Shown piece after piece: positions 1 through 32,000 of a DNA stretch of 32,000 nt. The stretch is from Delftia acidovorans NBRC 14950 (GTDB lineage: Bacteria; Pseudomonadota; Gammaproteobacteria; Burkholderiales; Burkholderiaceae_C). Both the position numbers and the translations under genes were made by a program. The stretch is taken from assembly GCF_001598795.1 (NCBI RefSeq), contig NZ_BCZP01000010.1, positions 30,001 through 62,000 of the forward strand, read 5' to 3'. The number at the start of each line of letters is the position of its first letter. Within the stretch, counting starts at the first letter, position 1. The notes beneath the pieces are model-generated. The model worked only from the letters and a program-made list of their open reading frames with translations. It was not told the origin of the DNA and did no database searches.

Positions 1-117
1 CAGCACGCGCATTTGCTGCGCAATGGCCGAGGGGCTCAGATCCAGCTGGCGAGCGGCCTCGGACATGGAGCCGGTGTCCACCACTCTCAAGAAATTGTGT
101 ATGTATCTCACGTCCAT
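1..117 (-). CDS. LysR-family transcriptional regulator, N-terminal 39 codons only (gene runs off the left edge)
   Basis: The reverse complement of 1..117 translates as MDVRYIHNFLRVVDTGSMSEAARQLDLSPSAIAQQMRVL, a typical LysR winged-HTH N-terminus. The ATG is at 117..115. The gene is divergent from the bug-pcaBC operon, the classic LysR arrangement. It is too short to appear in the ORF track. Confidence 0.75.
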   Translation of the reverse strand, partial: MDVRYIHNFLRVVDTGSMSEAARQLDLSPSAIAQQMRVL

Positions 118-217
118 TTCACACATTTTCTTGAATCACAACGCAGATGCAACTGCTGTTTTCCCAGGCTGCGCTGCACCACACTGCGTGACAACGACTA
201 TTTCAGGAGACAGACGC

Positions 218-1234
218 ATGGATTCCCGGCCCACCTCTCAAACCGCTCAAACCTCTCAGACCTCTTTGCCGCGCCGGATGTGGCTGTCCACCGCCGCCGC
301 CGCGCTGGCCGCCTGTGCGCTGCCGGCCTGGGCCCAGAAGCGCGGCAGCCGCCTGGTGGTGCCGTTTGCGCCGGGCGGCGGCAACGATGTGTTCGCGCGG
401 CAGATGGCGCATGGCCTCAACGAGTCCTTCGGCTACGGGATGATCGTGGAGAACAAGGCCGGCGCGGGCGGCAACCTGGGCACGGAAGCCGTGGTGCGTG
501 CGGCCGGCGACGGCAGCACCTGGCTGCTGGGCCACACGGGCACGGTGTCCATCAATCCCTCGCTGTATCCGGGCCTCAAGTTCAATGCGGCCACCGATCT
601 GCAGCCGGTGGCCATGTTCGCCTCGTCGGCCCTGCTGCTGGTGGTGCCGGCTTCCTCGCCCGCGCGCAGCGTGGCCGATCTGGCCGAGCAGATGCGCAAG
701 CGCAGCGGCGAGATGAACTACGCCTCCAGCGGCTCGGGCACGGGCGGCCACCTGACGGGCGAGATGTTTGCCCACGCTCTGGGCGCCAAGGCCATCCACG
801 TGCCATACAAGGGCACGGCACCGTCGCTGACCGACCTGGTGGGCGGCAATGTGGATTTCAGCTTCGGCGTGATTCCTGCGGCCATGGCCCTGGTCAAGGC
901 CGGCAAGCTGCGCGCCCTGGCCGTCACCGGCGCCAAACGCCAGCCACAGCTGCCCGACGTGCCCACGGTGGCCGAGTCCGGCGTGCGTGCGCTGGCCGAC
1001 TTCGAGAGCTCGCTGACCTACGGCATCCTCGCGCCCAAGGGCACGCCTGCCGAGACGGTGCGCGCGCTGGGGCGCGACATCCTCAAGGTGGCGTCTGCCG
1101 AGTCCTTCCAGTCGCGCCTGGGCATCGAGGGGGCCGTGCCGCTGCTGGGCGATGGCGCGCAGTACGCGGCCCGCATCCAGGTGGAGAGCGCCAAGTGGGC
1201 CGCCGTGATCAAGGCCTCGGGCGCCACGGCCTGA
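218..1234 (+). CDS. Bug-family (TctC-like) tripartite tricarboxylate transporter periplasmic solute-binding protein
   Basis: This lies within ORF 23..1234. An internal ATG at 218 is preceded by AGGAGA 8 nt upstream. A Tat-like signal is present (SLPRRMWLSTAAAALAACALPAWAQ). Bug-family motifs are present: VVPFAPGGGNDVFAR, YASSGSGTGGHL, HVPYKGTAPSLTDLVGG. An alternative start at 278 is possible. Confidence 0.85.
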   Translation: MDSRPTSQTAQTSQTSLPRRMWLSTAAAALAACALPAWAQKRGSRLVVPFAPGGGNDVFARQMAHGLNESFGYGMIVENKAGAGGNLGTEAVVRAAGDGSTWLLGHTGTVSINPSLYPGLKFNAATDLQPVAMFASSALLLVVPASSPARSVADLAEQMRKRSGEMNYASSGSGTGGHLTGEMFAHALGAKAIHVPYKGTAPSLTDLVGGNVDFSFGVIPAAMALVKAGKLRALAVTGAKRQPQLPDVPTVAESGVRALADFESSLTYGILAPKGTPAETVRALGRDILKVASAESFQSRLGIEGAVPLLGDGAQYAARIQVESAKWAAVIKASGATA

Positions 1235-1250
1235 GACCGGCAAGGACAGC

Positions 1251-2621
1251 ATGTCATTGGTAAAGGACTATCTGGGCCCCGCCGACAGCGGCCACTGGTT
1301 TGCAGACGCGCGCTGGCTGCAGGCGCTGCTGCGCTTCGAGAGCGCGCTGGCCCAGGCCCAGGCCGACTGCGGCCTGGTGCCCCGCCCGGCCGCCGAGGCC
1401 ATTGCGCGCGCCTGCGCGCAGGCGCCGCTCACGTGCGAAGGCGTGGTGGAGCAGGCGCGTGCCAGCGGCGCGCTGGGCCTGGCCGTGGTGCGGCCGCTGC
1501 AGCAGTGGCTGCAGGCCCACGCCCCCGAAGGCCTGCCCTGGCTGCACTGGGGAGCGACCACGCAGGACGCCGTGGACACAGCGCAGGCCCTGCTCACGCA
1601 GCAGGCCCTGCAGGCGCTGCTGGCCGAGCTGGGCGCGCTGCAGTCCGCACTGCAGGCCCTGGCCCGCACGCACGCGGCCACGCCCATGCTGGCGCGCAGC
1701 TTGCTGCAGCCCGCGCAGATCACCAGCTTCGGCTTCAAGTGCGCGCAGTCGGCTGCTGCCGTGGGCCGCAGCATCGAACAGTTTGAAAGGCTTGCCACCG
1801 CTGCGCTGTGCGTGCAATTGGGCGGCGCCGTGGGCAATGGCGCCGTGCTGGGAAGCCACCGTGCCGAGGTGGAGCAGGCACTGGCCCGGCGCCTGGGCCT
1901 GTCGGCCTGCGGCCGCAGCTGGCATACCCAGCGCGACGACTGGATGCGCCTGGCCATGGAGGCCGCCGTATGCGGCGGCAGCCTGGCCAAGCTGGCCAAG
2001 GACTGGTCGCTGATGTCGCAGTACGAGGTGGGCGAGGTCAGCGAGGCGCCGCGCGGCAGCACCTCCAGCGCCATGCCGCACAAGCGCAATCCCGTGCACC
2101 TGATGCAGGCGGTGGCACAGGCCCAGGCCGTGCCCCCGCTCGCAGCCCTGCTGCTGGGCTGCATGGCCCAGGCCCATGAGCGCGCGCTGGGCGAGTGGCA
2201 GGCCGAGGTCGCGCACTGGCCCGACCTGTGGCGCCATGTGCATGGCGCCGCCGCCGCATTGCGCCAGGCCGCACAGTCGCTGCAGGTGCATCCGCAGCGC
2301 ATGCTGGGCCATGTGCGGGGCCTGCACGGACTGGTGTTTTCAGAGGCTTGCGTGCACGCCATGGCACCCTGGACGGGCAAGCCCGAGGCCCTGGCCGCCG
2401 TGGAGCTGCTGGCCCCGCAGGCGCTGGAGCAGGGGCGCGAGCTGCGCCTGCTGCTGGCCGAATGGGCCGCGCCCCGCCTGGACGCAGCGGCCCTGCAAGC
2501 GCTGCAAGATGCGCTGGCCCGGGCCTGCGACCCGGCCCGCGCCGTGCAGGCATCGCATGATGCATGCCTGGCGCTGCTGGCAGCGCCGCAGACCCACGCC
2601 AATACCCATTCCCATGCTTGA
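1251..2621 (+). CDS. pcaB: 3-carboxy-cis,cis-muconate cycloisomerase (fumarate-lyase superfamily)
   Basis: The fumarate-lyase signature GSTSSAMPHKRNPV is present. The PcaB-like N-terminus reads WLQALLRFESALAQAQADCGLVP. An AAGGA RBS precedes the ATG. The gene starts 17 nt after the bug gene and is followed by pcaC. Confidence 0.8.
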   Translation: MSLVKDYLGPADSGHWFADARWLQALLRFESALAQAQADCGLVPRPAAEAIARACAQAPLTCEGVVEQARASGALGLAVVRPLQQWLQAHAPEGLPWLHWGATTQDAVDTAQALLTQQALQALLAELGALQSALQALARTHAATPMLARSLLQPAQITSFGFKCAQSAAAVGRSIEQFERLATAALCVQLGGAVGNGAVLGSHRAEVEQALARRLGLSACGRSWHTQRDDWMRLAMEAAVCGGSLAKLAKDWSLMSQYEVGEVSEAPRGSTSSAMPHKRNPVHLMQAVAQAQAVPPLAALLLGCMAQAHERALGEWQAEVAHWPDLWRHVHGAAAALRQAAQSLQVHPQRMLGHVRGLHGLVFSEACVHAMAPWTGKPEALAAVELLAPQALEQGRELRLLLAEWAAPRLDAAALQALQDALARACDPARAVQASHDACLALLAAPQTHANTHSHA

Positions 2622-2637
2622 TACAGGAACCCCCGCC

Positions 2638-3090
2638 ATGACCGAACCTTCCGCCGACGCCCTGCAGCGCGGCCTTGCCAACCGCCGCCGCGTGCTGGGC
2701 GATGAATGGGTGGACCAATCCGTGGCGCGCGCCAACGAACTGAATGTGGAGTTCCAGCGCATGATCACGGCCTATGCCTGGGACGGCATCTGGAGCCGCC
2801 CCGGCCTGGAGCGCCGCACGCGCCGCATCATGGTGCTGGCCATCACGGCCTCCATGGGCCGCTGGGAAGAGTTCGAGCTGCACATCCGCACGGGCCTGCT
2901 GGCCGACCCGGCCGATGCCGAGGCCGCGCCGCTGGATCTGGACACCATCCGCGAAGTGCTGCTGCAGACCGCCGTCTATGCCGGCGTGCCCGCAGGCAAC
3001 ACCGGCATGGCCATCACGCTGAAGATCCTCAAGGAGCTGGGGCGCACGCCCGCGCCGGCCAGCTTTCATCCACCCACAAACGCGACCTGA
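2638..3090 (+). CDS. pcaC: 4-carboxymuconolactone decarboxylase (CMD family)
   Basis: The product is MTEPSADALQRGLANRRRVLGDEWVD...WDGIWSRPGLERRTRRIMVLAI...EVLLQTAVYAGVPAGN, which fits the carboxymuconolactone decarboxylase pattern. An AGGAA RBS is present. The start is 17 nt after the pcaB stop. The upstream part of track ORF 2176..3090 overlaps pcaB and is discarded. Confidence 0.8.
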   Translation: MTEPSADALQRGLANRRRVLGDEWVDQSVARANELNVEFQRMITAYAWDGIWSRPGLERRTRRIMVLAITASMGRWEEFELHIRTGLLADPADAEAAPLDLDTIREVLLQTAVYAGVPAGNTGMAITLKILKELGRTPAPASFHPPTNAT

Positions 3091-3116
3091 CGCGACCTGA
3101 CGCGGCCTGAACGGAC

Positions 3117-4163
3117 TCAGGCGGCCGGCGGCTGTTCCTCGGCCGCAGCGCCCGGGTAGCGCGCAAAGCGCCGGTTCTCTGCGCCATGCACCGGGTCCTG
3201 CTCGGCCCAGGGCCATCCGCCGAACTGGGTGCGCCGGTAGTCCTGCATGGCCTGCATGATTTCCTGCTGCGTGTTCATCACGAAGGGGCCGTACTGCGCC
3301 ACGCTCTCGCCAATGGGGCGGCCCTGCAGCACCAGGCATTCCACGGCGTCGGCGCCGCTGTTGTGCAGCTCCCAGTCCTGCGTGGCATCCACATGCAGGG
3401 CCGCATGCCCGGCCAGCGCCGTGGGCCCGACCTGCAGTGCCTGGCCTGCAAAGAAATACAGCATGCGCTGCGTGTCCACGCCGGCTGCGCGCGGCAGCGT
3501 CCAGCGCGCGCCGGGCTCCAGACGCAGCGTCCAGATGGCCACGTCGCCCTCGGGTTGCGAGGCCCAGGATTCGGGCGGCGGCGGCAGGGCGGCCGCCGTG
3601 CCGGGCAGGCTGCCTGCGACCACGGTGACCACGGTCCTGCGGCCTGCGGCGTCTGCATGCTCCAGGCGCGGGATGCGCTCGTTCCAGAACATGGTGAAGT
3701 GCGGCTCCACCATCTTGGAGCGCGCAGGCAGGTTCAGCCAGATCTGGAACAGCTCCAGCGGATTGGGCGCGTCGCTGTTGAGCAGCGGGAACATCTCCGA
3801 ATGCTGGATTCCCTTGCCGGCCGTCAGCCACTGCACGTCGCCGCCGCCAAAGCGCGCGGCCGCGCCCAGCGAATCGGAGTGGTCGATCAGGCCCTTGCGC
3901 ACCATGGTCACGGTCTCGAAGCCGCGGTGCGGATGGCCGGGAAAGCCCGGCACGCCATCGCCGTGGTACATGGAAAAACCGTCCTTGCGGCTGAAGTCGC
4001 TGCCCATCTGGCGGCCCTCCAGGTCCACGGCCTGCACGCCCAGGCGGCCATCGCTGGGCGGATAGGCATCGTCATGGTGGGCACAGAACAGGAAGGGGTC
4101 CATGGTGGGCCACAGCGGGCCCAGCGGCTGGCTCTGGAGGACGGGGGTGGTGGCTGCGGTCAT
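3117..4163 (-). CDS. Pirin-family (bicupin) protein
   Basis: The pirin N-domain metal motif GFPGHPHRGFETVTMV is present, followed by the second cupin half. The internal ATG at 4163 is preceded by AGGAG. Confidence 0.85.
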   Translation of the reverse strand: MTAATTPVLQSQPLGPLWPTMDPFLFCAHHDDAYPPSDGRLGVQAVDLEGRQMGSDFSRKDGFSMYHGDGVPGFPGHPHRGFETVTMVRKGLIDHSDSLGAAARFGGGDVQWLTAGKGIQHSEMFPLLNSDAPNPLELFQIWLNLPARSKMVEPHFTMFWNERIPRLEHADAAGRRTVVTVVAGSLPGTAAALPPPPESWASQPEGDVAIWTLRLEPGARWTLPRAAGVDTQRMLYFFAGQALQVGPTALAGHAALHVDATQDWELHNSGADAVECLVLQGRPIGESVAQYGPFVMNTQQEIMQAMQDYRRTQFGGWPWAEQDPVHGAENRRFARYPGAAAEEQPPAA

Positions 4164-4295
4164 CGTGGCTCCTGTGAGGCTGCGCCCGCAAGAAAAAAGG
4201 GGGCGCTGCATTCTCGGACAGATGCGGCCCCCGCGCCCGTTTTGAAAGCCACCATGGCTGGGACAGTGCGGCCCAGGAATGCAACGCCCGCCGGG

Positions 4296-5018
4296 TCAGT
4301 TGCGCGGCGGCGTCACCAGGCCCTTTTGCACGGCCGGGCGCGCCACGAAGGCGGCCAGCACGCGCTGCAGCTCGGGAAAGCGCTCCCAGCCCAGCAGTTC
4401 GGCCGCGTTGTAGCCCTGCTCCACCACCATGTTGCGCACCCAGGGCCACAGGGCGATGTCGGCAATGGTGAACTGCTCGCCCATCACCCAGGCGCGGCCT
4501 GTGAGGCGGCGCTCCAGCACGCCCAACAGGCGCACGGACTCGTTCACGTAGCGGTCGCGCGGGCGCTTGTCCTCGAAGTCCTTGCCTGCGAATTTGTGGA
4601 AGAACCCCAGCTGGCCGAACATGGGGCCGACGCCACCCATCTGGAACATCAGCCACTGCAGCGCTTCATAGCGCGCGGCCGGGTCGGCGGGCAGCAGCGG
4701 GCTGCCGGACTTCTCGGCCAGGTAGACCAGGATGGCGCCCGACTCGAACAGCGCCAGCGGCTTCCCGCCCGGGCCTTGCGGGTCCAGGATGGCCGGGATC
4801 TTGTTGTTGGGAAAGGTGTCCACGAACTCGGACGAGAGCTGGTCATTGCTCTCGAAGCCCACGCGGTGCGCCTCATACGGCAGGCCCATCTCCTCCAGAG
4901 CGATCGACACCTTGACGCCGTTGGGCGTGGGCAGGGAATACAGCTGGATGCGGTCCGGCTGCGTGGCCGGCCACTTGCGCGTGACGGAAAAGGCGGAAAG
5001 CGGATTCTTTGGAGTCAT
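4296..5018 (-). CDS. Nu-class glutathione S-transferase (YfcG/YghU-like)
   Basis: The sequence IQLYSLPTPNGVKVSIALEE...NNKIPAILD...LFESGAILVYLAEK...LQWLMFQMGGVGPMFGQ...IADIALWPW closely parallels E. coli YfcG along its whole length. The start is taken at the internal ATG at 5018. Confidence 0.85.
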   Translation of the reverse strand: MTPKNPLSAFSVTRKWPATQPDRIQLYSLPTPNGVKVSIALEEMGLPYEAHRVGFESNDQLSSEFVDTFPNNKIPAILDPQGPGGKPLALFESGAILVYLAEKSGSPLLPADPAARYEALQWLMFQMGGVGPMFGQLGFFHKFAGKDFEDKRPRDRYVNESVRLLGVLERRLTGRAWVMGEQFTIADIALWPWVRNMVVEQGYNAAELLGWERFPELQRVLAAFVARPAVQKGLVTPPRN

Positions 5019-5160
5019 GGGGCACCTTGAAGGCTGGACGGGTTCGCCAAGAAATCGATGGCCGCTGCATCGTAACGTTCGGCGCCCAGCCATGCTTGGC
5101 ACGCTAAATAATGGCGGGCCCGGCCCTGCCGCCGGGTCATAACAATCAACGGAGACATGC

Positions 5161-6147
5161 ATGACAAGACATTCCACCCGCCGCCACGCACTGGCCCTGC
5201 TCGGCACCACCGCCGCCGCCTGGGCGGCCCTGCCCCTGGTCGCCACAGCGGCCGGCTACCCCGAGCGCCCCGTGACCGTGGTCGTGCCCTACTCGCCCGG
5301 CGGCGGCGTGGACATCATCACGCGCCTGGTCACGCCGCCCATGGCCGAGCTGCTGGGCCAGTCCCTGGTGGTGGACAACAAGCCCGGCGGCGGCACCAAC
5401 ATCGGCATGGGCGCGGTGGCACGCGGCGCGGCCGACGGCTACCTGCTGCTGACGGCGTCCAACACGCTGACCACCAACAAGGCGCTGTACGCCAAGCTCA
5501 ATTTCGATCCGCTCAAGGACCTCATCCCGGTGGGCCGCATCGGCGAGGCGCCGCTGGTCGTGGTGGTGAACGCCAAGTCGCCCCACAAGAACCTGGCCGA
5601 GCTGATCGCCGCCGGCAAGGCCAAGGCCGGCGCCCTGTCCTATGGCACGGCTGGCGTGGGCAGCTCGGGCCACATGGCCAGCGCCCTGCTGGAGCGCGCA
5701 GGCGGCTTCCAGGCCGTGCACATCCCCTACAAGGGCGGCTCGGCCGCCGTGACCGACCTGCTGGGCGGGCGGCTGGACTTCATGGCCATCAACCCGCTGG
5801 AGGTGGCAGGCCATGTGGGCAGCGGTGCGCTGCGCGCCCTGGCGGTGCTCAACCACAATGGTTCGCGCCTGCTGCCGGGCGTGCCCACGGCACGTTCGCT
5901 GGGAGTGAATGTGCAGGCCACCGTGTGGTGGGGCCTGGTGGCGCCGGCCGGCACGCCGCCGGCCGTGGTGCAGGCGCTGAACCAGGCTTTGAACAAGAGC
6001 CTGGCCCAGCCCGCCGTGCTGCAGAAGCTGGCCGACATCGGCGCATCGCCCATGGGCGGCACGCCGGCCGAGTTCGGCGCCTTCATTCAGGCCGAGAGTG
6101 CCGAGCTGGGCGAGGTGATTCGCGCCGCCAATATCCGCGCAGACTGA
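5161..6147 (+). CDS. Bug-family (TctC-like) TTT periplasmic solute-binding protein, second paralog
   Basis: Bug-family motifs are present: TRRHALALLGTTAAAWAALP signal, VVVPYSPGGGVDIITR, SYGTAGVGSSGHM, HIPYKGGSAAVTDLLGG. GGAGA lies 5 nt upstream of the ATG. The overlapping frame 5157..6236 is rejected. Confidence 0.85.
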   Translation: MTRHSTRRHALALLGTTAAAWAALPLVATAAGYPERPVTVVVPYSPGGGVDIITRLVTPPMAELLGQSLVVDNKPGGGTNIGMGAVARGAADGYLLLTASNTLTTNKALYAKLNFDPLKDLIPVGRIGEAPLVVVVNAKSPHKNLAELIAAGKAKAGALSYGTAGVGSSGHMASALLERAGGFQAVHIPYKGGSAAVTDLLGGRLDFMAINPLEVAGHVGSGALRALAVLNHNGSRLLPGVPTARSLGVNVQATVWWGLVAPAGTPPAVVQALNQALNKSLAQPAVLQKLADIGASPMGGTPAEFGAFIQAESAELGEVIRAANIRAD

Positions 6148-6174
6148 GGCGCGGGCGAAGGTGCGCCGCTGCGC

Positions 6175-6744
6175 TCAGCGCGGCGCGACGGGCTTCTGGA
6201 CCAGGGCCACGCTCAGGCCGTCCGGCGTCACCGTGATGGCGCCGGGCTCCATGTTCAGCGAGTCCATCAGGGCCAGTTCCTTGTCCTGCAGCTGGTAGAG
6301 CACGAGCTGGCCCAGCGCCTGCTCGGCCAGCGCGCTGGCGTAGGTGGTGAGCATGTCGCTCATGGCGGGCGCCAGATCATTGATGACCAGGCTGTTGACC
6401 TTGATCTGGTGGGCGCGCAGCGTGCGGTCCGTGGGCTCGTAGCGCAGCGCGAAGTCCAGGTTCAGATGGCCACCATAGCCCTGCTTGAGCACGGGCCCCG
6501 ACAGATCGGCCTGCAGCACCGCATTGAGCGCGTTGCGCTCGGGCAGCAATCCCAGCACCGGCGAATGCAGCTTGAGCTGCAGCATGCCGGCCACGGGGAA
6601 CTGCCGGGGAAAGCGCTGGGCCACCACCTCCTGCAGCCTTTGCCGCGAAACCGAGACATTCCCAGGTCCGGACTTTCCCGAACATCCGGTCGCGGCCAGG
6701 CTCCAGCCCGCTGCCACGACCATCAATAAAAAGCGGCGATTCAT
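6175..6744 (-). CDS. DUF1439 (YceB-like) lipoprotein
   Basis: The signal peptide plus lipobox reads MNRRFLLMVVAAGWSLAATGC. Length and layout resemble E. coli YceB. The family call rests on overall resemblance only. Confidence 0.6.
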   Translation of the reverse strand: MNRRFLLMVVAAGWSLAATGCSGKSGPGNVSVSRQRLQEVVAQRFPRQFPVAGMLQLKLHSPVLGLLPERNALNAVLQADLSGPVLKQGYGGHLNLDFALRYEPTDRTLRAHQIKVNSLVINDLAPAMSDMLTTYASALAEQALGQLVLYQLQDKELALMDSLNMEPGAITVTPDGLSVALVQKPVAPR

Positions 6745-7017
6745 CACGACAGCACAAGCCTCAGAAAGCCCGACACGAAACCCTGAAGCGCCATGCATGC
6801 CATACGCATGGCGCTATGTTTTTTGAGAGCGACATTGTCCCGCCAGGGGCTATTCCCTGTCCCTGCAGTGGGTGTTGCCCGGCACCTGCGCGCAGCCACT
6901 TCGAGAACGAAACGACATAGCAGCTAGTGCCCGCCGGACATAGGCAGTACCGGCTCCCATACGGAAACTCGGCCGCTCGCAAAGTTCCCGCCTTCCAGAA
7001 GAAATCAAGGAGACACC

Positions 7018-8094
7018 ATGAAGAAGAAGAACATCGCCCTCGCCCTGCTGGCCACAGGCTGCGCGGCCGGCCCCGCCCTGGCGCAGTCCACCAGCAGCGT
7101 GAGCCTGTACGGCATCATCGACGTGTCGGTGCGCGCGCAAAGCGGCCTGTCGGGCGCCAATGCGCCGGCTGCGGGCAGCATGGGCTCGGTCAACAGCGGA
7201 GTGGGTCCCACCAGCCGCTGGGGCATACGCGGCAGCGAGGACCTGGGCGGCGGCCTGCGCGCCATCTTCAACCTCGAATCCACGCTGGGCGCCGACGTGG
7301 GCGGCATCGGCGGCGTGGCCGGCACCTTCGACCGGGCGGCCATCGTGGGCCTGGCCGGCCACTGGGGCGCGGTCACGGCTGGCCGGCAGAACACGCTGAT
7401 CTCCGACTCCGTGGGCCTGGTCGATCCCATTGCCCTGCGCTTTGCGGGCCTGAACCCCAACATCCAGGTCACCAGCCTCACGGGCCATGGCCTCAACAAC
7501 GAATGGGGCGCCACCAACACCAAGGTGGGCTCCAACCGCGTCAACAACTCCATCAAGTACTCGGGCAGCTTTGGAGGCCTCACGGCGCGCGCCATGTACA
7601 GCTTCGGCGAGACCGGCGTGTCGGCCTCCCGCCTGGACACGCGCGGCCTGGGCCTGGACTGGCGCCAGGACGATCTGGTGCTGACCAGCGCCTACACCCA
7701 GTTCCACGACGCCAGCGGCCGCACGCTGGACGCCGCCAACATCGGTGGCGCCTGGAGCCGTGGCGACCTGCGCCTGATGCTTAACTACGGCCGCAACAAG
7801 GCCGAGACCAGCGACACCGCGAAAACCACGAACAAGATCCTGGCCGTGGGCGCACGCTATGCCGTCACGCCCGTCATCGGCCTGAACGGCGGCTACTACA
7901 AGGTGGACCGCGAGCGCACGGGCCAGGGCGACGACGGCTTCCAGCGCCTGATCGGCTTCGTGGACTACCAGCTGTCCAAGCGCACCAGCCTGTTCCTGGA
8001 GCTGGACACGACCAAGTGGAAGAACGGTTACCAGGGCGCAGGCAACAAGACACGCGCCAGCGGCATCAGCCTGGGTATCACGCATTCCTTCTGA
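7018..8094 (+). CDS. Outer-membrane general porin (Gram-negative porin family, Omp32/OmpC-like)
   Basis: The signal is MKKKNIALALLATGCAAGPALAQ, followed by SVSLYGIIDVSV. The product shows an alternating beta-strand pattern and ends in the terminal ...GISLGITHSF. An AAGGAGA RBS is present. Confidence 0.85.
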   Translation: MKKKNIALALLATGCAAGPALAQSTSSVSLYGIIDVSVRAQSGLSGANAPAAGSMGSVNSGVGPTSRWGIRGSEDLGGGLRAIFNLESTLGADVGGIGGVAGTFDRAAIVGLAGHWGAVTAGRQNTLISDSVGLVDPIALRFAGLNPNIQVTSLTGHGLNNEWGATNTKVGSNRVNNSIKYSGSFGGLTARAMYSFGETGVSASRLDTRGLGLDWRQDDLVLTSAYTQFHDASGRTLDAANIGGAWSRGDLRLMLNYGRNKAETSDTAKTTNKILAVGARYAVTPVIGLNGGYYKVDRERTGQGDDGFQRLIGFVDYQLSKRTSLFLELDTTKWKNGYQGAGNKTRASGISLGITHSF

Positions 8095-8116
8095 AAAGCC
8101 CTTCCCGTCCAGCTTT

Positions 8117-8142
8117 GCCGCGCCCTTGGGCGCGGTTTTTTT
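8117..8142 (+). terminator. Rho-independent terminator of the porin gene
   Basis: A GC hairpin (gCCGCGCCcttGGGCGCGG) is followed by a run of 7 T, 23 nt after the porin stop codon. Confidence 0.65.
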
Positions 8143-8233
8143 ATCTATTCATATATCCATTCATGGATTTGCATAAATCCTTGATTTTCAATAAATTAAC
8201 CCCTTGTTTCATCCATTCATGAATTGATTCCCC
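8143..8233 (+). promoter_or_regulatory. AT-rich promoter/operator region upstream of the HTH-HipA kinase gene
   Basis: Base composition drops sharply to AT-rich here. ATCCATTCATG occurs twice (8155..8165 and 8211..8221). Inverted repeats are ATCCAT-TC-ATGGAT (8155..8168), GGATTT-GCAT-AAATCC (8165..8180), and the perfect palindrome ATTCATGAAT (8215..8224), which ends 10 nt before the ATG. Confidence 0.4.
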
Positions 8234-9610
8234 ATGGCCACTGAAGACCTCTCCCTGCAGGTGCTGGCAGCACTGCGCCGCCAGGGCGGTGCGCTGGCAG
8301 CACGCGAGTTGCAGCAGATGCTGGGCGTGAGCCAGCCCACGGTGTCGCGCGCGCTGGCACCGCTGATCCAGTCGGGCCAGGTGCGCAAGGTGGGGGCGGC
8401 GCGCACGCAGCGCTATGTGCTGCCGCGCCAGGTGGCGGGCGTGGGCGCCGAGGTGGCCATCATGCGCGTGGACACCGAAGGCCATGCATCGCCCTTTGGC
8501 CGCATGATCGCCCTGCACGGCGGCGGCTTCTGGGTGGATGAGGCCGACGGCCTCAGCGAGCAGCACGACGGCCTGCCCTGGTTCCTGGACGACATGCGGC
8601 CCCAGGGCTTCATCGGCCGCAGCTTTGCGCACAGCCACCCCGAACTGCAGCTGGGCGGCGACCCGCGCCAGTGGGGCGAGGACGATGTGCTGCGCGCCCT
8701 GGCCCGCTTTGGCGAAGACCTGCCGGGCAACCTCATCGTGGGCGAAGCCGCCTTCGAGCGCTTCCACTCCCTGCCCGCGCGCACGCTGCGCGCCGCCTCG
8801 GCGGCCGACTATCCGCGCCTGGCCATGCAGGCCATGCAGGGCACGCATCCGGGCTCGTCGGCGGGCGGCGAGCAGCCCAAGTTCTGCTGCATCACGGCCG
8901 GGCGCAGCGTCATCGTCAAGTTCTCCCCGGCAGGCAACGCGCCGGCCGAGCAGCGCATCCGCGACCTGCTGGTCTGCGAGCACCTGGCACTGCAGACCCT
9001 GGCCGAAGACGGCCTGCCCGCAGCGCGCACGCGGCTGTTCCTCGATGGCGGCCGCGCCTTCCTCGAATCGGAGCGCTTCGACCGCAGCCAGCCGGCGCCA
9101 CGCGATGTACCGGGCGATGTGCCAGTCTCACAGGCCCACCCGGGCAGCAACCCTGGACGCATCGGCATGGTGTCCCTGCAGGTGCTCAATGCCCAGTACG
9201 TGGGCGAGGTGGACAACTGGGCAGCCACGGCCAACCGCCTGGCCGCACGCGGCCTCATCACCGAGGCCGACGCGCGCAGCCTGCGCCTGCTCGAAGCCTA
9301 CGGCCAGCTCATCGCCAACACCGACCGGCACTACGGCAACATCTCCTTCGTGCTGCCGCAGCCCCATGGCGACTGGGCGCTGTCGCCCACCTACGACATG
9401 CTGCCCATGCTCTACATGCCCATCAACGGCGAGATCGTGGAGCGCGACTTCGGCGCCCAGCCCCAGCGCCCCACGGCCGCCACGCTGGCCGAATGGCCGC
9501 ATGCCCAGGCGCTGGCACGCCGCTTCTGGCAGACCGTGGCGCAGGATGCGCGCATCTCCGGGGACTTTCGCAACATTGCCACGCGAAATCTTGAATTCAT
9601 GAGTGCCTGA
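8234..9610 (+). CDS. HipA-family Ser/Thr kinase with fused N-terminal HTH domain (YjjJ/HipH-like)
   Basis: The N-terminal HTH reads ARELQQMLGVSQPTVSRALAPLIQSGQVRKVG. Kinase-core motifs are GGEQPKF, the catalytic loop NTDRHYGNISF (D-x-H-x-x-N) and the Mg-binding SPTYDMLP. No separate antitoxin-sized ORF lies upstream. Confidence 0.75.
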   Translation: MATEDLSLQVLAALRRQGGALAARELQQMLGVSQPTVSRALAPLIQSGQVRKVGAARTQRYVLPRQVAGVGAEVAIMRVDTEGHASPFGRMIALHGGGFWVDEADGLSEQHDGLPWFLDDMRPQGFIGRSFAHSHPELQLGGDPRQWGEDDVLRALARFGEDLPGNLIVGEAAFERFHSLPARTLRAASAADYPRLAMQAMQGTHPGSSAGGEQPKFCCITAGRSVIVKFSPAGNAPAEQRIRDLLVCEHLALQTLAEDGLPAARTRLFLDGGRAFLESERFDRSQPAPRDVPGDVPVSQAHPGSNPGRIGMVSLQVLNAQYVGEVDNWAATANRLAARGLITEADARSLRLLEAYGQLIANTDRHYGNISFVLPQPHGDWALSPTYDMLPMLYMPINGEIVERDFGAQPQRPTAATLAEWPHAQALARRFWQTVAQDARISGDFRNIATRNLEFMSA

Positions 9611-9810
9611 TTGACAGGCACCAGCAATGAAATCCGAATACCAATCTGTGAATAACACCGGTAATTTCTCTTGAAAAACCTGTGCGCATCATCTTGATAA
9701 ACATTTGCACAAGCTGTGCTTTGACTGCGCAAAACCTGCCATCCACAAGGGCCGTACGCCACCGCCTGCACAATCGAAGGCTTCCTCATCCGACAAGAGC
9801 CTGGCCACCG

Positions 9811-10458
9811 ATGACAAGCATTGCCCCTTCTCACGCCGCAGACCCGCGCATCGCCGACGTGCTCAGCTACTGGCTGGGCTCCGCGCATCCCGACAACGCG
9901 GGCGCCCTGGCCTGCAAAAACCTGTGGTTCATCAAGTCCGATGCCACTGACGACCAGATCCGCGAGCGCTTCGGCGCCCTGGTCGAAGATGCACTGGCCG
10001 GCCAACTGGACGGCTGGGCCGGCACGGCGCTGGGGCGGCTGGCTCTGATCGTGTTGCTGGACCAGTTCACGCGCAACCTGTTCCGGGGCACGGCACGCAG
10101 CTTTGCAGGCGACCCGCAGGCGCTGCAGCTGGCGCTGGATGGCATCGCCCTGGGCCATGACCGGCATGCCGACCTGCCAGCCGTGGCGCGCATCTTCTGC
10201 TACCTGCCGCTGGAGCATGCCGAAGACCTGGCCCTGCAGGACCGCAGCGTGGCTGCCTTCCAGGCCCTGGCCGACGAGGCCGGTGACGCTGGCGGCGAGG
10301 GCGTGCGCGAGTTCCTGGCCGGCACGCTGGACTACGCCCACCGGCACCGCGACGTCATCGTGCGCTACGGCCGCTTTCCGCACCGCAATGCCATCCTGGG
10401 CCGCACCAGCACGGCCGAGGAACTGCAGTACCTGTCCCAGCCCGGCTCAGGGTTCTGA
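9811..10458 (+). CDS. DUF924-family protein
   Basis: The family hallmarks LDQFTRNLFRG and YGRFPHRNAILGRTSTAEELQYL are present. The start is taken at the internal ATG at 9811 of ORF 9682..10458. Confidence 0.8.
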   Translation: MTSIAPSHAADPRIADVLSYWLGSAHPDNAGALACKNLWFIKSDATDDQIRERFGALVEDALAGQLDGWAGTALGRLALIVLLDQFTRNLFRGTARSFAGDPQALQLALDGIALGHDRHADLPAVARIFCYLPLEHAEDLALQDRSVAAFQALADEAGDAGGEGVREFLAGTLDYAHRHRDVIVRYGRFPHRNAILGRTSTAEELQYLSQPGSGF

Positions 10459-10483
10459 GAGCGCAGCGGATCTCCTTCACCCA

Positions 10484-10517
10484 CAAAAAAAGGGAACGTG
10501 CCAACGTTCCCTTTTTT
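10484..10517. terminator. Bidirectional rho-independent terminator between the convergent DUF924 and acyltransferase genes
   Basis: The sequence is AAAAAAAGGGAACGT-gcca-ACGTTCCCTTTTTT: a 9-bp stem flanked by an A-run on one side and a T-run on the other. Confidence 0.75.
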
Positions 10518-10539
10518 GCTTTCGGCGCGCTGCCGGCAT

Positions 10540-11607
10540 TCAGGCCGGCTGCGCCTGCGGCTGGCGCTCGCCGCCCTTGCGCTCGCCATCGCGCATGCGC
10601 AGCGCCCAGCGCTCGATCGTGTAGAACGACAGCGCCGACAGCGCCACCGAGATCGCCAGTCCCAGCGCCACCACCACGGGCCACGAGAAGTCGGCGCGCA
10701 GATAGCGCACCACCGGGTAGTGCCAGAGGTAGACGCCATAGGACAGGCGGCCCAGCTTCACCAGCGTGGGCGACGACAGCATGTCGAAGACCAGGCCCGA
10801 GCCCTGGCTTGCCGCCACCAGCAGCACCACGGCGGCGCATTCCACCACGGTGATGCCCCAGACCATGGCGTCCTGGTTGTCCCATTGCAGCGCCATCAAC
10901 AGCGGCACGGCCAGCGGCACCCACATGGCGTGGTGCATGCGCGCCTTCAGTGCAGCGATGAAGTCGGGCCGCTCGATCATCACCGCCGCCAGCAGCGCAC
11001 CGGCGAACAGGCCCGAGGCACGGGTGTCGAAGCGAAAGAAGATCTCATAGAAGTGCTGGCCCTGGTCCACCCAGTACACGCGCCACAGCCAGCTCAGCGC
11101 CCACAGCAGGGCAATCGGGCGCCACAGACGGCCCGGCTTGGAAAAGCGCAGCAGCAGCACCAGCAGCGGCGGCCAGATCAGGTAGAAATGCTCCTCCACC
11201 GACAGCGACCACATGTGCAGCAGCGTGTCCGGGCTGTCGAAGAAGGCGATGCCGTAGTCGGCCAGATAGAGGATGGAGACCAGCGCATCGGTGTAGATGT
11301 CGTTCAGGTCCGGCCACAGCAAGGGCGCGAAGATGCAGTACGCGCCCAGGAACAGGGCCAGCGCCGGCATCAGGCGATAGAAGCGGCGGCGGTAAAAGCG
11401 CCAGAAGCCGATGCGGCCTTCGGATTCGTTCTCCATCAGCAGCAGCGAGGTAATCAGATAGCCGCTGAGCACGAAGAACAGGTCCACCCCGAAGAATGCG
11501 CCATCGAACAAAGGCGCATGGGAGTGCGACAAGATCACCAACAGGATCGCCACGCCCCGCAGCCCGTCAAGGGCGGGGTTGTAGTGCAGTTTGAAATCCT
11601 TGACCAC
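10540..11607 (-). CDS. Acyltransferase family 3 (OafA/YrhL-like) integral membrane protein
   Basis: The acyltransferase-3 N-terminal motif YNPALDGLRGVAILLVILSHS...GVDLFFVLSGYLIT is present, followed by multiple hydrophobic helices. The start is uncertain. I place it at GTG 11607 (GGAAAGG upstream), close to the conserved N-terminus. TTG 11610 or ATG 11688 are alternatives. Confidence 0.75.
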   Translation of the reverse strand: MVKDFKLHYNPALDGLRGVAILLVILSHSHAPLFDGAFFGVDLFFVLSGYLITSLLLMENESEGRIGFWRFYRRRFYRLMPALALFLGAYCIFAPLLWPDLNDIYTDALVSILYLADYGIAFFDSPDTLLHMWSLSVEEHFYLIWPPLLVLLLRFSKPGRLWRPIALLWALSWLWRVYWVDQGQHFYEIFFRFDTRASGLFAGALLAAVMIERPDFIAALKARMHHAMWVPLAVPLLMALQWDNQDAMVWGITVVECAAVVLLVAASQGSGLVFDMLSSPTLVKLGRLSYGVYLWHYPVVRYLRADFSWPVVVALGLAISVALSALSFYTIERWALRMRDGERKGGERQPQAQPA

Positions 11608-12198
11608 CAAAACCGGACACCTTTCCAACGCCGGGGCATAAGCCCCGGGCCATGAACAAACCCCATGAAAAATGGAGCACGCGGACATGGCGCAGCCGTC
11701 CCCGGGAGGGTCGCAACGCATGGTCCAGCGCGATAAGAGAGACGGCACGCCCCAAGGTTCCCGGCGGATGCTGTGACCAGCAATCCGCGAGCCGCGGCTG
11801 CGGCGCACCTGGAGGATGCGGGCCGCCTCTACGGGCGGCCCTGCGTGCACGAACATGCCCTGCAGTGCAGGGCAATGGCTGATGAATTTCAGCGAAATCC
11901 GATTTTAGCCATCACCGCCTGCGGGCCAGGTTCGATGGACATTCGGCCTGGAGTCCTGGGTCATCCCGCCCCGCCGCCTGTCCACCTCTCATCGCACGCA
12001 GCGAGTATGGGCAGCGCACCGCGGCCGGAACGTAACAGGAAGTTGCCGCCAGCGCTGCTGTGCCCTGCCTCACGCCGCCCTGCGCCGCCCTGTTGAGCCA
12101 CTGGCGAACACAGGGCAAGGGGAGTTGGATGCGCCGTCAACAATTTGGAACAAAACGCCACCAATCCCAATGAACACCAGCATCTTCCGCTATCGTTT

Positions 12199-13068
12199 TT
12201 AACAAGCAGGCGGACAAACGGAAGAGATCGCGTCCTGCAGACCACGGCGCGCGTCACTGTCTGTCTGCACCGGCTGCTGGTTCTTGGCCCGCAGATAGTG
12301 CTCGGTGAACAGCGCCAGGTAGCTCTCCAGCGCACGGCCCGCGCGCCGGTCACCCACGTCGCCCGTCAGCTCCAGGCACAGGGCCGCCACCTCGCTGGTG
12401 CAGAAATGGTCTTCGCGCTGCGAGCGGCGCAGACGGTACTGCGACACCTGATCCGGGTGCAGGCTCAGCACCGGAAAGCGGTCCAGGTAAGGGCTCTTGC
12501 GGAACATCTTGCGCGCCTCGGGCCAGGTCGCGTCCAGCAGGATGAACAGCGGGCGCCGGCCTGGGTCGGGTTCGGTCCCGGCCTGGGCTCCGGCCCGGGG
12601 CGCCGGCAGCGTATGCACCACGCGCTGCAGCGGCTCCACGAACTCGCCGGGAAACACCACATAGGGCTGCCACTGCGGATCATCGAGCAAGGCCAGCAGG
12701 CCCACATCGGCCTCGGTGCGCGCCCAGCCGAAGGCGTGCGTCTGCTCCACCACATCGGCGATCAGCCAGCCCGTGTTGCTGGGCTTGAGCGGCTCGGCAT
12801 CGTGCATCAGCAGGCAAAAGCCCGCCCGCGTCGGCAGCATGGGACGCAGCGCGCAAAGGCAGTACGAAGGCCGCAGCCGGCATCCCTCGCAGCGCTCGCC
12901 GCGCGGCCCGCCGCGCGACAGAAACGGCCGCGTGCTGCGCGCCAGCCGCTGCGTGCGCAGCCGCGAGACCGCATGCGGCGCCACGCCGGAGTCCACGCCG
13001 CGCAGATAGGACAGAGGCACGCAGGCATCCTGCGCCGAAGCAGGCACAGCTGACATTTCCAGGCTCAT
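12199..13068 (-). CDS. DTW-domain protein (TapT/YfiP-like tRNA-uridine aminocarboxypropyltransferase family)
   Basis: An N-terminal Cys cluster (RCEGCRLRPSYCLCA) and the DTW motif (ILLDATWPEARKM) are present. The ATG at 13068 overlaps the stop of the upstream methyltransferase gene (ATGA). Confidence 0.8.
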   Translation of the reverse strand: MSLEMSAVPASAQDACVPLSYLRGVDSGVAPHAVSRLRTQRLARSTRPFLSRGGPRGERCEGCRLRPSYCLCALRPMLPTRAGFCLLMHDAEPLKPSNTGWLIADVVEQTHAFGWARTEADVGLLALLDDPQWQPYVVFPGEFVEPLQRVVHTLPAPRAGAQAGTEPDPGRRPLFILLDATWPEARKMFRKSPYLDRFPVLSLHPDQVSQYRLRRSQREDHFCTSEVAALCLELTGDVGDRRAGRALESYLALFTEHYLRAKNQQPVQTDSDARRGLQDAISSVCPPAC

Positions 13069-13676
13069 CCCACGCTTTCCAGCTCGAACAGCGGCAGCTC
13101 GGCGCGGCGGCTCAGCCACACGCCGCCTCCCAGTTCCTTGAAATGCTCGGCCAGCCCGCGCCGGTACAGATCGGCCCGGTGGCGGAACAGGCGCGGATCG
13201 GTCAGATCCTCATCGATCACGCCACGTTCGTAATCCTCGCGCGCCACCGCCTCCACATACAGACCGCCTCGGCTCAACCGCCCCAGATTGGCCAGCGCGC
13301 GCTTGAGATCCGGCGGGCTCAGATAGGGCAGCACGCCCTGGCAGATCACCAGATCGAAGGGCTCTGCAGGATCATGCGCCGCATAGTCCACCACCGAGCC
13401 GCGCTCCCAACCGAAGCGCCCGCACAAGTACTCGCTGAACTCCACGCCGTGGTAGCTGGCACCGGGGAAGTGGCGCTGCACCGCCTCGCGCCAAAGACCG
13501 ATGCCGCAGCCTACATCCAGCACGCGGCGCACGGGCACGCGCACATAACTCAGGTAGGAACAGACGAAAGCGCCCAGACGGTTCACATGCTCGGTATCGA
13601 CCACGCTGGTCTTCTTGTCGAAGTAGTAGCGCTGGTAGTACGCCTCGTCGAACCACTGGTCACTTGCTGATTGCAC
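13065..13676 (-). CDS. Class I SAM-dependent methyltransferase
   Basis: Motif I is VLDVGCGIGLW, and the post-I/II pattern is FDLVICQGVLPYL. The start is GTG at 13676, with AAGGAG 5 nt upstream. Confidence 0.8.
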   Translation of the reverse strand: MQSASDQWFDEAYYQRYYFDKKTSVVDTEHVNRLGAFVCSYLSYVRVPVRRVLDVGCGIGLWREAVQRHFPGASYHGVEFSEYLCGRFGWERGSVVDYAAHDPAEPFDLVICQGVLPYLSPPDLKRALANLGRLSRGGLYVEAVAREDYERGVIDEDLTDPRLFRHRADLYRRGLAEHFKELGGGVWLSRRAELPLFELESVG

Positions 13677-13766
13677 GCATTCTCCTTGGGGGTGAGCGCC
13701 CGGTGGGCGCGTTCGGGCGGGAGTATGGCGCAGAGGGGTTTGTATATGCCGGGATGCGGTATTCGC

Positions 13767-14153
13767 TCAGGCCTTGGGCGGCCGATGCAACAGGCACAGC
13801 TTGTTGCCATCCAGATCCCGCACATAGGCCAGGTACAGCCGGCCACCGGGCGAAGCCTCGCGCCAGCCGGGCGGATCCTCGCAGGTCACGCCCCCGGCTG
13901 CCACGGCTGCGGCATGGGCCGCGTCGGCCTGCTCGGGAGACTGCGTCGCAAAGCCGATGGTCGCGCCATTGCCGTGGCAGGCAGACTCGCCGTTGATCGG
14001 TGTGGAAATGGCAAACGTGCCGCCCGCGCTGCGGTAGAAATAGCGGTTCTTGTTGGCCATGCCCGGCGCAACGCCGAGCGCGCCCAGGAATGCGTCGTAG
14101 AACTGCTTGGATTTTTCGAGGTCGTTGACCCCGACCATGACGTGGCTGAACAT
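13767..14153 (-). CDS. VOC (glyoxalase/bleomycin-resistance/dioxygenase) family protein
   Basis: The product is MFSHVMVGVNDLEKSKQFYDAFLGALG...AYVRDLDGNKLCL, the typical VOC beta-alpha-beta-beta-beta pattern. AAGGAG lies upstream of the internal ATG at 14153. Confidence 0.75.
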   Translation of the reverse strand: MFSHVMVGVNDLEKSKQFYDAFLGALGVAPGMANKNRYFYRSAGGTFAISTPINGESACHGNGATIGFATQSPEQADAAHAAAVAAGGVTCEDPPGWREASPGGRLYLAYVRDLDGNKLCLLHRPPKA

Positions 14154-14292
14154 GCCTGTGTCTCCTTGGTTGATGCGAACCGGGATGTTAGCTGCGGCAC
14201 GCCGTCCTGCTGTCACCCATGCGCGCCAGCGACCATACTGTCGCCCCCGCCACAGCCGGCGGACATTGCACCGATACCGCGATACCGAAACC

Positions 14293-15570
14293 ATGCGCCT
14301 TCTTCACACTTCCGACTGGCACCTGGGCCAGCACTTCATGGGCAAGAGCCGCCAGGCCGAGCACGCTGCGCTCATCGACTGGCTGCTGGAGCAGGTCGAT
14401 GCCCAGGCGGTGGATGCCGTGCTCATCGCGGGCGATATCTTCGACACCGGCGCGCCGCCCAGCTATGCGCGCGAGCTGTACAGCCAGTTGGTGGTGCGCC
14501 TGCATGCGGCGGGCGTGGCCCTGTTGCTGCTGGGCGGCAACCACGACTCCGTGGCCACGCTGGCAGAGAACCGCGAGCTGCTGGCCTGCCTGGACACCAC
14601 CGTGGTTGCCGCCGTGGGCGAGACGGCCAGCCACGTGGTCGAGCTGCCGCTGCGGCGCCGGCCGGGGCAGCCGGCCGCGCCCGGCTGCATCGTCTGCGCC
14701 CTGCCGTTCATGCGCCCGCGCGACCTGGTGCTGAGCCAGCCCGGCCAAAGCGCCGAGCAAAAGCAGCAGGCGCTGCAGGCCGCCATCGAGTCCTGCTACC
14801 GCAGCGTGCACGCCGCCGCAATGGCACGCCGTGACGCGCTGGCCGCCGCATCCGGCCAGCGCCTGCCCATCATCGCCACGGGCCATCTCACCACCGTGGG
14901 CGCCAGCAGCAGCGAGTCCGTGCGCGAGATCTACGTGGGATCGCTGGATGCCTTCCCCACCTCGGCCTTTCCGCCCGCCGACTACGTGGCCCTGGGCCAC
15001 ATCCACCAGCCGCAGAAAGTGGGCGGCCTGGAGCACATCCGCTACAGCGGCTCGCCCATTGCGCTGAGCTTTGACGAGGCCCGCCAGTCCAAGCAGATGC
15101 TGCTGGTGGACCTGGGCCCCGAAGGGCTACAGGCCGTCACGCCGCTGCCCGTGCCCTGCTTTCAGCCCATGGCCTCGGTGGCAGGCAGCCTGACCGCCTT
15201 GCCGGATCTGATGCGCGCCACCGCCCAGGCCGGCAGCCCTGCACGGCCCGTGTGGTTGGAGGTGGTGGTGGAGCAGGACGACTACCTGCCCCAGCTCACC
15301 GACCGCGTGCAGGCCCTGGCCGACGAGCTGCCCGTGGAACTGCTGCGCGTGCGGCGCCAGCGCGGCCGGGCGGTGGCCGGCATGGCCGCCGCCGCCGGCG
15401 AGTCGCTGCACGAGATCAGCCCCGCCGACGTCTTCGAGCGCCGCCTGGCGCTGGAAACACTGGAGCCCGGCCTGGCCCAGGCCCTCACCCGGCGCTACCA
15501 GGAAGTGGTGGCCGGGCTTGATGCGCCCCAGCCAGGCGCCGGCGAACACGGCGAGGAGGCCCGCGCATGA
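14293..15570 (+). CDS. sbcD: Exonuclease SbcCD, nuclease subunit D (Mre11-like phosphoesterase)
   Basis: The sequence [12 protein letters not shown]...LIAGDIFD...LLLGGNHD carries the calcineurin-like phosphoesterase motifs I-III. The stop overlaps the sbcC ATG (ATGA at 15567..15570). Confidence 0.9.
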
Positions 15571-18500
15571 AGATCCTTACGCTGCGGCTCAAGAACCTCA
15601 ACTCGCTCAAGGGCGAATGGCGCATCGACTTCACGCAGGCACCGTTCGCGGGCAACGGCCTGTTCGCCATCACCGGGGCCACGGGCGCGGGCAAGTCCAC
15701 CCTGCTCGATGCCATCTGCCTGGCGCTGTACCACCAGACACCCAGGCTGAACAACATCTCGGCATCGGCCAACGACCTCATGACGCGCCACACGGCCGAC
15801 TGTCTGGCCGAGGTCGAATTCGAGGTCAAGGGTCAGGTCTACCGCGCCTTCTGGAGCCAGCGCCGCGCACGCGACAGGCTCGATGGCGCACTGCAGGCGC
15901 CCAAGGTGGAACTGGCCCGGGGCGACGGCATCATCCTCAGCAGCCAGACGCGCGACAAGCTGGAGCAGACTGCTGCCATCACGGGCCTGGACTTCGAGCG
16001 CTTCACCAAGTCCATGCTGCTGGCCCAAGGCGGCTTTGCAGCGTTCCTTGAAGCCAATGCCAACGTCCGCGCCGGCCTGCTGGAAGAGCTGACAGGCACC
16101 GAGATCTACGGCCTCATCTCACAAAAAGTCTTCGAACGCGCCCGCGATGCGCGCCAGCGCCTGGACCAGCTCAAGGCCCAGGCCGATGGCGTGGAGTTGC
16201 TGACGCCCGAGGCGCGCGATGCCCTGCAGGCCCAGGCCGACAGCCTGGTGACGGAGCAGGCCACGCTGCAGGCCGACTACCTGCGCACCCAGGCCCAGCA
16301 CCAATGGCAGCAGCAACTGGCCCAGGCCACCCAGACACTGCAGGCCGCCCGCACCGGCTGCGCAGACGCCGCCCAGGCACTGGAGCAGGCCACGCCCGAA
16401 CTGGAAAGACTGGCCCATGACGAGCCCGCGCAGGCGCTGCAGCCGCTGCACCAGGCCTGGCAGCGCAGCACCGCCGCCTGCGATGACAGCCGCCAGCAAC
16501 TGCAGCAACTGCGCGAGCACGAACAGCAGACCCAGGCCCGGCTGCTGCTACAGCACCGCCATGCCCAGGCCCTGTCCGCCCGCCTGGCCCAGGCTGCGCA
16601 AGACACCCTGGCCCGCCAGCAGACCGAGCACCAAACGCTGGAACAGTTCTGCACCCACCATGCAGCCCATGCCCTGCTGGGCGAGCGACTGGGCAGTTGG
16701 CGCCAGCAGTTCAAGCTGCGCGCCAGCCAGCAACAGCAAGCGGCCAACCAGCAGCAGGCCCTGCGCAAGCTGGATGCCGAACAGGCCCGCATGGCGCAAT
16801 GCGCCGAAGCCGGCACGGCCCAGGTCCAGGCCGCCACCGACGCCCAGGCCCGCGCCAGCGCCGCACTCCAGCACGCGCAGGACGAACAGGCGCAGCGCCT
16901 TCAAGGCAGCGGCGGCATGGCCGAGCTGCGCGCGCGCGAGCAGGCAGAGCAGGACCGCCTGCACCTGTGGCGCCAGGCAGAAACCCAGGCCGCGCAGCGC
17001 CGCGAACTTGCGCGCCAGCAAGCTGCGCTGGAGCAGGCATTGCGCGATGGAGAGGCACAGGCGCGGGCGCAGGACACATCGCTGCAAGCCCTGCGGCAGC
17101 AGTACAAGAGCGTCAAGGAACAGGTCGCGGACAAGCAGACCCTGCTCCTGCAGGAGCAGCGCATCCAAAGCCTGTCCGAGCACCGCCACGCCCTGCAGCC
17201 CGGCCAGCCCTGCCCGCTGTGCGGCGCGCACGAGCACCCGGCCGTGGCCGCCTACGAAGCGCTGGACGCCTCAGCCACCGAAGCCGCGCTGCGCCGCAAG
17301 CAGGATGAACTCGACGCCCTGCAAACCCAGGGCGAAACCGCCCGCGCCACGCTGGCCGCCACCACGGCCGCACAGGCTGCGCGCCAGCGCCAGGCCGACG
17401 AACTGGAACAAGACATCGCACGCTGGCACGGCACATGGCACGACACATGGCCGGGCCTCACGCAACCCCTGCAACTCGCGCCAGACAGTTGGCAACAGGC
17501 CGACACCCTCGCCGCATCGGCCCAGGCCTGCGCCCGCCAGCTGGACACGCTCAAGCGCGCCGTGCAGGCCGCCGAGCAAGGCGAGCAGGCCGTGCAACAG
17601 GCCAAGGACGCCGCCCAGCACAGCCGCCAGTCACTGCAGACCGCGCAAGGCCAGCTTGCGCTGCAGCAGCAGGCCCTGGCCGACCACAGCGCACGCCGCG
17701 AAGAACTGCAGCAATCCATCGCCAGCCTGCAGGCCGAAGCCCAGGCGCTGAACGCGCAGTTGCAGGCCTCACTCGGCGAGGCCGGCCACACCCTGCCCGA
17801 CGACGCCCAGCCCTGGCTTGAAGCGCGCGAAGCCGAATGGCAGCACTGGCAACAGGCCCGGCACGACCTGCAGCAACTGGCCCAATCCATGGCCTTGCAG
17901 CGCAAGGAATGCGAGGCGGCCGAGGCCGAGGCGCAGCGCTGGAGAAAACAGTGGGAAACACAGTGGGAGGCACAGTGGGAGGCGCAGAGAACGGCGCAGC
18001 CCCATCCCGCCGATACGGCTGTGGCAGAGCCGCCTTCACTGCCCTTGCCGCCCGTGGAACAGCTGCCGCAGGCCCTGGCCGAATGCGCCAGCGACATCGC
18101 CGCTCTCACGCGGCAGCAGGTTGCCCTGCAAGGCCAGCAGCAACAGGCCCAGGCCACGCTGGCCCGCCAGCGCGAGGAAGCGGCCCAGGCCGAATCCGCA
18201 TGGCAGGCCGCCCTGAGCACCAGTCCCTTTGCTGACGAACCCGCCTTCCTGCAGGCCCTGCTGCCCGCACCCGAACGCCAGCGCCTGGCCGCGCTGCGCC
18301 AGCAGTTGCAGGCGGCACAACAGCGCGCGGCCACCCTGCTGGAAGCCGCACAGCGCGAGCACACGGATCTGCAGGCCCAGGCCCTGACCGACCTGGCACC
18401 CGAAGCCATCCAGGCCCTGCTGCAAACACTGCAGGAGCGCCATACGGCACTCAGCGAACAACTGGGCGGCGCCCGCGCTCAGCTGGCCGACGACCAGCGC

Positions 18501-19064
18501 CGCCGCCAGGGCCAGCAGGCCCTGTTCGAGCACATCGCCGCCCAGGCGAGCGACAGCGACCTGTGGCAGCACTTGGACGGCCTCATTGGCTCGGCCAAGG
18601 GCGACAAATACCGGCGCTTTGCCCAGGGCCTCACCCTGGACCACCTGCTGCACCTGGCCAACCTCCACCTGGCACGCCTGCACGGCCGCTACCTGCTGCG
18701 CCGCAAGCCCGAGGGCGAGCTGGAACTGGACATCGTCGACAGCTGGCAGGGCGACACCCCGCGCGACACGCGCACGCTATCGGGCGGCGAGGCCTTCCTC
18801 GTCAGCCTGGCCCTGGCCCTGGCGCTGTCCGACCTGGTCAGCCACAAGACCTCCATCGACTCCCTGTTCCTCGACGAAGGCTTTGGCACGCTCGATGCCG
18901 ACACGCTGGAGATCGCGCTCGACGCACTCGACCGGCTCAACGACAGCGGCAAGATGATCGGCATCATCAGCCACGTGGAGGCGCTCAAGGAGCGCATCGC
19001 CGTGCAGGTGCGGGTGGAGAAAGGCGGTGGCGTGGGGCATTCGAGGCTGGTGGTTTCGTCGTGA
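15567..19064 (+). CDS. sbcC: Exonuclease SbcCD, ATPase subunit C (Rad50-like SMC protein)
   Basis: Walker A is [17 protein letters not shown] long Q/A/L-rich coiled coil follows, with the central zinc hook CPLC at 17211..17222. The signature motif is [17 protein letters not shown], and Walker B / D-loop is [11 protein letters not shown]. Confidence 0.9.
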
Positions 19065-19158
19065 TGCGGAACTGTCACCAAACTGCCTCCCAACGCCTGC
19101 ACCATCCTGCGGGCACGGCCTGCGTGGCCGCCGTTCACTCCTTTTCAAGGACCGTTCC

Positions 19159-19767
19159 ATGCAAGTGCGCTTTCCCAATCCCTTCGGCCTGGCCCTGCCC
19201 GACGCCCAGGCGGTGCGCGAGTACCAGGCCGCGCAAGGCTTCTCCGACGCCTACGCGCAGTTCCTGATCACGCAGAACGGCCTGGACTTCGACCGGCTCG
19301 AAGCGGCGCCCGACCGCGAGGACTACCTGCAGGCCGACGACGAGACCGGCGACAACCACGCCTGGCTGCGCACCCTGCACCACTTCCGCGCAGGCTCGGA
19401 GCACTGCGACGTGGAGGACCACCAGCGCGAGAACCTGTTTGCCGCGCACTTCATGGTCATTGGCCATGACCCCGGCGGCAACCCCTTCGTGGAAGTGCTG
19501 CACGGCGCCTTCAAGGGCCGCATCGGCAGCCTGGACCATGAGCTGTTTGCAGGCTGCGAGGACCTGGAGCAGTTCCTCGAAGAAATGGAACTGAGCGGCT
19601 TTGCCGCCGCCAGCGTGGACGAACAGACCGACATGCTTTGCGACGAAGACCAGGGCCTGATCTGGTTCCACGCCAGCAGCCTGGACAGCTTCGTGCAGCA
19701 ATGCGTGTTCTGCGACGAGGACGGCTCGGGCTTCGTGGTGGACGAGCCGGGGTTGGAAGAGGATTGA
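19159..19767 (+). CDS. SMI1/KNR4 (SUKH-superfamily) protein
   Basis: The sequence ...YAQFLITQNGLDF... and ...FMVIGHDPGGNPFVEVLHGAFKGRIGSLDHE... fits the SUKH pattern, and the C-terminus is acidic. The start is taken at the internal ATG at 19159. The family call is from pattern only. Confidence 0.55.
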   Translation: MQVRFPNPFGLALPDAQAVREYQAAQGFSDAYAQFLITQNGLDFDRLEAAPDREDYLQADDETGDNHAWLRTLHHFRAGSEHCDVEDHQRENLFAAHFMVIGHDPGGNPFVEVLHGAFKGRIGSLDHELFAGCEDLEQFLEEMELSGFAAASVDEQTDMLCDEDQGLIWFHASSLDSFVQQCVFCDEDGSGFVVDEPGLEED

Positions 19768-19959
19768 GCCACGGGGCGGGGAGGCCGGTGCTCGTGCGCA
19801 AAGGAAACCACTGCGCATTGGCATGACCGGTGGCTTGGCGTTCGCGTGCAGTTGCTCGCAACCGGCCAATCAGGCATGCCAGAATGCCCGGCGCCTTTGC
19901 GGCCATCGTCATTGCATCGGCATCAGGCAGCCCGGCCTATTCGGATTCAGGACCTCCAC

Positions 19960-20403
19960 ATGCGAGCAAAAAAGCTGACAACCCTGGCACTGGCAGCCTG
20001 CATCCCTCTGTGGAGCCTCGCCACGGAAATCATTCCTCAACCCGATGAACGCGCCTTGCGCGAGGAATGCAGTGCCCACTCCCAGGCCGGAATGCGAGAC
20101 TGCCTGGCGCGCAGGCTCGCAGACAGCCACAAGGCCTTGAAGCAGGCCGAGGAACAGGCAGCCAGCGCACTGGGGCAATGGGATGAGGATGCCAAATATG
20201 CCGCCCAGGCCAAGGCCAGGCTGTCCGCCTCCGGCAAGGAATTCACGCAGTACCGCGATGCCCAATGCAGCTGGCTTGCTTCTCTGGCTGGCGGCGCAGC
20301 CGGCAACGCGACGGAGATCAGGCGCCTGTCCTGTGCTGCAGCACTGAACTTCGGGCGGGCCGCGCAGCTGCGCGATGCCACATCCGAGCTGCCGTTGAAA
20401 TAG
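19960..20403 (+). CDS. Secreted DUF1311 (LprI-like, lysozyme-inhibitor family) protein
   Basis: The signal peptide is MRAKKLTTLALAACIPLWSLA. Conserved Cys spacing is present (C...C...FTQYRDAQC...C), with the FxxYRxAxC element typical of DUF1311. Confidence 0.55.
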   Translation: MRAKKLTTLALAACIPLWSLATEIIPQPDERALREECSAHSQAGMRDCLARRLADSHKALKQAEEQAASALGQWDEDAKYAAQAKARLSASGKEFTQYRDAQCSWLASLAGGAAGNATEIRRLSCAAALNFGRAAQLRDATSELPLK

Positions 20404-20440
20404 CACGGAGCGCCCGCTGCGGGCGCGCCTGAGGTGCGTG

Positions 20441-20899
20441 TCAGTGGAACTTCACCGGCTGCACCCCCCGGTGCTTGGGCCTGACCACCACGGTGCCCGC
20501 AATCTTGTCGTGCCAGCCTTGCTTGCGCGGGTCAAAGGCCACCCAGATCAGCCCCAGGCACAGCGGGATGATGGACACGAAGTAGGCCAGGTAGCGAATG
20601 ATGGCCTGCCGTGTGCTCATGTCCGCGCCGGTCTGCGCGTCCACGATCCTGGCGGCGATGAGCATCTTGCCCGGCGTGGCCTGTTTCTTGATCCAGAAGA
20701 TGACGACGGCAATGGCAGGCAGCACCCAGGAGATGACGAAATCGGCCGGGCCGTGCAGCAGTTTTTCGGATTCCAGGTATTCCCAGCCATAGATGGAGAT
20801 CAGGGCCGGAAGCATGAGCACGAGCAGGATCACGGTGTCGATCAGCGCGGCGCCGGTGCGGGCCCAGAAGCCCACGTATTCGAGATCGTCATCCTGCAT
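20441..20899 (-). CDS. RDD-family membrane protein
   Basis: The product reads YVGFWARTGAALIDTVILLV...TPGKMLIAARIV...GWHDKIAGTVVV, the RDD domain pattern with three transmembrane segments. The start is the internal ATG at 20899. Confidence 0.75.
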   Translation of the reverse strand: MQDDDLEYVGFWARTGAALIDTVILLVLMLPALISIYGWEYLESEKLLHGPADFVISWVLPAIAVVIFWIKKQATPGKMLIAARIVDAQTGADMSTRQAIIRYLAYFVSIIPLCLGLIWVAFDPRKQGWHDKIAGTVVVRPKHRGVQPVKFH

Positions 20900-21012
20900 G
20901 GTGCGCCCTGGTTGGCATATGAGGCTGCCAGTGTGCCACCTCGGTGCCCCGCCAGAAATGCCGCGCAAGGCCAGGGCCTGCGCGACAGGGTTGCGGCGGC
21001 CTGTCGGTCGAA

Positions 21013-22077
21013 CTATCGATCGAATACCGCCTGCAGGTCCTTCTGCCCCGTCACGCCGGACTGCAGCGCCAGCATCAGCAGGATCCGTGCCTTGGGCGCG
21101 CGCAGGTCGTCGGCCATGACGGCGCCGGCCTCGAACGAGGTCTTGCCGCCGCCCTCGAAGCCGTAGCTGGGCATGACGCGGCCGTTGTGCACGCGCGTGC
21201 TGACGACCACGGGCACGTTCTTGCCGATGGCGTACTTGGCGGCCTCGAGCATGGCGACGTTCATGTTGCCCATGCCCAGGGCGTCGATGACGATGCCCTT
21301 GACGCCACGGTCCACCGCCTGGCGCACGGCCTGGCCGTTGGCGCCGCCGTACATGGGGAAGATTTCCACCTCGGGCATGGTCTGCGCCTGAATGGGCAGG
21401 TGCTGGCGGCGCGCGGGGGTGGAGGCGAAGTTCACGCGGTCCGGGTAGACCTCGCCCAGAAAGCCGAATTCACCCGAGCGGAAGGTCTCCACGTTGGCCG
21501 TGTGTGTCTTGGTGACGTAGCGCGCGGCGTTGATCTGGTTGTTCATGGCCAGCATGGCGCCCTTGTCGCGCGCCTTGGGGTCCACGGCGATGCGCACGGC
21601 GTTGAGCAGGTTGCGCGGCCCGTCGAAGTCGGACACCGAGGCATTGCGCTGCGCGCCGATGAGCACGACGGGCTTGGACGACTGCACGGTCAGGTCCAGC
21701 CAGAAGGCGGTTTCCTCCAGCGTGTCCGTGCCGTGCGAGACGATGGCGCCGGCCACCTCAGGGCGGGCCAGCGCGGCCTGTACGGCCTGGGTGAGCTGCA
21801 CCCAGCGGGCCGGGTCCATGTAGTCGGAGGGCACGTTGGACAGGTTGTTGACCTGGATGCGCGCGTACTTGCCCACGTCGGGCACGGTGGCCAGCAGGTC
21901 GTCGCCCGAGATCGCGGGCACGGGCGCGTTCTTGACCGGGTCGATCTTCATGGCGATGGTGCCGCCCGTGGCGATGAACTGGACCACGGGCTTGTCCTGG
22001 GCGGCGGCGCTGGTAGCAATCATGGGCAAGGTGCAGGCAGTGAGCAGGGCGAGGGCGGTGCGGCGGAAGGCTTTCAC
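21013..22077 (-). CDS. ansB: Periplasmic type II L-asparaginase / glutaminase-asparaginase
   Basis: A signal peptide is followed by the active-site motifs FIATGGTIAM and IVSHGTDTLEETAFWL. The start is GTG at 22077, with AAGGAGA 8 nt upstream. Confidence 0.9.
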   Translation of the reverse strand: MKAFRRTALALLTACTLPMIATSAAAQDKPVVQFIATGGTIAMKIDPVKNAPVPAISGDDLLATVPDVGKYARIQVNNLSNVPSDYMDPARWVQLTQAVQAALARPEVAGAIVSHGTDTLEETAFWLDLTVQSSKPVVLIGAQRNASVSDFDGPRNLLNAVRIAVDPKARDKGAMLAMNNQINAARYVTKTHTANVETFRSGEFGFLGEVYPDRVNFASTPARRQHLPIQAQTMPEVEIFPMYGGANGQAVRQAVDRGVKGIVIDALGMGNMNVAMLEAAKYAIGKNVPVVVSTRVHNGRVMPSYGFEGGGKTSFEAGAVMADDLRAPKARILLMLALQSGVTGQKDLQAVFDR

Positions 22078-22196
22078 GGGTGTTGTCTCCTTGTTGTGAT
22101 GTCAAGGAGCATGCTAACCATGGCGTGCGGCCGGCCCGCGCTGCCGGCCCTGCGTGAAACCCTGATGGACAGGCGCGATCAGCGCGCATCAACGCA

Positions 22197-22703
22197 TCAA
22201 AGCGCCAGCGCGGCCTCGATGTCCGTGGACAGCTTGGCCGGCGCATCCTGCGGCGCATAGCGGCGGATGACCTGGCCGTCGCGGCCAACGAGGAATTTGG
22301 TGAAGTTCCACTTGATGGCCTTGGTGCCGAGCACGCCCGGCGCCTCGGCCGTGAGCCAGCGGTACAGCGGGTGGGCGTTTGCGCCGTTGACGTCGATCTT
22401 GCCCATGAGCGGAAAGCGCACGCCAAAGTTCAGGTCGCAGAAACTGGCGATTTCCGATTCGCTGCCCTTTTCCTGGGAACCGAACTGGTTGCAGGGAAAG
22501 CCCAGCACCACCAGGCCGCGCTCGCCGTACTGCTCATGCAGCGCCTGCAGGCCGGCGTACTGCGGCGTGAAGCCGCAGGCGCTGGCGGTGTTGACGATGA
22601 GCAGCACCTTGCCGCGGTAGTCCGACAGGGGGACAGCCTGGCCCGTGATGGAGGTGGCCTCGAAGTCGTAGGCCGAGCGGGGCGCGGCGGCGGTGTCATT
22701 CAT
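22197..22703 (-). CDS. gpx: Glutathione peroxidase
   Basis: The GPx signatures GKVLLIVNTASACGFTPQY...LGFPCNQFGSQE...WNFTKFLV are present, with Cys at the catalytic position. Confidence 0.9.
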   Translation of the reverse strand: MNDTAAAPRSAYDFEATSITGQAVPLSDYRGKVLLIVNTASACGFTPQYAGLQALHEQYGERGLVVLGFPCNQFGSQEKGSESEIASFCDLNFGVRFPLMGKIDVNGANAHPLYRWLTAEAPGVLGTKAIKWNFTKFLVGRDGQVIRRYAPQDAPAKLSTDIEAALAL

Positions 22704-22919
22704 GCGGGTGCTCCTGGAGTGGAGCGCCCATGGTAGCGCCGGGACACCCAGGGGCGCGCTGGCCGGGCATGGGGATGCGGACTTGTCTCACAGACAGCAG
22801 GCGACCAAAAACTTACCTTGGAAGGCAACAGGCGGGCACATCGGCCCGCCTGGTCCCGTTTCGCTGGCAGGTGTTTACAAGCCGCATAGGCGCATGCCTG
22901 CCGTAGTTTCCGTCCCACG

Positions 22920-23504
22920 ATGAAGAGACCACGTATGAACCCCAACAGCACCCCCACGAAGCAAGCCAAATCCAATGCCGGCAACGGCCACCTGGCACTG
23001 GACCCCAAGGCCCTGGAGGCCGCCAAGCACAGCCTGGACGATGGCGCCGTGACCCCGCACTTCGGACCCTGGCGCGAGGACATCATCAAGCTGCTCAATG
23101 ACTCGCTGGCCACCGAGCTGGTGTGCGTGATGCGCTACAAGCGCCACCACTTCACGGCCGTGGGCCTGGCTTCGCCCGCCATTGCCGACGAGTTCCTGGT
23201 CCATGCCAACGAGGAAATGGCCCACGCCGACAAGCTGGCCCAGCGCATCGTGCAGTTGGGCGGCGAGCCCGACTTCAACCCCCAGACGCTGACCCAGCGC
23301 AGCCATGCCGACTACAACGGCGAGACGGACCTGAAGGCCATGATCCGCACCAACCTGATCGCCGAGCGCGTGGCCATCGAGGCCTACAGCCAGATGATCG
23401 ACCTGATCGGCGACAAGGACCCGACCACGCGCCGGCTGATCGAATCCATCCTGGAGCAGGAGCAGGAACACGCGGACGAGCTGTCCGACTGGCTGGAGAA
23501 ATAA
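22920..23504 (+). CDS. Ferritin-like di-iron protein (bacterioferritin-related) with about 45-aa N-terminal extension
   Basis: The four-helix ferritin-like ligand pattern is present: ATELV...EEMAHADKL...AERVAIEAY...EQEQEHADEL (E, ExxH, E, ExxH). An alternative start is the ATG at 22935. Confidence 0.7.
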   Translation: MKRPRMNPNSTPTKQAKSNAGNGHLALDPKALEAAKHSLDDGAVTPHFGPWREDIIKLLNDSLATELVCVMRYKRHHFTAVGLASPAIADEFLVHANEEMAHADKLAQRIVQLGGEPDFNPQTLTQRSHADYNGETDLKAMIRTNLIAERVAIEAYSQMIDLIGDKDPTTRRLIESILEQEQEHADELSDWLEK

Positions 23505-23560
23505 GCACTTCCCGCCAGTACCCGCCAGCCCGACAATACCGGGGCTTGGCCCATAGGCAA

Positions 23561-23592
23561 GGCACCCCGCGCGAGCGGGGTGCCGTTTTTTT
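23561..23592 (+). terminator. Rho-independent terminator of the ferritin-like gene
   Basis: The sequence is GGCACCCCGC-gcga-GCGGGGTGCC followed by GTTTTTTT. Confidence 0.75.
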
Positions 23593-23667
23593 GGGCATTC
23601 TCTCGGCTTCGCGGAATGGTCCCGCCCTATCGGCCCTGATGTCCTGTCATCAGGGCCGTCTTGCAAT

Positions 23668-26193
23668 ATGCGCTTTTCTTTCAATGACTTGAAGCTGCCC
23701 GACGCTGTGCTCACAGCCTGGCAAAGGCTGCTGGCCAGCCGCATCGGCCAGCGCGTGGCGGCCCTGCCCTGGTGGCACCGCTGGCCCACGCGGCGCGAAT
23801 GGCTGCTGTTCGCCGCCGCGCTGCCGCTGCTGTTTGCGCTGTATGTGCTGGCCCTGATCCCGTTCACGCCCGGCATCCGCGACATACGCAAGGCCAAGCT
23901 GGAGCAGCCCGCCCAGATCATGAGCGCGGATGGCAAGCAGCTCGCGCAGTTCAAGCGCAGCAACCGGCAATGGGTGAAGCTCGACGAGATGTCGCCCTCG
24001 GTGATCAAGGCGCTGATCGCCACGGAGGACCACCGCTTCTACGAGCACCACGGCATGGACTGGCGGCGCACGCTGGGCTCGGTGGTGCACACGCTGCGCG
24101 GCGATCCGCAGGGCGGCTCCACCCTCACCCAGCAGCTCGCACGCAACCTGTACCCGACCGAAATCGGCCGCGCGCCCACGCTCAACCGCAAGCTCAAGGA
24201 GGCGATCACGGCCTTCAAGATCGAGGCGCTCTACACCAAGGACGAGATCCTCGAGACCTATCTGAACACCGTGCCTTTCCTCTACAACGCCTTCGGCATA
24301 GAGATGGCGGCGCGCACCTATTTCGACAAACCGGCCGCGCGGCTGACGGTGCTGGAAAGCGCCACGCTGGTGGGCATGCTCAAGGGCACGAGCTACTACA
24401 ACCCGGTGCTCAACCCCGACCGCGCGCTGTACCGCCGCAACACGGTGCTGTCGCAAATGGTCAAGCGCGGCGTGCTGCAGGAGGCCGAGTTCGCCCAGCT
24501 CAAGAAGCGCCCCATGCGCATCAACTTCGAGCGCCAGGAAGAGCCCCTGGGCATGGCACCCCACTTCGCGCAGCAGCTGCGCAAATGGCTGATCGACTGG
24601 GCCGACCGCAACGACTACAACATCTACACCGACGGCCTGGTGGTGCACACCACCATCGACTCGCGCCTGCAGAACTGGGCCAACCAGGCCGTGGCGCGCC
24701 AGACGCGCACGCTGCAGGGCGTGGCCAACGGCGCCTGGAGCCAGCGCGACGGCTGGAATGCCGCCAACCCGCTGGTGCAACAGCTGGTGCGGGAGACCCC
24801 CGCCTGGCGCGCGGCGCGCAAACGCGCGGACGGCCAAGGCAAGGACAAGGTAACGGACAAAGACAGCGAGGAAGACACCCTCAAGGCCCTGCTGGCCGAC
24901 AAGGCCTTCATGAAGCAGCTGCGCGAGGACAAGACCCGCGTGCAGGCAGGCTTTGTGGCGCTGAACCCGGCCACCTCCGAAGTGCTGGCCTGGGTGGGCA
25001 GCCGCGACTTCACGCAGGACGCCTACGACCATGTGCAGCAGGCACGGCGACAGCCCGGATCGACCTTCAAGCCCTTTGTCTATGGCGCCGCGCTGCAGCA
25101 GGGCGCCACCCCCGACGACAAGCGCGTGGACGGCCCCGTGGAAATCAAGCTGCCCGGCGGCGAAGTCTGGCGCCCCACCGACGCCACGCCACCCACGGGC
25201 CGCGAGATGACGCTGCGCGACGCCCTGGCCTACTCCAAGAACACCATCACCGCCGAAGTCATGCAGTCCGTGGGCCCCGCCCGCGTGGCGCGCCTGGCGC
25301 GCGCCCTGGGCGTGCGCCAAAGCCCGCTGGACGAAGTGCCCGCCCTGGCCCTGGGCAGCAGCCCCGTGTCACTGCTGGAAATGGTCAACGCCTATGCCAG
25401 CCTGGCCCACGGTGGCCGCTGGCTGCCGCCCATGATGGTCACGCGCATCGAGGACGCCGAGGGCAAAGTCATCGCCGAATTCAGCCCGCCCAAGCCCGAG
25501 CGCGCGCTGGACGAAGACCACGCCTACGCCCTGGTGGACATGCTGCGCGCCGTGGTGGACAAAGGCACGGCCGTGGCCGTGCGCCAGCGCTACGGCATCC
25601 ACGCAGACGTGGCCGGCAAGACCGGCACCACCCAGGGCAATGCCGACGGTTGGTTCATCCTCATGCACCCGGAAATCGTCACCGGCGCCTGGGCCGGCTT
25701 CAACGACCCGCGCATCACCCTGCGCAGCGACCGCTGGGGCCAGGGCTCGCGCAGCGCCCTGCCCATGGTGGGAGACTTCATGTCCCGCGCCCTGCGCAGC
25801 CCTGTCATCGACGCCAAGGCCCGCTTCGAGCCGCCCGAACAAAGCCACTGGTGGTCCGACATGGTCGGCCGCCTGCGCGAACGCATGCAGGACTGGTGGC
25901 CTGACCAGCCGCCGCCCGCACAGCCCGGCCAACCCACCACCCCGGAGCCAGCACCGGCCCCTGAACCCGCACCCGAGCCCACGGAGCCACCCGGCCCGGG
26001 CCTGTCGCCCGGCGAGGAAATCATAGAAAGCACTCCCACCCTGCCCGCCCCCAGCATCCCCCTCACCCAGGGCACACTGGGCCCCACGGACCAGCGCGCA
26101 GTGCAGGAAGCCACCCCCGCCACGCCAGCCCTGCCCAGCGGCGAAGACGTCCCCGCAGGCACCGGCGTAGTGATCACGCCGATCCAGCCCTGA
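23668..26193 (+). CDS. mrcA: Class A penicillin-binding protein 1A (bifunctional glycosyltransferase/transpeptidase)
   Basis: GT51 motifs are ATEDHRFYEHHG and GGSTLTQQLARN. Transpeptidase motifs are STFKPF, SKN and KTGTT. There is an N-terminal membrane anchor and a 97-aa Pro-rich C-terminal tail. Confidence 0.9.
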   Translation: MRFSFNDLKLPDAVLTAWQRLLASRIGQRVAALPWWHRWPTRREWLLFAAALPLLFALYVLALIPFTPGIRDIRKAKLEQPAQIMSADGKQLAQFKRSNRQWVKLDEMSPSVIKALIATEDHRFYEHHGMDWRRTLGSVVHTLRGDPQGGSTLTQQLARNLYPTEIGRAPTLNRKLKEAITAFKIEALYTKDEILETYLNTVPFLYNAFGIEMAARTYFDKPAARLTVLESATLVGMLKGTSYYNPVLNPDRALYRRNTVLSQMVKRGVLQEAEFAQLKKRPMRINFERQEEPLGMAPHFAQQLRKWLIDWADRNDYNIYTDGLVVHTTIDSRLQNWANQAVARQTRTLQGVANGAWSQRDGWNAANPLVQQLVRETPAWRAARKRADGQGKDKVTDKDSEEDTLKALLADKAFMKQLREDKTRVQAGFVALNPATSEVLAWVGSRDFTQDAYDHVQQARRQPGSTFKPFVYGAALQQGATPDDKRVDGPVEIKLPGGEVWRPTDATPPTGREMTLRDALAYSKNTITAEVMQSVGPARVARLARALGVRQSPLDEVPALALGSSPVSLLEMVNAYASLAHGGRWLPPMMVTRIEDAEGKVIAEFSPPKPERALDEDHAYALVDMLRAVVDKGTAVAVRQRYGIHADVAGKTGTTQGNADGWFILMHPEIVTGAWAGFNDPRITLRSDRWGQGSRSALPMVGDFMSRALRSPVIDAKARFEPPEQSHWWSDMVGRLRERMQDWWPDQPPPAQPGQPTTPEPAPAPEPAPEPTEPPGPGLSPGEEIIESTPTLPAPSIPLTQGTLGPTDQRAVQEATPATPALPSGEDVPAGTGVVITPIQP

Positions 26194-26195
26194 CC

Positions 26196-26297
26196 CTGCT
26201 GGCTGCTGGCTGTTGGCTGCTGGCTGTTGGCTGTTGGCTGTTGGCTGTTGGCTGTTGGCTGTTGGCTGTTGGCTGTTGGCTGTTGGCTGTTGGCTGT
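26196..26297. repeat. Heptanucleotide tandem repeat (CTGYTGG), 14 full units plus a partial unit
   Basis: I counted this directly. Units 1, 2 and 4 are CTGCTGG and the other eleven are CTGTTGG. The array begins 3 nt after the PBP1A TGA stop. Confidence 0.95.
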
Positions 26298-26310
26298 CCT
26301 TCAGCCTCTC

Positions 26311-26570
26311 CCCTTCTGCCCACGCCTGCGTTGGGCGGGATGCGGGGTGGCAGCCCTGCCGAAGGACAGGGCTGCTTCGTTGTCTAGCTCGCCGTGATGT
26401 TTGAGTGAAGCGCGCAGCGCGCAACGAGTTTCACGGCGCACCCCGCATCCCGCCCAACGCAGGTCGCCCGTAGCGAAGCGAAGGGTCGTGGGCAGTGGGG
26501 CGCGCTTCTTTGCCTACTTTCTTGCCGCGCGGCAAGAAAGTCGGTCGGCCGCCGGGCCGAAACCCGGCCT
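26311..26570. repeat. Composite nested-palindrome (REP/MITE-like) intergenic element
   Basis: Six components are visible. (1) A 25-bp perfect inverted repeat, CCTGCGTTGGGCGGGATGCGGGGTG (26325..26349), pairs with 26439..26463. (2) It is extended by CTGCCCACG (26316..26324) pairing with CGTGGGCAG (26487..26495) across a 23-nt bulge. (3) An inner hairpin, CAGCCCTG-N8-CAGGGCTG, lies at 26351..26374. (4) GCGCGC-A-GCGCGC lies at 26410..26422. (5) A separate perfect 24-bp palindrome, CTTTCTTGCCGCGCGGCAAGAAAG, lies at 26517..26540. (6) GCCGGG-N6-CCCGGC lies at 26551..26568. Confidence 0.7.
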
Positions 26571-26628
26571 CGAAAAACAACCACCCGGCAGGGACAAATC
26601 CGGCGAAAGAATCAAAGCACAAACCGAG

Positions 26629-26808
26629 TCACCGCGAAGTCCGCGTATGACTCACATTGGCATCCACAGTCCCAAACACCGTCACCCCACTGCCACTGGA
26701 CGCCTGGCTCCCCGAAACATCCCCAGGCACCCCGCCCGCACAGCCAGCCAGCCCCACACTCAAGGCCACCAGCACCATCGCGGCCAGCCCACGCATGCCG
26801 TACTTCAT
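26629..26808 (-). CDS. Small putative lipoprotein (59 aa)
   Basis: The signal plus lipobox reads MKYGMRGLAAMVLVALSVGLAGC, followed by a Gly/Ser-rich mature part. AAGGAG lies 6 nt upstream of the ATG at 26808, which favours it over the upstream ATG at 26823. Confidence 0.5.
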   Translation of the reverse strand: MKYGMRGLAAMVLVALSVGLAGCAGGVPGDVSGSQASSGSGVTVFGTVDANVSHTRTSR

Positions 26809-26891
26809 CGCAATCTCCTTCATCTCCGGCGCAACCGACCGGCACAGCCCATGTTAGCCGCGCCAACCCGCCGCCCCGTGAGCGAAGGTAA

Positions 26892-27683
26892 TCACCCTTC
26901 CAGGTAAAGCGCAGCCAGCCGCTCGCGTGCAGCGCTGTCGATGCCCAGCGCATCCCGCAGATACCCCTGCATTCCACCGAAGTCGGCCCGCACCATGTCG
27001 GTGGCCGCCGCCAGGTAGGAGGCCTGCACGCGCCACAGCACATCCATCACCTCGGCAGGCATGGGGGCGAAGGTGGTGGCGGGGCGCTGGTAGAGCTGGT
27101 TGGTCAGCAGGTAGTCCTGCATCACGGTGTCCTCGTCCACGCCCAGCGCGGTGAGCAGCAGAGCGGCGGCCCAGCCCGTGCGGTCCTTGCCGGCCGTGCA
27201 GTGGAAGACCAGCGGGTCCTGGCTGTCCAGCAGCAGTTGGAACAGCTGTGCAAAGCGTGGCGCGTAGTCGTGCACGAAGCTGCGGTAGGTGTCCTGCATC
27301 AGCTCCTCGGCATGGGCGGCCGTGAGGTCGTTGCCTGCAGCGATCAGGGCACTGGCGCGCTGCACCACGGTGGGCTCGACGATGAGCGCATGGCGGGCAA
27401 TGCCCGGCCATTCGTAGGCCAGGTGGGCGCTTTCCATCTTGCCCCGGAAGTCCGCGCTGCGCGCGAGCTTCAGGCCCTGCAGCACGTCCAGGTCCGCTGC
27501 GCTGAGGCCGGCCAGGTGGTCGGCACGGAACAGCGTGCGCCAGCGCACGCGCCGGCCATCCAGGCCCGCGTAGCCACCGAGGTCTCGGAAGTTGGAGGCG
27601 CCGTCCAGGCGGATGGAGCGCGAGGGCGCCGGGGAAGAAGCAGCGGCGGCAGCCGCTGCCGGGGTGAGCATTTCGGTATCCAT
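26892..27683 (-). CDS. Protein-tyrosine phosphatase family protein (Y_phosphatase3-like, CX5R)
   Basis: The NFRDLGG motif and the catalytic P-loop HCTAGKDRTG are present. The start is the internal ATG at 27683. Confidence 0.8.
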   Translation of the reverse strand: MDTEMLTPAAAAAAASSPAPSRSIRLDGASNFRDLGGYAGLDGRRVRWRTLFRADHLAGLSAADLDVLQGLKLARSADFRGKMESAHLAYEWPGIARHALIVEPTVVQRASALIAAGNDLTAAHAEELMQDTYRSFVHDYAPRFAQLFQLLLDSQDPLVFHCTAGKDRTGWAAALLLTALGVDEDTVMQDYLLTNQLYQRPATTFAPMPAEVMDVLWRVQASYLAAATDMVRADFGGMQGYLRDALGIDSAARERLAALYLEG

Positions 27684-27785
27684 GCCCGCTAGATTAGCCC
27701 AAGCATGTGTTGTCCCCGTGTCAGGCCGGCGACCCGCTCCGGCAAGGTGCAAAAGCGGGTCGCAGGATCAGGTCAGGCAGGCGCC

Positions 27786-30710
27786 TTACGCCAGATGCTT
27801 GCCCACGATGCCGGCCAGCTCGAACATGTTCACGCTGTCCTTGCCGAAGACGGGCCGCAGTTTGTCATCGGCGCGGATGACGCGCTTGTCCTTGGGGTCC
27901 TGCAGGTTCTGGGCCTTGACGTATTCCCACAGCTTCTTGACCACTTCGGTACGCGCCACCGTGCCTTCGCCGATGACGGCGGCCAGGGCCGCGCTGGGCT
28001 GCAGCGTGCCGGCGGCCGGCTTGCGCGCGGTCTTGGTGGCGGTCTTGGTGGCCGTCTTTGCCGTGGTCTTGGCCGCGGCTTTCTTGGCAGGCGCCTTCTT
28101 GGCCGGCGCGCTCTTGGCGGCCGCCGTCTTGCGCGGCGGGTACTTGCTGTCGCGCTGCTCGAACTCGAAGTTCACCTTGCCGGCCGCGCCATCCCAGACC
28201 AGGAAGGCCTTGAAGCTGCGGCGCGTGCGGTTGGAGACGAACTTGTCCAGCAGGTCGGTCTTGCCGGTCTGCAGCAGCTTTTGCATCTGCTCGCGCTCTA
28301 TGGGCTGCTGCAGGATGATCTGGCCGCTCTTGAAGTCGCAGCTGGGCGTGGCCTGGGCCAGCGTGGGCACGGCCTTGGCGCAGACGTAGTTGCTGCCGTG
28401 TTCGAAGACGGGCGCGCCGCACTTGGGGCAGGGGCCCAGCGATTGCTGGCTGGCAAAGTCCACCAGCTCGCCCGTGTCTTCGGAGGCGGCGTCGTCGCCA
28501 AAGTCGAACTCGAGCTTGTAGTTGCCGCCTTCCTCATCGTGCACGATGGTGACCTCGGCCACGAAGGGCCAGCCTGCCTTGGAGCGAAAGCCGTCCAGCG
28601 GGCCCAGGCGGCGGTCGCGCAGCAGTTGCTCGGCCTCGGCCGTCTCGAAGGTGCGGCCTGCAGGCGACTTGGTGAACGAGAAGCCGCAGCCCGCGCCCTG
28701 TCCGTCGCTGCCCGTGCAGCCGTAGCGGCGGTAGTTCTCCTTGACCACGCCGCCGCAGTTGGGGCAAGGCGTGGACAGGGTGGCGTAGTCGCCGGGCACG
28801 GTGTCTCGGTCGTATTCCTTGGCCTTCTTGACCAGCTTTTCCGTCATGGACTGGATCTGCTGCATGAAGGCATCGCGCGAGAGCTGGCCCTTTTCCATCT
28901 GCGCCAGCTTGTACTCCCATTCGCCGGTGAGGTCGGCGCGCGAGAGTTCTTCCACGCCCAGGCCACGCAGCAGGGTCATGAGCTGGAAGGCCTTGGCCGT
29001 GGGAATCAGCTCGCGGCCTTCGCGCAGCATGTACTTTTCGGTCAGCAGGCCTTCGATGATGGCCGCGCGCGTGGCAGGCGTGCCCAGGCCCTTTTCCTGC
29101 ATGGCCTCGCGCAGCTCGTCGTCCTCGACCTGCTTGCCGGCGCTTTCCATGGCTCCCAGCAGCGTGGCTTCGGAGTAGCGCGCGGGCGGCTTGGTCTTGA
29201 GGCCCTTGGGATCGACCTGGCCGGCGCGCGGCTGCTCGCCGGGCTGCACCGCGACCAGAGGCTGGCCCTTGTCGCCGTCCTTGCCGCCTTCGACCTCGTT
29301 GGCGGCCTCCTTGCCGTAGATGGCCAGCCAACCGGGCTTGACCAGGATCTTGCCTTCGGTCTTGAAGCTGTGCTGCTCGACCTTGCTGATGCGCGTGGTC
29401 ACCTGGTGCTCGGCGCTGGGGAAGAACACGGCCATGAAGCGGCGCACGACGAGGTCATAGAGCTTTTGCTCGGCCTCGGACAGGCCGCTGGGCGCCTGCG
29501 TGGTCGGGATGATGGCAAAGTGATCCGACACCTTGCTGTTGTCGAAGATGCGCTTGGTCGGGCGCACGTAGTTCTCGTCCAGCGCCTGCTGGGCAAAGGG
29601 TGCCAGGTGGCGCATGCCGCTGCCAGCCAGCATGGCGAAGGTCTGGTGCGCCACGGGCACGTAGTCCTCGGGCAGGGCACGCGAGTCGGTACGCGGGTAG
29701 GTCAGGGCCTTGTGGCGCTCGTACAGGCTTTGCGCCAGCGACAACGTGGTCTTGGCCGAGAAGCCGAACTTGCCGTTGGCCTCGCGCTGCAAACTGGTCA
29801 GGTCGAACAGCAGCGGGCTGGCCTGGGACGTGGGCTTGGACTCCTCGGTGACCTGGGCCGGCTTGCCGCGCACGGCGTCGGCAATGGCCTGGGCGTCGCG
29901 CTGGTTCCAGATGCGGTCGGCGCGGGCTTCCGCATCCTCGCTCTTCTTCCATTGCGTGTCGAACCACTTGCCCAGGTACTGCCCGGCCTGCGCATCGAAG
30001 GCGGCATGCACTTCCCAGTAGTCGCGGCTCACGAACTTGCGGATCTTTTCCTCGCGCTCCACCACCAGGGACAGCGTGGGCGTCTGCACTCGGCCCACGG
30101 TGGTCAGGAAGAAGCCGCCATCGCGCGAATTGAAGGCCGTCATGGCGCGCGTGCCGTTGATGCCCACCAGCCAGTCGGCCTCGGAGCGGCTGCGCGCGGC
30201 GCTGGCCAGGCCCAGCATCTGCGCGTCGCTGCGCAGGTTCTGGAAGCCGTCGCGGATGGCCTGCGGCGTCATGGACTGCAGCCACAGGCGCTTGACCGGC
30301 TTGCCCAGGCCCTTGCCGTCGGGCTTGGCGCCTGCGGCGTACTGCTCGATCAAGCGGAAGATCAGCTCACCCTCGCGGCCCGCGTCGCAGGCGTTGATGA
30401 GTTCGGTGACATCCTTGCGCTTGGCCAGCTTGACCACGGCATTGAGCCGGCTCTTGGTCTTGTCCACGGGCTTGAGGTCGAAATACGGCGGAATCACCGG
30501 CAGGTTGGCAAAACTCCATTTGCCGCGCTTGACGTCGAATTCCTCGGGTGCCTGGATTTCCACCAGGTGGCCCACGGCGCTGGTCACGACGTAGTGCTCG
30601 CTCTCGAAGTATTCATCGTGCTTGTCGAATTTGCCCGCCACCGGAGTCAACGCGCGGACGATGTCCTGCGCGACCGAAGGCTTCTCAGCAATCACCAGGG
30701 TCTTTGTCAT
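27786..30710 (-). CDS. topB: DNA topoisomerase III with C-terminal zinc-ribbon/topoisomerase C-terminal repeats, Lys/Ala-rich linker and SWIB/MDM2 domain
   Basis: The TOPRIM N-terminus is MTKTLVIAEKPSVAQDI. The active-site Tyr region is ALTYPRTDSRALPEDY. CxxC zinc ribbons are present (CPNCGG, CPKCGA). The linker reads AKSAPAKKAPAKKAAAKTTAKTATKTATKTARK. The terminal 70-75 aa, ...VARTEVVKKLWEYVKAQNLQDPKDKRVIRADDKLRPVFGKDSVNMFELAGIVGKHL, has the SWIB pattern (about 27789..28013). Confidence 0.9.
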   Translation of the reverse strand: MTKTLVIAEKPSVAQDIVRALTPVAGKFDKHDEYFESEHYVVTSAVGHLVEIQAPEEFDVKRGKWSFANLPVIPPYFDLKPVDKTKSRLNAVVKLAKRKDVTELINACDAGREGELIFRLIEQYAAGAKPDGKGLGKPVKRLWLQSMTPQAIRDGFQNLRSDAQMLGLASAARSRSEADWLVGINGTRAMTAFNSRDGGFFLTTVGRVQTPTLSLVVEREEKIRKFVSRDYWEVHAAFDAQAGQYLGKWFDTQWKKSEDAEARADRIWNQRDAQAIADAVRGKPAQVTEESKPTSQASPLLFDLTSLQREANGKFGFSAKTTLSLAQSLYERHKALTYPRTDSRALPEDYVPVAHQTFAMLAGSGMRHLAPFAQQALDENYVRPTKRIFDNSKVSDHFAIIPTTQAPSGLSEAEQKLYDLVVRRFMAVFFPSAEHQVTTRISKVEQHSFKTEGKILVKPGWLAIYGKEAANEVEGGKDGDKGQPLVAVQPGEQPRAGQVDPKGLKTKPPARYSEATLLGAMESAGKQVEDDELREAMQEKGLGTPATRAAIIEGLLTEKYMLREGRELIPTAKAFQLMTLLRGLGVEELSRADLTGEWEYKLAQMEKGQLSRDAFMQQIQSMTEKLVKKAKEYDRDTVPGDYATLSTPCPNCGGVVKENYRRYGCTGSDGQGAGCGFSFTKSPAGRTFETAEAEQLLRDRRLGPLDGFRSKAGWPFVAEVTIVHDEEGGNYKLEFDFGDDAASEDTGELVDFASQQSLGPCPKCGAPVFEHGSNYVCAKAVPTLAQATPSCDFKSGQIILQQPIEREQMQKLLQTGKTDLLDKFVSNRTRRSFKAFLVWDGAAGKVNFEFEQRDSKYPPRKTAAAKSAPAKKAPAKKAAAKTTAKTATKTATKTARKPAAGTLQPSAALAAVIGEGTVARTEVVKKLWEYVKAQNLQDPKDKRVIRADDKLRPVFGKDSVNMFELAGIVGKHLA

Positions 30711-30775
30711 TGTGTGTACTCGTCATTCCCCGCAGGACCTGCATGTCGCAGCCTGCGCTTCTACAATCCATGGCT

Positions 30776-30814
30776 CACGCGTGTACGTACGTGTACGCGC
30801 ACGCGCATGTGTGC
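30776..30814. other. 39-nt perfectly alternating pyrimidine-purine tract (Z-DNA-prone) in the topB / SET divergent promoter region
   Basis: The sequence CACGCGTGTACGTACGTGTACGCGCACGCGCATGTGTGC alternates Y-R at every one of its 39 positions. It contains CGTGTACG twice at a 10-bp period (30780..30787 and 30790..30797) and the palindrome GTACGTAC. Confidence 0.9.
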
Positions 30815-30837
30815 CTATTCAAGTTATCAGAGAAAAC

Positions 30838-31500
30838 ATGCCCCGCACAGCTTTGGCCCCTTCCGGCGGCCGCCGTATCCAGACCCGCCGCTCGGGTGTC
30901 CATGGCAAGGGCGTCTTCGCCGCGCAGGATCTTGCCGAAGGAGAGGTCCTTGTCGAGTACGTAGGGGAAATCGTCAGCTGGCAGGAAGCCCAGGACCGGC
31001 ATCCGCACGACCCCAGCCAGCCCAACCATACCTTCTACTTCCACGTGGACGAAGACCGCGTGATCGACGCCAACTATGGCGGCAACTCCTCGCGCTGGAT
31101 CAACCACAGCTGCGCTCCCAATTGCTACACCGACGAGCGCGATGGCCGGATTTTCATCGTCGCGCTGCGCAACATCGCCGCCGGCGAGGAGCTGAGCTAC
31201 GACTACGGCCTGATCATCGACGAACCCTACACCAGGAAGCTGAAGGCCGAGTATCCATGCTGGTGCGGCGCAGCCACCTGCCGCGGCACGCTGCTGGCGC
31301 CCAAGCGCGGCTGGCGCCCGCCCATGCCCGGCGATGCATTGCCGGCCAGCGCAAAGCCGGCATCGGAACAATCTGAAAAGACAAAGCGGGCCAAAAAGCA
31401 GCAGGTCAAAGCGGAAAAGCCTTTGGAAAAGCCCTTGGAAAAGGCCCCCCAAAAGCCAAGGAAAAAATCCCGCAAATCCTCCACAAAGGCCGGCGCATGA
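30838..31500 (+). CDS. SET-domain protein-lysine N-methyltransferase with Lys-rich C-terminal tail
   Basis: The SET core reads RSGVHGKGVFA...GEVLVEYVGEIV...RWINHSCAPNC...GEELSYDYG. The post-SET Cys motif is CWCGAATCRG. The tail reads EKTKRAKKQQVKAEKPLEKPLEKAPQKPRKKSRKSSTKAGA. The start is the internal ATG at 30838 of ORF 30622..31500. Confidence 0.85.
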   Translation: MPRTALAPSGGRRIQTRRSGVHGKGVFAAQDLAEGEVLVEYVGEIVSWQEAQDRHPHDPSQPNHTFYFHVDEDRVIDANYGGNSSRWINHSCAPNCYTDERDGRIFIVALRNIAAGEELSYDYGLIIDEPYTRKLKAEYPCWCGAATCRGTLLAPKRGWRPPMPGDALPASAKPASEQSEKTKRAKKQQVKAEKPLEKPLEKAPQKPRKKSRKSSTKAGA

Positions 31501-32000
31501 TGGCATCGTCCCCCATTCACTGGCCTGCGGAATCGCTGTGGCAGGCCATCGAGCCGCAGTTGCCGGGCTTTTCCGTGGAAATCGTGCCCAGCATCGGCTC
31601 GACCAATACCGAGCTGATGGCGCGCGCCCGCGATGGCCGCAACGAACCCGTGCTGCTGGTGACCGAAGTGCAGACCGCCGGCCGGGGCCGGCTGGGCCGC
31701 CAGTGGACCAGCGGCGTGGGCGATTCGCTGACCTTCTCGCTGGGCATGCCGCTGGCGCCTGCCGACTGGTCCGGCCTGTCGCTGGCCGTGGGCCTGAGCG
31801 TGGCGCAAAGCCTGCAGCCGCAATTGCCCGCCCCGGGCTCGCAGCGCCCGCGCATCGGCCTCAAATGGCCCAACGACCTGTGGATCGACGGCGACCGCAA
31901 GCTCGGCGGCATCCTGATCGAGACGGCCAGCTTTGTCGGCAGCGCCGCGCATGAGCCCGGCACGCCGCGCTACGTGGTCGTGGGCATCGGCCTGAACGTG
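31497..32000 (+). CDS. birA: Biotin-[acetyl-CoA-carboxylase] ligase, N-terminal part (runs off the right edge); group I type without an HTH domain
   Basis: My hand translation from the ATG at 31497 gives MMASSPIHWPAESLWQAIEPQLPGFSVEIVPSIGSTNTELMARARDG...VLLVTEVQTAGRGRLGRQWTSGVGDSLTFSLGM...LKWPNDLWIDGDRKLGGILIE. The hallmark GRGRxGRxW and KWPND motifs are present. The ATG overlaps the SET stop codon (ATGA). The ORF is not in the track because it has no stop inside the window. Confidence 0.8.
   Translation, partial: MMASSPIHWPAESLWQAIEPQLPGFSVEIVPSIGSTNTELMARARDGRNEPVLLVTEVQTAGRGRLGRQWTSGVGDSLTFSLGMPLAPADWSGLSLAVGLSVAQSLQPQLPAPGSQRPRIGLKWPNDLWIDGDRKLGGILIETASFVGSAAHEPGTPRYVVVGIGLNV

Follow-up and report, generated by a model that had tools for sequence, protein, structure and literature searches.

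What does a SET-domain lysine methyltransferase do beside a topoisomerase gene in the free-living bacterium Delftia, and is the short spacer between the two genes more than a gap? Within the window (the whole stretch of DNA analyzed here, 32 kb), topB and the SET gene diverge from a common intergenic region, and the SET gene runs directly into birA (Table 1). The explanation that we prefer, at roughly even odds (about 0.5), is that topB-SET-birA belongs to the Burkholderiales chromosome as a module handed down vertically rather than as an effector island, that the SET enzyme methylates lysines of an endogenous protein, and that the divergent genes share a supercoil-responsive control region. 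On this view, the spacer could act as a natural sensor of DNA torsion. The gene families themselves are known, and the topB/SET pairing and the tract between the two genes appear to be undescribed in the searchable literature.

Table 1. Features of the topB-SET-birA locus, in coordinates of the window
Feature	Position	Strand	Description	Basis
topB	27786-30710	minus	DNA topoisomerase III, 974 aa, PRK14724 type	NCBIfam equivalog and Pfam
SWIB/MDM2 domain	27792-28001	minus	TopB C terminus (aa 904-973)	Pfam PF02201, E 2.1e-27, 95.1 bits (cutoff 25)
TopB linker	28002-28145	minus	basic, Ala/Lys/Thr/Pro-rich (about aa 856-903), KYPPRKTAAAKSAPAKKAPAKKAAAKTTAKTATKTATKTARKPAAG	translation
Divergent topB/SET control region	30711-30837	.	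127 bp	composite architecture conserved in 77/82 loci
TACAAT hexamer	30762-30767	plus	-10-like, facing SET	conserved across loci
Alternating tract	30776-30814	.	perfectly alternating purine-pyrimidine, 39 nt, Z-DNA-prone, CACGCGTGTACGTACGTGTACGCGCACGCGCATGTGTGC	run-length scan
SET gene	30838-31500	plus	SET-domain protein lysine methyltransferase, 220 aa	Pfam SET PF00856 and structure matches
SET tail	31318-31497	plus	Lys-rich C-terminal tail (aa 161-220)	low-confidence model, pLDDT about 50-65
birA, 5' part	31497-32000	plus	biotin-protein ligase	ATG at 31497 overlaps the SET stop codon (ATGA)

The two proteins and their basic tails

By its profile matches, the topB product is a type IA topoisomerase III. 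It scores 2071 bits on the NCBIfam equivalog PRK14724 (cutoff 1088), with residues 1-974 aligned to profile positions 1-988, and carries the Pfam domains Toprim, Topoisom_bac (E 3.6e-110), two copies of Toprim_Crpt (E 1.1e-34), and SWIB. The SET and SWIB assignments made in a first-pass annotation of this DNA were both matched by Pfam, and the linker followed by SWIB at the TopB C terminus lies where that annotation had placed it. Where that annotation spoke of a largely unexplored module, the TopB-SWIB family is already covered by a full-length NCBIfam equivalog. The architecture is analogous to that of the chlamydial topoisomerase I/SWIB fusion, an identity that was considered and rejected at 191 bits against the PRK06319 cutoff of 868, the topoisomerase subfamily being another.

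The basic Ala/Lys-rich segment precedes SWIB in Comamonadaceae TopB, and the Delftia linker is partly encoded by 12- and 15-bp tandem repeats (28027-28139). Lysine repeats in the C terminus of a type IA topoisomerase stabilize the enzyme-DNA complex (PMC5714199). All 66 complete orthologous TopB C termini keep a basic A/K tail (median K+R fraction, 0.28); SWIB is present in 44 and missing in 22. Since these 22 neighboring proteins retain SET beside them, the pairing is independent of SWIB, and the earlier notion of a SET/SWIB module had to be given up. The description of the tails as histone H1 like survives in part: the TopB basic tail is there, and its likeness is one of composition alone, with 18.1 bits on NF038053 (hist_H1_lk_Burk; cutoff 80).

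For the SET gene, we took the ATG at 30838 as the start, as in the gene calls of five public assemblies (the listed open reading frame began at TTG 30622), which leaves the divergent 127-bp gap reported before. Pfam places the SET domain at residues 23-124 (E 1.6e-25; 90 bits, cutoff 22.4). The translation contains HGKG, INHSCAPNC, EELSYDY (which holds the catalytic Tyr), and CWCGAATC, the zinc cluster of the post-SET region, in agreement with the complete catalytic core proposed earlier. The last three motifs are nearly invariant across 98 family representatives, among which G23, G25, H90, C92, P94, N95, Y123, C141, C143, and C148 are conserved at 90% or more. The AlphaFold core (residues 11-160) has a pLDDT of 89-98. 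The MLL1 SET domain is both the top solved-structure match by sequence (E 1e-27) and the top Foldseek match (2w5z; E 7e-15, 36% identity), and target-normalized TM-scores among the Foldseek matches reach about 0.8. With all catalytic and zinc-cluster motifs intact, the product is a minimal enzyme of the MLL/SET1 structural type, and methyl transfer is predicted.

The Lys-rich tail noted previously on Delftia SET is present, with a 12-bp tandem repeat inside it at 31413-31443, and is likely disordered; its low pLDDT is consistent with this. H1/HC2-like AKKA tails occur on many SET family members. A basic tail of its own, N or C terminal, is found in 31 of 81 SET orthologues and is absent from most, which makes it a labile feature, and methylation of this tail by the enzyme itself, one option named in the first-pass annotation, therefore cannot be its general function. 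Inspection of the sequences found no hydrophobic signal-like segment at the N terminus of TopB or SET, in line with the earlier statement that neither carries a signal peptide.

The divergent spacer

The -10-like hexamer is present in 72 of 77 loci and lies 7-10 nt upstream of the alternating tract in 63 of the 77; a consensus promoter scan found no full -35/-10 pair. Elsewhere in the window, the longest alternating run is 15 nt. Across loci, 67 of 82 have a run of 16 nt or more and 26 of 82 one of 30 nt or more. In the rest of about 1.47 Mb of flanking DNA, runs of 16-19 nt number only about 20, and none has a TACAAT box. Tract sequences and lengths (16-63 nt) vary, with alternation held at 95% of steps, and CG and CA steps dominate (CG 564, CA 418, TG 160, TA 66). 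The tract is found only where topB and SET are divergent and is absent from nondivergent loci.

These features make the tract a candidate supercoil-sensitive control element. A rough two-state estimate with textbook parameters puts the critical sigma of its B-Z transition at about -0.037 for a 10-kb domain. Work by Rahmouni and Wells in 1989 and by Peck and Wang in 1985 reportedly provides background on Z-form tracts under negative supercoiling. In the explanation that we prefer, the divergent genes would share a control region in which the TACAAT box is followed by a 20-60-bp alternating CG/CA tract. On the simplest reading, this tract would be a B-to-Z DNA switch responding to negative supercoiling and would couple the expression of the topoisomerase, of SET-birA, or of both to local DNA torsion. 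A more ambitious version holds that a natural B-Z switch, flipped by negative supercoiling that includes that of divergent transcription itself, absorbs torsion and resets both promoters, with the topoisomerase and SET (modifying the TopB Lys-rich tail or other nucleoid proteins) placed under direct topological feedback. The result would be a bacterial circuit joining DNA topology to protein methylation; this version we regard as distinctly doubtful.

Alternatively, the tract may work as RNA rather than as Z-DNA, either by folding into a GC-rich hairpin where the SET-birA leader begins (stability or translational control) or through antisense overlap between the 5' untranslated regions of topB and SET. 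The position 7-10 nt past the -10-like box, where the tract sets in, is where a transcript would be expected to begin, and all tracts fold into stable hairpins. Strand asymmetry is strong (A>T in 61 loci versus 8; CA 418 versus TG 160), with the bias toward A over T and CA over TG falling on the SET sense strand, where it removes upstream ATG and GTG triplets. This asymmetry is not predicted by Z-DNA alone and hints at a role in the transcript. However, tract folding energies are barely below those of alternation-keeping shuffles (mean z, -0.34), so that hairpin strength is explained by the alternation itself, and a hairpin needs no perfect alternation across its loops and over 30-60 nt. A search of the tract against Rfam gave no family match, and covariation is uninformative, as the stems are invariant CGCGCG. 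On balance, we consider an RNA role somewhat unlikely.

Inheritance of the neighborhood and the target of SET

Across Comamonadaceae and Sphaerotilaceae, topB and SET are adjacent in 80 of 80 species loci, and birA directly follows SET in 79 of the 80. The ATGA overlap of SET and birA suggests that the two are cotranscribed; the full birA product, in identical Delftia loci, has 276 aa with BPL_LplA_LipB and BPL_C domains. The housekeeping-like context coupled to birA that was described earlier is upheld, and it is chromosomal. The two genes are divergent in Comamonadaceae, Sphaerotilaceae, and the L087 lineage and codirectional (smg-topB-SET) in L089 and a Pigmentiphaga-like contig with a 13-bp gap, as well as in 33 of 67 informative Alcaligenaceae-like metagenome loci. 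Unrelated genes (insertions of 1-5 kb) lie between topB and SET in Alcaligenaceae-type contigs, and the two are unlinked in Bordetella bronchiseptica and Achromobacter, where SET sits between a bestrophin-like gene and ribB. Such insertions and separation indicate that tight linkage is dispensable. Overall, the pattern resembles that of an arrangement passed down by descent, inverted once, and later eroded in Alcaligenaceae, rather than one of repeated independent association. The adjacency extends well beyond one genus, to two families and to other Burkholderiales; as to the question raised previously, whether it is conserved beyond vertical inheritance, the pattern fits inherited synteny that is partly eroding.

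One ancestral arrangement, one inversion, and later decay would also fit a synteny that is inherited without functional coupling, in which SET has a target unrelated to topology (a translation factor, a ribosomal protein or, given the birA link, a biotin-pathway protein) and the TopB tail is a DNA-binding appendage. Distant SET lineages have no link to topB, with thyA/folA, suf genes, or others as neighbors, and in the two families SET is tied to birA no less strictly than to topB. We nevertheless find this unlikely, because the genes beyond topB (phosphatase, PBP) turn over among the 80 loci while the topB-SET adjacency stays complete, because that adjacency persists in both orientations, and because the divergent form has gained a dedicated, conserved shared control element; the AKKA tails on many SET family members are, moreover, of a DNA-binding type.

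Quite improbable is a host-directed role, in which SET, as an effector of the BtSET, LegAS4/RomA, or NUE type, enters protists or other eukaryotic cells and methylates histones, its Lys-rich tail being a nuclear or nucleolar targeting signal and its position beside topB incidental: the catalytic domain is nearest to eukaryotic H3K4 methyltransferases, effector roles have been described for relatives in Burkholderia thailandensis and B. bronchiseptica (PMC3980110, PMC7819608), with the B. bronchiseptica orthologue falling in the same protein family, basic tails could act as nuclear localization signals, and the sole NCBIfam match is to the LegAS4 effector model, but this match (NF043024, T4SS_AnkI/LegAS4) reaches 42.7 bits where the cutoff is 550 and aligns the SET core alone (220 aa versus a 439-position model), most orthologues have no basic tail, SET overlaps or closely precedes birA, no secretion-system genes were found within 10 kb on either side of the SET locus, and in 80 of 80 species, most of them free-living bacteria of plankton or soil, SET belongs to the syntenic core. 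Delftia genomes (e.g., CP002735.1) encode a SET protein with 100% identity to this one. Many free-living genera of fresh water and soil, among them Limnohabitans, Rhodoferax, Polaromonas, Hydrogenophaga, and Variovorax, carry SET as a core gene, which speaks against an effector dedicated to host histones.

Context therefore favors an endogenous target for SET. In our preferred explanation, the enzyme would take S-adenosylmethionine as its methyl donor, its targets being lysines of at least one endogenous lysine-rich protein that associates with DNA, and methylation would tune the DNA grip of such lysine-rich tails. The TopB tail, to which the gene neighborhood points, is one candidate substrate, and H1-like and HU-like proteins are others; adjacency of genes is in itself no evidence for an enzyme-substrate relation.

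Comparison with known systems

The chlamydial TopA-SWIB fusion (CT643; PRK06319) and SET protein NUE/cpnSET resemble the Delftia pair in bringing together, in the same genome, a type IA topoisomerase with a C-terminal SWIB domain and a small SET methyltransferase. The Delftia enzyme, however, is a topoisomerase III and not TopA, Delftia is free-living, and its two genes are physically adjacent. Methylation of the H1-like proteins Hc1 and Hc2 by cpnSET has been reported (PMC6426960, PMC7819608), and NUE of Chlamydiae is secreted and acts as an effector on host histones, unlike the endogenous role proposed for Delftia SET. BtSET of B. thailandensis and the LegAS4-like SET of Bordetella are, like the Delftia protein, small Burkholderiales SET proteins, with the B. 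bronchiseptica protein in the same homologous family. Both are reported to be type III secretion effectors that are targeted to the nucleolus and methylate H3K4 at host rDNA (PMC3980110, PMC7819608), and in B. bronchiseptica the SET gene, in contrast to that of Delftia, does not adjoin topB.

The mode that we propose for Delftia, a prokaryotic SET enzyme acting on an endogenous small basic DNA-binding protein, has a counterpart in the archaeon Methanosarcina mazei, whose Go1-SET methylates MC1-alpha (table in PMC3980110). Go1-SET differs in belonging to the archaeal domain of life and in having no topoisomerase link, and the Delftia substrate is a proposal. In actinobacterial topoisomerase I, a C-terminal lysine-repeat tail stabilizes DNA binding and raises processivity (PMC5714199). 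That enzyme is TopA, has no SWIB, and has no SET neighbor described, unlike Delftia TopB; by analogy, we infer that the tail of Delftia TopB may have a similar role.

For the spacer, the comparison is with alternating purine-pyrimidine tracts that flip to the Z-form under negative supercoiling, including that generated by transcription (PMC13463272). The (CG)n and (CA)n Z-DNA supercoiling probes engineered in Escherichia coli are artificial inserts, whereas the Delftia tract is natural, is conserved across two families, and lies at the control region of a topoisomerase gene.

The topB-SET-birA block and its proteins

The SET protein encoded beside topB is identical across several Delftia assemblies, including CP002735.1, which places the window (GC about 66-70%) in a Delftia chromosome. 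With the SET start codon listed in the table, the gap separating the two divergent genes is exactly 127 bp, as the first-pass annotation had claimed. That annotation also credited the SET gene with a complete catalytic core, and both profile and motif evidence bear this out: the protein matches Pfam SET (E 1.6e-25), and its HGKG, NHSCAPN, ELSYDY, and CWCGAATC motifs fall at positions whose conservation is 90% or higher in a set of 98 family representatives. Among solved structures, sequence comparison (E 1e-27) and comparison of the predicted fold (Foldseek E 7e-15, 36% identity) agree on eukaryotic MLL1/SET1 SET domains as the nearest. Model confidence is high in the core (pLDDT 89-98) and falls to about 50-65 in the Lys-rich tail, residues 161-220.

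Features of the topB-SET-birA block, in window coordinates
Feature	Position	Strand	Description
topB ORF	27786-30710	-	974 aa; Toprim, Topoisom_bac, 2 x Toprim_Crpt, C-terminal SWIB (Pfam)
TopB basic-tail repeats	28027-28139		12- and 15-bp in-frame tandem DNA repeats, coding for part of the linker
Composite element	30762-30837		Also in the same spacer of homologous loci L006-L088
TACAAT box	30762-30767		Opens the composite element
Alternating tract	30776-30814		39 nt, perfectly alternating purine-pyrimidine
SET	starts 30838	+	220 aa; ATG start as in public-assembly gene calls
SET tail repeat	31413-31443		12-bp in-frame tandem DNA repeat
birA	starts 31497	+	Overlaps the SET stop codon (ATGA)

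The proposed TopB-SWIB fusion is likewise real, with SWIB at residues 904-973 (Pfam, E 2e-27). It is already a curated family, however, as TopB falls at full length in the NCBIfam equivalog PRK14724, "DNA topoisomerase III" (2071 bits versus a cutoff of 1088), and scores far under threshold against the chlamydial TopA/SWIB model PRK06319 (191 versus 868). The basic repeat linker that had been read ahead of SWIB is present, positioned between the last zinc-ribbon repeat and the SWIB domain. In-frame tandem repeats in the DNA of both tails, together with TopB lengths of 969-974 aa in Delftia strains with an identical SET protein, suggest that the TopB and SET tails evolve by replication slippage. 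The TopB tail opens with K[F/Y]PPRK, and a conserved [P/A]-R-K motif (KAPRK, KTPRK, TARKP) lies 10-20 residues ahead of SWIB in 37 of 44 SWIB-type orthologs (window about 28010-28040); this motif recalls the R-K contexts that are targeted in histone tails, but it lies in a low-complexity region.

Basic appendages of the SET protein itself are less constant. Most orthologs are minimal, at 155-165 aa, and a simple criterion finds a basic extension in 31 of 81, C-terminal in 18 and N-terminal in 17. The enzyme's own Lys-rich tail, put forward earlier as one candidate substrate, is therefore rejected as a general one. In the wider SET family (15,294 cluster representatives, E<=0.001), AKKA- or HC2-like tails are a recurring feature of the N- or the C-terminus. 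The tail of one distant SET homolog (locus L092, 8001-8768) matches Pfam HC2, a chlamydial histone H1-like protein, in precomputed annotation, illustrating how H1-like such predicted appendages can be.

Conservation of the gene neighborhood

A SET-alignment search of genomes, one for each species, yielded 80 loci, all from Comamonadaceae and the Sphaerotilaceae group, including Ideonella, Methylibium, Aquabacterium, Rhizobacter, and Roseateles. In every one (80/80) topB lies directly upstream of SET on the opposite strand, and birA follows SET in 79, the exception being a truncated contig. The genes past topB in Delftia, Y_phosphatase3 and a class A PBP, lack such conservation among these loci, and the topB-SET-birA block is thus more stable than its surroundings. 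After birA, past the window end, there is usually a 245-aa gene (locus L001, 11526-12263) with an N-terminal hydrophobic segment and without a Pfam or NCBIfam match; the gene is kept in most loci. On the other side, the class A PBP gene (23668-26193) is followed directly after its stop codon by a 7-bp tandem repeat, CTGTTGG x 14.6 with 96% matches (26196-26297), and this spacer varies in length among Delftia strains.

The SET-SWIB pairing that had drawn attention to the block does not hold. Among the 66 TopB proteins with a complete C-terminus, SWIB is present in 44 and missing in 22, and the SET neighbor is kept either way, so that SET associates with topB rather than SWIB; co-variation of SET and SWIB is rejected. 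A basic Ala/Lys-rich segment of 15-73 aa (median K+R fraction 0.28) is, by contrast, universal, occurring in 66/66.

Further lineages show other arrangements. That of locus L087, whose SET protein is 59% identical, keeps the divergent topB-SWIB and SET pair and has a FAD-monooxygenase gene in place of birA. Alcaligenaceae-type lineages carry smg, topB, and SET in that order on the same strand. A Pigmentiphaga-like contig has 13 bp between topB and SET, L089 has 237 bp, and in Verticiella sediminum and L090 three inserted genes keep the pair apart; TopB in these lineages belongs to the same PRK08173/PRK14724 family and ends in an AKKA tail without SWIB. A metagenome sample supplied 80 Alcaligenaceae-like SET loci, 67 of them informative. 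In 33 of these, topB precedes SET on the same strand at a distance of no more than 6 kb, and in roughly half of the 33 the genes are direct neighbors; the 33 include three more ribB-flanked loci with topB 4-5 kb upstream. Another 26 are of the "bestrophin/SET/ribB" type found in Bordetella bronchiseptica and Achromobacter, and 8 are of other types. At about 40% identity, SET homologs occupy other housekeeping contexts, twice between thyA and folA, once beside suf genes, and once beside a FAA hydrolase gene. In two distant contigs with gammaproteobacteria-like gene content (L093, 7169-9493; L094, 7196-8669), lgt and thyA are followed by a SET gene whose Lys-rich tail is long, and in L093 that gene sits between thyA and folA, another housekeeping context.

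The simplest history is an ancestral Burkholderiales topB-SET linkage and one inversion, with the linkage strictly retained in Comamonadaceae/Sphaerotilaceae and eroding in Alcaligenaceae. The adjacency is not confined to one genus, given its presence at all 80 loci in two families and in further Burkholderiales. An association beyond inheritance, for which the first-pass annotation had proposed a test, does not emerge, as no independent re-association of topB and SET was seen across the neighborhoods compared. As evidence for functional coupling, the synteny is moderate, not decisive.

A composite element in the divergent spacer

Alignment of the divergent topB/SET spacers uncovered a conserved composite element. 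It opens with a hexamer, TACAAT in 72 of 77 loci, and continues after 7-10 nt (63/77) with the alternating tract; between this and the SET start codon lies an A/T-rich block specific to each lineage. Elsewhere in the 32 kb, alternating runs reach 15 nt at most. Of 82 loci scored by their longest run, 67 have 16 nt or more, 55 have 20 or more, and 26 have 30 or more, the longest of all being 61; about 1.47 Mb of other sequence holds only about 20 runs of 16-19 nt, mostly coding and none with the box. Alternation is kept at 95% of tract steps, and sequence and length vary, with CG (564) and CA (418) dominant over TG (160) and TA (66). The tract was not found in co-directional loci, nor upstream of SET in the 80 Alcaligenaceae-like loci, unlinked ones included, and among the loci compared the element occurs only in the divergent topB/SET arrangement.

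By a rough two-state calculation that uses literature B-Z parameters, the tract in a 10-kb domain would switch near sigma -0.037, a level that transcription-driven supercoiling between divergent promoters could reach. That the spacer couples topB and SET to supercoiling is plausible, though somewhat less likely than not. A pure Z-DNA reading is argued against by strand bias, with A exceeding T in 61 loci versus 8, which suggests that transcription of the SET leader takes in the tract as well; there the bias removes upstream ATG/GTG triplets. The case for extra selection on an RNA hairpin is weak: predicted folding energy is hardly under that of alternation-preserving shuffles on either strand (mean z -0.34), making the hairpin potential a by-product of alternation. 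Rfam scans gave nothing at gathering thresholds in the whole window and only chance miRNA-like matches (E>3) in the spacer. Consensus sigma-70 and terminator scans of 30600-30950 returned no match, with no recognizable -35 partner for the TACAAT box.

Several database SET proteins (P0241, P0243, P0253; L087, 8001-8093) begin with spurious stretches like "MHAHTHTHVRAR," "RAHMHTITIT," or "MHAHTHTH...", which are translations of the tract, and the start codons of those entries are thus probably miscalled. In Acidovorax-type spacers (L007-L013), a GC-rich inverted repeat lies on the topB side of TACAAT, about 15-45 nt away. Its sequence varies and its pairing is kept, as in CCCGGATTCCGGG and CCGGCACGCTGCCGG, and it may serve as an operator or form a hairpin in the leader of topB. 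Spacers of the Rhodoferax type leave no space for such a repeat.

Proposed role and known systems

With its catalytic motifs intact, the SET enzyme is predicted to be active, and we favor, at a probability of roughly 60%, endogenous Lys-rich DNA-associated proteins as its targets. The TopB tail is one candidate substrate, an unlikely one taken singly. In type IA topoisomerases, Lys-repeat tails are known to make DNA binding stronger and the enzyme more processive (PMC5714199), an effect that methylation could modulate.

To our knowledge, bacterial SET proteins have been discussed almost entirely as effectors directed against host histones. An effector of the BtSET, LegAS4, or NUE kind (PMC3980110, PMC7819608) is a less probable reading and fits poorly with the context here, a strictly syntenic core gene of free-living Comamonadaceae/Sphaerotilaceae wired to topB and birA.

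The topB-SET-birA block, in the culturable genera Delftia, Acidovorax, and Variovorax, offers a tractable system for the roles of SET enzymes inside bacteria. The tract, with alternation and not sequence conserved in the regulatory region of topB (67/82 loci), is a specific natural test case, open to direct mutation and probing.

The TopB and SET protein families are already known. Our literature search turned up no link between SET, SWIB, and topoisomerases beyond Chlamydiae, and the topB/SET(-birA) module with its Z-prone spacer appears undescribed in the literature searched; a review outside that scope, Aravind et al. 2011 (PubMed 21507350), may already discuss SET/SWIB neighborhoods. The case for comparison is the chlamydial TopA-SWIB and SET set (PMC6426960). 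Delftia shares its overall architecture but differs in having TopB in place of TopA, in the adjacency of the two genes, and in being free-living.

What the first reader, a model, noticed from the sequence alone, without database searches (positions are those of the whole stretch)
30776..30814. 39-nt perfect alternating pyrimidine-purine (Z-DNA-prone) tract in the promoter region shared by a topoisomerase gene and the SET-birA operon
Seen in sequence: CACGCGTGTACGTACGTGTACGCGCACGCGCATGTGTGC alternates Y/R without a single break for 39 nt. It is made only of CG, CA/TG and TA steps. A run this long is not expected by chance in 32 kb (roughly 2^-38 per position). It lies 66-104 bp upstream of the topB ATG and 24-62 bp upstream of the SET ATG, so it must overlap at least one core promoter or 5' UTR. 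It also carries a 10-bp-phased direct repeat, CGTGTACG. Established knowledge: alternating CG/CA tracts flip to left-handed Z-DNA under negative superhelical stress and absorb supercoils. Inference: placed in front of a topoisomerase gene, this could act as a supercoiling-sensing switch (homeostatic control of topB and/or the SET operon). Alternatively it could be a binding site for a regulator that recognises the phased repeat.
Basis: partly seen in the sequence, partly recalled or inferred. Interest (0 to 1): 0.65.

Follow-up and report, generated by a model that had tools for sequence, protein, structure and literature searches.

The report
Conserved alternating tract between facing promoters
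A 39-base stretch of strictly alternating pyrimidine and purine fills the gap between two promoter-like elements that point at each other (one toward topoisomerase III, one toward the SET-birA operon). Two bacterial families have kept the alternation while the letters changed, which makes it a good natural candidate for a supercoiling-driven DNA shape switch.

Summary
Window 30776-30814 is an unbroken 39-nt Y/R alternation. The next longest run in the window is 15 nt, and about 2e-6 such runs are expected per 32 kb.

Of 78 sequences with the same layout (the window plus 77 Comamonadaceae loci), 51 have an alternating run of at least 27 nt at the same place and 21 more have 16-26 nt. Further Sphaerotilaceae-type loci show the same. 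There are 69 distinct sequences among them.

- **What is conserved:** the Y/R class, 2-nt indels and high G+C, even in genomes of 47-52% GC. Base identity is not conserved, and RNA pairing is not favoured.
- **Where it sits:** between a conserved TACAAT box reading toward SET and a conserved extended -10 (TGnTAnnnT) reading toward topB. It is therefore the shared initial transcribed region of two face-to-face promoters.
- **Linkage:** it stays next to SET when another gene separates it from topB.

A B-Z switch poised near sigma -0.035 to -0.044 is the best-fitting mechanism, but it is untested. The 10-bp-phased CGTGTACG repeat is specific to this window. I found no prior description.

The parts
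30776..30814 (.). 39-nt uninterrupted pyrimidine/purine alternating tract (the finding)
   Evidence: An orthologous alternating tract is present in most related loci.
30762..30767 (+). TACAAT, a -10-like hexamer reading toward SET-birA (inferred promoter P_SET). The predicted start is about 30773-30777, at the left edge of the tract.
   Evidence: A TAnnnT box (TACAAT, TATACT or TAGAAT) lies 8-11 nt before the tract in 68 of the 75 related sequences that have an alternating block. No other TAnnnT lies between the tract and the SET ATG (read). The start site is inferred, not mapped.
30821..30829 (-). Extended -10 element TGATAACTT on the minus strand (TG 30829-30828, hexamer 30826-30821), reading toward topB (inferred promoter P_topB). 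The predicted start is about 30814-30816, at the right edge of the tract.
   Evidence: It lies inside the conserved 13-nt motif TCAAnnTAnCAGA (30819-30831). Six motif positions are invariant in 78/78 sequences. Five of them are T-15, G-14, T-12, A-11 and T-7 on the topB strand; the sixth is the T two bases upstream of the TG. There is no TAnnnT on the minus strand between the tract and the topB ATG (read). In Variovorax-type loci the topB ATG is only 4-14 nt from the TACAAT box, so the topB promoter must lie beyond the tract.
30780..30797 (+). Two copies of CGTGTACG spaced 10 nt apart, inside the tract
   Evidence: The repeat is not present in any related locus. It is most simply a local 10-nt duplication that lengthened the tract.
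27786..30710 (-). topB: DNA topoisomerase III with a C-terminal Lys/Ala-rich region and a SWIB domain
30838..31500 (+). SET-domain protein gene, first gene of the SET-birA operon
   Evidence: The stop codon overlaps the birA start.
31497..32000 (+). 5' part of birA (biotin-protein ligase), which runs off the end of the window
30732..30756 (-). GC-rich inverted repeat just upstream of TACAAT. It falls in the inferred topB 5' leader and in the -35 region of P_SET.
   Evidence: folds in the 107-nt leader; a hairpin of different sequence at the same place in several Comamonas and Acidovorax loci.

Best explanation
**What it is.** The tract is the spacer between two face-to-face promoters. It is therefore the common initial transcribed region of the SET-birA mRNA (plus strand) and the topB mRNA (minus strand).

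**What selection preserves.** Strict purine/pyrimidine alternation and high G+C are kept. The letters, the length and RNA pairing are not. The selected property therefore most likely belongs to the DNA duplex itself.

**Most likely mechanism.** The segment can flip from right-handed B-DNA to left-handed Z-DNA when local negative supercoiling rises.
- By published energetics, 38 bp cost about 33.5 kcal/mol to flip and absorb about 7.6 superhelical turns.
- The flip becomes favourable at sigma about -0.035 to -0.044. From my own knowledge, that is above resting unconstrained supercoiling but within reach of the negative supercoils left behind polymerases moving outward into topB and SET.
- In the Z form, the duplex from +1 to about +20 that each polymerase must hold would be unavailable. 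The B-Z junctions would lie within about 8 bp of both -10 boxes.
- The flip would also drain the torsional energy that helps promoter melting.
- The tract would then act as a local supercoil buffer and sensor. It would throttle or reset both mutually exclusive promoters until the stress is relaxed.

**Shown here.** The tract, its conservation, selection on alternation and GC content, conservation and geometry of the two -10 elements, and the lack of selection for RNA pairing.

**Inferred.** The start sites, Z-DNA formation in the cell, and the direction of the effect on transcription.
For: **Alternation is conserved while sequence is not**
- 51 of 78 sequences have a run of at least 27 nt and 21 more have 16-26 nt, with 69 distinct sequences.
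- In a right-anchored stack of 59 distinct sequences, columns -1 to -33 keep the Y/R class at 76-98%. Many of those columns are close to 50:50 for G/A or C/T.
- Length differences are in 2-nt steps.
- At 4-fold sites of the adjacent topB gene transversions dominate (ts:tv 0.27). Mutation bias therefore does not explain class conservation.

**The tract is locus-specific**
- 79 of 81 runs of at least 16 nt in 447 kb of related loci lie at this position.
- SET genes in other genomic contexts have no tract and no promoter pair.

**G+C richness is selected**
- Genomes of 47% and 52% GC carry tracts of 27 and 25 nt made almost entirely of CG and CA units, inside an AT-rich intergenic region.

**No sign of RNA-level selection**
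- 46 distinct perfect tracts are no more stable than shuffles that preserve alternation and composition. Mean z is +0.17 for the SET sense and +0.66 for the topB sense.
- The RNAalifold consensus is only about -6 kcal/mol on either strand, with one covarying pair on the SET-sense strand.
- There is no Rfam hit.

**Geometry**
- A TACAAT box lies 8-11 nt before the tract, and a conserved extended -10 on the opposite strand lies immediately after it.
- The predicted starts are 40 bp apart here and typically about 33 bp apart in relatives.

**Energetics**
- Using the table in PMC3024258, the threshold is sigma -0.035 to -0.044 for this window. The median for orthologues is -0.036.
Against: - Nothing here shows Z-DNA. 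The threshold is an equilibrium estimate, and the in-cell superhelical density of these bacteria is unknown.
- Unit composition (CG 45%, CA 29%, TG 19%, TA 8%) is about what base composition alone predicts in high-GC genomes. In those genomes there is no extra enrichment for the best Z-formers.
- Several clades tolerate single-base phase slips that break the tract into blocks of 7-20 nt (Rhodoferax, Hylemonella, Polaromonas). Each slip is costly for Z-DNA.
- Three lineages keep both -10 boxes but have a non-alternating spacer of 70-95 nt (L024, L052, L018). The tract is therefore dispensable.
- While two polymerases converge, the DNA between them is positively supercoiled. A flip can occur only after they have passed each other.
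- For a relaxing enzyme, shut-off at high negative supercoiling would not be homeostatic.
- The start sites are predicted from motifs, not mapped.
Confidence: 0.4

Rival explanations
1. **RNA-level element.** The tract matters as RNA. Any GC-rich alternating sequence folds back on itself, so it places a stable hairpin at the extreme 5' end of both overlapping mRNAs. That hairpin could protect against 5'-end-dependent decay or tune translation. The two complementary leaders could also pair as antisense RNAs.
For: - Every orthologue folds, with MFE of about -9 to -42 kcal/mol where a tract is present.
- In clades with broken alternation the leaders are longer and more structured than dinucleotide shuffles, with z down to about -3.
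- Lineages that lost alternation still have a foldable leader (L024, L052).
- The topB-sense RNA is G+U-rich and on average 2 kcal/mol more stable than the SET-sense RNA.
Against: - Perfect tracts are not more stable than random alternating sequences of the same composition. Mean z is +0.17 and +0.66.
- No consensus structure is shared across species, and only one pair covaries.
- Predicted pairing schemes differ between close relatives.
- A hairpin needs neither alternation in its stems nor alternation through its loops. Yet the Y/R class is kept in all columns.
- There is no Rfam match.
Confidence: 0.2
2. **Kinetic element for RNA polymerase.** A GC-rich initial transcribed sequence that reads alike on both strands could slow promoter escape or cause promoter-proximal pausing in both directions. 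An alternating G-rich sequence offers a G(-10)Y(-1)G(+1)-type pause context at every second position on either strand. This would strengthen mutual exclusion (sitting-duck interference) between the two facing promoters.
For: - The predicted starts are only about 33-40 bp apart, so two open complexes would clash (polymerase footprint from general knowledge).
- Pause-like G-N8-Y-G contexts occur at about twice the window density in the tract region, 0.108 against 0.058 per nt per strand.
- Face-to-face promoters of divergently oriented genes that compete at promoter binding and clearance are known (Ecl18kI, PMC2760811).
Against: - A two-fold enrichment is weak.
- Pausing or slow escape does not need perfect alternation over 30-47 bp.
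- Nothing was measured.
Confidence: 0.12
3. **Protein operator.** A regulator or nucleoid protein binds the tract, for example by reading the 10-bp-phased CGTGTACG repeat or short palindromes such as GCGTGCGCACGC.
For: - The window carries the phased repeat.
- Many tracts contain short palindromes.
- The SET-proximal end, CATGTGTGCATAT, is better conserved in sequence than the rest.
Against: - The phased repeat is found only in this window.
- Tract length varies from about 20 to 47 nt.
- Inverted-repeat spacing varies, and many columns are 50:50 between the two purines or the two pyrimidines.
- The conserved end coincides with the predicted discriminator and start region of P_topB.
Confidence: 0.05
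4. **Neutral relic.** The tract is an old (CG)n-like microsatellite that drifted by transitions and slippage and has no function.
For: Changes are transitions and 2-nt indels, as expected from deamination and slippage.
Against: - It is kept at the same place across two families whose synonymous sites are saturated and transversion-dominated.
- It remains GC-rich in 47-52% GC genomes.
- It is essentially the only long alternating run in 447 kb of related loci.
- It is not a tandem repeat by TRF.
Confidence: 0.03

Closest known systems
Promoter-proximal Z-DNA-forming alternating purine-pyrimidine tracts ('flipons'), described mainly in eukaryotes (concept in PMC10474125; TSS enrichment discussed in bioRxiv 10.64898/2025.12.30.697008)
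   Same: An alternating tract sits at the transcription start region. It is predicted to flip under the negative supercoiling left by polymerase, and it is proposed to reset or gate re-initiation.
   Different: - This one is bacterial.
- It is conserved as a property (alternation) across two families at one orthologous locus.
- It lies exactly between two converging promoters.
- No Z-alpha-type reader is known here, and nothing has been shown experimentally.
- The cited preprint says that work on Z-DNA in prokaryotes is limited, and it ranks Bacteria and Archaea lowest of the four groups for enrichment around TSSs.
Engineered (CG)n/(CA)n inserts in E. coli plasmids used to show Z-DNA in vivo and transcription blockage (Rahmouni and Wells 1989; Peck and Wang 1985; recalled from memory, not read here), and the SIBZ energetic model (PMC3024258)
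   Same: - Length and composition are comparable: 24-40 bp of CG and CA/TG units.
- The flip is predicted near sigma -0.03 to -0.045.
- It depends on transcription-generated supercoiling.
   Different: Those inserts are artificial. This tract is natural, heteropolymeric and evolutionarily maintained.
RY box of the Halobacterium bop promoter (Yang et al. 1996, J Bacteriol 178:840, listed in the references of PMC3184054; details recalled from memory)
   Same: A natural prokaryotic alternating purine-pyrimidine element next to a promoter, tied to supercoiling sensitivity and non-B DNA.
   Different: - It is archaeal.
- It is about 11 bp, against 25-47 bp here.
- It lies upstream of the start site rather than in the transcribed region.
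- It serves a single promoter.
Face-to-face promoters of divergently oriented genes, e.g. the Ecl18kI restriction-modification system (PMC2760811)
   Same: The genes diverge but their promoters point at each other from the far sides. This gives competition at promoter binding and clearance, and overlapping 5' transcripts.
   Different: Ecl18kI is controlled by a protein operator. Here the spacer is a conserved alternating tract and no regulator is known. The promoters here are inferred from motifs only.
Phase-variable dinucleotide repeats in overlapping divergent promoters, e.g. (TA)n between hifA and hifB of Haemophilus influenzae (recalled from memory)
   Same: An alternating dinucleotide tract lies in a bidirectional control region. 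Length changes occur in 2-nt steps.
   Different: - That tract is a homogeneous tandem repeat placed between -35 and -10, so copy number switches the promoters.
- This tract is not a tandem repeat.
- It lies downstream of both -10 boxes.
- Close relatives differ little.

Membership tests
Z-DNA-forming sequence / flipon | Uninterrupted purine-pyrimidine alternation of at least about 12 bp, made mainly of CG and CA/TG units | tested here: met
   The tract is 39 nt with units CG 8, TG 5, CA 3 and TA 3. Orthologues have runs of 25-47 nt.
Z-DNA-forming sequence / flipon | B-Z transition energetically reachable at physiological negative superhelical density | tested here: inconclusive
   A two-state estimate with the published energies gives sigma -0.035 to -0.044, depending on domain size. 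The orthologue median is -0.036. That is reachable with transcription-driven supercoiling, but probably not at resting unconstrained levels (general knowledge). No competition model was run.
Z-DNA-forming sequence / flipon | Left-handed conformation demonstrated (2-D gels, chemical probing, antibody or Z-alpha binding) and an effect on transcription | not testable with these tools
   This needs wet-lab work.
Face-to-face (convergent) promoter pair with transcriptional interference | Two promoters on opposite strands pointing toward each other with overlapping transcripts | tested here: met
   This holds at the level of sequence motifs only. TACAAT (plus strand) and TGnTAnnnT (minus strand) are conserved on the far sides of the tract in 78/78 sequences. 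In the window, no alternative TAnnnT lies between the tract and either start codon. In the short intergenic regions there is no room for a promoter between the tract and topB.
Face-to-face (convergent) promoter pair with transcriptional interference | Mapped transcription start sites and measured mutual interference | not testable with these tools
   No TSS data were available. The strict sigma-70 consensus scan found nothing because no -35 is present.
Structured cis-regulatory RNA (riboswitch, leader or attenuator family) | Conserved secondary structure supported by covariation, or a match to a curated family | tested here: not met
   - No Rfam match at E up to 10, other than chance microRNA hits.
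- The RNAalifold consensus is about -6 kcal/mol with one covarying pair.
- No excess stability over alternation-preserving shuffles.
- No terminator-like site.
Phase-variable simple sequence repeat in a promoter | Homogeneous tandem repeat whose copy number sets -35/-10 spacing | tested here: not met
   TRF finds no tandem array. The tract is heteropolymeric and lies downstream of both -10 elements.
Transcription-factor operator | Base-specific conservation at fixed length or spacing, usually with dyad or direct-repeat symmetry | tested here: not met
   Length varies from 20 to 47 nt, many columns are 50:50 within class, and the phased repeat is unique to the window.

The most novel reading that the evidence does not exclude
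This is a natural bacterial 'flipon': a B-Z switch built into the about 40 bp between two converging, mutually exclusive promoters. It would turn transcription-generated negative supercoiling into coupled on/off control of topoisomerase III and a SET-methyltransferase/BirA operon. It would have been maintained by selection on DNA shape rather than sequence throughout Comamonadaceae and Sphaerotilaceae.
Probability: 0.35. Interest if true: 0.85.

Novelty: new variant of a known kind. Interest (0 to 1): 0.7.

Why it matters
Whether Z-DNA has any regulatory role in bacteria is an old and largely untested question. Known examples are engineered inserts or single, short, unconserved tracts.

This locus offers a natural case with a clear evolutionary signature. 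The shape-determining property (alternation and GC richness) is conserved across dozens of genera, while the letters and the length are free. It sits at a precisely defined place between two promoter elements, next to a topoisomerase gene.

The question becomes directly testable in culturable bacteria such as Comamonas, Acidovorax and Variovorax. Nature has also supplied controls:
- lineages with phase-slipped tracts;
- lineages that lost the tract but kept both promoters.

Even if Z-DNA is not the answer, the compact face-to-face promoter cassette driving topB and SET-birA is a new regulatory architecture for these genes.

Tried and rejected
- **Strict sigma-70 promoter and terminator scan of 30600-30950:** nothing found. 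The promoters inferred later lack a conserved -35.
- **Rfam at permissive threshold:** only chance microRNA/snoRNA hits at E 2.6-5.6.
- **RNA hairpin as the selected feature:**
  - Dinucleotide shuffles gave mean z -1.1. This came mostly from clades with broken tracts.
  - Against alternation-preserving shuffles, perfect tracts show no excess stability.
  - There is no consensus structure on either strand.
- **Sense/antisense comparison:** the SET-sense RNA is the less stable strand. This argues against a selected SET-leader hairpin.
- **Regulator reading the phased repeat:** rejected, because the repeat is unique to the window.
- **Tandem-repeat or phase-variation model:** rejected.
- **Mutation bias toward transitions:** rejected, because neighbouring 4-fold sites have ts:tv 0.27.
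- **Pause-motif enrichment:** only about 2-fold, so kept only as a minor rival.
- **First ungapped ts/tv count on the tract:** it mixed clades with different 3' ends and is not meaningful. The class-purity stack replaces it.
- **SET homologue searches:** the two protein searches returned only close relatives. Outgroups came from the representative search and the metagenome scan.
- **Cluster look-up:** gave no organism names.
- **Bop RY-box paper (PMC177733):** not held.

Full report
**1. The observation**

Window 30776-30814 is CACGCGTGTACGTACGTGTACGCGCACGCGCATGTGTGC. It is 39 nt of unbroken pyrimidine/purine alternation, bounded by T30775 and C30815.
- The next longest alternating run in the 32-kb window (67.7% GC) is 15 nt.
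- In 300 first-order Markov simulations the longest run was 13-29 nt. The analytic expectation is about 2.4e-6 per 32 kb.
- The stated distances to the topB ATG (30710, minus strand) and the SET ATG (30838) are correct.
- CGTGTACG occurs twice, 10 nt apart.
- The flanking genes are as described. One is a DNA topoisomerase III (NCBIfam equivalog, 2071 bits; Toprim, Topoisom_bac, Toprim_Crpt and SWIB domains). The other two are a SET-domain protein and a biotin-protein ligase, whose start overlaps the SET stop as ATGA.

**2.

I fetched 80 loci from different Comamonadaceae species using the N-terminal 300 residues of TopB (best identity 91%, Comamonas).
- Almost all have SET divergent from topB, and almost all carry a long alternating run in between.
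- In 446,729 bases of these loci there are 81 alternating runs of at least 16 nt. Of these, 79 lie at this one position and the other two are 16 nt long.
- Among the 78 sequences that share the flanking motifs (the window plus 77 loci), the longest run is at least 27 nt in 51, 16-26 nt in 21, and under 16 nt in 6. There are 69 distinct sequences.
- Genera with long perfect tracts include Comamonas (31-43 nt), Acidovorax (29-47), Variovorax (mostly 33-39) and Ramlibacter (29-47).
- Rhodoferax, Hylemonella, Curvibacter and Xylophilus have several shorter blocks separated by single-base phase slips.

**3. What exactly is conserved**

I stacked 59 distinct sequences without gaps from the SET-proximal end.
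- Columns -1 to -33 alternate in class, with 76-98% purity.
- Base identity within a class is often near 50:50, for example G26/A24, T25/C28 and G28/A24.
- Length differences are multiples of two.
- This is not mutation bias. At 4-fold degenerate sites of the adjacent topB gene in the same genomes, transversions outnumber transitions (ts:tv 0.27).
- G+C richness is also kept independently of genome composition. Two metagenomic relatives from 47% and 52% GC genomes carry CGCGCGTGCGCACGCGCACACGCGCAC and CGCGCGCACGCGCACATGCGCGCAC inside an otherwise AT-rich intergenic region.
- In high-GC genomes the unit composition (CG 45%, CA 29%, TG 19%, TA 8%) is roughly what base composition predicts.

**4. 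Anatomy: two promoters facing each other**

In the SET orientation every locus reads as follows:

cTACAATc, then 8-11 nt, then the tract, then often ATAT, then TCAAnnTAnCAGA, then a U-rich stretch, then the start codon.

- *The first box.* It keeps the T, A and final T of a -10 hexamer through its variants TACAAT, TATACT and TAGAAT. No -35 is conserved upstream of it.
- *The second motif.* Six positions are invariant in 78 of 78 sequences. Read on the topB strand, five of them are T-15, G-14, T-12, A-11 and T-7, the defining positions of an extended -10 promoter (TGnTAnnnT). The sixth is the T two bases upstream of the TG (consensus from general knowledge).
- *In the window.* TACAAT is at 30762-30767 on the plus strand. 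TGATAACTT is at 30829-30821 on the minus strand.
- *No alternative promoter sites.* In the window, neither strand has another TAnnnT between the tract and its gene (read). In Variovorax-type loci the whole intergenic region is 73-86 nt and the topB ATG lies 4-14 nt from the TACAAT box. The topB promoter there cannot be anywhere but beyond the tract.
- *Predicted starts.* Applying the usual 7-nt distance from the hexamer gives starts at about 30774 (plus strand) and about 30814 (minus strand), which are the two edges of the tract.
- *Overlap.* The tract is therefore the overlapping initial transcribed region of both mRNAs. The distance between starts is 40 bp here and typically about 33 bp in relatives. 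That is too short for two open complexes, each holding +1 to about +20, to coexist (footprint from general knowledge).
- These starts are inferred, not mapped. The strict consensus scan found no promoter.

**5. Linkage**

- The cassette stays with SET. In five Ramlibacter loci and in Caldimonas brevitalea (Sphaerotilaceae), a thioredoxin-fold gene lies between the tract and topB. The tract remains about 20-25 nt upstream of the SET start in the Ramlibacter loci. In Caldimonas it is 27 nt long and ends about 28 nt upstream.
- A metagenome scan seeded with a distant SET protein (54% identical) returned two kinds of locus.
  - About 34 outgroup loci have SET behind a same-strand gene. They have no TACAAT/extended -10 pair and no alternating run longer than 14 nt.
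  - Many Sphaerotilaceae- and Comamonadaceae-type loci have the cassette and a 25-39-nt tract.
- Three lineages keep both -10 boxes but have a non-alternating spacer of 70-95 nt:
  - an uncultured Comamonas (L024);
  - an uncultured Curvibacter (L052);
  - Brachymonas (L018), which has also lost SET, so that birA faces topB directly.
- Polaromonas has 7-nt blocks separated by single C residues.
- The tract is therefore ancient and usually maintained, but it is not indispensable to the promoter pair.

**6. DNA or RNA?**

Any GC-rich alternating sequence is self-complementary, so all orthologues fold. Four tests argue that folding is not what is selected.
- Against shuffles that keep alternation and composition, 46 distinct perfect tracts show no excess stability. 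Mean z is +0.17 for the SET sense and +0.66 for the topB sense.
- The SET-sense RNA is the C+A-rich strand and is the less stable of the two.
- RNAalifold finds only a 6-bp consensus helix of about -6 kcal/mol with one covarying pair. The result on the other strand is similar.
- Rfam finds nothing.

A hairpin also does not explain why stems and would-be loops alike keep alternation. Clades with broken tracts do have more structured leaders than shuffles, so an RNA role cannot be excluded there.

**7. Mechanism**

Selection on alternation and GC content of the duplex points to a DNA-conformation property. The classical one is the B-Z transition.
- With the energies tabulated in PMC3024258, 38 bp of this tract cost 23.5 kcal/mol plus 10 kcal/mol for the two junctions. 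They relax about 7.6 turns.
- The flip becomes favourable at sigma -0.035 (50-kb domain) to -0.044 (4-kb domain). The orthologue median is -0.036.
- From general knowledge, this lies above resting unconstrained supercoiling but within reach of the negative supercoils behind transcribing polymerases. These accumulate between genes transcribed outward.
- I therefore favour a poised supercoil buffer or sensor. Once flipped, it denies both promoters their downstream duplex and drains the torsional energy that helps melting, until the stress is relaxed.
- The points against this model are listed under the best explanation (composition, phase-slipped clades, tract-less lineages, positive supercoiling during convergence, sign of regulation).

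I put this model at about 0.4. The rivals, in order, are:
- an RNA-level 5' hairpin (0.2);
- a kinetic escape or pausing role of the shared initial transcribed sequence (0.12; pause-like contexts are only about 2-fold enriched);
- a protein operator (0.05);
- a neutral relic (0.03).

**8. Comparison with what is known**

Full-text searches found no description of this element, nor any link between Z-DNA and these genera. A 2025 preprint states that work on Z-DNA in prokaryotes remains limited. The closest relatives in kind are:
- promoter-proximal Z-forming tracts, or flipons, mostly eukaryotic (PMC10474125);
- engineered (CG)n tracts in E. coli (from memory);
- the 11-bp RY box of the haloarchaeal bop promoter (reference seen; paper not held);
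- for the geometry, the face-to-face promoters of the divergently oriented Ecl18kI genes (PMC2760811).

It is not a tandem repeat, so it is unlike phase-variable (TA)n promoter repeats.

**9. Verdict**

The finding is real and clearly under selection.

I rate it a new variant of a known kind, with interest 0.7. It offers a clean, conserved, experimentally tractable bacterial test case for regulation by DNA shape.

Noticed in passing
window 27786-28100 (C-terminal part of topB) and 31315-31497 (C-terminal part of SET): Topoisomerase III ends in a Lys/Ala-rich low-complexity stretch followed by a SWIB domain. The SET protein ends in a Lys-rich tail. Two 'eukaryote-like' chromatin-type domains with histone-H1-like tails are encoded side by side.
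   Followed up: partly
window 31497-31500: The SET stop codon and the birA start codon overlap as ATGA. This suggests translational coupling within one operon.
   Followed up: yes
window 30732-30756; same position in L001, L002, L003, L009, L017, L020, L025, L042: A GC-rich hairpin ends a few nt upstream of the TACAAT box. That places it in the inferred topB leader and over the -35 region of the SET promoter. Different genera have different sequences that still fold (down to -24 kcal/mol). It is absent in the short Variovorax intergenic regions.
   Followed up: partly
L015, L019, L027, L054, L064 (Ramlibacter); L081 1837-2394 (Caldimonas brevitalea): A thioredoxin-fold (TlpA/AhpC-like, WCPYC motif) gene is inserted between the tract and topB, on the same strand as topB. 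The minus-strand promoter of the cassette presumably drives it.
   Followed up: partly
L018 2270-2500 (Brachymonas): SET is absent and birA is directly divergent from topB. Both -10 elements (CTACAAT and TGCTAATTT) are kept about 80 nt apart, with a non-alternating spacer.
   Followed up: partly
L083 2350-2385 (Polaromonas MAG); L072 upstream of SET: In Polaromonas the tract is replaced by 8-nt periodic blocks, CGCGCACC/TGCGCGCC. L072 carries a tandem duplication of the extended -10 motif, CCAACTTAGCAGA.
   Followed up: no
L084-L117 (metagenomic outgroup SET loci): Distant SET homologues sit just downstream of a same-strand gene. Many have a conserved GATACT/CATACT box about 60-90 nt upstream of the start, and none has an alternating tract.
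   Followed up: no
window 14107-19064: An sbcD-sbcC pair, the nuclease that cleaves hairpin and cruciform DNA, lies about 12 kb from the tract. This is probably a coincidence.
   Followed up: no
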